DNA from: Candidatus Multivoradales bacterium
GTDB lineage: Bacteria > Acidobacteriota > Thermoanaerobaculia > Multivoradales > J023
Reading direction: 5' to 3'
Length of the DNA: 64,000 bases
Assembly (NCBI GenBank): GCA_965248925.1
Contig: CBDFLE010000005.1
Span: 704,001-768,000 of the forward strand
Shown piece after piece: positions 1-64,000 of this stretch (position 1 is the first letter of the stretch; each line of letters begins with the position of its first letter). The position numbers were made by a program, and so were the translations under genes. The notes beneath the pieces are model-generated. The model saw only the letters and a program-made list of their open reading frames with translations, was not told where the DNA came from and did no database searches.

Positions 1-3000
1 AGTCGGGATAGTCGAGGGTCGCGAGGTTGCCTTGCAGGTCATAGGAGAACCCACTCTGGAAGGCGTAGTGACCGACGCCGAGCTGATAGCGGGTCTGGCG
101 CTCGGACATCCGGCCGCCACGACCCGCGTAGACGAAGCTCTCGGAGATTCGGACATCGAGGAAGCCAGGATTGGCGTTCAGCGGATTCACCAGATCCACC
201 CAGTTGTGGCGGGTGGTCTGCACCAGCTTGCCGGCCCGCTTGTCACTGCCGATGTTCTGGCGGCCGTAGCGGAACTCCTTGAGCTTGCGCGGCGAGCCGC
301 CGTTGTTCTCGTCGACGCGGATCAATCGGCCGGCCGGATCGTAGAGGTAGTCGAGGTCAAATACGGTGGAGCCACCGATGCGTTTGCTCAAAACGCTGCC
401 ACGAGCATCATAGGAATAGGTCGTGGCGCCGTTGCCCACTGGGCCGACTTCGGGATGGGTCTCGGAGGTCAGGAAGCTGCGACCGTCATAGTTGAAGAAG
501 CGTTGCTGGCCACAGGTCGATCCAGTCCGATTCTGGCAAACGTGGGTGAGCCGCGAGCCGGCGTCGTAGGCGTAGCGAGTCAGCAAGCCGCCCGCGTTGC
601 AGCTGCCATTCCAGGCCGCCGATCTGCCTTCACAAACCTCGAACAATCGGCCCTGGCCATCGGAGATCTCGGTGTTGTAGGTGTCTTCTTGCACTCCGGA
701 GGCGAGCATCACTTTGAACCGCCGCGTCTTGGTGCGTTCGCCCTCGTAGCTGAGGAATGTGGCCGGCTGGCTTGGTGGGGTGATCCTGCCGGGGCGGCCG
801 AAGTTGTCGTACTGCTCGTACTTGGTGACGCGGCTGTCGGAAGTGGCGTTGAGGGTCCACACCGATTCCGCGGTCTTCCAGGCCCGTGGGTTGAAGCTCA
901 TGTGGCGGTACCAGCGCACTCCGCCGGGCAACTGCACCTGCTCTTTGACCCTACGGCCGAGGCCGTCGAAAGTGTGCTGGCGGTAGGCCAGCAGGCCGGA
1001 GCCCGAGCAGGCGGCGGTGGTGACGCACTGCTCTTCGGTCAGCAGCGGCATCAGGTTGAAGTTGCTCTGGGTGGCCAGCCGGTAGGTGTAGCGGCGCACC
1101 GCCTCGCTCTCGGGAAACTCGTGGGTCAAGCGGCCCTGCCGGTCATAGAGGAAGTCGATCTTGACCCCGGCGCTGTCTCGGCTGCGTTTGACCAGGCCGG
1201 TGTTCTTGTCGAGATCGTAGTCGGCCAGTTTGAGTAGCACTTCGCTGGTGGCGCAAGGGTTGACCACCGTCGAGTTTCTCAGCACGCCGTACTGGTAGCC
1301 GTAGTTGGTGCGGTAAAGGGCGCCGGATTGGGCCGGGTTGATGCTGCCCAGGCTTGCGGTGCTGATCGCCTGGCTGTCGCCGCCGTATTGCAGCTCAGAG
1401 GCGACGAAGCCGGTGCTGCCAGCCTGCACGAAGATGCTCAGCAGGTCGTTCGACTGCCGCGAGCCACCTGCCAACACCCTGCGTTTGCGCAGGAAGCCGT
1501 TGACTAGCGCAAAGTCATACTCGGTGGATTCGGTGACGCCGTTCTCGGTCACCGATTGCGAGTTGAAGGTCTCCAGCACCCAGGGCTGGGTCTGGCCGAA
1601 CATGGCGAAATCGGTGGCCGGATCGATGGCGCCGGTGTCGCTGTTGGCGATCAGGTAGGAGCCGCGATTCTGGTTGTAGAAGGTCTCGCTCGCGCGCACG
1701 TTGCCGCTGGCGAAGTTGCCGCCGGTGGTGGTGGTGCGGAAATGGCCGAGGCCATCGAAGTCCGAGTGGGTGACCTCGCGGAACTTGTCGCCGTCGTCGT
1801 GGTAGATGACTTTGCGGTACTTCATCCGGTGGTTGCGGTCGGCGTAGGTCCCGGATGGACCGTCGTTCTCATACTCCAGGAAGATCGAGCGGCGCTTGCT
1901 GCCGCTGGCCACCGAGCCCTGGTAGATCTCCTGCGACAAGTAGGGTGGGTTGTTGTTGAAGTAGTCGTTGGTGCCCGGCGTGCAGCGGGTGAAGGGCAGG
2001 CCGAAACCCTGGCGATGGATGCCCGCGGAGTTAAACCAGTGCTTTGTGTCGTTGCCTAGCGGGTCGGTCAAGGTGAGCGTGTGGTAGCAAGAGATCTGGC
2101 CGGGGCCGAGCACTCCCTGGGGGTCGTAATCGTAAGTCCAGGTGCCGTGGGGCGAGTTTGGATAGTCGCTGTCTTTGAGATAGGTCGACTTGGTGGCCAC
2201 GCCGGTGCCGGTGTTGGCCCACTCGCGGCCCTCGGGCACATCTGGGCTTTGGGCGTGGAAATCGATCTCTTGGTACTTCCAGCCAAAGGCACCATCGGTG
2301 GGCAGGCGGAGGAACTTGATGCCGCCCGAGAGTTTCTCTCCTACATTGTCGGTGTGGTAGTAGTCCATTTGGTAGAACGAGTCGTCGGGCAAGACCAGGC
2401 GTTCGAGTAGGCGGACGCCGGAAAGGGTGTCCCCTTCGGGCACACACGAAGGCTGCGCGCCTTGGCGCTCCAGGTCGACCGGGCCGGAGTAGACTAGATC
2501 GTAGACGGCGCTTTGGTTGTTGAAGGCGGCGAGGGTGACCTTCTCCAGTCGGCCGGCGGTGAAATCGAGGGAATGACTCCTGTTGGCGGAATCGGTGACG
2601 CTCCAATCGCCGCCCGAGGCGTAGGCTATCTTGACCCAATGGCCGAAGCGGTCGAGCATCTTGGTCACCCGCCAATCGAAGCTGGTGTGGCTGATGTTAT
2701 GGAATTCATGCATCTCACCACTTGGGAATTCCACCGTCCGGCAATCCTGGTCGAGCAGATTCGACGGCGTCTCGCAGGGGCTCGATGCGAATGGGTAGTA
2801 GCGCATTCTCAGGTAGGTACTGTCGCGGGTGAACCAGGTGTTGGGCTGGGTGCCGGCGGGCGGGTAGGTGCCGCTCTGGGCCGGGTGGAGGAAATCGTGG
2901 AAGGCGTGTTGCCCGCCGTCAGGGCTCAAATAGGAAAACCCGCTGAAGGGTGGCGCGGGATTGCCGCCTTCGGAGCGCACCAACTGGCCAAGATTGACCC

Positions 3001-3352
3001 GCCACCCCCAGCCAGAATTCGCATCGAGATCTTGAATCGGCAAGTTGTAGGAAACCAGCATCTGGTTGGGCGGCGTGCCCTCGGTGCAGCTCTGTTGGTC
3101 GTCAAAGTCCCAGCCGCTGGAGTTGTAGGTCAGGGTGAAGCCGTAGCTCAGAGTGGGACCCACCGGGTAGCTCTGGCCGAGGGGCAGGCGGAGCGACAGA
3201 TTCCCCGAGAAGAGGTTGATCGAGTCGATGTCGCCGACTTGGAAGGCGGTGTCGGCGGTGACGCCCCGCTGGTGGCTCTGGGGCTGTTGCGCGGCGGTCG
3301 GCCCGGCGAGGGCAACGTAGAGAAGTGAGGCGATGAGAATTTTCTGTTGCAT
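1..3352 (-). CDS. Rhs/YD-repeat protein copy 1 (N-terminal ~1117 aa; C-terminus beyond the left edge)
   Basis: Near-identical to 8500-11851 at offset 8499. ATG at 3352 (MQQKILIAS...). The frame stays open through the diverged 1-375 part (…STVFDLDYLYDPAGRLIRVDENNGG…). It is missing from the ORF track because there is no stop inside the window. Confidence 0.93.
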   Translation of the reverse strand, partial: MQQKILIASLLYVALAGPTAAQQPQSHQRGVTADTAFQVGDIDSINLFSGNLSLRLPLGQSYPVGPTLSYGFTLTYNSSGWDFDDQQSCTEGTPPNQMLVSYNLPIQDLDANSGWGWRVNLGQLVRSEGGNPAPPFSGFSYLSPDGGQHAFHDFLHPAQSGTYPPAGTQPNTWFTRDSTYLRMRYYPFASSPCETPSNLLDQDCRTVEFPSGEMHEFHNISHTSFDWRVTKMLDRFGHWVKIAYASGGDWSVTDSANRSHSLDFTAGRLEKVTLAAFNNQSAVYDLVYSGPVDLERQGAQPSCVPEGDTLSGVRLLERLVLPDDSFYQMDYYHTDNVGEKLSGGIKFLRLPTDGAFGWKYQEIDFHAQSPDVPEGREWANTGTGVATKSTYLKDSDYPNSPHGTWTYDYDPQGVLGPGQISCYHTLTLTDPLGNDTKHWFNSAGIHRQGFGLPFTRCTPGTNDYFNNNPPYLSQEIYQGSVASGSKRRSIFLEYENDGPSGTYADRNHRMKYRKVIYHDDGDKFREVTHSDFDGLGHFRTTTTGGNFASGNVRASETFYNQNRGSYLIANSDTGAIDPATDFAMFGQTQPWVLETFNSQSVTENGVTESTEYDFALVNGFLRKRRVLAGGSRQSNDLLSIFVQAGSTGFVASELQYGGDSQAISTASLGSINPAQSGALYRTNYGYQYGVLRNSTVVNPCATSEVLLKLADYDLDKNTGLVKRSRDSAGVKIDFLYDRQGRLTHEFPESEAVRRYTYRLATQSNFNLMPLLTEEQCVTTAACSGSGLLAYRQHTFDGLGRRVKEQVQLPGGVRWYRHMSFNPRAWKTAESVWTLNATSDSRVTKYEQYDNFGRPGRITPPSQPATFLSYEGERTKTRRFKVMLASGVQEDTYNTEISDGQGRLFEVCEGRSAAWNGSCNAGGLLTRYAYDAGSRLTHVCQNRTGSTCGQQRFFNYDGRSFLTSETHPEVGPVGNGATTYSYDARGSVLSKRIGGSTVFDLDYLYDPAGRLIRVDENNGGSPRKLKEFRYGRQNIGSDKRAGKLVQTTRHNWVDLVNPLNANPGFLDVRISESFVYAGRGGRMSERQTRYQLGVGHYAFQSGFSYDLQGNLATLDYPD

Positions 3353-3735
3353 AGTCTTTGACTCCTTCAGCAGCCGCTGCCGGGGCAGGTGCTATCCCAT
3401 TGATTGGCATTGCCAGACTCAAAGTTGTCGCCAAAGAGCACGGCGATGGACTTGACGGCGACGGTGGCCGAGGTGCTGTGGTGGGTCTCGTCTTCGATGC
3501 GGTAGGTCAGGGTGCAGTTGGCATCGATCGACGGGTTGGGGGTCAAGCGGATCAGATCGAGCACGATCTCGGTGCTCGCCGGGCAGGTGCTGGCGAGGAC
3601 GGTGACAGTCAGGGCTTCGCCGTCGGGCTCGGTGTCGTTGGCCAGGACATCAATCAGGATCGGGGCGGAGGCGGCTTCGGCGTTGTCGCCCGAGGCGATG
3701 GGGGTGCTGTTGCATTGAGCGTGGGCAGCGGTGGC
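1..3735. repeat. Long direct repeat, copy 1 (partner ~8500-12234)
   Basis: Line-by-line identity at offset 8499. Almost invariant over ~376-3500, with scattered substitutions on either side. Confidence 0.95.
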
Positions 3736-3801
3736 GGCGACTGCGACTGCCAGTAGGCAGGCGGCGTTTAGGATCGAACATCTGGGGATTCTGTCTCTCA
3801 A
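3367..3801 (-). CDS. Small secreted Ig-like (Big_9/cadherin-like) protein with C-terminal FGDNFESG motif, copy 1
   Basis: GAGG RBS before a TTG start; signal peptide ending AHA-Q; 'PIASGD…IDVLANDTEPDGEALTV' Ig-like signature; tail LFGDNFESGNANQW. Confidence 0.85.
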   Translation of the reverse strand: MRDRIPRCSILNAACLLAVAVAATAAHAQCNSTPIASGDNAEAASAPILIDVLANDTEPDGEALTVTVLASTCPASTEIVLDLIRLTPNPSIDANCTLTYRIEDETHHSTSATVAVKSIAVLFGDNFESGNANQWDSTCPGSGC

Positions 3802-3843
3802 GGCTACCTCACTTTCTGGAAGATTCTAGATTCGTTCTCTTGC

Positions 3844-3872
3844 TTGGACTGGCCCTAGGCCCACCAGGTTCC
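3844..3872 (-). promoter_or_regulatory. ECF sigma-type promoter GGAACC-N17-GTCCAA (copy 1)
   Basis: Both hexamers and the 17-nt spacing are conserved at 12343-12371, while the spacer sequence has largely diverged. Confidence 0.75.
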
Positions 3873-3922
3873 CGCTCGACTTTGTTTCGTCAAACAAGCT
3901 ATGGGAAAAGATGTTAGAGACC

Positions 3923-3959
3923 AAACGGTTCATTTTGGCAGGCTGGAAATGAACCGTTT
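3923..3959. repeat. 13-bp perfect inverted repeat (AAACGGTTCATTT-N11-AAATGAACCGTTT)
   Basis: Seen directly, within an AT-rich segment upstream of the copy-1 promoter. Confidence 0.8.
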
Positions 3960-4138
3960 CCCCTCGATCCACTGAATGACAGAGATTGCACGCGAGGGAA
4001 CTCCTTGTTTTCGATATTCTGATATTGTCTACATATATCAATGGTCAAAATCGCGGCGTGCATTCGATAGCCGCACATCCAATCCCGAGGTCATTCGGCG
4101 GGCACTGCTCGCGCAACTCGCAAAAGACCAATAAGCGC

Positions 4139-4648
4139 TCACTCCACCACGGCACTCCGCCCCCGCAACAGCACCACCACCCGAGCAGCACACCTCGCGA
4201 GATCGTCTCCGACCTCCAGCGACTCAATCCAGCCGCTCAGCCGTCGGCGTGCTTTTCCTGTCGGCCGGTGCGCCTGCTGCTCCCATCCCGAAATCGTCTC
4301 TGGTGCCACGTCGATGACCGTGGCGAGAGAGCGCTGCGAAAATCCGAGCCTGCGCCGCAAAGCCATCAGCAGCTCAGCCACATTCTCGGGCTCAGGGTTT
4401 GGATCGTAGCCAAGCCAGTCCGTGAGTGCCGGCCAAAACCGGACTTCCGGGTAGCCCCTGTCATGTTCCCAATTTACTATCGAACCCAGACAGACGCCGA
4501 GCGTTCGGGCAACGTCTTTCTGCAACTGACCACGATCAAGCCGACATCTCTTGATGTGGTTACCAATCGTAACAAGTTCTCGCGGATACCCCGCAATCTT
4601 GGGGATACGTCCTCTCAACTGGACATGGCAAAAGGGGGCCGCAATCAT
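4139..4648 (-). CDS. Tandem XRE-family helix-turn-helix protein
   Basis: Two HTH_3-like units: 'IGNHIKRCRLDRGQLQKDVARTLGVCLGSIVNWE' and 'LMALRRRLGFSQRSLATVIDVAPETISGWE'. ATG at 4648 was chosen because upstream sequence is the antisense of comM. Confidence 0.75.
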   Translation of the reverse strand: MIAAPFCHVQLRGRIPKIAGYPRELVTIGNHIKRCRLDRGQLQKDVARTLGVCLGSIVNWEHDRGYPEVRFWPALTDWLGYDPNPEPENVAELLMALRRRLGFSQRSLATVIDVAPETISGWEQQAHRPTGKARRRLSGWIESLEVGDDLARCAARVVVLLRGRSAVVE

Positions 4649-4653
4649 GCAAG

Positions 4654-5130
4654 TGCGGGCATTTGGGGGACGATCGGCATCACTGCAAATGCTCGCCACA
4701 GATGATCGAACGCTATCGCAGTCGGGTCTCAGGGCCGCTTCTCGACCGCATCGACATGCATGTCGAGGTGCCGGCGGTGAGCCTTGCCGAGTTGCGCAGC
4801 GAAGCCACCGAAGGGACTCGGGAAGTAGCGTGGAGAGTGCGCCAGGCGAGAGAGATCCAGCGCAGTAGATTCGGCTCCCAGACGGACGTGCCGGTCAATG
4901 CCTCCCTGGGGAGCGACGGCATCGAGCAGCATTGCGTGCTAGCGCCCGATGCCCAGCGCTTGGTCGACACCGCCTTCGACAAGCTCAAGCTGTCGGCACG
5001 GGCACTCAGCCGCATCCTCAAGCTATCCCGCACCATCGCCGACCTCGACAGTTCGGCGGAGATTCGGGCAGCGCATGCCGCCGAGGCCATTCAATACCGC
5101 AGCCTGGACCAGCGATCGGAGCGAGGCTGA
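4654..5130 (+). pseudogene. comM: ComM/YifB Mg-chelatase-like ATPase, 3' part only
   Basis: CGHLGD…CKCSPQMIERYRSRVSGPLLDRIDMHVEVP…LSARALSRILKLSRTIADL…HAAEAIQYR. The N-terminal ~two-thirds (LonC-like domain and Walker A/B) is absent. Confidence 0.9.
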
Positions 5131-6071
5131 TGCCACGTTTACCACGCTACTTGCCGCGTCCCGGCTGCTTGGTCGAGATCACCCAGCGGACTCTGCAAGG
5201 GCGCTACCTCCTACGACCGAGCCGGCGTCTCAATCAGCTTCTAATCGGAATTCTTGCCAAAGCCCAGCAAGAAACCGAGCTCGCCGTCCATGCGATCGCC
5301 GTCCTCTCAAATCACTTCCACCTACTCGCTTCACCGGCCACCGTCGAACAGATTGCGCGATTTATGGGACACCTCAAGACCAACATAGCCAAAGAAATAG
5401 GTCGTCTCCACGACTGGCCCGGCTCGATGTTCGACCGGCGCTACACCATGATTCCGGTCAGCGACGAAGAGGAAGCTCAGATCAAGCGCCTCGAGTACCT
5501 CCTCTCTCAAGGCTGCAAAGAAGGGCTCGTGACGTCACCCCTCGAGTGGCCGGGAGCCCACTGCGCAGGAGCGCTCCTGACGGGCTATCCGCTGAGGGGA
5601 ATCTGGATCGACCGCACTCGGCAATGGGCGGCGAGCCAGCGCGAGGCCGACACCGGGGAATCCGACTTCGTAACCGACGTCGAGCTAAAGCTCGACAACC
5701 TGCCATGTTGGAAGCATCTTGCGCTAGAAGCCCAGCAGCAACACATCTTGGAGCTCATCGAGAAGATCGAGAGAGATACTGCAAGACTCCATCAAGACCG
5801 AGGAACCGAGCCCCTCGGCGCATTCCTCGTCGGCCAGCAGCAGACACATCGACGCCCCGGCCAGCAACCGACAAACCCACCCCCCTTCTTTCACGTCTAT
5901 CGGAAGAAAGTCCGGCACGCGATGCGCTTGGCCTTGGGCGAATTCCTCACTGCATACCGTACGGCCGCGGAGAAACTTCGAAGCCGTGGAGCACCTAGCG
6001 GATTTCCTGAAAACTCCTTCCCGCCAAGACCAAAATTCGTTGACACCAACACCCCTTCTGACTCTTCATAA
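5130..6071 (+). mobile_element. HUH Y1 transposase, REP-associated (RAYT / IS200-like)
   Basis: 'LVEITQRT', HUH motif 'AVLSNHFHLL', 'MFDRRY', 'YLLSQGCKEGLVTSPLEWPG'. The ATG overlaps the comM TGA. Confidence 0.85.
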
Positions 6072-6072
6072 T

Positions 6073-6386
6073 GTGCCTGGCACCTATTTCTCCTATTTCT
6101 GCACCTATTTCTGCTGGGTTTCGGGCACTGGAGGGCTTCGAGGTCGAGGACCAGGAAGCCGTCATCAGGCTCATCGACGCGATGATTCTCAAGCACCGGG
6201 TCCAGGGTGCAGTAGGAGCCGGTAGCGCTGCCTCTTAGAAGAAGCGATGCCCGAGCCCCAGGTGTACTGAAAGCCCGGCTCGCACCGGGCTTCACTCAAT
6301 GCAAGTGGCTGATCCTAGGTGGCTTGTGAATTGGCTGGCACCTATTCAGGGACCACCCGCTAATGTGTGGCACCCTCTCGGGTGCC
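6073..6386. repeat. Short palindromes and repeats downstream of the RAYT
   Basis: GTGCCTGGCAC palindrome (6073-6083); CCTATTTC three times; CTGGCACCTATT at 6077 and 6335; hairpins at 6271-6292 and 6369-6386. Confidence 0.6.
6119..6238 (+). pseudogene. C-terminal remnant of an XRE-type regulator
   Basis: FRALEGFEVEDQEAVIRLIDAMILKHRVQ resembles the C-terminal helices of XRE repressors. No start codon or HTH is present. Confidence 0.45.
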
Positions 6387-6407
6387 GCATGCAGCGCCCA
6401 CTGTGGG

Positions 6408-6809
6408 CTACTTCGACGAAGCGATCGTTATCGGATTTCCGTCGCGAAAGACAATATCCCGAGCAAGGTCGCCGACGATATTCTCCTGCTCCATCTCGAA
6501 ATAATGATCGAGATCATCAAAGTCTAGCCTTCGGTCGCTGCCAGGTGAAATCAGCACAAACGAGAACTCTGGTTCTCTTCGAGTCCTGAAGAAATATCGA
6601 GTCCCCCACCGGTCCTTCCCGTCTCCTATCGAATCGATGATTCGCCGAGCCTGCTCGTCAGAAATAGAGCCTTCCAACTTCACATGAGACTGAATGTCTC
6701 GCGAGATATTCAGTAGATCCGCAAACGTTGGAAGTTGTTTCGTTGCCGACATCACACCCCAGCAGTCGATCTGGCACAGCAAAAGCAAGGACCCTAAGAG
6801 TTTCTTCAT
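6408..6809 (-). CDS. Putative Rhs immunity protein, exported, GspG/T2SSG-like motifs
   Basis: 4-bp ATGA overlap with the Rhs stop; lower GC; hydrophobic N-terminus; 'KDRWGTRY…FVLISPGSD…DIVFRDG'. Confidence 0.7.
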   Translation of the reverse strand: MKKLLGSLLLLCQIDCWGVMSATKQLPTFADLLNISRDIQSHVKLEGSISDEQARRIIDSIGDGKDRWGTRYFFRTRREPEFSFVLISPGSDRRLDFDDLDHYFEMEQENIVGDLARDIVFRDGNPITIASSK

Positions 6810-9800
6810 CGTTCACCTTCCGACAGCAATGGCTCCTGGTCAAGAATTAGAAGATGCTCCTCGACTTGGTTCGGGAAAACTTCCTGAACCAACAGAGGGT
6901 CGAATACAACTATTGCAGAAACCTGATCTGACAAGACCCCGTCTTCCAGTGCTGCCGCCAGCCGTTGGGGAGAGTCGTATAGGATCCCCCTCTCCGGCCG
7001 TTGACCTTCGGAAAGAACCCCTGCATCGCGAAGAACGTCACCACAGGCCGAACTGCAGTTCTGGCGACGTACCTCGTATGCCTTCTTCGGCTTTTTCGCC
7101 GAGTCGACAATACGAGAGTCTCGGGCCGCATCGGATTTCATTACGAATGCGGTCACACGGCGTTGCTGGGCCAAGTACTTATTGATGAATGCTGCAACGG
7201 ACGGCTCAAGTTGAACAGGAGTCCCTTCACTTACCGACGCTCTCCCCTCTGCCGCGGTGGCTATTATCGCTGCGTGACCGAAGCTAGTGCTAGCTTCGTT
7301 GAAGCTACCAGAAACGACAAAAACAACCGTCTCCTTCCCGTTTCGATCTAGGAATTTCGCAGGATTATTAAGCGCATAGGTGTACCGATTCCACCGCTGC
7401 TGAAGACGGGTCGGATTTCTCAACAACTTTGGATCTGTTCCCAGAAACCGCCCCACGACCGGACTACAATGCCGAGCATGCATGTAGTCGAGGTCTCCGT
7501 TGGCCCCCACCCCATTCTCATCCCGCTCATGGCCGGTAAATTTCAGCTGAAACTCATCCGAGGTGGTGCTAGTCGCCTCTCGCCCAAACGGGTAGTAGCT
7601 GTGCAGTGCTACCTGGCTACCACCCTTGGTCACCTGCCGCGGCGAGCCAAGATGATCAAGATGGAAGCTGTAGGTCTCCTCGACACCGTTGGCGTCGGGA
7701 TCGACTGAAGCTAGCATCTGCCCACCCCGATAGACGTAGTCCCGCTCCCACTCGAAGCTTTCGCCACGTGGATGGCTAAAGACCCGCAGCACCTCGTTGC
7801 CGAGACCGCGCAGGGTCCAGGTCTCGCTGGCCGGGCTGCTGACGCAGCTGCTGCCGGCGGCGCTAAAGCAGCTGAAGGTGACGATGCGCTCGTCATCAGC
7901 GTTGTAGATGTACACGCTCGCCTGGTCGGTATTGGATTGCAGGTGCTTCATCATGTTGGCGGCGTCGTAGGTGTACTGGTAGATCTCCGAGCTACTGTAA
8001 CGCACGCGGGTCAGGTTTCCCCCAGCGTCATAGGTGGTGCCGCTGAGGCCGAGGCGGTTGGTGCTGCTGCTCGGGCTCATGGTCTGGCTGGCGCCGTGGG
8101 TGACCATCTGGGTAAGGTTGCCGAAGTTGTCATAGCTCGCGGTCTGTAGGCGGTCGTTGCTGCCGACTTTTACCTCGCCGCTGACCAGGCGCTGGAATCG
8201 GTCATAGCGATATTGCAAGGAGCCGATGCGGTGGATATTTCCGGCTCCGTCGTAGTCGAAGGTGCCGGTGTCCCAGCCGGCGTTGGTAGAGATGCGCTCG
8301 GGCCGGGCGAGGCCGGAGGGATCGACCTGGTAGGTTTCGGTGATGCCGCTCTGGTGGCTGATCTGGGTCAGCATGCCGCCGCTCTGGTAGCTGAGGCTGG
8401 AGGCGAAGCCGGGCACCGCGGTGAGGAGGCCTTTGTCGTAAGCGAAGCTCACCTGCCGCGGTGGGCTGACCTGGTCGCAGCTGTCGTTGCTGTGCAGACA
8501 GTCGGGATAGTCGAGGGTCGCGAGGTTGCCTTGCAGGTCATAGGAGAACCCACTCTGGAAGGCGTAGTGGCCGACGCCGAGCTGGTAGCGGGTCTGGCGC
8601 TCGGACATCCGCCCACCGCGGCCAGCGTAGACGAAGCTCTCGGAGATCCGGACATCGAGGAAGCCAGGATTGGCGTTCAGCGGATTCACCAGATCCACCC
8701 AATTGTGGCGGGTGGTCTGCACCAGCTTGCCGGCCCGCTTGTCGGCACCGACGTTCTTGCGGCCGTAGCGGAACTCCTTGAGCTTGCGCGGCGAGCCACC
8801 GTTGCTCTCGTCAACTCGGATCAGGCGTCCGGCTGGATCGTAGAAGTAGTCGAGGTCGAACTCGGTGGAGCCGCCGATGCGTTTGCTCAAAACGCTGCCA
8901 CGAGCATCATAGGAATAGGTCGTGGCGCCGTTGCCCACTGGGCCGACTTCGGGATGGGTCTCGGAGGTCAGGAAGCTGCGACCGTCATAGTTGAAGAAGC
9001 GTTGCTGGCCACAGGTCGATCCAGTCCGATTCTGGCAAACGTGGGTGAGCCGCGAGCCGGCGTCGTAGGCGTAGCGAGTCAGCAAGCCGCCCGCGTTGCA
9101 GCTGCCATTCCAGGCCGCCGATCTGCCTTCACAAACCTCGAACAATCGGCCCTGGCCATCGGAGATCTCGGTGTTGTAGGTGTCTTCTTGCACTCCGGAG
9201 GCGAGCATCACTTTGAACCGCCGCGTCTTGGTGCGTTCGCCCTCGTAGCTGAGGAATGTGGCCGGCTGGCTTGGTGGGGTGATCCTGCCGGGGCGGCCGA
9301 AGTTGTCGTACTGCTCGTACTTGGTGACGCGGCTGTCGGAAGTGGCGTTGAGGGTCCACACCGATTCCGCGGTCTTCCAGGCCCGTGGGTTGAAGCTCAT
9401 GTGGCGGTACCAGCGCACTCCGCCGGGCAACTGCACCTGCTCTTTGACCCTACGGCCGAGGCCGTCGAAAGTGTGCTGGCGGTAGGCCAGCAGGCCGGAG
9501 CCCGAGCAGGCGGCGGTGGTGACGCACTGCTCTTCGGTCAGCAGCGGCATCAGGTTGAAGTTGCTCTGGGTGGCCAGCCGGTAGGTGTAGCGGCGCACCG
9601 CCTCGCTCTCGGGAAACTCGTGGGTCAAGCGGCCCTGCCGGTCATAGAGGAAGTCGATCTTGACCCCGGCGCTGTCTCGGCTGCGTTTGACCAAGCCGGT
9701 GTTCTTGTCGAGATCGTAGTCGGCCAGTTTGAGTAGCACTTCGCTGGTGGCGCAAGGGTTGACCACCGTCGAGTTTCTCAGCACGCCGTACTGGTAGCCG

Positions 9801-11851
9801 TAGTTGGTGCGGTAAAGGGCGCCGGATTGGGCCGGGTTGATGCTGCCCAGGCTTGCGGTGCTGATCGCCTGGCTGTCGCCGCCGTATTGCAGCTCAGAGG
9901 CGACGAAGCCGGTGCTGCCAGCCTGCACGAAGATGCTCAGCAGGTCGTTCGACTGCCGCGAGCCACCTGCCAACACCCTGCGTTTGCGCAGGAAGCCGTT
10001 GACTAGCGCAAAGTCATACTCGGTGGATTCGGTGACGCCGTTCTCGGTCACCGATTGCGAGTTGAAGGTCTCCAGCACCCAGGGCTGGGTCTGGCCGAAC
10101 ATGGCGAAATCGGTGGCCGGATCGATGGCGCCGGTGTCGCTGTTGGCGATCAGGTAGGAGCCGCGATTCTGGTTGTAGAAGGTCTCGCTCGCGCGCACGT
10201 TGCCGCTGGCGAAGTTGCCGCCGGTGGTGGTGGTGCGGAAATGGCCGAGGCCATCGAAGTCCGAGTGGGTGACCTCGCGGAACTTGTCGCCGTCGTCGTG
10301 GTAGATGACTTTGCGGTACTTCATCCGGTGGTTGCGGTCGGCGTAGGTCCCGGATGGACCGTCGTTCTCATACTCCAGGAAGATCGAGCGGCGCTTGCTG
10401 CCGCTGGCCACCGAGCCCTGGTAGATCTCCTGCGACAAGTAGGGTGGGTTGTTGTTGAAGTAGTCGTTGGTGCCCGGCGTGCAGCGGGTGAAGGGCAGGC
10501 CGAAACCCTGGCGATGGATGCCCGCGGAGTTAAACCAGTGCTTTGTGTCGTTGCCTAGCGGGTCGGTCAAGGTGAGCGTGTGGTAGCAAGAGATCTGGCC
10601 GGGGCCGAGCACTCCCTGGGGGTCGTAATCGTAAGTCCAGGTGCCGTGGGGCGAGTTTGGATAGTCGCTGTCTTTGAGATAGGTCGACTTGGTGGCCACG
10701 CCGGTGCCGGTGTTGGCCCACTCGCGGCCCTCGGGCACATCTGGGCTTTGGGCGTGGAAATCGATCTCTTGGTACTTCCAGCCAAAGGCACCATCGGTGG
10801 GCAGGCGGAGGAACTTGATGCCGCCCGAGAGTTTCTCTCCTACATTGTCGGTGTGGTAGTAGTCCATTTGGTAGAACGAGTCGTCGGGCAAGACCAGGCG
10901 TTCGAGTAGGCGGACGCCGGAAAGGGTGTCCCCTTCGGGCACACACGAAGGCTGCGCGCCTTGGCGCTCCAGGTCGACCGGGCCGGAGTAGACTAGATCG
11001 TAGACGGCGCTTTGGTTGTTGAAGGCGGCGAGGGTGACCTTCTCCAGTCGGCCGGCGGTGAAATCGAGGGAATGACTCCTGTTGGCGGAATCGGTGACGC
11101 TCCAATCGCCGCCCGAGGCGTAGGCTATCTTGACCCAATGGCCGAAGCGGTCGAGCATCTTGGTCACTCGCCAATCGAAGCTGGTGTGGCTGATGTTATG
11201 GAATTCATGCATCTCACCACTTGGGAATTCCACCGTCCGGCAATCCTGGTCGAGCAGATTCGACGGCGTCTCGCAGGGGCTCGATGCGAATGGGTAGTAG
11301 CGCATTCTCAGGTAGGTACTGTCGCGGGTGAACCAGGTGTTGGGCTGGGTGCCGGCGGGCGGGTAGGTGCCGCTCTGGGCCGGGTGGAGGAAATCGTGGA
11401 AGGCGTGTTGCCCGCCGTCAGGGCTCAAATAGGAAAACCCGCTGAAGGGTGGCGCGGGATTGCCGCCTTCGGAGCGCACCAACTGGCCAAGATTGACCCG
11501 CCACCCCCAGCCAGAATTCGCATCGAGATCTTGAATCGGCAAGTTGTAGGAAACCAGCATCTGGTTGGGCGGCGTGCCCTCGGTGCAGCTCTGTTGGTCG
11601 TCAAAGTCCCAGCCGCTGGAGTTGTAGGTCAGGGTGAAGCCGTAGCTCAGAGTGGGACCCACCGGGTAGCTCTGGCCGAGGGGCAGGCGGAGCGACAGAT
11701 TCCCCGAGAAGAGGTTGATCGAGTCGATGTCGCCGACTTGGAAGGCGGTGTCGGCGGTGACGCCCCGCTGGTGGCTCTGGGGCTGTTGCGCGGCGGTCGG
11801 CCCGGCGAGGGCAACGTAGAGAAGTGAGGCGATGAGAATTTTCTGTTGCAT
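6806..11851 (-). CDS. Rhs/YD-repeat polymorphic toxin copy 2 with Sec signal peptide and papain-like C-terminal tip
   Basis: Signal peptide; many YD repeats; core end 'HLDHLGSPR…YYPFG…KFTGHERD…DYMHARH…GRFLGTDP…WNRYTYALNNPAKFLDRNG'; tip with GH…NC motifs. Confidence 0.95.
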   Translation of the reverse strand: MQQKILIASLLYVALAGPTAAQQPQSHQRGVTADTAFQVGDIDSINLFSGNLSLRLPLGQSYPVGPTLSYGFTLTYNSSGWDFDDQQSCTEGTPPNQMLVSYNLPIQDLDANSGWGWRVNLGQLVRSEGGNPAPPFSGFSYLSPDGGQHAFHDFLHPAQSGTYPPAGTQPNTWFTRDSTYLRMRYYPFASSPCETPSNLLDQDCRTVEFPSGEMHEFHNISHTSFDWRVTKMLDRFGHWVKIAYASGGDWSVTDSANRSHSLDFTAGRLEKVTLAAFNNQSAVYDLVYSGPVDLERQGAQPSCVPEGDTLSGVRLLERLVLPDDSFYQMDYYHTDNVGEKLSGGIKFLRLPTDGAFGWKYQEIDFHAQSPDVPEGREWANTGTGVATKSTYLKDSDYPNSPHGTWTYDYDPQGVLGPGQISCYHTLTLTDPLGNDTKHWFNSAGIHRQGFGLPFTRCTPGTNDYFNNNPPYLSQEIYQGSVASGSKRRSIFLEYENDGPSGTYADRNHRMKYRKVIYHDDGDKFREVTHSDFDGLGHFRTTTTGGNFASGNVRASETFYNQNRGSYLIANSDTGAIDPATDFAMFGQTQPWVLETFNSQSVTENGVTESTEYDFALVNGFLRKRRVLAGGSRQSNDLLSIFVQAGSTGFVASELQYGGDSQAISTASLGSINPAQSGALYRTNYGYQYGVLRNSTVVNPCATSEVLLKLADYDLDKNTGLVKRSRDSAGVKIDFLYDRQGRLTHEFPESEAVRRYTYRLATQSNFNLMPLLTEEQCVTTAACSGSGLLAYRQHTFDGLGRRVKEQVQLPGGVRWYRHMSFNPRAWKTAESVWTLNATSDSRVTKYEQYDNFGRPGRITPPSQPATFLSYEGERTKTRRFKVMLASGVQEDTYNTEISDGQGRLFEVCEGRSAAWNGSCNAGGLLTRYAYDAGSRLTHVCQNRTGSTCGQQRFFNYDGRSFLTSETHPEVGPVGNGATTYSYDARGSVLSKRIGGSTEFDLDYFYDPAGRLIRVDESNGGSPRKLKEFRYGRKNVGADKRAGKLVQTTRHNWVDLVNPLNANPGFLDVRISESFVYAGRGGRMSERQTRYQLGVGHYAFQSGFSYDLQGNLATLDYPDCLHSNDSCDQVSPPRQVSFAYDKGLLTAVPGFASSLSYQSGGMLTQISHQSGITETYQVDPSGLARPERISTNAGWDTGTFDYDGAGNIHRIGSLQYRYDRFQRLVSGEVKVGSNDRLQTASYDNFGNLTQMVTHGASQTMSPSSSTNRLGLSGTTYDAGGNLTRVRYSSSEIYQYTYDAANMMKHLQSNTDQASVYIYNADDERIVTFSCFSAAGSSCVSSPASETWTLRGLGNEVLRVFSHPRGESFEWERDYVYRGGQMLASVDPDANGVEETYSFHLDHLGSPRQVTKGGSQVALHSYYPFGREATSTTSDEFQLKFTGHERDENGVGANGDLDYMHARHCSPVVGRFLGTDPKLLRNPTRLQQRWNRYTYALNNPAKFLDRNGKETVVFVVSGSFNEASTSFGHAAIIATAAEGRASVSEGTPVQLEPSVAAFINKYLAQQRRVTAFVMKSDAARDSRIVDSAKKPKKAYEVRRQNCSSACGDVLRDAGVLSEGQRPERGILYDSPQRLAAALEDGVLSDQVSAIVVFDPLLVQEVFPNQVEEHLLILDQEPLLSEGER

Positions 11852-12234
11852 AGTCTTTGACTCCTTCAGCAGCCGCTGCCGGGGCAGGTGCTATCCCATT
11901 GATTGGCATTGCCAGACTCAAAGTTGTCGCCAAAGAGCACGGCGATGGACTTGACGGCGACGGTGGCCGAGGTGCTGTGGTGGGTCTCGTCTTCGATGCG
12001 GTAGGTCAAAGTGCAGTTGGCATCGATCGACGGGTTCGGGGTCAATCGGATCAGATCGAGCACGATCTCGGTGCTCGCCGGGCAGGTGCTGGCGAGGACG
12101 GTGACAGTCAGGGCTTCGCCGTCGGGCTCGGTGTCGTTGGCCAGGACATCAATCAGGATCGGGGCGGAGGCGGCTTCTGCGTTGTCGCCCGAGGCGATGG
12201 GGGTGCTGTTGCATTGAGCGTGGGCGGTGGCGGC
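8500..12234. repeat. Long direct repeat, copy 2 (partner 1-3735)
   Basis: Direct sequence comparison with copy 1. Confidence 0.95.
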
Positions 12235-12300
12235 GGCGAGCAGGCCGAGAGCGAGCGCCGCTGCCGGCCACGCCATGCATCCAGAGATTTTTCGCTTCAT
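11866..12300 (-). CDS. Small secreted Ig-like protein with FGDNFESG tail, copy 2
   Basis: GGAGG RBS before ATG at 12300 (MKRKISG…AHA-Q). Mature region is identical to copy 1 and the gene has the same 435-nt length. Confidence 0.85.
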   Translation of the reverse strand: MKRKISGCMAWPAAALALGLLAAATAHAQCNSTPIASGDNAEAASAPILIDVLANDTEPDGEALTVTVLASTCPASTEIVLDLIRLTPNPSIDANCTLTYRIEDETHHSTSATVAVKSIAVLFGDNFESGNANQWDSTCPGSGC

Positions 12301-12342
12301 TCGTACCTCCAGTCCAGATCGTTCTGTCTTCCTTCTTCCTAC

Positions 12343-12371
12343 TTGGACACAACGACGTTCCGTCAGGTTCC
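12343..12371 (-). promoter_or_regulatory. ECF sigma-type promoter GGAACC-N17-GTCCAA (copy 2)
   Basis: Same position relative to the start codon as in copy 1. Confidence 0.75.
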
Positions 12372-12453
12372 CGCTCGAAGAAGGATTGCTCCTCATCCAG
12401 CGCCGAGGTCATTCGGCGAGCACTGCTCGCGCGGCTCTAGAAAAACCAGTCAC

Positions 12454-12520
12454 TGCGGGCATTCGGGAGACACACGCAACCTATGCGTTGCTCGACGCAG
12501 GTGGTCGAGCGCTATCACGG
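12454..12520 (+). pseudogene. comM: Short degenerate comM fragment
   Basis: CGHSGDTRNLC/(1-nt shift)/CSTQVVERYHG aligns with CGHLGDDRHHCKCSPQMIERYRS at 4654. Confidence 0.65.
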
Positions 12521-12820
12521 CCTCAGAGCAGGGGATTGGGCGGTGGCACCGCCCTGCACGCCGCCGCTTGGAGCGGCCATCGCGAGACGGTTGAAGTGCT
12601 GCTGCGGCTTCAGGCACCGCTCAATCTTCGCTGTACGACTTTCGGTGCAACTCCCCTGGGCTAGGTGGACAATGGTTTTGGACCTGAGAGCTGCTGGCTC
12701 AAGGGCGACCACCTGGGTGTTGCCGCTTTGTTGCTCCGCGCGGGCGCGGATTCCGAGATTGCAAACGCCTCCGGCCAGCGGCCGATTGACCTGGTGCAAG
12801 AACCCCCGGCAACCGGATAG
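12521..12820 (+). pseudogene. Ankyrin-repeat gene remnant with in-frame TAG
   Basis: GGTALHAAAWSGHRETVEVLL…FGATPLG*…VAALLLRAGADSEIANASGQRPIDL. TAG at 12662; no 5' end. Confidence 0.75.
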
Positions 12821-12957
12821 TGGAGCTGCTAACAGAGCATGGCAGCCGCTAGCTCGGTCCGCGCCAGAGGGGTCATATTCGGTTAGAATCGCTGCCGCCG
12901 AGGCTCCCTCGGCCGCAATCTCAAAACCAGCTAGATCCATCCGATAGGAGTTCGACC

Positions 12958-13440
12958 ATGACTATTCAGATCGGCGACAAGATTCCCGCCGCGACTTTCA
13001 AGACCCCGACGGCCTCCGGACCGCAGGAGATCACTACCGGCGAGTTCTTCGACGGTAAGAAGATCGTGCTCTTCGCCGTTCCCGGCGCCTTTACCCCGAC
13101 TTGTAGCGACACCCACCTGCCGGGCTTTGTCGTCCGTTCGGACGAGATCTTCGCCAAGGGGGTCGATGCGATCGCCTGTACCGCGGTCAATGATGTCTTT
13201 GTGCTCGGTGCCTGGGCGAAGGCGAATAAGCTCGGTGATGGCTTCCAGATGCTGGCCGATGGCAACGGCGAGTTCGCTAACGCCGCCGGGCTGGAACTCG
13301 ATTTGGGCCATTTCGGCATGGGCAAACGTTCCAAACGTTACGCCATGGTGGTCGACAACGGGGTGGTTACCTACCTCGGTGTGGAACCGGCCGGCGAGGT
13401 TGGGGTCAGCAGCGCCGACGCGGTTCTAGCCGCACTTTAG
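12958..13440 (+). CDS. Peroxiredoxin (Prx5/redoxin family)
   Basis: 'VPGAFTPTCSDTHLPGF', 'VNDVFV', 'RSKRYAMVV'; AGGAG RBS. Confidence 0.95.
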   Translation: MTIQIGDKIPAATFKTPTASGPQEITTGEFFDGKKIVLFAVPGAFTPTCSDTHLPGFVVRSDEIFAKGVDAIACTAVNDVFVLGAWAKANKLGDGFQMLADGNGEFANAAGLELDLGHFGMGKRSKRYAMVVDNGVVTYLGVEPAGEVGVSSADAVLAAL

Positions 13441-13454
13441 GTCGAATAGTGAGA

Positions 13455-13485
13455 GCCAGAGCCACCCACCAGGGTGGTTTCTGGC
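13455..13485. other. Intergenic stem-loop (possible terminator or processing site)
   Basis: GCCAGAGCCACCC-ACCA-GGGTGGTTTCTGGC; no U-tract. Confidence 0.4.
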
Positions 13486-13507
13486 GCGACAGCTCTGCGA
13501 GGCGGCT

Positions 13508-14194
13508 ATGGATCGACCGGCGCGTTATACCCATTATCCCCGCAGCATCTTATGGCTGATCGAAGGTGGCGAGATCACCCTCGGTGGCCACGAGGCAGAT
13601 GCTCAGCCCCGCTTTGGCGCCGAAGTCGAATCGTTCTATATCAGCAAGTTCCCGATCACCAACTTACAATTCGCGGCCTTTGATCCGGGGCATCAGTGCC
13701 GCACCTGCTCGCCGTCGGCCGGCGATCCGGCCACTGGCATCTGCTGGCAACAAGCTCGAGACTATGCCGCCTGGTATGCAGAGGTGTCGCGCAAGGCGAT
13801 GCGGCTACCCACTGAAATTGAGTGGGAATACGCCTGCCGCGGCGGCTGTGCTGGCCGCTGGCCTTGGGGGGACGACGCCCAAGAGATCGATAGGCATCTC
13901 TGGCATGCTGGCAACAGCGACGGCCGGGTAGGGCGCCTCGATAGTAAAGCCTCGAATGGCTTTGGTTTGTGGGCGATGGTCGGCGGCGTCTGGGAGTGGA
14001 CCGCCTCGGACTATCGGCCCTATCCTCTGGCCGCGTCTGGGGAGTCATCCGCCGATGAGTCCCTGCAGCGTGTTCTGCGTGGCGGCTCCTTTCGCTTGCC
14101 TGGCAAAGAACTATCTTGCTCGCTGCGCCGGGCTGCCGAGCCGAGTCTGCATGCCGATGACGTTGGTTTTCGCATCGCCAAGAGCCTGCGCTGA
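13508..14194 (+). CDS. FGE-sulfatase (SUMF1/EgtB/PvdO-like) domain protein
   Basis: 'PITNLQFAAF', 'RLPTEIEWEYACRGG', 'NGFGLWAMVGGVWEW', 'RVLRGGSF', 'VGFR'. Confidence 0.9.
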   Translation: MDRPARYTHYPRSILWLIEGGEITLGGHEADAQPRFGAEVESFYISKFPITNLQFAAFDPGHQCRTCSPSAGDPATGICWQQARDYAAWYAEVSRKAMRLPTEIEWEYACRGGCAGRWPWGDDAQEIDRHLWHAGNSDGRVGRLDSKASNGFGLWAMVGGVWEWTASDYRPYPLAASGESSADESLQRVLRGGSFRLPGKELSCSLRRAAEPSLHADDVGFRIAKSLR

Positions 14195-14265
14195 TGAAGA
14201 GCCCCCACCACGGTAGGAGGGGCAGGGGCAGCTTCAAGAGTTGGGGCGCTACTATGTGGGTGGCT

Positions 14266-14481
14266 CTAGTTGCCCTCTTCTTCCTTCGACGTCCGACCAC
14301 CGCCGAGCCACCGCGCAGGATGGTCACTGGAGAATCTGCAATCACTGTTGAACGGTCGAAGAATTTGACTTGGTAGGTAGCACACCAGCAGGCTGACGTG
14401 GGTGTCGACTGTCTTGGCCAGCAAAGGGCAAGGAAGCAGCACGAGGAGCAGGGTCATCACCAGCAAATATCGAGAGTTCAT
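14266..14481 (-). pseudogene. Probable truncated secreted-protein gene (signal peptide only)
   Basis: AGGAG RBS; MNSRYLLVMTLLLVLLPCPLLA; no recognisable domain follows. Confidence 0.35.
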
Positions 14482-14536
14482 AGCAGATCTCCTGAGTTCG
14501 ACTCCGGCTGCGATCGCTCACGGTCGCCAGCCAGGG

Positions 14537-14836
14537 TCAGGTAGAGGGGTGCTTCTTCGAGCGGGCGCCAACGCCATCTCCGCGGGCTCTCTTGAGGCAG
14601 CCCCGGAGGACGATCCGGGTCAGCCAGGAGGCGTAGCTGTCGAGATCCCGCAAGGACCGAAGCTTGCTCCAGGCGGTCACCAGGCCGTCTTGCACTGCAT
14701 CTTCAGCCTCTCCATCGCCGAGTACCGAGCGAGCCAACCGCACCAGGGATTGCCAGCGATCCTCGACGATCAATGCGAAAGCCTCGCGGTCGTCGTCCTG
14801 GGCGCGTCGGATTTGCTCTGTCTCGACTCCGTTCAT
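14537..14836 (-). pseudogene. ECF sigma factor, region 2 only
   Basis: 'DREAFALIV…LVRLARSVLGDGEAEDAVQDGLVTAWSKL…SYASWLTRIV'; region 4 is missing. Confidence 0.75.
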
Positions 14837-14996
14837 ACCTGTAGGAGGGCTGGCGATCGGTTTTTCGTGTACAGCCGGCGAAAAAAGGTTTCGCGGTGTG
14901 AGATCGTCGGCCTCAGCCTATCGCTGTCGAGCAAGTTGGCGGCGACAATCCCCGACGGCGGTGGGTTAGATCATGACCATCACGAGGAGAGTAGCA

Positions 14997-15782
14997 ATGA
15001 CGAAGAATTCCAAACCACTGGCTGACCGAGTGGCTCTGGTTACTGGCGGCGGCTCGGGAATCGGCCGCGCCATCGCCTCCGCGCTGGCTGGCGCTGGCGC
15101 CGCCGTGGCGGTTGCCGGCCGGCGCTCCGAGCCCCTCGAAGAGTGGGTCGAGGAAATCCGCCAAGTAGGAGGCCGCGGTTTGGCGGTGGTTGGTGATGTT
15201 TCTCGTCCCCAAGAGGCGCAACGGCTGGTCGAGGAGGTGGTGAGCGAGTACGGAGGCTTACAGATCCTGGTGAACAATGCCGGCATAGCTCGGGGCGGCC
15301 CGATCGAGGAGATGAGCAGCGAGGATATTGAGGCGGTGATCGACATCGACCTCAAAGGGCCAATCTGGATGTTACGCGCGGCATTGCCGGAGTTGTCGCG
15401 CAAGCAGGCTTCGGGTGTCAGCTCAGTGATCAATATTTCGTCGTCAGTGACCTTGAATCCAGTGCCAAATTTCTCGGTCTATTCAGCCGCCAAAGCTGGT
15501 CTCGACATGCTAACTCGCTGTTTGGCCCGCGACTGGGCGTCAAGGGGCATCCGGGTTAATGCGATCAATCCCGGAGTCGTCAACACGCCGATTTTCTCGA
15601 CCATGATGCCGTCTGAGCAGATTGCTGGAATGCTGCGAGAGATCGGTCAGCAGACCCCTCTCAGTCGCATCGGTGAGCCGGCCGACGTGGCCCGTCTGGC
15701 GCTTTTCCTCGCCGGGCCGCAGAGCGAATGGATGACAGGCGCAGTGGTTCCACTCGACGGCGGCTTGAGCCTGGCCAGTTAG
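14997..15782 (+). CDS. Short-chain dehydrogenase/reductase
   Basis: TGGGSGIG, NNAG, YSAAK, NAINPG; GGAG RBS before ATG 14997. Confidence 0.95.
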   Translation: MTKNSKPLADRVALVTGGGSGIGRAIASALAGAGAAVAVAGRRSEPLEEWVEEIRQVGGRGLAVVGDVSRPQEAQRLVEEVVSEYGGLQILVNNAGIARGGPIEEMSSEDIEAVIDIDLKGPIWMLRAALPELSRKQASGVSSVINISSSVTLNPVPNFSVYSAAKAGLDMLTRCLARDWASRGIRVNAINPGVVNTPIFSTMMPSEQIAGMLREIGQQTPLSRIGEPADVARLALFLAGPQSEWMTGAVVPLDGGLSLAS

Positions 15783-15914
15783 AGCTAGACCCTTGACGCG
15801 GACTTGCGCGGCTTGGGAAGATTTTTTACCTGCCGTTTACCGCCTTTTTCGGATATCAGCCAGTCCCCTCCGTAGTCGAGAAGGAACAACCCGAAACTAG
15901 CGCAGGAGAACAAA

Positions 15915-17411
15915 GTGACCTCGACCCGACTCGCAAGTCCCGTTCGGTATCCGCCCTCCCTTTCGCTGACCCTCCTGGCGCTACTCGCTGCAGGGACGCT
16001 TGGTGCTGCACCGCCCGATCAAGCACCGGCGGTCGATTGGCCGCAGTTTCGCGGTCCTACGGTCGATGGGGTGGCCCGCCCAGGCAATCTTGAGAAAGGC
16101 AAAGTTGGGCTGGAGCTGAGTTGGAAACGTTCCTTAGGCTCCGGCTACTCCAGCATTTCGATCTCTGGCGATCACCTGGTGACCATGTTCACAGACGGCG
16201 AGACCGACTTTCTGGCCTCCTTCGATCCTGCTGACGGCAGCGAACGTTGGCGCTACGAAATCGCCGCCAAATACGTCGGCCACGATGGCTCCGACGATGG
16301 CCCCCTTTCCACTCCGGCCGTCCACCGGGGCAAGGTTTACGCTCTGGGTGCCATGGGGGAGCTGTTTGCGCTGCGGTTGGCTGACGGCGCCGAGATCTGG
16401 CGCCGTCAGCTGGGGGAGACCGAGGCAGCGGCGCCTTTCTATGGCTTTACCACCGCGCCGCTGGTGGCTGGAGAGCTGCTGATTGTCGAGACCGGGGGCG
16501 GCGCTGGCAAAGCGATCACCGCTCTGCACTTGGCCGACGGTAGAACCGCCTGGACTAGCGTCGAGGATTCGGTCAACTATCAGTCTCCCACTCTGCTGAG
16601 TTTGGCCGGCGTGCAGCAGTTGGTGGTGGCTACCGACCACCGGTTAATCGGCCTCGATGCCCCTTCCGGCAAAGAACTTTGGTCGTTAGAGCACAGCGAA
16701 AGTGAGGAAGCAGCCGGCTCAGGCTATCCGGTGGCCCTGGGTGGGGACCGGGTGCTGCTGGTGATCGACGGCGAGGCGATAGCGGTTCAAGTCAATCGGC
16801 ACGGCGGTCACTTCGAGGCCGAGGAGATTTGGCGCTCGAGCAACATCAAGCGCAATTTTGCGGTGCCGCTACTGATCGACGGCTACCTCTATGCTTTCAA
16901 CGGCCGTTTCTTGACCTGTGTCGACCCGGCCACCGGCAGTACAGTGTGGAAGTCTCGGCCACCAGGAGGGCGCGGCCTGATGGCCGTTGATGGCCACCTG
17001 GTGATCCTCGGCAACGAGGGCGACTTGGTTTTGGTTGAGGCCTCGCCGGAGGGCTACCGTGAAGCTGCTCGCCTGCCCCTCTTTGATGACCCAGGCTGGA
17101 CCGCGCCGAGCTTCGCCGCTGGCCAGATCTACGTTCGTAACCTGAGCGAGATGGCTGGCATTCGGATTACCGACTCACCGCCAGCGGCGCTGGATCCGTT
17201 GGCGGACCTCGATCTTCGCGGTTCCCTGGGCACGATGTTGGCGAGAGCGCTGCAGCTTCCAGCCAGCGAGCGTCAGTCTCTGGTCGACAGCTTCTTGATC
17301 CATCATGACGATGGATCGCTCATCGAAAGTGGCGGCTTGGCGCATTTTCTCTATCGTGGCGCCGCCAGCTCTTTGATCTTTGGCAGGGACTCACCCGAGG
17401 CACTCGCCTAG
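15915..17411 (+). CDS. PQQ-binding-like (BamB-like) beta-propeller protein, possibly C-terminally truncated
   Basis: Signal peptide; 'DWPQFRGP', 'GYSS', 'GPLSTP', repeated G..W motifs, 'WTAPSFA…IYVRN'. Confidence 0.9.
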   Translation: MTSTRLASPVRYPPSLSLTLLALLAAGTLGAAPPDQAPAVDWPQFRGPTVDGVARPGNLEKGKVGLELSWKRSLGSGYSSISISGDHLVTMFTDGETDFLASFDPADGSERWRYEIAAKYVGHDGSDDGPLSTPAVHRGKVYALGAMGELFALRLADGAEIWRRQLGETEAAAPFYGFTTAPLVAGELLIVETGGGAGKAITALHLADGRTAWTSVEDSVNYQSPTLLSLAGVQQLVVATDHRLIGLDAPSGKELWSLEHSESEEAAGSGYPVALGGDRVLLVIDGEAIAVQVNRHGGHFEAEEIWRSSNIKRNFAVPLLIDGYLYAFNGRFLTCVDPATGSTVWKSRPPGGRGLMAVDGHLVILGNEGDLVLVEASPEGYREAARLPLFDDPGWTAPSFAAGQIYVRNLSEMAGIRITDSPPAALDPLADLDLRGSLGTMLARALQLPASERQSLVDSFLIHHDDGSLIESGGLAHFLYRGAASSLIFGRDSPEALA

Positions 17412-17505
17412 AAAAGAGCCGCTCGCGGTCGCGGCTGAGCCAGCGACCGCGGCGGAACCTGGGATACAGAAATGGAATTCGATGGCTGAGCTGGATCTCT
17501 GACAC

Positions 17506-17535
17506 GAAAAATAAATTTGCTGGCAGAGCAAATTT
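17506..17535 (-). terminator. Rho-independent terminator candidate for the TAXI-TRAP-MATE operon
   Basis: AAATTTGCT-N5-AGCAAATTT followed by ATTTTT on the minus strand, 12 nt after the MATE stop. Confidence 0.55.
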
Positions 17536-17546
17536 CAGGGAGGCGA

Positions 17547-18926
17547 CTAGCTGTCATCTGGCTCTAGCGCCTCAATGTGGCCGCTGAAGCGTATTCGAAT
17601 ACGGATTAGCAGCAAGACCGCCACCGACGCCAGAGCCAGGGTTAGTCCACGCCACAGCCCTTGCGGACCCTGGGCGAAGCGGAAGGCCAGTAGCACCGCT
17701 ATCGGCAAGCCCAGGGCCCAGTAGCCCAGCAGAGCGATGATCGCCGGTATCCGGGTGTCCGCTGCACCGCGCAAAACGCCAGCGCCGACCACCTGTAGGC
17801 CATCGAAGATTTGGAATAAGGCAGCGATCGGTAGCAGCAGGGCCGCCATCTCGATCACCTGCCGGTCCGGGGTGAACAACCGTGCTAGCGACGTTGGCGC
17901 GACCGTGAAGAGGACCGCCGAAATGGTCATCACGGCGCCACCCAATACCAAGCAGACCAGCGCGGCACGCCGGGCATCGGGCATCGAACCACGACCCACC
18001 GCATTACCCACCCGGGTGGCCGCCGCGCCGGCGATGCCCAAGGGGACCATGAAGGACAGCGAAGACAGGCTCATGGCTATCTGGTGTCCAGCAAGTTGCC
18101 GCGCTCCGATCTGGCCCATGATGATCGCCACGGCGACGAACAACCACATCTCCAACGAAATTTGAAAGGCCACCGGAACACCCAGGCGGAGCAAGCGAAA
18201 GTACGAGCGCGGGCGAAAACTGAAAGGCTCGGGCAAGCGCCAGAAGGGTCGTAGATGCCGACTGGCGAAGACCACGGTGGCCAACAAGAGTCCCCAGCGG
18301 GCTAACGAAGTCGCAAGCCCAGAGCCCAGCACGCCAAGAGCGGGGAAGCCGAAATGGCCGAAGACCAGGGCATAGTTAGCGATTACGTTGAAGAGGTTGG
18401 CCAAGACAATGGCCACGAATACCGGCCGCACCATGCTCATCGCCTGCAAAGTCTGACGGATAGTGACAAAGAGCAAGAAGGCCAGGGTGCCGGGGATCGA
18501 GGCGCGAACATACGCCGTTGCCTCGGTGATCAGCTCGGGTTGCTGCCGCAGAGCCTGCAAGATCGGCCGGATGTTCCACATTATGAAGGCCAATGGCAGA
18601 CTCAGCACCACCGCCATTACCAAGCCACGCTTGAGCACCCTGGTGACCCGGCGGCTCTCTCCCGCGCCATAGGCTTGGGCGACAATTGGGTCGAGGGCCA
18701 TCAGCAAGCCCATACCGAAACTCACCAGGCCAAAGCTGATGCCGTTGCCCAAGGCACCCGCGGCTAGGGCAGTTTCTGAAACCCGGCCGAGCATCATGGT
18801 GTCGACCGTACCCATCAGCATCATCGCTACCTGGATACCGGCCACCGGTGCCGCCAAGCGCAGCACCGCCACGATCTCCCGCCGCCATCCGGCCCGACTC
18901 TCGCTGTTAATCCTAGCCCCCCTCAT
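17547..18926 (-). CDS. MATE family efflux transporter (NorM-like)
   Basis: 'VDTMMLGR…LAAGALG', 'LRLGVPVA', 'LAGHQIA', 'FQIFDGLQVVGAGVLRG…DTR'. Confidence 0.93.
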   Translation of the reverse strand: MRGARINSESRAGWRREIVAVLRLAAPVAGIQVAMMLMGTVDTMMLGRVSETALAAGALGNGISFGLVSFGMGLLMALDPIVAQAYGAGESRRVTRVLKRGLVMAVVLSLPLAFIMWNIRPILQALRQQPELITEATAYVRASIPGTLAFLLFVTIRQTLQAMSMVRPVFVAIVLANLFNVIANYALVFGHFGFPALGVLGSGLATSLARWGLLLATVVFASRHLRPFWRLPEPFSFRPRSYFRLLRLGVPVAFQISLEMWLFVAVAIIMGQIGARQLAGHQIAMSLSSLSFMVPLGIAGAAATRVGNAVGRGSMPDARRAALVCLVLGGAVMTISAVLFTVAPTSLARLFTPDRQVIEMAALLLPIAALFQIFDGLQVVGAGVLRGAADTRIPAIIALLGYWALGLPIAVLLAFRFAQGPQGLWRGLTLALASVAVLLLIRIRIRFSGHIEALEPDDS

Positions 18927-20887
18927 CGAGGCACGGTCAACTGACTAGTAGGCTTGCCATTCACCCAGGCGACAGCGGCGAGCACTACGACGCCAGCGCC
19001 ATGTCCCAGCCACCCTGAGCCGCCAGCCAAGGGCATGGCGATAAGTAGCGCCGAGAGCAAGAGCAACAGCCGCTGCCAGCCCCCTAGAGCCTGGACCAGA
19101 AAACCACTCACCGCCGCTGCAAGCGGCAACATGGCCAAGGCGGCGAAAGCAAATGCCGCGGCAATCTCCACCACCGGCGCGGTGTTGCCTTGATCGTTGA
19201 GCATCAGCAGTTGCGGCCGATAGACAAAGAGGAACGGCAGGGCAAAGCCGGCCAGGGAAAAACGAAATGCCGCCAAAGCAGTGCGCATGATGCTCGCCGA
19301 AGCGAGCGAGGCGGCGGTGTAGGCAGCCAATGCCACCGGCGGCGTCACCATTGACATGAGGCCAAAATAGAAAACAAATAAATGCGCTGCCAGCGGCACC
19401 ACCCCAAGCTGCCCCAAGGCCGGTCCAACCAACGTCGCCAGCAGCAAGTAGCACACCGCCGAGGGCAAACCCATGCCGAGCACAATCGAAGAGGCCATCA
19501 ACAACAGCAACGCCAGCAGCAGGTTTTCCTGCGCCAAGGGCAGCAGGGTAGTCGGTAATTTGGCGCCGACACCGGTCAGCGTTACGATGCCCAAGACCAC
19601 CCCCACGGAACCGGCGGCGGCCACCAACGCCACGCCGTTGCGCGCCGCTTTGACCATTGCGTCAATCGCCCGCCGCGGGGTGATCCGGGTCCGAGCCGAC
19701 AACTGACTGAGCACGATCACCGCCACTAGTGCCATGCTGACCGAGCGAAACACCGAGAATCGTTGCAACAGGAAGACCATCAGCGTGGCCAGACCGCCAC
19801 AGAAGATCAAACCCTCCAACCAACCGGGCGCGGGTTCCTTGTTCAGTTCCTCGACCGCCGCGGGGGCAGGAGTCGCCAGTGGCTCGCCATCCTTGTCGCC
19901 CTGGCGCTGCAACCGGCCGTGAAAGTGGACGATCAACAGCAACGACAAGTAGTAGAGAATCGCTGGCAGCAGCGCCGCCCGTAGAATCTGGGGATAAGTG
20001 ACCGCCGGCTCGACGATCTCCAACATCATGTAGGCACCGGCCCCCATCACCGGCGGTACCAGCGCGCCGCCAGAGCTGGCTGCGGCCTCCACCCCGGCGG
20101 CCACATGGGGCTTGAAACCCGACTGCCGCATCATTGGAATGGTGAAGGTGCCGGTGGTGGCGGTGTTGGCCACTGCGCTGCCGGACAGCGATCCCATCAG
20201 GCCGCTCGACAGCACCGAGACTTTGGCCGCGCCGGCAGTTGTACCGCCAAGCAGGCGAGCCGCGCCGTGAATGATGAAGCGAGTGGCGCCAGTGGCTTCC
20301 AGCACGGCGCCAAAGACGACAAAGAGAAAGACATAGGTGAACATCACCTTGAGAGCGGTGCCGAAAACCCCCGAACTCTGCAAAAACGTCTGCGCCACAA
20401 TCCGTTCCAGGCCATAACCACGGTGGGGGAACAACCAGCTGGGCAGATGGGGCCCGAGGGCGCCGTAGAGCAAGAAAATCATCGCCAGCAGAGGCAGGGC
20501 CCAGCCCACCGCGCGCCGCGCCGCCTCCAGCACCAGCAGTAAACCGAGCACGCCGATAACAATGTCGAGGGGCTGCTCGATGCCCGCCCGCTCACCCAGG
20601 CTCTGGCGCAGCAGCCAGCTGGCGGAAAACAGCGGCTCGGTCTGCACTACCACCCAGCCGCAGACCAGCGCGGTGGCGAGCACCAAGGCACCGTCGATCC
20701 AGCGCCCGAGGCGGGCTCCCGCCCATCCTGGTTCGAGGGGGAAACGCAGGAAGCAGATCGCCAGGCCGAAGAGGGTGAAGAGAGCCAGCTGCGACTGCGG
20801 CCGCAGATGGGGGTAGTTAACCTCGGCGAGGACGAAGAGCGTCAGGGCGATCGCCAGGCCGCGTTCTAGCCGCCCGGCAGCGGTCAT
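18923..20887 (-). CDS. TRAP transporter fused 4TM/12TM permease
   Basis: 'GSLSGSAVANTATTGTFTIPMM', 'PPVMGAGAY', 'LGMGLPS', 'TPPVALAAY'. Confidence 0.95.
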   Translation of the reverse strand: MTAAGRLERGLAIALTLFVLAEVNYPHLRPQSQLALFTLFGLAICFLRFPLEPGWAGARLGRWIDGALVLATALVCGWVVVQTEPLFSASWLLRQSLGERAGIEQPLDIVIGVLGLLLVLEAARRAVGWALPLLAMIFLLYGALGPHLPSWLFPHRGYGLERIVAQTFLQSSGVFGTALKVMFTYVFLFVVFGAVLEATGATRFIIHGAARLLGGTTAGAAKVSVLSSGLMGSLSGSAVANTATTGTFTIPMMRQSGFKPHVAAGVEAAASSGGALVPPVMGAGAYMMLEIVEPAVTYPQILRAALLPAILYYLSLLLIVHFHGRLQRQGDKDGEPLATPAPAAVEELNKEPAPGWLEGLIFCGGLATLMVFLLQRFSVFRSVSMALVAVIVLSQLSARTRITPRRAIDAMVKAARNGVALVAAAGSVGVVLGIVTLTGVGAKLPTTLLPLAQENLLLALLLLMASSIVLGMGLPSAVCYLLLATLVGPALGQLGVVPLAAHLFVFYFGLMSMVTPPVALAAYTAASLASASIMRTALAAFRFSLAGFALPFLFVYRPQLLMLNDQGNTAPVVEIAAAFAFAALAMLPLAAAVSGFLVQALGGWQRLLLLLSALLIAMPLAGGSGWLGHGAGVVVLAAVAWVNGKPTSQLTVPR

Positions 20888-21948
20888 GGGGTTGTGGCCG
20901 CCTCGTCGTCCGCCGGTTCGCTGCTCGCGTCGGCGGTGGTGTCCGGGTTTGGCCAGATGTCTATCTCACGATAGAAACGTTCTGCGCCGGGGTGGAATGG
21001 GGTGCCGGTATCTCGCACCACCACTTGAGCCTGGATGGCGCGGCCGGCCGGATGGCGTGCCACCACCTGGGCGCGGTTCTCATAAATCGCCTTGGTGAAA
21101 GCGTAGACCAGATCGTCACTGGCATCGGCGTGGGTAATCAGCTGCATCGAGCCGACGTTGAGGCCGAGGTAGTCTTCCTCCTGGCCTTTGTAAGTGCCGG
21201 CCGGAACCGTCGCCGGGGCAAAGAAGGGATAGTCCTCGACCAACTGCTGCCGGGCCGCCGGCTCGAAGGGCACAAAGCTGAGTTCCATCGAGGTCGCCGC
21301 CTGGGTGATCGAGGCGGTGGGGATGGCACCGCCGAGGAAGGCGGCATCGGCGCTGCGGTCGGCGAGCAAATCCACCGCCCCGGCCTGTGGCGCATTGAGC
21401 AAAGTGAAGTCATCCAGGCTGACGCCATGGGCTTGCAGCAGCGGGCCGACAAACAACTCGAACCCAGCGCCCGCCGGTCCCACCACCACCCGCCGTCCGG
21501 CCAGGTCGGCGTGGGAGGCGACGCCCGAGTCCGCGCGGGTGACGAAGAAGGCGACGTTGGGGGCCAGGGTCATCACCGAGCGGATTGCATACTGCTGATC
21601 CCAGCCCGCTTCGCCGCGCACCGCAAAATAAGAAATCGCGGCATTCGACAGGGCAAAGTCGAGCTCGCCATGGGCCAAACGTCGGATGTTCTCGCGCGAA
21701 CCCTTGGTCGATTCGGCGGTGATTTCCCAGGCTCCGTCGCTAGCAGCGGCGGCAACATCGGCTAGAGCACTGCCGACAACAAAGAATGCACCTCCGGGAG
21801 GGGCCGTGCCGAGACTCAAGAATCGAGGTGATGACGACTCTGCGGTAGCTTCAGAATCCACCCCGTCGCCAGTCCCACAGGCGGCTAGCAGAACGAGCAA
21901 GCAGAGGCTGGGGAAGAGTCGCGAACTGAGCTTCGTAGGATGGCGCAT
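20884..21948 (-). CDS. TAXI family TRAP solute-binding lipoprotein
   Basis: Lipobox LLAAC; 'GTAPPGGAFF', 'STKGSRENI', 'PFHPGAERFY'. Confidence 0.93.
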   Translation of the reverse strand: MRHPTKLSSRLFPSLCLLVLLAACGTGDGVDSEATAESSSPRFLSLGTAPPGGAFFVVGSALADVAAAASDGAWEITAESTKGSRENIRRLAHGELDFALSNAAISYFAVRGEAGWDQQYAIRSVMTLAPNVAFFVTRADSGVASHADLAGRRVVVGPAGAGFELFVGPLLQAHGVSLDDFTLLNAPQAGAVDLLADRSADAAFLGGAIPTASITQAATSMELSFVPFEPAARQQLVEDYPFFAPATVPAGTYKGQEEDYLGLNVGSMQLITHADASDDLVYAFTKAIYENRAQVVARHPAGRAIQAQVVVRDTGTPFHPGAERFYREIDIWPNPDTTADASSEPADDEAATTP

Positions 21949-22166
21949 TGGGGTCCCCTAGATGGCCCGGCAAGGCCACGGGCGGGCTGCGCGCAGCACC
22001 CGTTGCTGGGCAAGATTTGGCGGTGGCGTCGGCGGCCGATGCTAGCACGCCCCTGTACGCATCTCGGCAACCAAGGTTGCTCCCATCGGCAGGCTCTGCT
22101 CTCCTTCCCGCGGCAAGGTCGTCGCCTAGCGAAGGGGTTTTTTCCTCACCCTGCCCTGCTGCCGCC

Positions 22167-23642
22167 CTATTGCACTTGGTCGAGGGCGACGATGGTCCGC
22201 ACTTCGACCCCACGCCGTCCCTTGACCAGCACCTCGACCTGCCGCCGACCCAATCCAGCTGGGGGATCGTCGGTGTAGTAAGTGAGCACGTATTGATGGC
22301 GCAATTCGGCGCTAATCTGGGCAAAAGCGCGCTCTAGGCCCTCGCCGCTGCCCACCCTCAGCAGGCGTCCACCGGTGGGCTGAGTCAGCAGCTTCAGTTC
22401 CTGCAAGGCGGCCGAAAATGAAACTCCCCTCATACCGCCGCCGCCGGGCAACGCCACGACATAGACCGGAACCCCGAGCTTGCGGCCAAACTCCACCGCT
22501 CGCTTCGGGTCGGCGCGGCTGGAACTCTCGAAACCATCGGTCAGCACCACCAAGGCACGGCGGCCAGGCTGCTCGGCGAATTGCAGCATGGAATAGAGAA
22601 TCGAATCATAGAGGGCGGTCATCCCCTCACGGTTGGGGTGGATCGAAGCCAGCGCTTGGTGCAACTGCTCAAGATCACCGGTAAGACTCTGCACCAACCG
22701 CAATTCGGAGTCGAAGGAGACTACGAACGAGCGATCTCGCGGTCCCAGAGCACCGTCGAGAAAGACCTTGGCAGCGGCCTGGGTCTGTTGCCAGATGGGC
22801 ACCATGCTGCCCGAGGTATCGACCAGCAAGCCGAGCACCAAGGCGATGTCTTCGGCGGCGAATAGCCGGTCTATCTGCTGCGCTTTGCCGCGTTGTCGGA
22901 TTTCGAAATCGGCGAGCTGCAAATCAGTGACCGGCGGACCGTGCTTGGCGGTCACTAATGCTTGCAGTTGCACCAGGTTGACATCGATGCGCTCTCCGGG
23001 AGCGCCGCTAGCCAGCAGGTGAACGTCTTCCACCGTGCGACCGTCGACCAGTTCGAGTTCGAGACGAAGGAAGTCCTCGGGCTGCGGTTCGGTCAAGTCG
23101 AGGTGCAGCTCAAAGGGTTCTGCACGCACCGTACCGACCTGATCTTGGTTCACCCAGAAGCGTAATTCAGCCAAGTTGGCGTCGCGCGGGATCGACACCT
23201 TGGCGCTCACTCGCAGGCCATCAGTTAGCGTCTCCAAAGCAGCGACGCGCACCCGTAGAGGGGGGTCAAAACGGTTGACCACCAGGGTGTCCTGACCCAG
23301 GTCACGCCCCTCGGTGTTGAAAGCCTCGACCCGCACGGTTTGCTCGCGAGCTGGCACCGCGAAGGGAAGGCGGGCGGTCCAAGGGGGCCGCTTGCGCTGC
23401 GCCACCTCCTGCTCATCCAAATAGAAAACCAGCCGCGCGATCTCCGCGGTCAAGGTCAAGCTTTCAATCTCTGTCGGGCCTTCAGCGATTCCCTGCAACG
23501 GCGGCAGTAGGCGAATGCCAGCCGGCTCGGCAGTAGCTTCGGGATCGTCTTGGGCCGCCAGCGGCGCCGCCACGAAGAGCAAGCAGGTCAAGAAGCGGAA
23601 TAAGTAGGAAGCGCGGGGCAAAGGGAGGCGGTGTTGCAGCAT
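22167..23642 (-). CDS. Secreted Ig-like + VWA domain protein
   Basis: Signal peptide; MIDAS 'DTSGSM', 'TALYDSI', 'LTDGFE', 'ELRHQYVLTY'. Confidence 0.9.
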   Translation of the reverse strand: MLQHRLPLPRASYLFRFLTCLLFVAAPLAAQDDPEATAEPAGIRLLPPLQGIAEGPTEIESLTLTAEIARLVFYLDEQEVAQRKRPPWTARLPFAVPAREQTVRVEAFNTEGRDLGQDTLVVNRFDPPLRVRVAALETLTDGLRVSAKVSIPRDANLAELRFWVNQDQVGTVRAEPFELHLDLTEPQPEDFLRLELELVDGRTVEDVHLLASGAPGERIDVNLVQLQALVTAKHGPPVTDLQLADFEIRQRGKAQQIDRLFAAEDIALVLGLLVDTSGSMVPIWQQTQAAAKVFLDGALGPRDRSFVVSFDSELRLVQSLTGDLEQLHQALASIHPNREGMTALYDSILYSMLQFAEQPGRRALVVLTDGFESSSRADPKRAVEFGRKLGVPVYVVALPGGGGMRGVSFSAALQELKLLTQPTGGRLLRVGSGEGLERAFAQISAELRHQYVLTYYTDDPPAGLGRRQVEVLVKGRRGVEVRTIVALDQVQ

Positions 23643-23924
23643 GAGTTTGAGGTCCTTGTGGCGCTAATCGCCAGCGGGTGGGTGATAAGCCCTTGATCTC
23701 AGCAAGATACGGGCCAAGAAAGGAATCTGGCCTGGGGTCTGGTTCCCGGCGTTCGCCGCTCGGCTGCTGTCCCTGAGCTAGGACAAGGCGCCATCCAGCG
23801 CGGTCGCGGCTATACTGCCTGCATCAGGTAGCCAATGTGCTGTCGAGCTGAATGCCGGCAGCCACTCGTCACTGCTTGCCAGCAGCCGGCGTACCTCGGC
23901 GCGCCTGGCAAGGGAGCATAGGAC

Positions 23925-24962
23925 TTGGCCACGATCCGCCACCGACCGGAAGACTTTGTCGTCGAAGAACTGACCCTGGAGGAGCCCAGCGGCGACGGCC
24001 CGCACACTTGGCTGTGGATTGAGAAGCGGGGCCTCGACACCGCGGCCTGCATCCGCCTGTTAGCACGCTGGCGTGGGCTACCGCGGCGCGAGATAGGTTA
24101 CGCCGGGCGCAAGGACCGGCATGCCGTCACCCGACAGTGGTTGTCGCTGCCAGCGCTCGATCCGCAGCAAGCGCTGAGCTACGCCGGCGATGAGCGATTG
24201 CGGGTTCTGCGGGCGGTTCGCCACGCTTCAAAACTGCGCCTCGGTCAGTTGCTCGGCAACCGTTTTGTCTTGGTAGTGCGCGATGTCGATGCGGCCAGCT
24301 GTGATGTAGCAGGGAAGCAGCTGAGGCGGTTGGCCGCCGAGGGCATGGCCAATCGCTATGGTGAGCAACGCTTTGGGCGCGATGGGGCCAATGTCCGCCG
24401 TGGTGCCGAGATCTTACGCCAGATCAAGCTGCGAGGTGAACGGCGACACGCTTGGCTGATGGTCTCGGCTCTGCAATCAGCGGTTTTCAACGAAGTTCTG
24501 CGGCGGCGTCAGCAAGACGGCACTTGGAATCAGCTGCAAGCGGGGGATGTAGCCTATGTGCACGCCAGCGGTGAAGTTCTCGCTGTTGCGGACCCTGCTT
24601 CACTCGCCGCTCGCTGGTCGAACTTCGAGTTGAGCCCGAGCGGGCCGATCTTCGGCACCAAGATGAAGCGTCCCAGCGGCGCGGTGGCGGAACTCGAACA
24701 GCAGGTCATGACTGAATTCGATTTGCCCGAACCCCGCCGGCTGGTCGCTCCGCGCGGGCTGCGCCTCTTTGGCACCCGGCGACCGCTGCGGGTGCGGCCG
24801 ACAGCGGTGGATTGGCAGGCTGGCGACAGGCAGCTAGAACTACGTTTTGAGCTGCCTGCCGGCACCTATGCCACGGTCGTGCTGGACGAATTGTTCCCCG
24901 ACGGCGTCGAAGATGCCAGCCGCGGCTCGCTCTCGCCAGCGGCGCGAAATGCCGAGCGATAG
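23925..24962 (+). CDS. truD: tRNA pseudouridine(13) synthase
   Basis: 'PEDFVVEE', 'GYAGRKDRHAVTRQW', 'GNRF', 'NRYGEQRFG', 'FELPAGTYAT'. Confidence 0.95.
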   Translation: MATIRHRPEDFVVEELTLEEPSGDGPHTWLWIEKRGLDTAACIRLLARWRGLPRREIGYAGRKDRHAVTRQWLSLPALDPQQALSYAGDERLRVLRAVRHASKLRLGQLLGNRFVLVVRDVDAASCDVAGKQLRRLAAEGMANRYGEQRFGRDGANVRRGAEILRQIKLRGERRHAWLMVSALQSAVFNEVLRRRQQDGTWNQLQAGDVAYVHASGEVLAVADPASLAARWSNFELSPSGPIFGTKMKRPSGAVAELEQQVMTEFDLPEPRRLVAPRGLRLFGTRRPLRVRPTAVDWQAGDRQLELRFELPAGTYATVVLDELFPDGVEDASRGSLSPAARNAER

Positions 24963-25906
24963 GCTCGTGGGGTGGTGTTGAGGTGACGCGCCAAGTGCTT
25001 GCGCAAGTTCGCTGCTGAACCCAGTCCGCAGCGGCTGGCTACCTGCTCGACACTGTAATCAGTGGTTTCGAGCAGCTCCCGTGCTTTCGCCACCCGCTGC
25101 TGGCTCACCCAGCGGTGCGGCGACAGGCCGGTCAACTCGCGGAATCGACGTTGGAAAGTGCGCAGGGCAAAACCCGATTGCTGCGCTAGCTGGTCGACCG
25201 ACAGAGGTTGGTCGATCGAATCGAGCAAGTTCTCCAAGACCGTGCCGAAACCATCGTCCTCCCTGAGGGGGCAGACCAGCTCAGCGTACTGGCTTTGGCC
25301 GCCGTCGCGATGCACTGGCGCCACCATCCGCCGCGCAACCTTGTTGGCCACCGCGATGCCAAAATCTTGGCGCACAATGGCCAGGCAGAGATCCAGCCCG
25401 GCGGCAGAACCGGCAGAGGTCGAGACGCGCCCGTCGTGGATGTAGAGGGCATCAGTTTCCACCCGCAGCTGCGGAAACTGCTGGCGCAGGGTCTCGGCAT
25501 GCAACCAATGGGTAGTCGTCCGGCGATCCTCCAGCAAGCCGGCGTGGGCCAGGACAAACGCTCCAGTGCAGATGCTGACCAGGCGAGCCCCGCGCTCATC
25601 CGCCCGCTGCAAGGCCTCAAGGAAGGGTTCCGGTGGACGCTCCAGCGAACGCCGCCAGCCAGGAATCAATACAATGTCGGCAGCTTCCAAGGTAGCCAGG
25701 TTGCCGCTGGGCTCGATATGTAGCCCATGGCTGGTGCGCAGGCCGCCGGGTTCGACCCGTGAGGGTCGGAAGTCATACCAGGGAACACCGAGCTCAGGAC
25801 GGGTCAGGCCGAAGATTTCGGCCGCAATGCTGTACTCAAAACCGAGCAAGCCATCGTAAATCGCCACCGCCATGGTCGGCCCTCGTTGCATCTTCATCTT
25901 CACCAC
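24866..25906 (-). CDS. GlxA/FtrA-family AraC regulator (DJ-1-like + HTH)
   Basis: 'SICTGAFVLA', 'TTHW', 'TSAGSAAGLDLCL', 'RDGGQSQY', AraC HTH. Start uncertain (25906 or 25873). Confidence 0.93.
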   Translation of the reverse strand: MVKMKMQRGPTMAVAIYDGLLGFEYSIAAEIFGLTRPELGVPWYDFRPSRVEPGGLRTSHGLHIEPSGNLATLEAADIVLIPGWRRSLERPPEPFLEALQRADERGARLVSICTGAFVLAHAGLLEDRRTTTHWLHAETLRQQFPQLRVETDALYIHDGRVSTSAGSAAGLDLCLAIVRQDFGIAVANKVARRMVAPVHRDGGQSQYAELVCPLREDDGFGTVLENLLDSIDQPLSVDQLAQQSGFALRTFQRRFRELTGLSPHRWVSQQRVAKARELLETTDYSVEQVASRCGLGSAANLRKHLARHLNTTPRAYRSAFRAAGESEPRLASSTPSGNNSSSTTVA

Positions 25907-25979
25907 CTTGGCGGGATTCTATCGAACTTTGACGATTGTGCCACTTTTCTTCTGCTCTGCTTCTTGTCATCCTCTGTTC

Positions 25980-28070
25980 ATGCCGAGAACAAACCCCATC
26001 GCGGAGCGGTCCTCAAGCGTTCAGGCGGTCGAGCGTCGATCGGTGATCGGGGCTTGCCCGCTGGATTGCCCGGACGGCTGTTCCTGGATCGTCGAGGTTG
26101 AAGATGGGCGGGCGGTTGACTTGCGCGCCAACTCCTCGCATCCATTCACCGGCAAGTCCTTATGTGTCAAGACCAACCCCTATTTGCACTACAGCGCCCA
26201 TCCCGACCGCCTGCTGTATCCCCAGCGCCGGGTCGGCGCCAAAGGCGGCGGCCATTTTGAGCGCATCTCCTGGGACCAAGCGTTGGGCGAGATTTCAGAG
26301 CGGCTGCAAGCGGCAAGCCTCGAGCATGGCGCCGAGTCCATCTGGCCTTATTTCGGTACCGGTTCGGTAGGTTGGGTCCAAGGCATTGTCGGCGCCGGTA
26401 GGCGCCTGTTTCACGCTCTGGGAGCCTCTCGGCACGACCCCAACATCTGCTCAGCCGCGGGCCACGCAGGTATTCGCTACACCACCGGCTCGGCGGCAGG
26501 GATGGACCCAGAAGACCTGGTTCATTCGGGGCTCATCCTGCTCTGGGGCACCAATACCATCGTCACCAATCGCCATCTCTGGCCGTTCATTAAGCAGGCG
26601 CAGAAAAACGGCGCCAAAGTAGTGACCATCGACCCGTTGCGCACCCTGACCGCCAAGCATGCCGATTTGCATATCCCCTTGCGTCCGGGTTCCGACGCTG
26701 TTCTGGCTCTGGGATTGATGCGCTACCTGGCCGAGGAGGGAGCGGTAGACGACGAATACTTGGCCCACCGGACCTTGGGTTGGGAGGAATTTCGCCAGCA
26801 AGAGCTGGCCGAGTTTACTCCCCAGCGAGTGGCCGAGCTATGTGACATCGAGGAGGATAGTTTTCTCGCTCTGGGGCGCTGGGCCGCCAGCCGTCGCCCC
26901 TTGGCCATCCGCAGTCTGATGGGCATGCAGCGGCACCGGGGAGGCGGCCAGGCGGCACGGGTGCTTTCTTGTGTGCCGGCAATAACCGGCGACTACCAGC
27001 GCCTCGGCGGCGGCTTCTGCTATACCACCGGCCCTTGCTACCAGCTCAATGTCGACGCTCTGTGTCGGCCCGATCTGCAACCTGATTCGACTCGCACCCT
27101 CACCATGACTCGCCTTGGACAGGGACTGCTGGAGCTGGACGATCCGCCGGTCGCGGCGCTGATCGTGGTGGCCGCTAACCCGATGGCTTCCAATCCCGAG
27201 CAAGCACGCATCCGCCGTGGGTTGGCGCGGGAGGATCTCTTTACCGTGGTGATCGAGAACTTCCAGACCGACACCGCCGACTATGCCGATATCTTGCTGC
27301 CCGGCACCATGCAGACCGAGCATGCCGATCTGCACGACTCCTTCTCCCACCTATATTTGCAATGGAACGAGCCAGCGGTGGCAGCGCCGGGGGAGTGCCT
27401 ATCGCACACCGAGATCTTCCGCCGCCTGGCCCGTCGCCTGGGGCTTGATGAACCTGCTTTGCAGGCCAGCGACGAGCAGCTAGCGCGAGCTGCTCTGGCC
27501 TCGAAGCACCCGGCTCTGGAGGGCGTTACGCTCGAAAAATTGAAGGCTCAGGGCTGGCAGCGCCTCGCCTGGCCGCAGCCGTATCAGCCCTTTCTCGAAC
27601 ATTTTTTTACTCCCTCTAAGAGGTTCGAGTTTCGCTCGCAACGCGCCGCGGCCGAGGGACACGGGCTCTATCCGCACTACACCCGGCCACGGGAAACCGC
27701 GGCGGATGCCGACGATGGCTCGTTGATCTTGCTGTCGCCGGCCAATCAGCATCTGCTTAATTCGATGTTTGCCAACAGCTCGCACCACGCCAGAGCGGGC
27801 GGCCCTACTCTGGTGCTGCATCCGGCCGATGTCGAGCGTCTGCAGCTGCGGGATGGGCAGCGGGTGCGGGCGTGGAATCAGCGCGGGGAGTTCTTCGCTC
27901 AGCTCAAGAGTAGTGACGCGACCCGCCGTGGAGTGGCTTTGAGCAGTAAGGGGCAGTGGCCGAAGCTCAATGGTGGCTCTTCGGTCAACGCAACGGTGGC
28001 CGAGCGTGATGCGGATATGGCCCGTGGCGGGGTCTATTCAGACAACCGGGTTTTCGTCGCCGCTGGGTGA
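25980..28070 (+). CDS. Molybdopterin (Mo-bisPGD) oxidoreductase
   Basis: CPLDCPDGC…LCVK Fe-S motif; 'ISWDQAL'; 'TDTADYADILLP'; C-terminal molybdopterin-binding domain. Confidence 0.93.
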   Translation: MPRTNPIAERSSSVQAVERRSVIGACPLDCPDGCSWIVEVEDGRAVDLRANSSHPFTGKSLCVKTNPYLHYSAHPDRLLYPQRRVGAKGGGHFERISWDQALGEISERLQAASLEHGAESIWPYFGTGSVGWVQGIVGAGRRLFHALGASRHDPNICSAAGHAGIRYTTGSAAGMDPEDLVHSGLILLWGTNTIVTNRHLWPFIKQAQKNGAKVVTIDPLRTLTAKHADLHIPLRPGSDAVLALGLMRYLAEEGAVDDEYLAHRTLGWEEFRQQELAEFTPQRVAELCDIEEDSFLALGRWAASRRPLAIRSLMGMQRHRGGGQAARVLSCVPAITGDYQRLGGGFCYTTGPCYQLNVDALCRPDLQPDSTRTLTMTRLGQGLLELDDPPVAALIVVAANPMASNPEQARIRRGLAREDLFTVVIENFQTDTADYADILLPGTMQTEHADLHDSFSHLYLQWNEPAVAAPGECLSHTEIFRRLARRLGLDEPALQASDEQLARAALASKHPALEGVTLEKLKAQGWQRLAWPQPYQPFLEHFFTPSKRFEFRSQRAAAEGHGLYPHYTRPRETAADADDGSLILLSPANQHLLNSMFANSSHHARAGGPTLVLHPADVERLQLRDGQRVRAWNQRGEFFAQLKSSDATRRGVALSSKGQWPKLNGGSSVNATVAERDADMARGGVYSDNRVFVAAG

Positions 28071-28085
28071 GAAGGAGCAGGAAAA

Positions 28086-28556
28086 ATGAACGGCAAACTG
28101 GAGATGGAACCCTACCGGCGGCGCAAAACCTGGTCGCTGGGCAGCCGCCAGGTCGGCGATTGGCGGCTCAAGACCTACGGCATCGTCGTCGCAGGCACCA
28201 GGATCGACGATGCCATGATCGCAGCCGCTTTCGGAGCAGTGGCCAGACAAATCGCGGTAACGCTGGCGCAGGGCTCGGGACACGGTTTCGTGATTCTGCA
28301 TCGCGGCGATCAGGGGGTCTGGTTGCTGATCGATCGCTGGGCAGGCGATATTCTGCACCACGTTTTGTTGCGCGCTCCGCTGGACGAGCCGGCAGCTTAC
28401 GCCCCCGGCCCTGAGGATGGCACCATGGCTTGCGTCTGGGAAATGGCGGTGATGCAGCACGAGCGCGATGCCTGGGTGCGGCATGTGCTGAGCCAGCCGG
28501 CGGCGCCAGATTTTGCGGCTTATTTGGCCGACCAGTTGGAGATCGATCTGACCTAA
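28086..28556 (+). CDS. Conserved hypothetical protein
   Basis: AGGA RBS; operonic with the oxidoreductase; 'GFVILHRG…ACVWEMAVMQHERDAW'. Confidence 0.75.
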   Translation: MNGKLEMEPYRRRKTWSLGSRQVGDWRLKTYGIVVAGTRIDDAMIAAAFGAVARQIAVTLAQGSGHGFVILHRGDQGVWLLIDRWAGDILHHVLLRAPLDEPAAYAPGPEDGTMACVWEMAVMQHERDAWVRHVLSQPAAPDFAAYLADQLEIDLT

Positions 28557-28582
28557 GTGAAGGGTCCACGCCGCCAGTCTTC

Positions 28583-28609
28583 GTAGGGGCGCACGCCGTG
28601 CGCCCCTAC
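28583..28609. repeat. GTAG-type REP-like palindrome
   Basis: GTAGGGGCGCAC-GCC-GTGCGCCCCTAC, a perfect 12-bp stem between convergent genes. Confidence 0.75.
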
Positions 28610-28698
28610 ACCGGGAGAGTCCCGGCAGTTGAGAGCTACAGGCCAGTTGGGCGCGCGCCCGCCGCTGGAAGCGGACGACACGGCCAACTATCGGGCCA

Positions 28699-30192
<1,494 letters not shown>

Positions 30193-30229
30193 GGATAAGC
30201 TCCTACAAGTTGGAGAGTAGTGAGGTCAC

Positions 30230-31252
30230 TTAATGAGTGCTGGGTTGGGTGCTACCGCCCGTGCTGGAGACTGCAACCCGTTGCGGCTCGACCCGAGTGA
30301 TGCGGGCGGGGCCGTCACGGCGAGCGGTGGCGGCAAAAAGGGCCGGACCCTTGGCTGTCGTATCGATCGGCAAAGGGTGATAGTGGGGGCTGCCGAAGCC
30401 GCCCTGGTCGAAGAGGTCGAGCACGCTCTTGGCGGAGAAGCCCAGCCAGACGTGACCCATCTCGCGGCGAAAATCTTCTCGCTCGTGAGGCGCCATATCG
30501 ACCACCAGCAAGCGGCCGCCAGGTTTGAGCACGCGGTGGGCTTCAGCCAGCACCAGAGCCGGTTCGGGGACGTGGTGCAGAGCGAGAAAGAGGGTAGCGG
30601 CGTCGAGTTCGCGATCGTCAAAAGGCAGTTTCTCAAGGTCCCCCTGGCGCACCTCGACGTTGTCGTTGTCGGCAAGCCGCTGGCGCGCCGCTGCGAGCAT
30701 GGCGGCGGAGCCGTCGACGGCGATGACCCGGTCGACGAAGGGGGCCAAACACTCCGCCACCCGACCAGTGCCACAGGCCAAGTCGGCGACGTGCAAGTCG
30801 CTGTCGAGCAAACCCAGTAGGGCCTTGAGGTCGAAGCGGCTGCCAAACAGATCGTCCCGCAAGCGGTCCCAACGACCCGCGGTGGAGTTAAAGAACTGCC
30901 TCGAGCGGGTCTGCCGCAGAGCAAGAACCTCATCCAGCCGAGCACGATCCTCAGCGAATACCGAGGTCGCCGCCAATTGATCGCGGAACAGCCGCCATAG
31001 CGGCCTGGCGGCGGCACTCAGTTCGTTGACCGTCAAGCGGTAGAAGCGACAGGTACCCTCGCGGCGTGAGCCCAGCCAGCCGCCATCGGCCAGCACTCGC
31101 AGGTGCCGGCTGACCGTCGACTGCGGCAGCTGCACCGCGGCACACAGCTCGCTTACGGTGAGTTCCCGACCCTCTACCAGTTGCAGGAGACGGCAGCGAG
31201 TGAGGTCGGTCAGGCTGGACGCGAGGTCGAGAATTTGTGGTTTGTTAGTCAT
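30230..31252 (-). CDS. ArsR-HTH + SAM-methyltransferase regulator (SahR-like)
   Basis: 'ELTVSELC…PQSTVSRHLRVL' plus 'DLACGTG…LALHHV'; directly upstream of ahcY. Confidence 0.92.
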   Translation of the reverse strand: MTNKPQILDLASSLTDLTRCRLLQLVEGRELTVSELCAAVQLPQSTVSRHLRVLADGGWLGSRREGTCRFYRLTVNELSAAARPLWRLFRDQLAATSVFAEDRARLDEVLALRQTRSRQFFNSTAGRWDRLRDDLFGSRFDLKALLGLLDSDLHVADLACGTGRVAECLAPFVDRVIAVDGSAAMLAAARQRLADNDNVEVRQGDLEKLPFDDRELDAATLFLALHHVPEPALVLAEAHRVLKPGGRLLVVDMAPHEREDFRREMGHVWLGFSAKSVLDLFDQGGFGSPHYHPLPIDTTAKGPALFAATARRDGPARITRVEPQRVAVSSTGGSTQPSTH

Positions 31253-31308
31253 CGCGATGATACCGGGTGGATGGCTTGCGCAGCGCTGAGCGCCCAAACC
31301 GCTCGTAC

Positions 31309-31356
31309 ATCCGTTCATCCGGATGGACAGTGTACAGCGCTTTGGCGTCTTGTCAA
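31309..31356 (-). promoter_or_regulatory. Sigma70 promoter with adjacent palindromic operator
   Basis: TTGACA-N16-TACACT (31356-31329), then ATCCG-N6-CGGAT (31309-31324) over the expected +1. Confidence 0.65.
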
Positions 31357-31468
31357 GCCGCTGACCTGGCATTCGCCTAGAGACTCTGGCAGTGTTAGTC
31401 TAGTGTGGGCATTGGGCTAGCGGCACCGGACCTGCCCGCTGCCCAATCGCCAGCCGGATTCTTCGACC

Positions 31469-31894
31469 ATGCGTGGCAAGAAACACACCAGCGGTCCACA
31501 GGCGGGATTCTCCCTGATCGAAACGCTGCTCGGCCTGATGCTGATCGGCATCGGCCTGCTTTTCTCTTTCGCCTTTCTGCTGCAGCACGGCCAAGCGGTG
31601 AACCGAATGCGAGCCCACGAAGCCGCTTTGCAGGCTCTCGATTCGTATCTTGAAGACCTGCGCGGGGGTGCTCAAGCCGACCTGCTGCTGGGCCTGCCAG
31701 TTACTATCGATGGTGGCGAGTCCAGTGATGGTAGCGAGAGTTCCAGCAATCTGCCCACCATTCAGCTGGTGAGCGAGATCGTTCCGGCTTCGACCAACGG
31801 TTTGCTGCGGGTGCGCTTGACCGCGAACTACGCTGTGGCCGGTCGCCTCTACAAACGCCAAGTAGAGTCCCTGCTGTGGCGGCCCGTGCCATGA
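31469..31894 (+). CDS. Prepilin-type N-terminal cleavage/methylation protein
   Basis: 'QAGFSLIETL' followed by a hydrophobic helix. Confidence 0.85.
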   Translation: MRGKKHTSGPQAGFSLIETLLGLMLIGIGLLFSFAFLLQHGQAVNRMRAHEAALQALDSYLEDLRGGAQADLLLGLPVTIDGGESSDGSESSSNLPTIQLVSEIVPASTNGLLRVRLTANYAVAGRLYKRQVESLLWRPVP

Positions 31895-32466
31895 CCGGCA
31901 GCGACAGCCAGGCAAGCTTGCCAACCGCTTTATCGCTGGCCGGCGAGCGGCAGGCGGGCTTCAGCTTGCTGGAACTCGTGGTTTCATCCTCCCTGCTGCT
32001 GCTCGCCCTTCTTTTAGTTGGCGAGCAACTCGGCACAGCGCGACTGCAGGTAGCTCGTGGCGAAGCGCACGCGCTCGAACCCAGCGTGATTTTGGCTATC
32101 GAGCAACTGCGGGCCGACATTCTGCTCAGCAAGGGCGCTGATACCAGCAGTATTCTCGCGGCCAGCAACGAGTGGACCCACGAACCACTGAGCCTGCGCG
32201 GCCATCCCGCTGGGATGGTGGTTTTCGCTCTTGAGGGGCGCCAGCTAATACGCAGGCTTTCTACCACCAGTGGCGATCCGGGGCGGCCGATGCTCTCGGG
32301 GGTGACTCTATTCCGCTGGCTCCGCCGCTCTCCCGGCGACGTCTTGCAAATCGAAGTAGCTTATCGACGCCCGTCACCGGTGGGAACTGACCCCGCCCTA
32401 GGTGGCCAACTAGTGCGACGAGTGATTCGCGTTTCGCCGCGGGCAAACGGCGGCATCCGATGGTAG
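31891..32466 (+). CDS. Prepilin-type (PulJ/PilW-like) protein
   Basis: 'QAGFSLLELVV'; ATGA overlap with the previous gene. Confidence 0.8.
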   Translation: MTGSDSQASLPTALSLAGERQAGFSLLELVVSSSLLLLALLLVGEQLGTARLQVARGEAHALEPSVILAIEQLRADILLSKGADTSSILAASNEWTHEPLSLRGHPAGMVVFALEGRQLIRRLSTTSGDPGRPMLSGVTLFRWLRRSPGDVLQIEVAYRRPSPVGTDPALGGQLVRRVIRVSPRANGGIRW

Positions 32467-32885
32467 TCGGCAGTCACGCTCGGTCGAGCCAGTCTGGCTA
32501 TGCCACCCTCTTGGCTCTGTTCATGCTGGTGATGCTGGCGGCCGGCATGGCGATCTTGGCTAGCGGCGTGAGTCGTCACGAAAGGGCCTTGCGCACCACC
32601 GACCGTAACCTCCGCCTGACCGCCCTCAGCGATGCTGGCGTCGCCGAGGCTCTTTCCGGGATTGCCATCACCCCGTCCTACCGCGGCGGCGGTCCGATGG
32701 AGATGGGAGGGGGCACCTACAAGATTGCGGCTCAGGTCGTCGGCTATCGGCGACTAGAAGCCAAGGTCGAGGTTGAGTATGGCAAAGTGCGGCGCACCGT
32801 GCTGGTGGAAGTGATGCTCGAAGGATCGGACGCCCGCCCGCGAGTGGTCAGTTGGCGCCGGCTCGGCAACTCAGAGCTTCGCTGA
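32460..32885 (+). CDS. PilX/GspK-like minor pilin
   Basis: 'QSGYATLLAL' lacking Glu5; 'DAGVAEAL'. Confidence 0.7.
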   Translation: MVVGSHARSSQSGYATLLALFMLVMLAAGMAILASGVSRHERALRTTDRNLRLTALSDAGVAEALSGIAITPSYRGGGPMEMGGGTYKIAAQVVGYRRLEAKVEVEYGKVRRTVLVEVMLEGSDARPRVVSWRRLGNSELR

Positions 32886-32896
32886 GGGCCGAGCGC

Positions 32897-33172
32897 TCAA
32901 CTGGATTCGGTTCCACTAGGATCCTCTCGGCGGTGAACGGCGCATTGGATCAGCTCACTGACCCGTTCAGCATTGCTGGCCGAGACCCACAGCCCAACTC
33001 CTTCAGGGGTGACACCGGTCATGCCGGGGCCAAAAATACCCACATCAGCACCCTTGACGATGAAGGGAATCTCGAATTGATCGAGGGCATGGCCGATGGT
33101 CTCGGCCTCGAGCCGTGATGGAAAGCGGGCAATTTCCACCAAATCGAGGTCCGTGTCGTTTTTTCCAACCAC
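32897..33172 (-). CDS. DUF2007-like small protein
   Basis: 'LVEIARF…EAETIGHALDQFEIPF…VGLWV…AERV'. Confidence 0.7.
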   Translation of the reverse strand: MVGKNDTDLDLVEIARFPSRLEAETIGHALDQFEIPFIVKGADVGIFGPGMTGVTPEGVGLWVSASNAERVSELIQCAVHRREDPSGTESS

Positions 33173-33177
33173 CGTGT

Positions 33178-34530
33178 TTAGCTCTGGCCTTTCAATTTCT
33201 GCTGCGCCAATTTGCGGTTGTTAACCGCTTCCTTGAGTTTCCTGTTGAGCTTCAAAGCGCTGCTGTAATCGTCGACGGCGGCCTGAAAGGAACCCTGCTG
33301 AAAATGTAAGTTGCCGCGCTGTACCCAGGTGGTGGCTAGCTTGGGATCTATTTCGATCGCCTGGTCAAGATCGCTCATCGCACCCTGCGGATCGCCGCTC
33401 CCGAGATGAGCGCTGGCCCGATTCGTATACATGAAGGCGCGGCCCGGTTGCAACTCAATCGAGGCGGAAAAATCGGCGGCGGCGGCGGCGTAGTTGCCCA
33501 GCTCCAAGTGCGTCAGACCGCGGTTGTTGTAGGCCGAGACCGAGCTGTCGTCGATCAACAAGGCGGCGCTGAAGTCCTTGATGGCCTCGGTCAGCTCACC
33601 CTTGCTGCGGTGCAGGCCGGCCTGGTAGAGCAGCGTCGAAGCGCGTTGCCGGCGTTGCTGGGGGTCCTCAGGGGCCGCTGTCGGGGCATTTTCCACCGCC
33701 GCTTGGCGCTGCGCTTCATCGGCTCTGCGACGGGCCTCCGCGGCCGCGGCTTCGGCCGCCGCCCGAGTCTTGGCTTCGCTGGCTCTTAGTTGCTCTGCGG
33801 CTTGCTGCCGGGCTTGCTGCTCGGCGGCTTGGGCGCGGGCAGCTTGCTCGGCTTGCCCTCGCGCCTTGGCCTCAGCGACCGCGCGAGCCTGCTGTTCCGC
33901 CAGGCGCCGCGCTTCTGCCTCCGCGGCGGCGCGAGCGCTGGCGGCGGCGCGGGCCTTGGCCTCGGCCGCGACAACGCCCTCGGCCTCGATCGCTGCTCGC
34001 TCTTCAGCGCGCCGACGAGCTGCCACTTCCGCTTGCTGCTGGGCCTCTTGGCGGGCTTTCATCTCGGCCTGGCGGCGATTCTCAATCTCGGCTTCGGCGC
34101 TGGCCTGTTGCTCTGCTTGGCGACTGGCCTCAGCCTCGGCTGCGGCCAGGGCCTGGGCAGCGCTGCGGGCGTGTGCTTCGGCAGCAGCCCTGGCTTCTGC
34201 TGCGAGCTGGATGCGGGCCGAGCTAGCTTGGCGCTCGGATTCACGCTCTAGTTCGGCGGTCTGGCGCTCGGCAGCAAGCTGACGCTCGACGGCCGCTTCG
34301 CTCGCCAAACGCTGAGCTTCCTCTCGGGCTAGGCGCTCAGCGTTGTGCGCCGCTGCCGGAGCTGCAGACGCGGGCCGCTCAGCCACCCGGCTTGGGGCTG
34401 GCTGAGGGGGAGATGGAGTGTCGACAATCGTCGCTCTCACTACCTTCGGGCCACTCGAGCAAGCGAGGACCGAGGCCGCGGCGATGGCCGCGAGGAGAAG
34501 GGCGGGGGAGAGGTTCCGACTCAGTCTCAT
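33178..34530 (-). CDS. Lipoprotein with Ala/Glu/Arg-rich coiled coil and C-terminal TPRs
   Basis: Lipobox VLAC; long helical linker; 'AYNNRG', 'YTNRA' TPRs. Confidence 0.85.
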   Translation of the reverse strand: MRLSRNLSPALLLAAIAAASVLACSSGPKVVRATIVDTPSPPQPAPSRVAERPASAAPAAAHNAERLAREEAQRLASEAAVERQLAAERQTAELERESERQASSARIQLAAEARAAAEAHARSAAQALAAAEAEASRQAEQQASAEAEIENRRQAEMKARQEAQQQAEVAARRRAEERAAIEAEGVVAAEAKARAAASARAAAEAEARRLAEQQARAVAEAKARGQAEQAARAQAAEQQARQQAAEQLRASEAKTRAAAEAAAAEARRRADEAQRQAAVENAPTAAPEDPQQRRQRASTLLYQAGLHRSKGELTEAIKDFSAALLIDDSSVSAYNNRGLTHLELGNYAAAAADFSASIELQPGRAFMYTNRASAHLGSGDPQGAMSDLDQAIEIDPKLATTWVQRGNLHFQQGSFQAAVDDYSSALKLNRKLKEAVNNRKLAQQKLKGQS

Positions 34531-34700
34531 GACGCACTCCTGTTCCTAATGTGGATTCATCCAAAGCGATTTTAGGCCGAGCGGGCGAGGAAAACAAACC
34601 TTGGGGGCCGTTTCTACTCTCTGCTGCCGCGGATCGCTGCCGTGGAGCTTCCATTCGCGGCCTCCATGAACTCGTGAAGTGTCGATCAACGCTACGTCGC

Positions 34701-36614
34701 TCAGCTGATCTCGGCTCCCTCGTCGGCCGCTGCCCCGGCCACCCTCTCTCCACCTTCGAGGGGCTCGTCGGGAGGTGGGGTGAGTATGGCGTTGAGCCGC
34801 TGCTCGAAGAGAGAGGTGGTAGCCAGCAGAGTGAGTTCGCTGTAGACGCTGAGTTCTTCGAGATCGATCTCGAAGTTCGGGCGCTCGTCCTTCCAGGCAC
34901 AGATCAGCCGCAGATCGCTATCCTCTGCCAGCAAGAGATCGCGCAGCTGGTGATCGCGCTGCGGCCCGGTGGGCACGGCGACGGTGGCTAACTGCGCCTT
35001 GCAGTTCTCGAGCAAGCGACACCAGTGGGTCATGGCAAAAGGTCGATTGCCAAGTAGATCGAGCCAAGCCTTGCGCAAGCGTCCAAGGTCCTCAGCCGGC
35101 CGCTGCATGGCCACAATCGGGTGCTCGACCCCAAACTCGTCGCGTACCAGCTCAGCCACCAGTAGATTCAACTCATCGTTGGCGGTCAGCGCCAACACTC
35201 GCGAATCGCGCTCGATGCCAGCAACTTGGTAGGTCTCAGTCGCTCGCGCATCGCCGCGGACGCTGACAATGTCGTGGGCGGCAAGTTGATCGAGCTTCTC
35301 CTGATCTGAATCGATCACCAACGAGGTCCAGCCGCGTTGCTTGAACTCAAGGGCCAAGCGCGTCGATAGGGTGTTGGAGCCGACAAAAACCAGCAAACGC
35401 CGGGAGGGGTCGTCCAAGTAGCCGAGTATCCTGGGCAGCACAATCGCCATGGCGGTGGCCCAGGTGCAAGTCAATAAGATGACCAAGTAGGTCAGCCCTT
35501 CGAGATTGGCGGCGGCCTGCACCTGCCCTCCTTCGCGCAGTTGAATCGCCGCCAGAGAAGCGACTGCGGCGGCGACAATACCGCGCGGCGCGGTCAAGCC
35601 CAAGACTACTTTCTCGCGCCAGCTCAAGCGGCTTGGTGGGATCACCGAGGCCAGTACCGACAGTGGCCGGACGATCAGAATCAACCCCAGGGCGACTGCC
35701 AGCCCACGCCAACCGAGGTCGACTATCGCCCCTAGGTCAAGTTGGCCCGAGAGCAGCACGAACAAGACCGAGATGATCAGCACGGTGAGTTGCTCTTTGA
35801 AAGCTTTGAGCGGATGCACATCGGCAACTTCGCTGAAAGACATCGCCAAGCCCATCACCACCGCGGCAACGATGCCGGATTGGGGCGCCAGCTGCTCAGC
35901 GACTAAATATGCACCGAGCAGCAGGGCCAGGACCACGAGATTGCGCAGTTCGCCAGCCACCCGGCGGTTCTGCGACACCAGGCGGCCGATGGCCGCCGCC
36001 GCGTATCCCAACACCGAGCCAACCAGCACCAGAGTGAAGATCTCGATGATCATCGAGTGCCAATCAGGCGCCACTTGACTGCTACTCACGGTCTGCAAGA
36101 CCAGATAGGCCAGCACCGCGCCGATGGGGTCGATCATCAAGCCTTCCGACAGGAGGATGGTACGGACTCTGCGGGGCGCGATCATGTGGCGTAGCAGGGG
36201 CGCCACCACCGTCGGGCCGGTGACGGTGACAATGGCGCCAAAGAGGACGGCGGTCGACCACTCGACGCCGCCGAGCCAATGGGCCAGCCAAGCGGCGCCG
36301 ATCCAGGTGACGAAAACACCCACCGACAGCAAATTGCGCACCGTTCGGCCGACCTTCTGCAATTGCCCCAGGTCGAGGGATAGACCACCCTCGAAGAGGA
36401 TCACCGCTACCCCCAGGTGAATAATCGCCTCCAGGGCTCCGCCGAGGGTTTCAGGGTGCAGGAATTCAAGGCCAAACGGTCCAGCGGCCATGCCAATCAG
36501 CAGCAAGGGGAGGATGGCCGGTAGCTTCAATCGATGCGCCACTACCTGAGCCAGAATGCCCAGGAATACAGCTATCACCAGCGTGGCGAGAATTTCTTCC
36601 GTGGTCGAGTGCAC
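34701..36614 (-). CDS. Cation:proton antiporter (CPA1) with TrkA-N-like domain
   Basis: 'ILFEGGLSL', 'VTGPTVV', 'EGLMIDPIG', 'APRGIVAAAVAS'. Confidence 0.92.
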   Translation of the reverse strand: MHSTTEEILATLVIAVFLGILAQVVAHRLKLPAILPLLLIGMAAGPFGLEFLHPETLGGALEAIIHLGVAVILFEGGLSLDLGQLQKVGRTVRNLLSVGVFVTWIGAAWLAHWLGGVEWSTAVLFGAIVTVTGPTVVAPLLRHMIAPRRVRTILLSEGLMIDPIGAVLAYLVLQTVSSSQVAPDWHSMIIEIFTLVLVGSVLGYAAAAIGRLVSQNRRVAGELRNLVVLALLLGAYLVAEQLAPQSGIVAAVVMGLAMSFSEVADVHPLKAFKEQLTVLIISVLFVLLSGQLDLGAIVDLGWRGLAVALGLILIVRPLSVLASVIPPSRLSWREKVVLGLTAPRGIVAAAVASLAAIQLREGGQVQAAANLEGLTYLVILLTCTWATAMAIVLPRILGYLDDPSRRLLVFVGSNTLSTRLALEFKQRGWTSLVIDSDQEKLDQLAAHDIVSVRGDARATETYQVAGIERDSRVLALTANDELNLLVAELVRDEFGVEHPIVAMQRPAEDLGRLRKAWLDLLGNRPFAMTHWCRLLENCKAQLATVAVPTGPQRDHQLRDLLLAEDSDLRLICAWKDERPNFEIDLEELSVYSELTLLATTSLFEQRLNAILTPPPDEPLEGGERVAGAAADEGAEIS

Positions 36615-36781
36615 TCCGTACCCTCCGTCCGCTCTGCCGACGCGCCAGCCGGGCCGGCCAGCCGCGGTCTCGGTCTCGGTCTCAGCTGAGCTGTTGGCCG
36701 GGGGCAGAGTATCCGAGCCTTGATCGGGAAGCTAGCGCGCAGCCGCTGAGAAGATCCGAGTGGCGATGAAAGAAGACGCCC

Positions 36782-38359
36782 GTGGCTGCTAAGATGGCCT
36801 CGATCGGGCAGCATTCGCCCGGCAGGTGGTTTGTGGAGGATGGAGCATTGATACCAAGTCCGGGCCAACTGGAGGCCATTTCACATCTGCGGCAGGGCGA
36901 TCTCAGCGAAGTCCCGTTTGCTGTGTTGATCCACGCCCTCGCCATTCGCCAGAGTTCGGCGGTGCTGGAGATAGAGCGCCCGCCGTTGAAAAAGTCGATC
37001 CACCTTGAGCGTGGGGTACCGGTCGATTGCCGATCCAACATCTTGCAAGATACCTTCGGCCAGTTCTTGGTCGATAGCGGCAAGCTCTCCCAGGAGCACT
37101 CTCAGTCAGCGATGGCCAAGGCAGCTTCACAGGGCATTCAGCTCGGCGAGAGGCTGATTCTCGAAGGATTCTTCAGTCCCACCGACCTCTACCGGCTGCT
37201 GCAGCAGAGTCTGGCCAAGAAGCTGCTCGACCTTTTTACTTGGCGCACTGGGCAGTTTCGTGTGGCCCAAGTCTCGGCGCGGGTAGAATCGCCCTTGAAA
37301 GTCAGAGTGGCACAGCTGGTGGTGACCGGTATTTCGAAGTTCGCCTCCCAGGAAGAGGTCAACCTGGCGATCGGTGAAGTGGTCGGCAAGATGCTCTACC
37401 TGCATCCCGAGCCCCCCTATGCATTGGCTGAATTGCATCTGAGTTCGCACCAGCAGAAGCTGGTACAGCTGATGGCGGGGGGCAAGAGAATTGATGAGCT
37501 GGCAGCAGAAACCTCGATTCCCTTCGACGAGATCACCCGCTTGCTGTATTCCCTGGCGGTGATCGGCACCATCGTTCCCGAAGAGTGGTTGCCCAAAGAG
37601 CCGCCGGCAAGCCTGCCGAGCGAGCCGAGCAGCCCGCCATCCACGACCATTCCGGCAGAGCGGATCGAGCAGCAGCGTGATCAGCTGATGGCGGCCTATT
37701 TGCGCCACCGCAAACAAGATGCATTTGACCTTCTAGGATTGGCCGAGACGGCGAAGCAGGTGGACATCGAACAGCGTTTTCTCGAATTCACCGATCGCTA
37801 CGTGCCCTATCGTTTTGCCGCTCCCGACTTAGAGGACTTGCGGGAAAAGGCTGAGGATTTGTTCCTTGCCGGCAGCCGGGCCTACGGCGAACTCTGTGAT
37901 GTCGAGCACCGCAACAGCATGATCTTGCGGCGACAGAACTTACGTCAGGATGCGGCTAATCAGCCAGCCGCGGAGCGTTTCAAGATCAAGTCCAATCTGT
38001 TGGACTCTGAGTTGCAGTATCGGCGAGCCAAGGCGTTGATGGACAAGGGCAACTACCGCGAGGCTCTGCAGGAAATTCAATTTGCCTACGACTGCGATCC
38101 GCAGAACTCAACCTACCGCGCCGAACTGGCTTACTGTCACTTTCTTGACCGGCCCGAGGAAGCTGCCGACAGCGCACTCAAGGAACTTTCAGAGACACTG
38201 CGGATCGACCCGAAATCCGGCTTGACGATGTACTACGCCGGCTGCATTCACGCTCACTTGGACAAACGCCAAGAAGCGGAAGATCTGCTGCGCAAGGCAA
38301 TCCGCTTGATGATGCCCGATCGCCGGCCGATCGAGGCGCTGAAGGCGTTGTTGAACTGA
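36782..38359 (+). CDS. DUF4388-like + degenerate J-like + TPR protein
   Basis: 'QGDLSEVPFAVL', 'FGQFLVDSGKL', 'LFTWRTGQFR', 'DAFDLLGL', C-terminal TPRs. Confidence 0.75.
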   Translation: MAAKMASIGQHSPGRWFVEDGALIPSPGQLEAISHLRQGDLSEVPFAVLIHALAIRQSSAVLEIERPPLKKSIHLERGVPVDCRSNILQDTFGQFLVDSGKLSQEHSQSAMAKAASQGIQLGERLILEGFFSPTDLYRLLQQSLAKKLLDLFTWRTGQFRVAQVSARVESPLKVRVAQLVVTGISKFASQEEVNLAIGEVVGKMLYLHPEPPYALAELHLSSHQQKLVQLMAGGKRIDELAAETSIPFDEITRLLYSLAVIGTIVPEEWLPKEPPASLPSEPSSPPSTTIPAERIEQQRDQLMAAYLRHRKQDAFDLLGLAETAKQVDIEQRFLEFTDRYVPYRFAAPDLEDLREKAEDLFLAGSRAYGELCDVEHRNSMILRRQNLRQDAANQPAAERFKIKSNLLDSELQYRRAKALMDKGNYREALQEIQFAYDCDPQNSTYRAELAYCHFLDRPEEAADSALKELSETLRIDPKSGLTMYYAGCIHAHLDKRQEAEDLLRKAIRLMMPDRRPIEALKALLN

Positions 38360-38379
38360 TCCTTAGCCTCCGCCCAGGA

Positions 38380-40098
38380 TCACCTCGTAGCTTTTTTCGG
38401 CAGGTACAAATCCGTCAACGTGCCCTCAAAGGCTTCCGCCGCCATCGCCACGGTCTCGGATAGAGTGGGGTGGGGATGGATGGTCAGGCCAATGTCGGCA
38501 GCGTCACAATCCATCTCGATCGCCAGCGCCGCTTCGCTGATCAAGTCGCCAGCACCGGGGCCGACAATGCCGGCGCCGAGTAGGCGTTTGGTGGTGGGGT
38601 CGAAGAGTAGCTTGGTGATTCCCTCATCGCGCCCCAGGGCCAGTGAGCGGCCGCTGGCCGCCCACGGGAAAGTAGATTTTTCATAGGCCACACCGTCGGC
38701 TTTGGCGCTTTCCTCGGTCAGGCCGACCCAAGCGACTTCAGGATCGGTGTAGGCCACCGACGGAATCACCCTAGCATCGAAGGCGCTCTTCTGACCCGCA
38801 ACCACTTCGGCGGCAACCTTCGCCTCATGGGTGGCTTTGTGAGCCAGCATCGGTTGGCCAACGATGTCACCAATGGCGAAGATGTGTGGAACGTTGGTTC
38901 GCTGTTGGTGATCGACCGGAATGAAGCCTCGCGAATCGACTTCAACTCCGGCCGCGTCGGCACCGATCTTGGCGCCGTTGGGCTGCCGACCCACTGCCAC
39001 CAAGACCCGATCAAAGAGCTGCTCTGAAGGCGCTTTGCCGCCTTCGAAGCGGACCAGCAATCCCTCGTCCCGCGCCTCGATGGCGGTGACTTTGGAGCCC
39101 AGCCAAATGGCCTCGTAGCGCTTGGTAATGCGCCTTTGCAGGGGCCGTACGAGATCCGCATCGGCACCGGGCATCAGTTGATCGAGCAACTCGACAACGC
39201 TGATTTTAGTGCCCAGGGCAGAGTAGACCGTCGCCATCTCCAAGCCGATAATGCCACCGCCGACCAACAGCAGGCTGCTGGGGATCTCGCTCAAGGCCAA
39301 GGCGCCGGTGGAATCCATCAAACGGGGATCGTCCCAGGGAAAGCCGGGAATTTGCACCGACTGCGAGCCGGCGGCGATGATCGCTTGCTCAAAGCAGATG
39401 GACTGGGTGCCAGCGCTACCTTGGACCGCCAGGGTGTGTTCGTCAACGAAGCTGCCGCTACCCCGGACTATTTGCACATGACGTTTCTTGGCCAACCCGG
39501 TCAGGCCACCGGTAAGCCGTTGGACGATGCCATCCTTCCAGTTTCGTAGGCGATCGAGGTCGATTTTAGGTTGGCCAAAAGAGATGCCGTGGTCGGCAAA
39601 GGAATCAGCTTCATCAATCACCTTGGCGGCGTGTAACATCGCCTTGGAGGGAATGCAGCCAACATTGAGGCAGACGCCACCGATTACCGGGTAGCGCTCC
39701 ACCAAGATCACCTGGCGCCCCAAATCGGCGGCGCGGAAAGCCGCCGTATAACCTCCGGGGCCGGACCCCAAGACCACCAACTGAGTGCTGAGATCCGCCG
39801 CCGCCACAGGCTGGCTGGTTGAAGTCTCGGGCCTCTTGACCTCGCTAGCTGGCGCCGCTTCGACGGCGAGCACGGCGACGACATCCCCGGCACCGACTTG
39901 GTGACCCGGCCGCACTTGCACCGCGACAACTTTGCCGGCGTGAGTAGTCGGGATTTCCAACGAAGCTTTATCACTCTCGAGAGTCACCAGACCCTGTTCA
40001 GCCTCGACATGATCGCCGGGGACGACCAACACCTCAACCACCTCGACCTGCTCCAAATCACCAATGTCGGGGACGCAAACTTCGATTTCTTGGCTCAC
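38380..40098 (-). CDS. lpdA: Dihydrolipoyl dehydrogenase with N-terminal lipoyl domain
   Basis: 'ESDKAS', 'GGVCLNVGCIPSK', 'HPHPTLSE'. Confidence 0.97.
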   Translation of the reverse strand: MSQEIEVCVPDIGDLEQVEVVEVLVVPGDHVEAEQGLVTLESDKASLEIPTTHAGKVVAVQVRPGHQVGAGDVVAVLAVEAAPASEVKRPETSTSQPVAAADLSTQLVVLGSGPGGYTAAFRAADLGRQVILVERYPVIGGVCLNVGCIPSKAMLHAAKVIDEADSFADHGISFGQPKIDLDRLRNWKDGIVQRLTGGLTGLAKKRHVQIVRGSGSFVDEHTLAVQGSAGTQSICFEQAIIAAGSQSVQIPGFPWDDPRLMDSTGALALSEIPSSLLLVGGGIIGLEMATVYSALGTKISVVELLDQLMPGADADLVRPLQRRITKRYEAIWLGSKVTAIEARDEGLLVRFEGGKAPSEQLFDRVLVAVGRQPNGAKIGADAAGVEVDSRGFIPVDHQQRTNVPHIFAIGDIVGQPMLAHKATHEAKVAAEVVAGQKSAFDARVIPSVAYTDPEVAWVGLTEESAKADGVAYEKSTFPWAASGRSLALGRDEGITKLLFDPTTKRLLGAGIVGPGAGDLISEAALAIEMDCDAADIGLTIHPHPTLSETVAMAAEAFEGTLTDLYLPKKATR

Positions 40099-40156
40099 TG
40101 TCGATTCCTTGCCGATGGTTGCTGGGTGGGTCTTGTTCAGGTTCCGCGGCGGAATC

Positions 40157-41482
40157 TCAGAGCAGCAGGCGGCGGATGTCGCTCAGCAGGCCGCTAAGAT
40201 GGACGATGAAACGGGCTGCCGCGGCGCCGTCGATCACTCGGTGGTCGTAAGACAGCGACAGGGGAAGGAGCAGCCGCGGAACAAACTCCTCGCCTTGCCA
40301 AACTGGCTTCCACTGCGAACGCGACACGCCGAGAATCGCCACCTCTGGCGCGTTGACGATCGGCGTGAAGGCGGTGCCGCCAATCCCGCCCAGACTGGAG
40401 ATGGTGAAGCAGCCGCCCTGGAAATCCTGCGGCAACAGCTTGCCGGCTCGAGCCCGGCCACTGACGTCTACCAGCTCAAGGCCGATCTCGGCAAGGCCCT
40501 TCTGGTCGACATCCCGCAACACCGGCACCACCAAGCCACCGGGGGTGTCGACGGCGATGCCGATGTGGACATAGCCCTTGCGGACGATGCTCTTGCCACT
40601 CGGGTGCAGGGAGCTATTGAAGTCGGGGAATTGCCGCAATGCCGCCGCTGCTGCTTTGAGCAAGAAAGCCACCGGCGTCAACTTGTAGCCGTCCCGAGCG
40701 GCCTGTTCCTTTTGCCCTTGGCGAAAAGCTTCCATCTCGGTGATGTCTGCTTCATCGTGTTGAGTGACGTGGGGCACATGCAGCCAGCTGCGGTGCAGAT
40801 TACGCGCCGCGACTTGACGGATGCGCGAAAGCGGTAGTTCCTCTGTGGGGCCGAACTTTGAGAAGTCGATCGCCGGCATCTCAGGCCAAGCAAAGCCAGT
40901 CACCGCAGTGCCAGTCACCGCAGTGCCAGCCATGGTTGTTTTGACCCAGCCTTGCACATCTTCTTTGGTAATCCGCCCTTTACGCCCACTGCCATCAACC
41001 TGGGCGAGAGCGACCCCCAACTCGCGGGCGAGGAGGCGCACACCGGGGCTGGCGTAAGCATCCTTGAGAGCTTCGGGGTCGCTACTAGCTGGCGCGATCG
41101 CCGTCGGCTTCGCCGCAGCTGGAACCGGGGCCGCTGCATCGGGCTCTGGTGGCGCCACACCTGCGGTGCTCGCCTCGGTGGGGTTCGCGGCTTCCTCTGC
41201 TTCGGGCGACCGCGCTGCCTCCACCGCGGCTGCGCTGGCGAGCACGCCGTCGAGAGTGACAATCACAGCTCCCTGAGCGATGGAATCACCGACTTTCACT
41301 GCCACCCTCTGTACCGTGCCGGCGGCCGTTGATGGCACTTCCATCGACGCCTTGTCGCTCTCAAGGGTGATCAGCGCCTGGTCGATACTCACCGTATCGC
41401 CCACCCCCACCAACACCTCGACGACACTGACCTCGTCGAAGTCGCCGATGTCTGGTACCTGAATTTCTATCGTTTGGCCCAT
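40157..41482 (-). CDS. aceF: Pyruvate dehydrogenase E2 acetyltransferase
   Basis: Lipoyl 'ESDKASME', E3-binding 'ASPGVR', 'YDHRVIDG'. Confidence 0.96.
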   Translation of the reverse strand: MGQTIEIQVPDIGDFDEVSVVEVLVGVGDTVSIDQALITLESDKASMEVPSTAAGTVQRVAVKVGDSIAQGAVIVTLDGVLASAAAVEAARSPEAEEAANPTEASTAGVAPPEPDAAAPVPAAAKPTAIAPASSDPEALKDAYASPGVRLLARELGVALAQVDGSGRKGRITKEDVQGWVKTTMAGTAVTGTAVTGFAWPEMPAIDFSKFGPTEELPLSRIRQVAARNLHRSWLHVPHVTQHDEADITEMEAFRQGQKEQAARDGYKLTPVAFLLKAAAAALRQFPDFNSSLHPSGKSIVRKGYVHIGIAVDTPGGLVVPVLRDVDQKGLAEIGLELVDVSGRARAGKLLPQDFQGGCFTISSLGGIGGTAFTPIVNAPEVAILGVSRSQWKPVWQGEEFVPRLLLPLSLSYDHRVIDGAAAARFIVHLSGLLSDIRRLLL

Positions 41483-41498
41483 GGTCGTAGGTCCTTTC

Positions 41499-44174
41499 TC
41501 AAACCGTCGCCGGATCCGGCTTCGCACTGTCAATTTGGTAATGGGCCAAGGCTTTAGTCACCGCCTTGGGATCGATTTCGCCCGCCGTCGCCAGGGCGCG
41601 CAAGGCCGCCACCGCGACAAAATATCTATCGACTTCGAAGAAGCGGCGCAGTTGCTCACGGGTGTCGCTGCGACCGAAACCGTCGGTGCCCAGAGTGGAG
41701 TAGGGCGCCGGCACCCAAGGGCGAATCTGCTCGGAAAAAGCCCGCTGGTAGTCAGTTGCGGCAATCACCGGCCCGCTGCGCTCGCTCAAGCATTGTGCGA
41801 CCCAACAGCTCCGCTGCTCGCCCTCGGGATGCAGCAGGTTGTAGCGCTCGGCGCCGCGCCCATCGCGAGCCAGTTCGTTGAAACTTGGCACGCTCCAGAC
41901 ATCGGCCAACACGTCGAAGTCCTTCTCCAGCAACTCGGCAGCGGCAATCACCTCGCGCAAAATGGCGCCGCAGCCGAGCAGCTGCACCCGCGGCTTCTTG
42001 CTCCCTCTCTTGTTTTCCGACAGCAGGTACATGCCCCGCCGAATGCCCCCTTCGGCACCGCTGGGCATCGCTGGCTGGGGGTAGTTCTCGTTCAGCGTGG
42101 TGATGTAGTAGAAGACATCTTCGCCCTCGCCATACATGCGTTGCAAGCCATCCTGGACGATCACCGCTAATTCATAGCCGTAGGTCGGGTCGTAGCTAAC
42201 GCAAGTCGGCACCGTGGCGGCGATCAGGTGGCTGTGGCCATCTTGGTGCTGCAAGCCCTCGCCGTTGAGAGTCGTCCGGCCCGAGGTGCCGCCGATCAGG
42301 AATCCGCGAGCCCGCTGGTCGGCTGCCGCCCAGATGAAGTCGCCAATGCGTTGAAAGCCAAACATCGAGTAGAAGATGAAGAAGGGAATCATCGGCACGC
42401 CATGAGTGCTGTAGGACATGCCGGCGGCGATCCACGAAGCGATCGCGCCCCCTTCATTGATCCCTTCCTGCAAGATCTGCCCCGCCGCATCCTCGCGGTA
42501 GTAAGCGAGCTGATGGGCATCCACCGGTGTGTAGAGCTGCCCCTGGTGGGCGTAGATGCCAAGCTGGCGGAACATCCCCTCCATGCCGAAAGTGCGGGCT
42601 TCGTCCGCCAGAATCGGCACCAGGTGCTTTTTCAGATTGGCATCGCGGGTCAGTAGACTCAGGATGCGGACAAACGCCAAGGTGGTTGAAATCTGGCGTT
42701 CACCGGAACCTTCGAGCAGGCTCTTAAACGCCGCCAGAGCGGGGATCTCGAGGTTTGCTGAATGATCGACCCGCACTGGGAAATGCCCTCCAAGGGCCTG
42801 GCGGCGTTGCTCCAAGTAGACCATTTCCGGACTATCGGCTGGGGGTTTTAGGAACTTCAGCTTGCTCGCCTGATCATCGTCCAGCGGCACTTGAAAGCGA
42901 TCGCGGAAGTAGAGCACGTCGTCCTGCTTGAGCTTTTTTAACCCGTGCGTGGGGTTCTGGCCCTCGCCCACTGCGCCCATGCCGTAGCCCTTGACCGTCT
43001 TGGCGAGGATGACCGTCGGTTGGCCCCGATGCTCGGTGGCGGCACGGAAGGCGGCATAGATCTTCTTGGTGTCGTGCCCACCGCGCCCCAAGGCTTGCAA
43101 GTCGGCGTCCGAGAAATCCGCCACCATTTTTTCCAGTTCGGGGTGGCCGCCAAAGATCTTCTGGCGGATGAAGTCGCCATCCTTGGTTACCAATTCCTGG
43201 TACTCGCCATCGAGCAGCTCACCCAGTCGTGCCACCAACAAGCCATCGGTGTCGCGGGCTAGGAGGGTGTCCCAGCTCGCATCCCACACCAGCTTGATGA
43301 CATTCCAGCCGGCGCCACGGAACATTCCCTCCAGCTCTTGGATGATCTTGCCGTTGCCGCGCACCGGGCCGTCGAGGCGCTGCAAGTTGCAGTTGACGAT
43401 GAAGGTCAGGTTGTCCAGCCCCTCGCGGACGGCGCAGGTTAGCGCGCCGAGCGACTCCGGCTCGTCAGTCTCGCCATCGCCAAGGAAGGCCCACACCCGG
43501 CGGTCGCCCGCGTCGATCAGACCGCGCTGGTCGAGGTACTTCATGAATCGCGCCTGATAGATCGCCATCAGCGGGCCAAGGCCCATGGAGACGGTGGCAA
43601 ACTGCCAGAAATCAGGCATCAGCCAGGCGTGGGGATACGACGACAGACCATCGTCTTCGCCATCCGATTCGCGGCGAAAGCCCATCAGCCGCGACTCCTT
43701 GAACCGCCCTTCGAGAAAAGCGCGAGCGTAGATTCCTGGCGACGCATGACCCTGGAAGAACACCAAATCGCCCCCGCGCTCAGCCGTAGGCGCGCGCCAG
43801 AAGTGGTTGAAAGCCACCTCCCAGAGATCAGCGATCGACTGGTAGGTGGCGATATGGCCGCCAATCGTGCCCTCAGCCTTGTTGGCCTTGACCACCATCG
43901 CCATCGCATTCCACCGCACCAACGCCGCCAGCTTGCCCTCGATCTCCAGATTGCCGGGATAGTCCGGCTCGTCCTCAGTCCGCAAGGTGTTCACATAGGC
44001 GGTGGTGATCGCCTGGCCAGCACCAGCTACCCCGGCCTGTCCGCCGAGCAGCTCGAGCAAAAACCGGGCACGCTCCGGGCCATCTTCGCGCAGCACATCG
44101 TCCAGAGCATCGAGCCACTCGCGGGACTCCTGCGGGTCGATGTCGGGATTGGGGGTCTGGGGGGCGTTCGGCAT
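41499..44174 (-). CDS. aceE: Pyruvate dehydrogenase E1, homodimeric type
   Basis: 'DIDPQESREW', 'GDGETDEPES', 'NCNLQRLDGPVRGNGKIIQELE', 'LGTDGFGRSD'. Confidence 0.98.
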   Translation of the reverse strand: MPNAPQTPNPDIDPQESREWLDALDDVLREDGPERARFLLELLGGQAGVAGAGQAITTAYVNTLRTEDEPDYPGNLEIEGKLAALVRWNAMAMVVKANKAEGTIGGHIATYQSIADLWEVAFNHFWRAPTAERGGDLVFFQGHASPGIYARAFLEGRFKESRLMGFRRESDGEDDGLSSYPHAWLMPDFWQFATVSMGLGPLMAIYQARFMKYLDQRGLIDAGDRRVWAFLGDGETDEPESLGALTCAVREGLDNLTFIVNCNLQRLDGPVRGNGKIIQELEGMFRGAGWNVIKLVWDASWDTLLARDTDGLLVARLGELLDGEYQELVTKDGDFIRQKIFGGHPELEKMVADFSDADLQALGRGGHDTKKIYAAFRAATEHRGQPTVILAKTVKGYGMGAVGEGQNPTHGLKKLKQDDVLYFRDRFQVPLDDDQASKLKFLKPPADSPEMVYLEQRRQALGGHFPVRVDHSANLEIPALAAFKSLLEGSGERQISTTLAFVRILSLLTRDANLKKHLVPILADEARTFGMEGMFRQLGIYAHQGQLYTPVDAHQLAYYREDAAGQILQEGINEGGAIASWIAAGMSYSTHGVPMIPFFIFYSMFGFQRIGDFIWAAADQRARGFLIGGTSGRTTLNGEGLQHQDGHSHLIAATVPTCVSYDPTYGYELAVIVQDGLQRMYGEGEDVFYYITTLNENYPQPAMPSGAEGGIRRGMYLLSENKRGSKKPRVQLLGCGAILREVIAAAELLEKDFDVLADVWSVPSFNELARDGRGAERYNLLHPEGEQRSCWVAQCLSERSGPVIAATDYQRAFSEQIRPWVPAPYSTLGTDGFGRSDTREQLRRFFEVDRYFVAVAALRALATAGEIDPKAVTKALAHYQIDSAKPDPATV

Positions 44175-44389
44175 AGGTGGTTCCTTGGTCTCTAGCGGCG
44201 TGTGGTGGGAGACGGGCGGAGTCGTGGGAAGAGTATCGTATTGGGGGCGAGGTGGGGAGGCAGCTGACTGTCATCAGCCACCGGGCTCGCATGAGAAGAG
44301 ACGGCCAGCTGCGGAGATTCCAAGGATGGTAGTTTTGTGACTCCTTCTGCCCTGTAGAAGAGTAGTGCCTGGCAGGGGGGGTATCGGAA

Positions 44390-47300
44390 GTGCGGAACAC
44401 TTGGAGTGAGCAGGGTCTGTCCGGTCGCGCCTGCGAGCGGCAGCAGCTGCTTGTGCTCTTTTCCGCGCTTCTGCTGAGTCTAGAGCTGATCAGTTGCTCC
44501 CCGCCACCACCGACCGAAGAAGTGCGGTCGGTGCCCGAAATACTGGCGATTCAGCCGATGACCAGCCGCGGCTCTGTTGCTACCAGCACCGATCTTATCC
44601 CGAACGACGGCGTCCGCTGGCTGGGGGCGCGTTCAGTCGCCCGCTTGGCGAGTGGTGCAGAGTGGCGCCGGTGGGCGAAGGACCCTCAACGCCCCGACTT
44701 GGCCTTTGAACTTGCTGAGGCGTTGTTGACAGTTCCGCCCGAGCGTTCCGAAGCACTCTTGAGCAGTCTCCTCGCGGCGCGCCTGTTGCTAGCGTTGGAC
44801 ATTCGGCCCAGCGTTCTCCTCCTCCAAGCGGGTGCTTTTCGGCGACTTGGATTGTTGCATCAGGCACGCAAAGCCTATCGCGCCTTTCTTGGCCTCGAGC
44901 CGGGCTCACCACGATCTGATCTGGTCTGGGACCAGCTGGCCAACTTGGACAGGCTGGGTCAGCACACCTCTTTGGCTGAGCGATGGAAAAAAGTCGAAGG
45001 CGCCACCTTGGCGACAGATGAAGAACTCCTACAACTAGCGATTGAGTTCCCATGGCTGCTACAAGACAAGCTGATGGGCGAATTATTGCCCGGCTGGGCC
45101 GACTCTACGCTCGCAGACAACCAAGCCTCTGCCAACCGCTCGCTGGAACTCGCTGTAAGGCTGACAGGTGCCCTGCAACGCGCGGGCACTGAAAATCAAC
45201 TGAGCCTCGATGCGCTAGCCTGCGTCGATCACTCGACTGGCCGACTGGCCGAAGACGACTGGCGATTGCTGCTCGAAGGCCTTAGTGAGTACGGTCAGGC
45301 CGAGCGCTTGCCTGAGCTGGCAGCATCGCGCCGTAGCTCGTTCGCGCGCGCCGCCCGCAAGCTTCAGCAGGTCGACTGCCCACTAGCCCTGCGGGTCCAG
45401 CTGGAGTACGCCAAGGAACTCTTTGCGGTTGACAACGACCGCGCCAGGACGCAAATTGAGAAGCTCTCAAAGCGCATCGACAGCTCGCGCTATCCACGCC
45501 TTGCGGCCCATGCGCTATGGATGTCGGGGCTGTCAGAGGCCAGGCATCAGAATCTCTTCCGGGCGGCTCAGAACTATAGCCTTGCTCAAGCGCTGCTAGT
45601 TCAGGTCGGCGATGGTGAAGGGGTAGATGCCCTGGCAGCTCGGCAGTTCGAGACTGAACGCAAACTCGGGCGGACGGCGGACCAATGGAGCCAGCGTCTG
45701 GGCCTGCTGCGCCGGTTTGCCGAACGCGGGCTCACTCGGGAGTTGCACAATCTACTCGAAGACACAACGCATCAGCTGCTGAGCGAAGGCGAAATCGCCT
45801 TGGCCGAGACCTTCCAACTCGAACAGATACCCAACGCTCACAGTCTTGGTAACCAGGTTGCGATCGTAGAAGCACTGACTTTTCGCGCCGAGATCCAGGC
45901 CGCCAAGGGCGATCTCACCGGTAGCCTACGAAGCCTCTTCCGGGCTCGCCTGCAAGCGTCTCAGTTGGGATCAGAGAACAGCGCCCGCCCCGGTCTGGAA
46001 CTCAGTCGGAGGATTGCTGAGACGAAGATCCAGCAACAACTAGATCCACACGCTGCTGTGGTTGAGGTGAGCGATGCCCTGGCGGGCTCAACCCTCACGG
46101 GCCGAGGCGAGCGAATTCCGCGCCTGCTGGGTCTGAGGGCAACGGCGCACCGTGCACTAGCCAACCCCTCCGACGCCCTTACTGATCTCGACACGGCGCT
46201 GGCGATACTCGACACTCGTACAGCCGCTGGTCGTCGCCGCGGGGGCCGATTGAGTTTCTTCGAGAGCGCTCAAGGACTCTTCAACCTGGCTATTGCTATT
46301 GCCGCCGAGGATCTCGGCGATGGGATCCTGGCATTGGCCTACGCAGAAGAATCGCGAGCCCGGGAGCTGACCGAGACGCTCCAAGAGCTATACGGTCCCC
46401 TGCCCTTGCTGACGCCGGCAAATCTTCCGGCGGAGGTGGTATTTCTCGAGGTTGCGGTGCTCGACGAAACGATTCTGGTGTGGAGCATTGACTCTTCGCG
46501 AGTTGAACTCCACGAAGTCCAACACGATCGCTACTGGTTGGCTGACCAAGTCAGGGCAGTGCGTTCGGCCATCGCCTACGGTATTCCTAGTGAAATCCAC
46601 CAGCGCGGTGCGGGGCTTTTTCAGGAGCTGTTCGGCGAGGCACTTGCCGGAGTTACCGCCGAGACGACGCTGGTAATCTCGCCCGACCGAGAGTTGTACG
46701 CACTGCCTTTCGCTGCGCTCCGTCGAAAGGGTCGCTTTCTGATCGAAGATCATGCCTTGGTCATCGCCCCGAGTGGTGCTGTCCACCTGGCGGCAAACGC
46801 TGCGCTGGAGCGCCGTATCAGGTCGTCAGAGCCCGCCGCCTTGGTGATAGGCGACCCCAGATTCGACACTGCGACCTTCGACTTGGACCGACTTCCGGGC
46901 GCGCGGCTCGAAGCAAACCGGGTTGCTGCCATCTACGAACCAAGAGCCCAGCTACTGATCGACCGTCAGGCTACAGCTCTTGCTGTACTGGCTGGCTTCG
47001 AGGGCAAGGATGTAGTGCATATCGGTGCCCACGGAGTCATCTCGCGAGGAGACCCCGAAACCGCGGTAATCGCGCTGGCTCCTGAGACCGAGTGGGGAGA
47101 AGAGCGGGGGCTAAGCCTTGCCAGAATTCGGCGCCTGCGAGCCTTGCCGCCGGCACTGGTCACGCTGGCAGTGTGTCGTTCGGCATCGCCGTTTTCTAAA
47201 GCCCAGCGCGAGGGAGTCGCCGGCCTGGCCGAGGCCTTTCTCGCGGCTGGCGTGCCAACCGTTGTCGCTGCGCTCTGGGATCTCGAAGACCGGGGTTCGA

Positions 47301-47461
47301 GTGAATTCAGCTGGGCGTTCCACCGAGCATACCGCGACGGCCTGGCCGCACACCAAGCTCTGCGGCGAGCACAACTGGAAATGCTCAGGCACCCAGAGAA
47401 ACGGTTTCGCCGACCCCAGTTATGGGCCGCCTCTCAACTCTACGGCGGCTCCAACTTTTAA
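44390..47461 (+). CDS. TPR-like helical + CHAT (caspase-like) protease
   Basis: 'ISPDRELYALPFAAL', 'LPGARLEA', His 'VHIGAHG', Cys 'LAVCRS', 'AFLAAGVPTVVAALW'; possible lipobox LISC. Confidence 0.92.
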   Translation: MRNTWSEQGLSGRACERQQLLVLFSALLLSLELISCSPPPPTEEVRSVPEILAIQPMTSRGSVATSTDLIPNDGVRWLGARSVARLASGAEWRRWAKDPQRPDLAFELAEALLTVPPERSEALLSSLLAARLLLALDIRPSVLLLQAGAFRRLGLLHQARKAYRAFLGLEPGSPRSDLVWDQLANLDRLGQHTSLAERWKKVEGATLATDEELLQLAIEFPWLLQDKLMGELLPGWADSTLADNQASANRSLELAVRLTGALQRAGTENQLSLDALACVDHSTGRLAEDDWRLLLEGLSEYGQAERLPELAASRRSSFARAARKLQQVDCPLALRVQLEYAKELFAVDNDRARTQIEKLSKRIDSSRYPRLAAHALWMSGLSEARHQNLFRAAQNYSLAQALLVQVGDGEGVDALAARQFETERKLGRTADQWSQRLGLLRRFAERGLTRELHNLLEDTTHQLLSEGEIALAETFQLEQIPNAHSLGNQVAIVEALTFRAEIQAAKGDLTGSLRSLFRARLQASQLGSENSARPGLELSRRIAETKIQQQLDPHAAVVEVSDALAGSTLTGRGERIPRLLGLRATAHRALANPSDALTDLDTALAILDTRTAAGRRRGGRLSFFESAQGLFNLAIAIAAEDLGDGILALAYAEESRARELTETLQELYGPLPLLTPANLPAEVVFLEVAVLDETILVWSIDSSRVELHEVQHDRYWLADQVRAVRSAIAYGIPSEIHQRGAGLFQELFGEALAGVTAETTLVISPDRELYALPFAALRRKGRFLIEDHALVIAPSGAVHLAANAALERRIRSSEPAALVIGDPRFDTATFDLDRLPGARLEANRVAAIYEPRAQLLIDRQATALAVLAGFEGKDVVHIGAHGVISRGDPETAVIALAPETEWGEERGLSLARIRRLRALPPALVTLAVCRSASPFSKAQREGVAGLAEAFLAAGVPTVVAALWDLEDRGSSEFSWAFHRAYRDGLAAHQALRRAQLEMLRHPEKRFRRPQLWAASQLYGGSNF

Positions 47462-47490
47462 CCTTGAAACCGCAATAGAGAACCTGTCCA

Positions 47491-48468
47491 ATGACAACAA
47501 TTGATGTGATGTTCGTCGGCCTCTGTTTGGTTTGTTTGGCGGATCACGCCACCTGCCCAAGCGATTCTCCAGCCGGGATTACCAATGCCTACCTGGTGAA
47601 TGCCGGACCGTCAGCAGAAGAGTACCAACCTTGTGATCTCACCGAACCGCTGCACCGGATTCATGTGCCGCGCCTGATCTACCCAGCAGCGGCTGAGGGA
47701 CTCAGGTCCGACCGCCTGGCTATCGTGGATGACTTCATCACCAGTGACGGCCGACGCATGCGGGTAGTCGACCTCACTGGCCATCAGCTGCAAGTGGCTC
47801 TCAATCCCGCCGGCGTCAAGATGAAGGGCGGACGCTGGTGCGAACACGAATACCCCAAGTGGTTCATGCCGGACGCTAGTGATAGTGATTGGATCGCCTC
47901 AGTGCCCGAGATAGATGCAGACGCCGTTAAAATGCTCAGCGAGAGTGATCTCTGGTGCAAGAAGCGCATTTCCTCTATTGTCCGCTTCTCCGGTGGTATG
48001 GTTAGCGCCCAAAGTCTCGGCCACCATCTAGAGCCTGACAAGAAGGGAGACTACGCATTGTGGCAGATTGTCGATGTCACGAGCGGCACTCCGGTAAGTG
48101 ATGTTGATGACTTTCCGAAAGCCCTGGCCGAGCGGATCCGCTGGCGGCGGCGGGCGGAGGTGATCGACTTTCTCAGGTTTACGGACGAGGACGGCGACGT
48201 CATTTTGATGCTGAAGCCAATCAATGACAGGATCGAGCTGGCCATCGCCAACTTGCCACAGACCTCTGATGAGAAACGCTCGAATCCGGCCCTAGAACAC
48301 TTCCTGTGGTTCTATCGGCTTTACCCGGACAGCTCGTCACTCTGTAATGCGCCGTCAGTGATGCTTAGGAAGAAGAAAAAAAGCCCTCAAGGCCGCTCCC
48401 AAAGGCCCTTCAACCCCGCCCTCGACGAAACCGAATTCTGCCCGCCAGCAACTTCAAGCGGAGGCTAA
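47491..48468 (+). CDS. Hypothetical protein downstream of CHAT
   Basis: 325-aa ORF tightly spaced between the CHAT and S8 genes. Confidence 0.8.
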   Translation: MTTIDVMFVGLCLVCLADHATCPSDSPAGITNAYLVNAGPSAEEYQPCDLTEPLHRIHVPRLIYPAAAEGLRSDRLAIVDDFITSDGRRMRVVDLTGHQLQVALNPAGVKMKGGRWCEHEYPKWFMPDASDSDWIASVPEIDADAVKMLSESDLWCKKRISSIVRFSGGMVSAQSLGHHLEPDKKGDYALWQIVDVTSGTPVSDVDDFPKALAERIRWRRRAEVIDFLRFTDEDGDVILMLKPINDRIELAIANLPQTSDEKRSNPALEHFLWFYRLYPDSSSLCNAPSVMLRKKKKSPQGRSQRPFNPALDETEFCPPATSSGG

Positions 48469-48472
48469 AAGC

Positions 48473-49753
48473 ATGCGCCGTAGACTCAATGCCGTTGTAA
48501 TCCTGTTCGTTCTTGTCTGCATTTCTACTTCCGCTCGCACTGAGGAATTCGTGCTTCTCGCTGCGCCTGGAAGCGAAGACATTGATCGGTACATTGCGCG
48601 AGCTTGCCCAGATTGTCGCACGATCCGATCGTCTTTGGTTTGCGACCGAAAGGAACTACGCACAGTGAGTGTTACGGCCCAAGATAGCGGCAGGCTACTG
48701 TCCGATGATGGCAGGGGCCTGCTGGTCGCAATAAATTCATCGTTTCGGGCCGCGACCTCTGAGTCGTTTCCCAAGGATGAGTTGATTTCTAACTTCCAGT
48801 GGGGAGCCTGTAAGGTCGGCGCGAATTCAATATGGCTCAATCCTTTGGAGGGAACGCCGGCGACAATCGCTATTCTTGATTCTGGAATCAACAACGATCA
48901 TTCTGATATCTCAGTTAGTAGCGCCTACAACTGCCTCGACAGGGGCAGTTGCGTCGAGGAGGATGTCGCTAAGGGAATCGAGGATCGCCTGGGTCATGGC
49001 ACTTTCATCGCAGGCATTATCGCGGCAGAACACAACTCCGGCCCCGGCTCTGGCATTGCCGGAATTGATCCAGGTGTCGAACTAGTCTCGGTCAGAGTTA
49101 TCGGCGATACTGGTATCGGAAGCCTTGACGACATTGTCGCAGGGTTGTGTCTGGTAGCAGACAACGAACTCGCCAGTATTGTCTCAGCAGCCTGGTACAC
49201 CAAGGATGCTGACGCCGAGGACGTACTGGCGAAAGTCTTGAGCTATCTAGAATTGAAGAACATCCTGGTCGTCGCCGCTGCCGGGCCACAAGACGTCTCG
49301 ATTGACTATGATAAGCGTTTCCCAGCTTCACAAGCAGGCTCGTTTGACAACGTTCTGGTCGCCGGCGCGACCACATTTACAGATAGCAGGATTGAGAAGA
49401 CCGCCTACTCAGACTCCACCTTGATCTTGGGTGCACCTGGTAGGGCAACTTCCACCAGGGCTGGCACGTCTACTGGGCTGGTCACGGGTAAGGGTACCTC
49501 TGTGTCGGTGGCTTACGTTACCGCTGCAGCTGCCGTCACGAAACGCTTCTTGTGTCCTTGGCGCACATCTTGCGGCAAGGCAGTCAAGAATCGACTAGTG
49601 GCCTGCGCCGACCAAGTCACCGGCCTCAATTTCGCGCCAAAAGGGCTGCGTCTAAACTTAGCACGGAGCGTTAATCTTGCTAACAACTGCATGAGCATTA
49701 CTAAGATTGCAATGGGCAGCGGTGCGGCGCCCGAAAAGTGTAGGTGCCCGTAG
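48473..49753 (+). CDS. Secreted S8 subtilase, Cys-rich
   Basis: Signal peptide; 'ILDSGI', 'GHGTFIAGII', 'GTS'. Confidence 0.88.
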   Translation: MRRRLNAVVILFVLVCISTSARTEEFVLLAAPGSEDIDRYIARACPDCRTIRSSLVCDRKELRTVSVTAQDSGRLLSDDGRGLLVAINSSFRAATSESFPKDELISNFQWGACKVGANSIWLNPLEGTPATIAILDSGINNDHSDISVSSAYNCLDRGSCVEEDVAKGIEDRLGHGTFIAGIIAAEHNSGPGSGIAGIDPGVELVSVRVIGDTGIGSLDDIVAGLCLVADNELASIVSAAWYTKDADAEDVLAKVLSYLELKNILVVAAAGPQDVSIDYDKRFPASQAGSFDNVLVAGATTFTDSRIEKTAYSDSTLILGAPGRATSTRAGTSTGLVTGKGTSVSVAYVTAAAAVTKRFLCPWRTSCGKAVKNRLVACADQVTGLNFAPKGLRLNLARSVNLANNCMSITKIAMGSGAAPEKCRCP

Positions 49754-49785
49754 CGGCTGCAAGCATCTAGTGAAGTGGTATTCGG

Positions 49786-51141
49786 CTATTCATCGACCAG
49801 CCCAGCCAACTTCCGCTGCGGATTCACCGCTCCCAGCGCCGCCGCCGCCAGCACCAGCGAGATCCCCAGCCCACCCCAAAAGGCAGCGTCGTAGGTGCCC
49901 GTGTAGCGCTGCGAAAGGCTCATCAAGAAGGGCCCGAAGGCACTGCCGATGACTACCGCCGACATCGCCAATCCGCTAACCGCGCCTAGATGTAGGCGAC
50001 CAAAGAAGCGCGGCCAGACCACTCCCATCAAAGCCTGAAAGGCGCCGCCCGAGAATCCCAGCCCGACGACGATCAACACCTTGCCCGGAATGCTGGGCAG
50101 TAGCAGTAGGCCGCCACAGCAGACCGCCGAGGCAAGCCCCAGCAAGCACAGTGGCCAGCGCAGCTGGGTGCGGTCGCTCCACCAACCGACCAAGAAATTC
50201 GAGGGAATCGATACCAGGCTTACAGGGATGAACAGGGCCAGAATGGCGTTGCGGCTCATGCCGACCTGCTCGCCCAAGGAAACGATGTGGAAGGTGTAGC
50301 CGGTGGCGAACAGACCCACCCAAGCGAAGGAGAGCGCGAAGGCCCAGAAGGTGAAAGTGCGGGACGCTTCGCGCCGATTGAGCTCTTGGTGCAGCAGCTG
50401 GTCGGGATGCCGGGGCCGGGCGTTTGCGGGCAGCACGCCCCCGTCCATCTCCAAGCCGCACTCCTCGGGGTTGTCGCGGAAGAATGCCCAAGCGAGCAGG
50501 CTGAAGCCACCCGCCAAGAGCGCCGCTTGCAGGCGCCAGGCACCGCGCCAGCCCCAGCTGTCGATCATCCAGGCCAATACTCGTGGCGACAAAGAGAAAC
50601 TGAACGACACTGCGATGCCGGTGATCGAGATCACCAAACCGCGCCGCCGGTCCCACCACTTACCGATCATCGCCCGCGAGGTCACCGTCAACATGCCCTG
50701 GCCAAAGAAGCGCAGGGCAAAAAATAGCAGGCAAATCACTGTGAAAGAGAGGGACGCGGTGGCCACTCCCAGGCCGCTGGCGAGCAAACTAGCCAAATGG
50801 TCGGCCGAACTCGCCGCCAGTAACACCGCGGCCAAGGCCAGGCTGCTGGCGACTGCCATGCGGCGGGCTCCCAGGCGGTCGAGCAAGCGACCGCCCAACG
50901 GCAGGAGCAGGCCACTCGATACGGTGCCGATCAGATAGGCGGTACTCAGCTGTACCCGGCTCAGCCCCAAGTTGGAGATCAGGTAGTCGGTGAAGACACT
51001 CACCCCAACCGTCTGACCGGGAATACTGGCGGCTATCCCGAGGGTGCCCGCCAGCGCCGCTACCCAGCCATAGAAGAAAGGCCAGCGGGCCGGTGCAAAT
51101 GGGAAGTCAGGGCGCCAAAAGGTGGAGGGAGGATTTCGCAT
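49786..51141 (-). CDS. MFS transporter
   Basis: 'GRLLDRLGAR', 'WWDRRRG', 'FFGRLHLGAV'; about 12 hydrophobic segments. Confidence 0.92.
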   Translation of the reverse strand: MRNPPSTFWRPDFPFAPARWPFFYGWVAALAGTLGIAASIPGQTVGVSVFTDYLISNLGLSRVQLSTAYLIGTVSSGLLLPLGGRLLDRLGARRMAVASSLALAAVLLAASSADHLASLLASGLGVATASLSFTVICLLFFALRFFGQGMLTVTSRAMIGKWWDRRRGLVISITGIAVSFSFSLSPRVLAWMIDSWGWRGAWRLQAALLAGGFSLLAWAFFRDNPEECGLEMDGGVLPANARPRHPDQLLHQELNRREASRTFTFWAFALSFAWVGLFATGYTFHIVSLGEQVGMSRNAILALFIPVSLVSIPSNFLVGWWSDRTQLRWPLCLLGLASAVCCGGLLLLPSIPGKVLIVVGLGFSGGAFQALMGVVWPRFFGRLHLGAVSGLAMSAVVIGSAFGPFLMSLSQRYTGTYDAAFWGGLGISLVLAAAALGAVNPQRKLAGLVDE

Positions 51142-51279
51142 TGCGAACGCTCTCTCTCGGATCTTGGACTCGGACCCTGGATCGAAGAGAGCGCCGACTA
51201 TACCTAGTTTCGTGCCTGGGAGTCTGAAGTCCTCCGCGTTGCACCGTCGTCTGGCCAGGTGGGTAGGGCAGTAGGATAC

Positions 51280-52506
51280 TCAGCCCTGAGGATGCCGCCG
51301 CTGGTAGGTCAGACGCAGGCCGGGGATCCAAGTCTCGCCGCCGTCCGTCGAAGACTCGTGTTCGCAGACAATCTGCTGCTGATCCATTCGCTGGCAGGAT
51401 CGCCGAGCGTGTCGCAGCTGACCGCCAACTTCGGCTGCAGTGCCGCTTTGGAGGTTGTCGAGGCGCAAATAAGGGCCTTGGTGATTGCCCTCAAAGAGTT
51501 CGCTGCGCAAGGTTGAGTCGTTGACCTCGGTGAGCTGATAGCGCTGGCGGAAGCGATCGTAGGTCAGGGTGCGGTACAGCTCGGCCGGCGCCCCGTCGGC
51601 ACCGGAATAGCGCAGGACTTCCCGCACCAAGCCACCACCGGCAGCCAATGTGAATGTGGCTTCGCCGCTGCTCTCGACCCATGTTTCTCGCGGCGCTATC
51701 CAAGACTCGACTTTGACCTGCCATTCACCCTCCAGGGCCTCACCCATGACGCCCATCTGGCCGGGTAGGGGTTTGGCGAAAATGGCCGAGTCTACTTGCT
51801 GCAAGATCTCCACCCGGTCGATTTCCATCACCCTATGGCGAGTGCCGAATTCACTCTCGATCAAATGCGGCAGCACCAGTCCCTGGACGCTGCGAAAATC
51901 GTCGAAGAAAGTGCGCTGCCGTGCCGGCCGGCCGAAATCCGCAGCCGCGGAGTCGCGAGCCACCTCGAGATAGGTGTCGGGGTCGAGATACCAAGTCTCC
52001 TCTTCGCCAGTGGCCCGTTCTAGGTCTAATTGCAACAACCACTGGCCATCGATCTCCGTTCGGCCCGCGAAGCTCAGCTGATGACCCTTGGCGGCATAGT
52101 CCATCAATGGGGTCGACAGCTCGGCGTCTTGCCACAGCACCGCCCGGTCGGCGGCGGCCAGGGGGATCGGCCAGTCGATGTCGTACCAAAGGTTGATCCA
52201 CCAAGCGAGTTCGCCGTCATAACCGATCACCACTCGCTTTGATCCTACGGTGTGGTCGAGGTGGTAGCGACCGTCGCGCATTTGATGGCGGACGAACTCA
52301 TGGCGCTGGCTGAAGCCGGTGAAGAAGCCGCTGCTGCGCAGGCCGGCGACTTGGCGCCAACTCTCCAAGCCGCCGCGAGCGGCAGCGTGTCGGGCAACCA
52401 CCTGGTCAACAGTGAGCGCAGCGTCCGCGGTCGTTTCGGCGGCAATACCACGAGCAGCCGGTAGCAGAAGAATAAGGGCGGCGAGAAGGGAGTAGAGTCG
52501 GTGCAT
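51280..52506 (-). CDS. Secreted protein (LolA-like N-domain, DUF1579-like C-domain)
   Basis: AAGGAG RBS; signal peptide; 'AARGGLESW', 'YLDPDTYL', 'STDGGETW'. Confidence 0.7.
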   Translation of the reverse strand: MHRLYSLLAALILLLPAARGIAAETTADAALTVDQVVARHAAARGGLESWRQVAGLRSSGFFTGFSQRHEFVRHQMRDGRYHLDHTVGSKRVVIGYDGELAWWINLWYDIDWPIPLAAADRAVLWQDAELSTPLMDYAAKGHQLSFAGRTEIDGQWLLQLDLERATGEEETWYLDPDTYLEVARDSAAADFGRPARQRTFFDDFRSVQGLVLPHLIESEFGTRHRVMEIDRVEILQQVDSAIFAKPLPGQMGVMGEALEGEWQVKVESWIAPRETWVESSGEATFTLAAGGGLVREVLRYSGADGAPAELYRTLTYDRFRQRYQLTEVNDSTLRSELFEGNHQGPYLRLDNLQSGTAAEVGGQLRHARRSCQRMDQQQIVCEHESSTDGGETWIPGLRLTYQRRHPQG

Positions 52507-52520
52507 CGTTCATATCTCCT

Positions 52521-53789
52521 TCAGCTGCCCAGCTCGTAGGCGACCATCTCTTGCCCGCTACGCAAGTAAAGGCGGCCCGCGGCCAGGGTCGGCGCGGTCC
52601 ATGCCTTGCCTTCCAATGCCTGCACCCGTCCTAGCTCGCGATAGTCCTCGCTGGTGGTATCGACCACCACCAGAAGGCCGCGATCGCTGAGCACGAACAA
52701 GCGCCCTTCACTGACTATCAGCGAACCCTTGCCAAACCCACGTTTAGCCCACTTCTGTTCGCCGTCGCTGGAGCGGATGCATTTCAGGGTGGCGTTGTCG
52801 AAGCCGTAGATCAGACCACCGTGGGTGACCGAGGAGCTGAAATGGTTCTTCATCACCCGGCTGGCCCAGCGAGACTCGACCACCATACCCGCATCCGTCT
52901 GCCGTAGGCTAAGCAGCACCGCCCCCACATCGCCGGAAGCGGAGAGGAAAAGCCCGTCGGGGGGAACCGCCAGGGGCATCGAGATCGCGCCGCCTTTTTC
53001 CGTCCATGGATGTTCCCAGACTATTTTGCCAACTGTTGGATCGACGGCCACGACCCGGTTGCCACGCGCCAGCACTACCAAATCCTTGCTGCCCTGCCGC
53101 AGGATGATAGGTGAGTTGTAGCTGGCGCCACCGTCGAGCAGAGTGTGTAGCTCTTTGCCCGTCGCTCTGTCGAAGATGCCCAAGGCGAGGTTGTCACCAC
53201 CACCAATTTGCACCACCAGGCGATCACCGATCACCAGTGGCGAGCTGGAGAAACCCCAGAGGGGCACTTCCGCGGCGTAGGCTTGGCGCAGATCCACTTG
53301 CCACAGAACTTCGCCGTCAGCACTGGCGAGGGCGGCCAAGTTGCCATAAGAACCGAGCACAAACACCCGCTGACCGTCGACGGTGGGAGTAGAGCGCGGA
53401 CCGTCGCCAAATTCGTCGACGAAGACTTCGCCCAGCTGCCGCCGCCAGATCTCATTGCCGGAGGAACTATCGATGGCAACCGCAAATTCGTAACGCGCGT
53501 CCTCTTGGCCGTCGCTGATCAAGGTGTAAAGCTGGTTGCCGACCACCGAGAGGCCGGAGAAGCCCGCCCCCAGAGGTCGCCGCCAAAGCTCACGCGGACC
53601 ATTCTCCGGCCAACTCGGCAGCAAACCTCGTTCGCTGGAGAGACCGTTGCGCTCGGGGCCGCGAAACTGCGGCCAATCGGTGCTGGACCGGGCGTTCTCC
53701 AGATCAACCTCGGCAGCCGCCAAAATCGGCGAACACAGCAGCAGGAACAACAGGGCAACGACCGTAAAGCCGCGGGATCGAACAGGCAT
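52521..53789 (-). CDS. PQQ-binding-like beta-propeller protein
   Basis: GGAGG RBS before ATG 53789; signal peptide; 'DWPQFRGP', 'GPRSTP', 'WTAPTLA'. Confidence 0.92.
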   Translation of the reverse strand: MPVRSRGFTVVALLFLLLCSPILAAAEVDLENARSSTDWPQFRGPERNGLSSERGLLPSWPENGPRELWRRPLGAGFSGLSVVGNQLYTLISDGQEDARYEFAVAIDSSSGNEIWRRQLGEVFVDEFGDGPRSTPTVDGQRVFVLGSYGNLAALASADGEVLWQVDLRQAYAAEVPLWGFSSSPLVIGDRLVVQIGGGDNLALGIFDRATGKELHTLLDGGASYNSPIILRQGSKDLVVLARGNRVVAVDPTVGKIVWEHPWTEKGGAISMPLAVPPDGLFLSASGDVGAVLLSLRQTDAGMVVESRWASRVMKNHFSSSVTHGGLIYGFDNATLKCIRSSDGEQKWAKRGFGKGSLIVSEGRLFVLSDRGLLVVVDTTSEDYRELGRVQALEGKAWTAPTLAAGRLYLRSGQEMVAYELGS

Positions 53790-54058
53790 GGCTACCTCCA
53801 TGGAGTTCAGTAGAGCGAGGCGGGATGAAGAAGTCTTGTTAGCACTGTCTACGCAACGCACGGCTGGGAGTTCGCCAGCGGCAGGATTTCGCGGATCTGT
53901 GGGGGTAAAGGGATCCAGGGTTGACTCCTTTAGTAAATGTGCAGGCTGACGCCGTCTGTCAAGAACTTTGGTTTTGTCGCAGATTGTCCGATGCCCCATC
54001 TTATTTTCCGGGCCGGCCGTGTGGGTTGGCCCGGATCCCCTTTTCGTCTCCCTCCATT

Positions 54059-54397
54059 TCAATCCCGTCGCTGCGGCTTGCGAAGCCGCCCGAAGAGGGT
54101 CCCCAGCCCATCTTCGACCAACTCGGCACCGGTGCGTACAGCGGTGCGGGTGGTATCGCGGATCACTTCGCTCGAGGGTAGAGCGGCCACTGCCTTGACC
54201 ACCCCGGCGCGGACTCCCTCCTCGACTCCTAGGCGGACCCGGCCCTCGATCTCGTCGCCATAGTGTTCGCCCATCTCCTGCAGACGCTGTTCGAGGCGCG
54301 GGCGGAAGCGCTTTTCGAACAACCACCAAGCCAGCAGCAAGGTCAGCAGGCTGGACAGCATCGCGGTCAGCAGAATCTCAATCAGTGCTAGCAACAT
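54059..54397 (-). CDS. Hypothetical membrane-anchored protein
   Basis: N-terminal TM segment followed by a helical region; operonic with the DUF445 gene. Confidence 0.65.
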   Translation of the reverse strand: MLLALIEILLTAMLSSLLTLLLAWWLFEKRFRPRLEQRLQEMGEHYGDEIEGRVRLGVEEGVRAGVVKAVAALPSSEVIRDTTRTAVRTGAELVEDGLGTLFGRLRKPQRRD

Positions 54398-54414
54398 CTC
54401 TTCAGGCCCTCGTC

Positions 54415-55638
54415 TCAGCCGCCACCAAAAACAAGGAAGAGCTGGGCGAAACCCGCCGCACAGCCCAGCACCGCACCCACCAGAATGAGCTTTAACTCCT
54501 CTTCCTGAAAACAAGGCCGCAGCAGATCTTGGAATTCCTCGGTGGGCAGCTCAACCATGCGGGCGCGCAAGATCTCTTCGATCACCGCCGCCCGCTGGTG
54601 ATTGAAGTTCCAATCGTCGAACGGCAGCTCGGAAACTGCCACCGCCTTGTCGCCCACCGCAAGTCGTAACTCCTGCAGGGCTTGGCTGCCCAGCATCAAG
54701 TGGGCCACGGTTTGCAGCTCGGGCAGAGCGCGGTCGACCACCGGTTCGATGCCTTGGCGAATCAGCACTGCGGTGCGCGCGGCGTGAGGGCCGTTGAGCA
54801 TCGCGTCGACCAGGCTGCGCAGGGTCAAGATTTCTCGGGTCACAATGCGGCACCACACTTTGGCCACTTGCGGCTGCCGCTTGAGAAACAAGCCTTGCAG
54901 GCTGAATGGTCCCAGTCGCACCGGATGAAGCGGTCTGAAGATCACATTGATGGCGATCCAGTTGGTCGCCCAACCCACCAACAAGCCAAAGAAGGGCAAG
55001 ATCCACCACTCCGGGTAGAGCACCCAAACCGCCAGTTGCACCAGGCCAAAGAGCAGGCCGAAGTAGAAGCCCGAGCGGATGATGAAGGCGAACTCTCGCT
55101 CGCCGCATTCCAAGAACAAACGGTTGAGAAGCGCCTTATCTTTGTCCAGCCGTTCGACCAGCATGCGCTTAAAGTCGATCAGCTCGTCGATCTGCTCGCC
55201 CACCTCATCGACCAGTCGATCAATCAACGGTGGCATCACCCGCCGCACCTCGGCATAGACCGCTCGCTTGGCCAACTCTGGCAGCTTGCCCCACAGCAGT
55301 GGGTGGTGGCGTTGCAGAATCTCATCAGTGTAGCCATCCAGGCGGGGCAGCAGGGCCTGCTTGACCTGGGCGGCGATCTTTTCCGGCTCGAGGTTCTGGT
55401 AGACCTCCGGCAGCTCGCCGAGGCGTGACATGGTCGAATCGTGGAAGGTGGCCGCCATCTTTGCCGCCTTCGAAGGAATGATCCCTTGCCAACCGAGCAG
55501 CGGCCGCAGGCCGATGAAATCGAGCGGCCAGAAGGTCAGCTTGATCGCCACCCAATTGGTGCCCCAACCCACGACACCCGCCACCAGCGGGATCGAGGCG
55601 TACTTCCACAGCTGTGGATCGAGCAGAGTTTCCAGCAT
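54415..55638 (-). CDS. DUF445-family membrane protein
   Basis: 'GWGTNWVAIK…WQGIIP', repeated 'GWATNWIAI', 'EEELKLILVGAVLG'. Confidence 0.88.
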   Translation of the reverse strand: MLETLLDPQLWKYASIPLVAGVVGWGTNWVAIKLTFWPLDFIGLRPLLGWQGIIPSKAAKMAATFHDSTMSRLGELPEVYQNLEPEKIAAQVKQALLPRLDGYTDEILQRHHPLLWGKLPELAKRAVYAEVRRVMPPLIDRLVDEVGEQIDELIDFKRMLVERLDKDKALLNRLFLECGEREFAFIIRSGFYFGLLFGLVQLAVWVLYPEWWILPFFGLLVGWATNWIAINVIFRPLHPVRLGPFSLQGLFLKRQPQVAKVWCRIVTREILTLRSLVDAMLNGPHAARTAVLIRQGIEPVVDRALPELQTVAHLMLGSQALQELRLAVGDKAVAVSELPFDDWNFNHQRAAVIEEILRARMVELPTEEFQDLLRPCFQEEELKLILVGAVLGCAAGFAQLFLVFGGG

Positions 55639-55784
55639 TGGTGGCAGATTGTGGCGCCTCAGCCGCTATCGCGCAAGCACCGTGGAGCGCGATCGGATAA
55701 CCTGTTAGAGAAAATCACCCTTTAGGTTACCCAGCTGCCCCAGATCAGCGTCGAGGTGCTTATTGACGATGGAGGAAGAGGAGT

Positions 55785-58700
55785 ATGAGTGACACTAAGA
55801 TCAGCGGATCAGGTGATCTTTTGGTCAAGCTGCGGCCTTCCAGCCGGCTCGGCGCGGCCGGTCGCCGCCTCGACCTCGAACCGCTGCACGATTCGCCCGT
55901 GGTCGCCCCTGGTGCGTTCGGCTTCGACGCCGCGCCGCAGTGGTTTCTGCTGCGGCGCTCCGAGGAGGCGGCATCGCCGTGGGATCAGGCCCATGCTCGA
56001 GTGGCCGCGCAACTAGGAATCGACGAGTCCGATGTGCTTTTCGCCGAGCCCGACCTCTATCATGCGGTCTATCCTGAATCTGATGCGGCTCCGGTAGGCG
56101 GAGCACTGGAGGCGGTCGGTGCCGATTGTGTGGCCCAAGCTCAAGACGGTAGGAGGGGTAAGGCTGCCAGGGCCGGCGAGTTTGCTTGGCACCTGGAGCG
56201 CGGATTCTCCCAGCTCGGCAAGGCCCGCGAGGCGGTCCACTTCGACACGCCGCGGACCCGCATCGGCCATCTCGACACCGGCTACTATCCCGCCCATGAG
56301 ACCCGCCCCGCCAACATCTTGCAGCATCTGGAAAGAAACTTCGTCGCTAAGGACGGCAATCTCTCCAACGCCGCCGATCCTGACAACAATCTGCTGTTAC
56401 TCGACAACTCAGGACACGGTACAGGCACCCTCGGAATCTTGGCCGGAGGGCCGGTCTCGGCCCATGGCGGCGAGATTCTCGGTGGTGCTCCTGAAGCGGA
56501 TATCGTTCCTATCCGCATCGCCGACAGCGTGGTCCTGCTGCGCACTAGTGCCTTGGCTCGCGCGGTGCGTTATGCCGCCGATGCCGGCTGTGCGGTGGCC
56601 ACTCTCAGTATGGGCGGGGTGCCCACCCGTGCTTGGGGCGAGGCGGTGGACGCGGCTTATGAGGCGGGCCTCTGTCTGTGCGCCGCCGCCGGCAATCATG
56701 TCGGGTTTGCGCCACCGCGCAAGCTGATCTATCCAGCCCGTTACCCGCGGGTGATCGCGGTCTGTGGGGTGATGGCCAACGGCAAGCCCTACGCCAAGCT
56801 CAAAGGCACCGCGATGGAGGGCAGCCACGGTCCAAAATCAGCCATGGCCTATGCTCTCGCCGCCTATACACCGAATATTCCCTGGGCCAAGTTTGGCTGC
56901 CCCGATGTGGTGCGGTTGAACGGCGAGGGGACTTCTAGCGCCACGCCGCAGGTGGCGGCGGCGGCGGCGCTGTGGATCGAGAAGTACAAACACCAACTGC
57001 CCGGCGATTGGCGCCGGGTCGAAGCGGTTCGCTTCGCCCTCTTCTCGTCGGCCAAGCACCCTTCGAATCTCAAGTACTTCGGTCGCGGGATAGTGCAAGC
57101 GGCGAAGGCGCTGGCGGTCAAGCCACGGCTGCACCTGGAGCGCAGCGGCCGCTCGGACAGCTCCTTTGCCTTCTTGCGGGTGGTGACTGGCCTGGGTATT
57201 GATCAGCCGACTTCGCGCGAGGAGATGTTCAACATCGAACTCGCCCAGCGCTGGCTGATGAACGACGACTTGCAGAAACTGGTACCGGACCCTGAAGCCG
57301 CCGGCGAATTGTCGGCACGGGAGCTGAAATCATTCATGGAGGCAGTGATCGAAGACCCTGACGCTTCCCATGCCTTGCGCCGCCATGTCCTCAGTCGTTA
57401 TCCGGTGGCGATCGGCCGGCCGGCGCCGAAAGCAGCGAGGATCAACCTCGAGCCCGAGCTACCGCCGGTGGGAATCGGCACCCCCAAGGTGCCAGCTCCT
57501 GCGCACCGGCGGCTGCGGGTCTACGCCCTGGATCCCAGCCTCTCGAAGCGTCTCGACACTGTCGACGTTAACGAGGTGACCCTGCGCGTGCGCTGGGAAG
57601 AACTCCGCCGCGGCCCGACTGGCGAGTACCTGCAAGTCAAGGACAAGGGGCCGCACAACTACCCTGGAGTCAATCTCAACGACCGCAGCCTGCTGGCTCA
57701 GGACGGCTGGGCGCCCTCCGAGGGCAATCCCCAGTTCCATCAGCAAATGGTCTATGCCGTGGCGATGAAGACCATCGAGCACTTCGAACGCGCCCTCGGC
57801 CGGCCAGTGCTGTGGCGGCCACGACCGAATCTCGAGAATGCCCACGACGACAGCGAATTCCTCCGTCGTTTGCAGATTCGGCCGCACGCCCTGCAGCAGG
57901 CCAATGCCTACTACAGCCCGCAGGAAGTGGCGCTGCTTTTCGGCTATTTCAAGGCCAAACGAGATAGTGGCTATTTGCCTGGCAGCCCGGTCTACACCTG
58001 CCTTTCCCACGATGTCATCGCCCACGAAACCACCCACGCCATTCTCGATGGCATGTACCGGCGTTTCAATGAGCCCACCAATGTCGATGTCTTGGCTTTT
58101 CATGAGGCCTTTGCCGACATCGTCTCTCTGCTGCAACACTTCACCATGCCCGAGCTACTAGCGCACGAGATTTCCCAAACCCGGGGCGATCTGGAAGCCG
58201 AATCAGTACTCGGTAAACTGGCGGTGCAGTTGGGCCGGGGAGCGGGCGGGCGCGGCGCCTTGCGCAATGCCATCGGTCGGGTCGAGCAGGGTGTGTGGCA
58301 CCGATTCGAGGCCGACCCCGAAGATCTGGCACAACGCCAGACGCCGCACGCCCGCGGCGCCGTGCTGGTGGCCGCCGTCTTCGATGCTTTGATCGCCATC
58401 TACAAGCAGCGCACCGCCGACCTGCTGCGCATCTCCACCGGCGGCACTGGGCTCTTGTCCGGTGGCGCCATTCATCCCGACTTGGTGCGCCGCTTGGCGG
58501 CGGAGGCCGCCAAGTCCGCCAGCCACGTCTTGGCGATGTGCATCCGTGCCCTCGACTACCTGCCACCGGTCGATGTCACCTTCTTTGACTTCCTCCGGGC
58601 GCTGATCACCGCTGATTTCGAGATGGTGGCCGATGATCGCCATAACTATAGGGTAGCTTTTGTCGAGGCTTTCAGCCGCCGGGCGATTTTCCCAGGCGAT

Positions 58701-59336
58701 CACGACGAGCAAGCTCACGAGGGCGCACGGGCCCTGTCAGTCGATACGTTGCGCTGGCAGGGGTTCAGCAAGTTCGCCATTCCCACCAAGGAACGCGGTC
58801 CGGTGATGGAGAAATACCAAGGCATTGTTGAGCAGCTGAAACGCTTTGCCGATGCCTGCCTCTATCTCAGTGATCGCGAAGTGCTCTTCCGCGAGACCCG
58901 GAAGCAGCGGATCATCCTGCACGCGCGCTTGAAGGCGGCCTTCGAGGTAGCTCCTGAGTTTGCCGAGTCCCTGGGTTTGGTTGCCGACCGCGGCTTCGAG
59001 GTCCATGCCCTGCGCCGTGCCATGCGGGTGCGGCTGGATGGTCGTGCGGCGCCACAGGTCTTTGTCTGCCTTACCCAATCGAGGCCGCTGGAGGAGCACC
59101 CGGCAAAGGGTAGGGCTCGGCGCTACTTCCGCGGTGGTTCGACCTTGGTGGTGGATCTCGCCAGGCCAGATGTTCCCAAGTACCGGATCGTCAAGAATAT
59201 CAAGAGCCACCAGCGACGCCGAGCAACAGCAGACTTCATACACACCGTCGAAGCCGACCCGCTGCGCCGGCTGTTCTTCTCGACCGACCGCGACGAGCCC
59301 TTCGCGGCTCTGCACGAACTAGCCGATGAGCATTAG
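55785..59336 (+). CDS. S8 subtilase fused to a thermolysin-like (M4/M36-type) metallopeptidase
   Basis: S8: 'HLDTG', 'GHGTGT', 'AAGN', 'GTSSATP'. Gluzincin: 'NAYY', 'HETTH', 'HEAFAD'. Confidence 0.9.
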   Translation: MSDTKISGSGDLLVKLRPSSRLGAAGRRLDLEPLHDSPVVAPGAFGFDAAPQWFLLRRSEEAASPWDQAHARVAAQLGIDESDVLFAEPDLYHAVYPESDAAPVGGALEAVGADCVAQAQDGRRGKAARAGEFAWHLERGFSQLGKAREAVHFDTPRTRIGHLDTGYYPAHETRPANILQHLERNFVAKDGNLSNAADPDNNLLLLDNSGHGTGTLGILAGGPVSAHGGEILGGAPEADIVPIRIADSVVLLRTSALARAVRYAADAGCAVATLSMGGVPTRAWGEAVDAAYEAGLCLCAAAGNHVGFAPPRKLIYPARYPRVIAVCGVMANGKPYAKLKGTAMEGSHGPKSAMAYALAAYTPNIPWAKFGCPDVVRLNGEGTSSATPQVAAAAALWIEKYKHQLPGDWRRVEAVRFALFSSAKHPSNLKYFGRGIVQAAKALAVKPRLHLERSGRSDSSFAFLRVVTGLGIDQPTSREEMFNIELAQRWLMNDDLQKLVPDPEAAGELSARELKSFMEAVIEDPDASHALRRHVLSRYPVAIGRPAPKAARINLEPELPPVGIGTPKVPAPAHRRLRVYALDPSLSKRLDTVDVNEVTLRVRWEELRRGPTGEYLQVKDKGPHNYPGVNLNDRSLLAQDGWAPSEGNPQFHQQMVYAVAMKTIEHFERALGRPVLWRPRPNLENAHDDSEFLRRLQIRPHALQQANAYYSPQEVALLFGYFKAKRDSGYLPGSPVYTCLSHDVIAHETTHAILDGMYRRFNEPTNVDVLAFHEAFADIVSLLQHFTMPELLAHEISQTRGDLEAESVLGKLAVQLGRGAGGRGALRNAIGRVEQGVWHRFEADPEDLAQRQTPHARGAVLVAAVFDALIAIYKQRTADLLRISTGGTGLLSGGAIHPDLVRRLAAEAAKSASHVLAMCIRALDYLPPVDVTFFDFLRALITADFEMVADDRHNYRVAFVEAFSRRAIFPGDHDEQAHEGARALSVDTLRWQGFSKFAIPTKERGPVMEKYQGIVEQLKRFADACLYLSDREVLFRETRKQRIILHARLKAAFEVAPEFAESLGLVADRGFEVHALRRAMRVRLDGRAAPQVFVCLTQSRPLEEHPAKGRARRYFRGGSTLVVDLARPDVPKYRIVKNIKSHQRRRATADFIHTVEADPLRRLFFSTDRDEPFAALHELADEH

Positions 59337-59568
59337 GTGGAGGCTTTCGACAGTCAACGGACCGAAGAAACTTCGCTTAGAGCCCGCGAAGAAATAACGT
59401 TTGAGTACCGAGGCCGCTCAGGCGCGTCGTTAGCAACGCCGCGAGAGGCGATGCGGGAGTGGCCGAATACCGGAACTGATTCTGTCGCAGGTCCCTAGCG
59501 TAGTTTTTCGGTCCGATGATTGTCGAAGGCCGCGGACTGCAGCGATCAGCGTTGACGCCGCGCCTCAT

Positions 59569-60651
59569 CTAGCGCCGCATCGGTGCGGTTTCGGGCTCAG
59601 TATTGCCGAGGTTTGGTAACGCGTAGACCCGGCCTTGGAAGGTGCCAACGTAGAGGGTTCCTGCTGCCCAGCTGAGGCCTCTGGCGATCCCTTCCACCCG
59701 GGTGCTCCACAGCTCCTTCCCATCTTCGAGGCTCACGGCGAGAACCCGCCCACGCTGATTGCCAAGCAGGGCCATACCGTCACCGACCCACGGTTGGTAG
59801 GCGGTCCATTCGAGTTCTGAGGTGAGTTGCCAGCGCTCGCTCAACGGATCGCCGGTGAGGCAGGCGAGCCGGTGCTGTTGGCCGACGCGGCCGAGGGCTA
59901 GCAGGCAGTCGCCAGCGCTGGTGAGGTTGCCGTAGACGAACTCTGCCCAGCGCCTCTCGCTGCGAATCTCGCCATTGGTGGCATCGAGTAGCAGGATCGT
60001 GCCGTCGAGGGTGCCAACACCGATCTGCCCCGCGAAGGCGACCAACGAGGTGTTCAGAGTCCCGCCGACGGTGCTCTGCCACAGCAATGCGCCAGCGGCA
60101 GGGTCGAGGGCATAGACGGTGGCCGAGTCGCGAAAGAAGAAGCGGCCGCCAGCGAGCACCGGGTCGCCGTTCAAAGCCTCCTTGCCGGTCTCGGTCTGGT
60201 ACTGCCAGACGGTGCGGCCGGTGGCCTGATCAAGGGCGAAGGCGCGGCCCTCGACGGTGGCGCCGAGTACCAGATTGTCGTAGGCCAGCAGGTCGCTGGC
60301 CACATCTCCGAGGCCCGCTTGCCATTGCAGCGCGCCACTGGCGAGGTCGAAGGCGTAGATCAGCCCTTCCGCTGGCCCGTCGATGTCGGTGCCGACGATG
60401 ACCCGCTGGTCAGCGACCAGCAAATCACCGTGAAAGCTGGCCGGCGGTCCGTCGGTGGCGGTGTCATAGCGCCAGCGCAGCTTTCCGGTCTCGACATCGA
60501 GGGCGTCGAGCTTGCCGGAGCAGGAGCCGATCAGCACACTGTCCCCGACGACCGCCGGGGCGATGAACACTCAGCCTCTGGATTCGTGACGCCAGCGTTC
60601 GACGGGCTGGACGGCGGTGGTCAGTAGCAGCAGTAACGGGATCAGATGCAT
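59569..60651 (-). CDS. PQQ-like beta-propeller with in-frame UGA at codon 27 (candidate selenoprotein, or nonsense allele)
   Basis: GAGGAGG RBS, ATG 60651, signal-like MHLIPLLLLLTTA, TGA at 60573-60571, then a 333-aa in-frame propeller ORF. Confidence 0.75.
60543..60560 (-). promoter_or_regulatory. Candidate bacterial SECIS hairpin
   Basis: CCCCGGC-GGUC-GUCGGGG, starting 10 nt 3' of the UGA. Confidence 0.55.
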
Positions 60652-60745
60652 GGTACCTCCTCTGTTTACTGGGTACTACGCAAGTGGCGTATAGGATGTT
60701 TGCCGGCGGTGGGCCGGCGACCAGCATCGGGTGGCTGTACCATGC

Positions 60746-63337
60746 CTAAAGCGCGCCCCTCGCCAGCCGCCGAACGATGTCGGCGAAGCGCCGTTGCAAA
60801 CACCGTCCAACTGCCTCGTAGGACAGCTCTTCAGCCACTCTCCGGCGGCCCTCGGCACCTCTCCGCAAGGCTTCCTGGCGGTTGTCGTAGATCTCACGCA
60901 AGCGCTCGGCGAGGTGCCCTTCATCGATCTCCGCCCACTTCGACCCGGCCTGGTAAGGGCCCTGGTCAGTGGCCAGCTCGACCCGCCGATAGCGCACCGG
61001 GAAACCATCGTTGAGATCAAAGAAGTCGCGCACTCCCGAGTAGGGGGCGGCGACCACCGGCTTGCCCAAGGCCATCGCCTCAACCAGGGTCAGACCGAAT
61101 CCCTCGGCACGGTGGGGCGAAGCATAGGCATCGGCAGTGGCCAGCAGGCGCCAGGTGTCGGCACGATCGAGATAGTCGTCGAGCAAATGGATCGAGGCGC
61201 CCTTGGTAGCTTCGACGAGCCGCTGATGGGCGGCAGTGGCGAAGCTGGCTTGAGAGGTCTTGAGGAGCAGCTGAACGTCGTTGTCGGGGCTGAAGGCGCG
61301 GCGAAAAGCGCGTACCAGAGCGAGCGGGTTCTTGCGCTCGAAATGACTGAGGAAGTTGAACATGTAAAGCACCACGAAGGTACTCGGAGAGAGACCGAAG
61401 TGCTGCCGGTGGGCGCTGCTGTCGACCTCGAGGTCGGCCGGTGCTTCGATGGGCAGGGGCAGCCGGCGCACCGGGATGGGTGCCGCCGAGCCGATCGCGT
61501 CGACACAGTAGACGCTCGCACTCCACACCTCGTGCAGCGGATCGAAGGCCCGTGCCCAGCGGCGGGGGAATTCTTCCATCTCCCACAGCCAGTAGCCGAT
61601 GTTGAAACGACCGCCGAGAACCTCGCCGCCGAGCCGGGTGGTCACCGGCCCGACCTGGTCGGCGTTGACCACCAGTAGGTTGATGTCGTAGGGAAGGTCG
61701 CTGCTGCTGGCGGCGATGCTGAGGTCTTGCTGGCGGGCGACGACTCCCAAATCTAGCTTGTGCAAGGAGAATGGAATGGTTGTGGTATCGAGTGCCCGTG
61801 CCAGCCCGCGGGCTGCTTCGCCCATGCCGGTCTCGGCCTCTAGATAGCCCACCAGGTTGATTCCCGGATGATCCAGCCGCCGGGGCAGGGGCGCTCTCCG
61901 GGGGGCGCACCCTGGCTGACCGGTAGCTTCGGCGACAGCTCGCTTAGGGCGCAGCCATCGCTTGAGGGCGCGGCTGCGTTCAGCTCCCAGCAGTGTCTTC
62001 AGCCTGCCTTTGCCGGAGATCGCCAGAGGTGATCTCCAGGCCCGTTTGGCGCGGTTTCGCAGCCTTCTCTTCAAGCCGGCGGCGGTGAGCAGAGAAGCGC
62101 GCGATTCGCGGTGCAGCCCGCTCAGCAAGGGTTCGTCCAGGCCCAGCTCGTAGCGGCCATAGTCCCGCAGCCAGGAGGAGAACTCGGCCAACGAAGCCCG
62201 CTCGGGGTCGGGAAAGTCGGCATGCAGGTCAGGCCTGCTCGCCCACAAGTGGCTGAGCAGGCGGCTGAGGTAGGGCGGCCGAGCTTTCCTAGTGCCAGCC
62301 GGCGCGGTGAGCCAGGCGAAGAAGCTGTCGGCAGAATCAGTGGCGAAAGGGTTGCCGAAGTGCCGTCGCCGCTGCTCGTCGAGCGCCAGGTAGAGCCGTC
62401 GGGCGGCGGGTGGGATTCGCACGCCGTTGTCAAACCGGGCGAAGGCGAAGGGCCAGCCCTTGCAATCGGCCCAACCCTCGGCGAAGAGGCGGTCGCGGTA
62501 GCGCCGGTAGAGTTCGGCGGCCTCGCCAATTTGGTCCAGGGTAAAGCGGTCCTGATGCTTGGAAACGTGCTGCAAGGCGTCGGGCTGAATACCACTGAAG
62601 TGAAAGAAGATCAGCGGCCGGCCGTTGACCTGCGCCACCTCGCCATCCAAGCTCACCCTGCGGCCATGGAGATTCCAATAGGCCACGTTGTAACCCGGAT
62701 CGCGCAGGATGTGAACTCCGGAGAATAGGCCAGGCACCAGATCGATCCACTTTTGATCGACGAACAGCCCTTGATCGATGCGCACCACGCATTGATCCCA
62801 CAGCCGTTCCTGCCACCAGCGCAGCAGACGCCGAGTCTCGTCGCTGTGCCGCAGGCCGATGAATCCCAGGTTGTAGGTACCGCTCTGCAGGATGCTCTGC
62901 TCGCCGGGGTGAGCGTCGTCCTCGATCGGCTGATCGAGATGGGGGGTTAGCACTACCTGATGCTCGCCCAGCAGGCGATCGAGCTCGCCCAAGTCGCCGC
63001 TGATCCAGATGTCGGGGTCGATGTAGAGCAAGCGCTCGACGCCGTGATGTTCGAAAAGGTGTTCGAGGAAGTAGGGTTTTGCCGCTGTATTGCCTTCGAG
63101 CACGGTGTATTTGAAAAGGAATCCAGCGCGTTCGGGGATCTTAAGCTGTTCCACTTCGAGCAGTTCGAAAGGCTCGTCCGAGTCGTCGATAAAGCCTTCG
63201 TTGCGGTCGTAAAGCAGCACGAAGAAGTGCCCGGCCGGGTGGCTGTCGGCGAACGAACGAGCCAACACCCGCGCGAACGGCAGGTAATTCTTCGACACGA
63301 TGGTGCAGGCGTCTAGGGGCATCGTTCTGTTCTGCAA
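60746..63337 (-). CDS. Two-domain glycosyltransferase (GT-A-like N-domain + GT4-like C-domain)
   Basis: 'YIDPDI', 'YNLGF', 'DQKWIDL', 'YNVAYWNL'; 'ERKNP', 'HRAEGFGLTLVEAMALGKPVV'. Confidence 0.9.
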   Translation of the reverse strand: MQNRTMPLDACTIVSKNYLPFARVLARSFADSHPAGHFFVLLYDRNEGFIDDSDEPFELLEVEQLKIPERAGFLFKYTVLEGNTAAKPYFLEHLFEHHGVERLLYIDPDIWISGDLGELDRLLGEHQVVLTPHLDQPIEDDAHPGEQSILQSGTYNLGFIGLRHSDETRRLLRWWQERLWDQCVVRIDQGLFVDQKWIDLVPGLFSGVHILRDPGYNVAYWNLHGRRVSLDGEVAQVNGRPLIFFHFSGIQPDALQHVSKHQDRFTLDQIGEAAELYRRYRDRLFAEGWADCKGWPFAFARFDNGVRIPPAARRLYLALDEQRRRHFGNPFATDSADSFFAWLTAPAGTRKARPPYLSRLLSHLWASRPDLHADFPDPERASLAEFSSWLRDYGRYELGLDEPLLSGLHRESRASLLTAAGLKRRLRNRAKRAWRSPLAISGKGRLKTLLGAERSRALKRWLRPKRAVAEATGQPGCAPRRAPLPRRLDHPGINLVGYLEAETGMGEAARGLARALDTTTIPFSLHKLDLGVVARQQDLSIAASSSDLPYDINLLVVNADQVGPVTTRLGGEVLGGRFNIGYWLWEMEEFPRRWARAFDPLHEVWSASVYCVDAIGSAAPIPVRRLPLPIEAPADLEVDSSAHRQHFGLSPSTFVVLYMFNFLSHFERKNPLALVRAFRRAFSPDNDVQLLLKTSQASFATAAHQRLVEATKGASIHLLDDYLDRADTWRLLATADAYASPHRAEGFGLTLVEAMALGKPVVAAPYSGVRDFFDLNDGFPVRYRRVELATDQGPYQAGSKWAEIDEGHLAERLREIYDNRQEALRRGAEGRRRVAEELSYEAVGRCLQRRFADIVRRLARGAL

Positions 63338-63352
63338 CTCGGTGATTGCGGC

Positions 63353-64000
63353 TTAGCAGCCGGCCACTGCATGGCGGTAGAAGTCTAGGGTAGCTGCGGC
63401 GGTGGCGGGCCAAGAAAAAAGCGCTGCCCGCTGTAATCCCCGCTGCCGCAGGTCGGCGGCCAGCGCTGCATCGCCCAACAGCCGTTCGAGGGCGCTGGTG
63501 ATCGACGCCGTATCGAGTGGATCCACCAACAGGGCGGCATCGCCGGCCACCTCCGGCATCGAGGTGGTGTTAGCGGTGATCACTGGCGCGCCACAGGCCA
63601 TCGCTTCGAGAATCGGCAAGCCAAATCCCTCGGCCAGCGAGGGAAAAACGAAAGCTGAGGCGCAGCTGTAGAGATCCGCCAATTGCTGCCGCTTGACATG
63701 CCCCAGCCGATGGACGAAGTCTGCTCCCTCCAGCCGCCGCTCCAGCTGCTTATTGCGCCAGCCCCCACCGGCGGCGATCGCCAGCGGAAATCTTCGCCGC
63801 AGCTCTGCCGGCAAGGCGCAATGCGCTTCGAGCAGGCGCAGGAGGTTCTTACGCGGCTCCAGGGTGCCGACGGCGAGCACGTAACCACCCTCCAGGCCGA
63901 GCTGTTGCAGCCGTTGTCGTGCGGCGGCCGCCTCTTGCGGTCGCATATCGACCCCGGCCGCCGAATGCACCACCTGCAAGCGATCTCCGTCGATGCCAAA
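63353..64000 (-). CDS. Glycosyltransferase family 4 (5' end beyond the right edge)
   Basis: 'VGTLEPRKN', 'FPSLAEGFGLPILEAMACG'. Confidence 0.92.
   Translation of the reverse strand, partial: FGIDGDRLQVVHSAAGVDMRPQEAAAARQRLQQLGLEGGYVLAVGTLEPRKNLLRLLEAHCALPAELRRRFPLAIAAGGGWRNKQLERRLEGADFVHRLGHVKRQQLADLYSCASAFVFPSLAEGFGLPILEAMACGAPVITANTTSMPEVAGDAALLVDPLDTASITSALERLLGDAALAADLRQRGLQRAALFSWPATAAATLDFYRHAVAGC

Follow-up and report, generated by a model that had tools for sequence, protein, structure and literature searches.

The window, by which we mean the whole stretch of 64,000 nucleotides that was analysed, contains on its minus strand a reading frame that continues through an in-frame TGA at codon 27 (Table 1). 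The read-through product has the order MHLIPLLLLLTTAVQPVERWRHESRG, then the TGA (codon 27), then VFIAPAVVGDSVLIGSCSG. In the mechanical ORF list the gene starts at GTG 60570, as the initial annotation had reported, and the resulting 333-aa form begins too late to include the signal peptide or the propeller's first strand. The other elements described there, namely a ribosome-binding site, ATG 60651, the in-frame TGA at codon 27, a downstream hairpin and Cys44, were each recovered in the minus-strand sequence and in a translation with TGA read as U. Purine-rich sites likewise lie 5' of the upstream starts in loci L004 and L006. In all 13 other orthologous loci a hydrophobic N-terminus, judged by eye, lies 5' of the TGA, and several loci have a lipobox-like ...SC[AG]Q. 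We infer that the 360-residue protein is exported, and it would be periplasmic or lipid-anchored. Scans for promoter and terminator consensus sequences between 59300 and 60900 gave no match.

Table 1. Features of the locus, with positions in the window.
Feature	Position	Strand	Basis or remark
Complete gene of putative selenoprotein	59569..60651	-	360 codons + TAG; UGA codon 27 read as Sec
Stop codon TAG	59571-59569	-	sequence
Shine-Dalgarno-like GAGGAGG	60656..60662	-	4-nt spacer before ATG 60651-60649
Signal-peptide-like hydrophobic N-terminus MHLIPLLLLLTTAVQP	60604..60651	-	translation, judged by eye
In-frame UGA, codon 27, proposed selenocysteine	60571..60573	-	column conservation and Cys homologues
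Truncated ORF of gene callers	59569..60570	-	GTG 60570, 333 aa
SECIS-like hairpin	60543..60560	-	7-bp stem CCCCGGC/GUCGGGG, apical loop GGUC; in DNA letters CCCCGGC 60560-60554, GGTC 60553-60550, GTCGGGG 60549-60543
Cys44 codon (GSCSG)	60520..60522	-	17 residues after codon 27; candidate partner of Sec27
His74 codon, F-H motif	60430..60432	-	D-A loop of blade 2 (DSSP on model); candidate active-site residue

The initial annotation had proposed that a conserved TGA at codon 27 among homologues, or its alternation with Cys, would support selenocysteine. A TGA rather than Trp is conserved in 14/14 orthologous loci, which come from 13 genomes and eight families with 27-40% protein identity, and none of the homologues examined has Trp in this alignment column. 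The same column holds TGA in 73 of 80 metagenome loci, these having been retrieved with a search pattern in which the TGA and some of the motif are fixed. Among genome matches to the family profile, 11/12 of those with E<=5.7e-57 have the in-frame TGA, and it is absent from all 11 weaker matches. Alternation with Cys was found in P0065 and P0074, two full-length proteins with Cys in the Sec column, Cys at +17 and continuous frames; they are two of the 84 short cluster representatives and are known from protein sequence alone. In L043 the Sec column and +17 are both Ala, and in P0108 they are Ala and Val. A kinase-fused propeller from a Poribacteria MAG (L033), which has 'DTGGCVF' within an internal blade and lacks the +17 Cys, was rejected as a family member; the contig search that yielded only this locus used a Cys-containing peptide pattern that is blind to TGA forms. 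In L037 (G255) a second TGA is present where a close relative has Trp, and the second copy in G033 looks disrupted.

These last two loci, together with the single change that separates TGG from TGA, could be taken to indicate a pseudogene or sequencing error in an ordinary BamB-like gene, but this is effectively refuted by the TGA in one column of 14 loci and 73/80 metagenome loci, the remaining frame being intact and the sequence from 60300 to 60800 having 0 differences in contigs of three runs (depth 9-17; one sample, possibly the source of the window DNA), whose agreement means that the TGA is not a single-assembly error.

TGA closes 1037/1672 long frames and is the commonest ordinary stop of this genome, so the code is standard and a global reassignment of TGA is ruled out. 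If the UGA at 60573-60571 likewise ended translation, the product would be a leader peptide of 26 residues, and the propeller would be translated separately from GTG 60570. This is the form that gene callers produce, and the codon directly 3' of the TGA is GTG in the window gene and 7 of the other orthologues. In 6/14 loci, however, a CTN or ATC codon follows instead of ATG, GTG or TTG, so re-initiation straight after the stop is not general. The product from GTG 60570 would also be missing the export signal and first strand noted above, whereas W20 and G26, which lie 5' of the TGA in the same frame, are invariant in the aligned orthologues and family sequences despite the low identity of the orthologues, and the two Cys homologues read continuously through the stop position. 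We consider termination at this codon very unlikely.

The hairpin begins 10 nt 3' of the TGA. With its UGA-to-loop spacing of 17 nt, its 4-nt loop starting GG, its 7-bp stem and its stability of -13.5 kcal/mol it agrees with the published bacterial SECIS (bSECIS) model in all four criteria. One thousand synonymous recodings of the window sequence gave -8.8 +/- 2.3 kcal/mol, the fraction as stable or more being 0.022. In the orthologues all 14 hairpins are at <=-7.9 kcal/mol and for 12/14 the stability exceeds the mean of the corresponding synonymous recodings (mean z -1.41), with double changes at three stem pairs. Stem cells pair in 79.6% of cases in the orthologues compared with 71.5% after shuffling (0/500 shuffles), and a stem pair in which both partners are third codon positions pairs in 56/68 unique metagenome segments compared with 32.8 +/- 3.9 after shuffling (0/2000), although these shuffle statistics overstate independence because the sequences are related. 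The metagenome loop is GGTC in 66/68 unique segments, the MFE is <=-7.5 in 66/68, and in 22/68 variants, which form the PTVAG class, the second stem pair is an A-C mismatch. The hairpin is partly set by the protein motif P-[AT]-V-x-G: recodings that keep the amino acids average -4.7 to -11.7 kcal/mol, and the Ala form L043 retains a 5-bp hairpin of -6.8 kcal/mol. With a threshold of E<=10, no Rfam family matched 60400-60700. The fit to the model, the covariation at synonymous sites and the stability above that of synonymous recodings all favour the earlier suggestion that this is a bacterial SECIS. We propose that the hairpin, built from the P-A-V-V-G codons, would direct Sec decoding from 17 nt downstream of the UGA.

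A search for selA, selB, selC and selD found all four in the genome, outside the window, where the initial annotation had correctly seen none: selA scores 431.7 bits, selB 352.9 bits (cut-off 242) and selD 282 bits (cut-off 125), and a tRNA-Sec is present. With SelA, SelB, SelD and tRNA-Sec the UGA at codon 27 would be decoded as selenocysteine. It might instead be read by a Trp or Cys tRNA as a near-cognate, or through some other programmed read-through without Sec-tRNA, which a hairpin could in principle stimulate. The complete Sec machinery points away from this, as does the presence of selA in each of the 12 other genomes with a TGA form, although the latter is only weak evidence because selA is found in 301/401 genomes of the phylum. 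The spacing and loop of the hairpin fit a SelB-type model, and the alternation with Cys, with no Trp in the column among the homologues examined, is typical of Sec sites. Read-through without Sec-tRNA is thus very unlikely. We conclude that the gene very probably encodes an exported eight-bladed propeller with selenocysteine at position 27, decoded by the Sec system of the genome through the downstream hairpin. At the level of sequence the selenoprotein reading is strongly supported, and the current annotation as a truncated BamB-like protein is most likely wrong.

The protein matches Pfam PQQ_2 (PF13360) at 7.1e-47, with 160.5 bits against a gathering threshold of 27.6, and its AlphaFold (AF2) model is an eight-bladed BamB-like propeller (pLDDT 89.9, pTM 0.86). 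In the model, Sec27 is in the loop that leads into the innermost strand of blade 1. Cys44 is in the B-C loop of that blade, and by topology the two residues are on one face. Cys44 is invariant in 13/13 aligned orthologues and 49/49 unique family sequences, and the Ala forms, L043 and P0108, have lost Cys44 along with Sec. F73 and H74 are kept in 49/49 family sequences, and conservation is complete or almost complete at His74, Asp89, Tyr99 and Arg324. The invariance of Cys44, the joint loss and the predicted loops on one face indirectly suggest that Sec27 works with Cys44. We propose that these two residues would lie near each other and act as a reactive centre, which the invariant His74, Asp89, Tyr99 and Arg324 would assist. 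A selenenylsulfide redox couple seems the most likely form of this centre, with about an even chance of being correct.

Alternatively, the selenocysteine may be real, with Sec27 and Cys44 (together with His74) serving as ligands of a metal or cofactor instead of a selenenylsulfide pair. Sec is such a ligand in formate dehydrogenase and [NiFeSe] hydrogenase, and propeller enzymes with metal centres on the same face are known. The four conserved polar residues would suit a metal site, and metal-associated folds occur as fusion partners or neighbours of some family members: a glyoxalase/VOC domain (43.8 bits), a ChaN-like domain (PF04187, 22-28 bits, near the cut-off) and a Cupin_7/DUF4437 protein, which is the only shared neighbour among 13 loci (L056 left out) and occurs in three of them. 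The fusion-domain matches are, however, weak and confined to few members, and a redox couple would fit equally well with two chalcogen residues that are spaced by 16 residues and lost together. Neighbours are shared too sparsely (3/13 loci) for a pathway to be inferred. A metal or cofactor site is possible, though we find it rather doubtful. For the redox couple, and for the presence of selenocysteine itself, the tryptic peptide G26-K47, which holds both Sec27 and Cys44, offers a clear test case.

The truncation seen in the window is general in the databases. The entry P0004 in protein collections is the identical 333-aa truncated form, and the N-terminus is missing in 81/84 short relatives among the top 150 matches from a library of 1.8 billion proteins. 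An NCBIfam scan matched eight families, none of which is selenoprotein-specific, and our literature search found no paper that joins selenoproteins with PQQ-like proteins; among the papers listed for selenocysteine and BamB, the name BamB, where recognised, stands for a benzoyl-CoA reductase subunit or is unrelated. Table 1 of the 2026 catalogue (PMC13188914) is in line with the earlier remark that such propellers are not known as an established selenoprotein family: its 119 prokaryotic selenoprotein families include no PQQ, propeller or BamB-like family. This is most likely a widespread selenoprotein family of soil bacteria that is in no catalogue we found. It is probably common in soil and sediment bacteria, mainly Acidobacteriota. 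We also favour, on balance, the wider view that the gene is the founding example of an unrecognised family of exported selenoenzymes, Sec-dominant and the first selenoproteins on a beta-propeller scaffold, with a U-x16-C extracytoplasmic centre. If this is true, the enzymes could, for example, turn over peroxides or compounds of sulfur or selenium, or a Se-ligated metal could be the catalyst. Confirmation would add a structurally new class, the exported beta-propeller, to the bacterial selenoproteome and selenium-dependent extracytoplasmic chemistry to abundant soil bacteria. It would also mean that a large family, in at least 81 clusters at 50% identity, has been systematically mis-annotated as N-terminally truncated BamB-like proteins.

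In fold the protein most resembles BamB (YfgL), the lipoprotein of BAM, which has the same eight-bladed PQQ_2-type propeller and whose chains 7tt2_B, 8orr and 3prw are the top Foldseek matches (TM 0.79-0.82, 21-23% identity). Like BamB, the window protein is predicted to be exported, and lipobox-like signals also occur in some members of the family. Against the BamB models, however, the window protein reaches 128 bits where the cut-off of TIGR03300 is 285.2, and 85.2 bits where that of NF008351 is 423, and the invariant set of U27, C44, H74, D89 and Y99 marks the family as separate from BamB. To our knowledge BamB has neither a Sec or Cys pair nor a catalytic centre. The propeller repeat type is also common to the PQQ-dependent alcohol and glucose dehydrogenases (Pfam PQQ, 4.6e-13), but the window protein is much shorter than these enzymes and scores far below the cut-offs of their models (59.8 bits against 480 for TIGR03075 and 32 against 832.65 for TIGR03074). 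The tetrathionate hydrolase of Acidithiobacillus ferrooxidans (6l8a, 7cqy) is likewise eight-bladed and is PQQ-free, with a fold TM of 0.75-0.76 at 18-20% identity. It is an extracytoplasmic enzyme that acts on sulfur compounds with Asp as the catalytic residue, and we know of no Sec in it; it provides a precedent for chalcogen chemistry on a propeller scaffold.

With other selenoproteins that have a SECIS within the ORF, such as FdhA and the Prx-like and DsbA-like families, the family has in common the in-frame UGA with an adjacent hairpin of bSECIS consensus, the alternation of Sec and Cys, a nearby and likely resolving Cys, and genes that are truncated in databases. It differs in its scaffold, a beta-propeller, whereas catalogued selenoprotein families are mostly thioredoxin-like according to the text of the catalogue (PMC13188914), and in its motif, which is U-x16-C here and UxxC or CxxU elsewhere. 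It also differs in its Cys homologues, which are rare (2/84 representatives), whereas almost all selenoproteins have numerous Cys homologues according to a published study. Because the Cys forms are so rare, the family would have escaped searches that rely on Cys homologues, and this scarcity points to a blind spot of selenoprotein discovery based on Cys homology.

The gene studied here, whose protein is assigned to PQQ_2 by Pfam (7.1e-47), very probably encodes a true selenoprotein; its family is widespread, Sec-dominant and in most cases mis-annotated. The ribosome binding site, start codon, in-frame UGA, hairpin and downstream Cys that the initial annotation had described can all be read in the sequence. 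The mechanical ORF list indeed opens the frame at GTG 60570, giving a product of 333 aa, and this shortened form is the one held in public protein collections (library protein P0004). Between 60300 and 60800 there are 0 differences in the contigs of three runs, at a depth of 9-17, from one sample that may itself be the source of the DNA.

Features of the selenoprotein gene and its neighbours in the window
Feature	Position	Strand	Remarks
Glycosyltransferase ORF	60746-63337	minus	863 aa; stops 95 nt before the selenoprotein start
Shine-Dalgarno-like GAGGAGG	60662-60656	minus	4 nt before ATG; read from sequence
Start ATG	60651	minus	26 codons upstream of TGA encode MHLIPLLLLLTTAVQPVERWRHESRG
In-frame TGA, codon 27	60573-60571	minus	sequence and translation
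Hairpin CCCCGGC-GGUC-GUCGGGG	60560-60543	minus	begins 10 nt past TGA
Cys44		minus	17 residues beyond codon 27; translation
Stop TAG	59571-59569	minus	closes frame running from VFIAPAVVGDSVLIGSCSG after TGA; 360 codons in total
S8 peptidase gene	55785-59336	plus	1183 aa; convergent with selenoprotein gene

In a six-frame search of 60 relatives the best five non-self matches each have an in-frame TGA, and in four full-length orthologues (L004-L007) it falls exactly in the column of the window's TGA. The motif common to these and the window is W-x3-[TS]-x-G-U-[VLI]-[FY]-x-x-P-[AT]-V ... S-C-x-G. A profile of the five sequences, run against 401 genomes of the phylum, matched 22 at E<=1e-25; TGA is present in 11 of the 12 at E<=5.7e-57 and in 0 of the 11 weaker ones, and by inspection all these TGAs lie in one column. 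The tabulation of codon 27 in related genomes that the initial annotation proposed gives a conserved TGA in 14 loci from 13 genomes and 8 families, with proteins 27-40% identical to the window's, a conclusion that holds without the one locus (L039) from an unpublished genome (G083). Upstream of its TGA, every locus has a start codon and encodes a hydrophobic N-terminus that resembles a signal peptide, in some with a lipobox-like ...SC[AG]Q, and W20 and G26, which lie 5' of the TGA in the same frame, are invariant among orthologues. Restart directly after the stop is ruled out as an explanation of the family because the next codon is CTN or ATC in 6 of the 14 loci. A degenerate DNA pattern that included the TGA and left W at -7 and Cys at +17 free matched at least 120 stretches of metagenome contigs. 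Both residues are present in 73 of the 80 loci among the matches listed, the other seven being three too near a contig end, three apparent chance matches and one degenerate family member. Across 49 unique near-complete family sequences (11 genome, 38 metagenome), C44, F73-H74 and Y99-A100 are conserved in 49, D89 and the K at position 111 in 48, and R324 in 47.

The five-sequence profile was also compared with 1.84 billion cluster representatives. Among the best 150 matches, 84 fall below 700 aa, and the N-terminal part is missing from 81 of them; P0004, P0009, P0011 and P0016 open with the residue just after the Sec column. A mis-called selenoprotein gene usually shows itself by loss of the N-terminus at this point. 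The upstream TGA is confirmed in DNA solely for P0004, the window's own protein, among these truncated entries, and P0005 is, by eye, apparently a truncated form of L007. The name that sources give to truncated relatives is 'outer membrane protein assembly factor BamB'. Two full-length proteins, P0065 and P0074, have Cys both in the Sec column and at +17, and a third, P0108, has Ala and Val; in the genome homologue L043, which comes from an unpublished genome (G209), both residues are Ala, the Ala form being backed independently by P0108. Position 27 therefore alternates between Sec and Cys, one of the outcomes that the initial annotation had counted as support, and the two chalcogen residues are either both retained or both missing.

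The surrounding genome (8.0 Mb, 6 contigs, ~62% G+C) has a complete Sec machinery: the suggested search for selA, selB, selC and selD found all four components, with selA at 431.7 bits, selB (TIGR00475) at 352.9 bits against a cut-off of 242, selD (TIGR00476) at 282 bits against 125, and a tRNA-Sec with anticodon tca identified by ARAGORN. The genetic code is standard, since TGA is the commonest ordinary stop, closing 1037 of 1672 stop-to-stop frames >=500 codons. Sec insertion follows the ordinary bacterial mechanism. The nearest named homologues of SelA carry the label of Acidobacteriota MAGs (64-68% identity), a hint at phylum level only. selA occurs in 301 of the 401 sampled genomes, a tally that takes in the unpublished G083, G108 and G209, making the phylum unusually rich in Sec users; the propeller selenoprotein was found in only 10 of the 401 (counting G000).

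The consensus bacterial SECIS model, as set out in the main text of PMC13188914, has four requirements, including an upper stem of 4-16 bp, a UGA-to-loop distance of 16-37 nt and an MFE <= -7.5 kcal/mol. The window hairpin lies within all four (7 bp, 17 nt, -13.5 kcal/mol). All 14 orthologue hairpins are at -7.9 kcal/mol or lower, and the loop is GGUC in 10. Since the codons of P-[AT]-V-x-G build the stem, synonymous recodings with each gene's own codon usage served as the control; these average -4.7 to -11.7 kcal/mol, and the real hairpin is more stable in 12 of 14 (mean z -1.41). The covariation for which a check had been advised is seen in double changes in 3 of 7 stem pairs, one of them G-C to A-U through Ala-to-Thr on one arm and Ala-to-Val on the other, and pairing cells make up 79.6% of the alignment versus 71.5% with partners shuffled (0/500, inflated by the relatedness of the sequences). 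The loop is GGTC in 66 of 68 unique metagenome segments, which calls for G at one synonymous third position and C at another. At the stem pair whose two bases are both third-codon positions, 56 of 68 segments are paired, compared with 32.8 +/- 3.9 when shuffled (0/2000, similarly inflated). Counting against a SECIS are a second pair that is mismatched (A-C) in 22 of the 68 segments (the PTVAG class), the 5-bp hairpin (-6.8 kcal/mol) still found in the Ala form L043, and the lack of an Rfam match for the hairpin region.

On its own strand the gene is preceded by one for a GT4-type glycosyltransferase; the C-terminal third of that ORF matches such enzymes, including the 'GT4-conflict' model (2.3e-12), and its N-terminal ~650 residues have no Pfam match at E<=0.001. 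The S8 peptidase combines an N-terminal subtilase domain (1.9e-23) with a long C-terminal part that includes an HExxH-like 'HETTH'. The sole recurrent neighbour across 13 loci compared is a Cupin_7/DUF4437 protein (3/13; L037:802-1356, L038:2550-3041, L040:2609-3079), 56-67% identical and adjoining the selenoprotein gene in loci that span two families. Neighbours and fusion domains at the 13 loci fix no pathway. The C-terminal extensions of L036:1411-3321 (G380), P0009, P0016 and P0020 may be functional hints; one of them spans ~260 aa and gives weak ChaN/Tiki-like matches (PF04187, 22-28 bits), and that of P0020 is a glyoxalase/VOC domain (43.8 bits). L037:1390-2523 (G255) has a second in-frame TGA ('...FQDNU SSVDL...'), where its relative L038 (59-68% identical) has Trp ('FQDNWYALNL'); this may reflect a nonsense mutation, an error in sequencing or a second site of recoding. 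A second, apparently disrupted family copy in G033 (L057, C5:222600-225600) has a signal peptide and 'SWTLDTHG-TGA' in one frame, 'TGA-VFVTPTV...' ~60 codons on in another and an additional frameshift close to the C-terminal third, and is probably a pseudogene. A kinase-fused PQQ propeller from a Poribacteria MAG (L033, JACRIR010000185.1) has 'DTGGCVFTAPA' in an internal blade, which resembles the Sec site with Cys and is without the +17 Cys.

A 2026 review (PMC13188914) catalogues 119 prokaryotic selenoprotein families and subfamilies; its Table 1 contains no PQQ, propeller or BamB-like family, in line with the earlier remark that BamB/PQQ-like propellers are not known to be an established selenoprotein family. 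By term search, the words PQQ, propeller, quinoprotein and WD40 are absent from its main text and from those of deep-Sep (PMC12013277), BSepDB (PMC13326102), the GOS study (PMC2398784), a 2022 review (PMC9312934) and a preprint (10.1101/2022.07.06.499078). Full-text literature searches returned no relevant paper, an earlier record in supplementary tables or in the databases themselves being possible, and no NCBIfam model is specific to the protein.

An AlphaFold2 model from a 13-sequence alignment (pLDDT 89.9, pTM 0.86) places Sec27, by DSSP, in the loop between strands 20-23 and 33-35, and Cys44 in that between strands 38-42 and 47-52. The D-A and B-C loops of beta-propellers share the 'top' face. 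Nearness of Sec27 to Cys44 is plausible, since by model DSSP and propeller topology their loops would share a face; His74 and Asp89 are in the corresponding loops of blade 2. Our preferred mechanism, to which we give about an even chance, is one in which Sec27 and Cys44 would form a selenenylsulfide couple; the main alternative, a Se/S metal site, we regard as rather unlikely. The protein is itself neither a BamB (128 bits against a curated cut-off of 285.2) nor a PQQ dehydrogenase (59.8 against 480). Its top Foldseek chains are those of BamB, at TM 0.79-0.82 and 21-23% identity, and the eight-bladed tetrathionate hydrolase is also among the matches, at TM 0.75-0.76. New in this family are the propeller scaffold, the U-x16-C centre and how scarce the Cys forms are.
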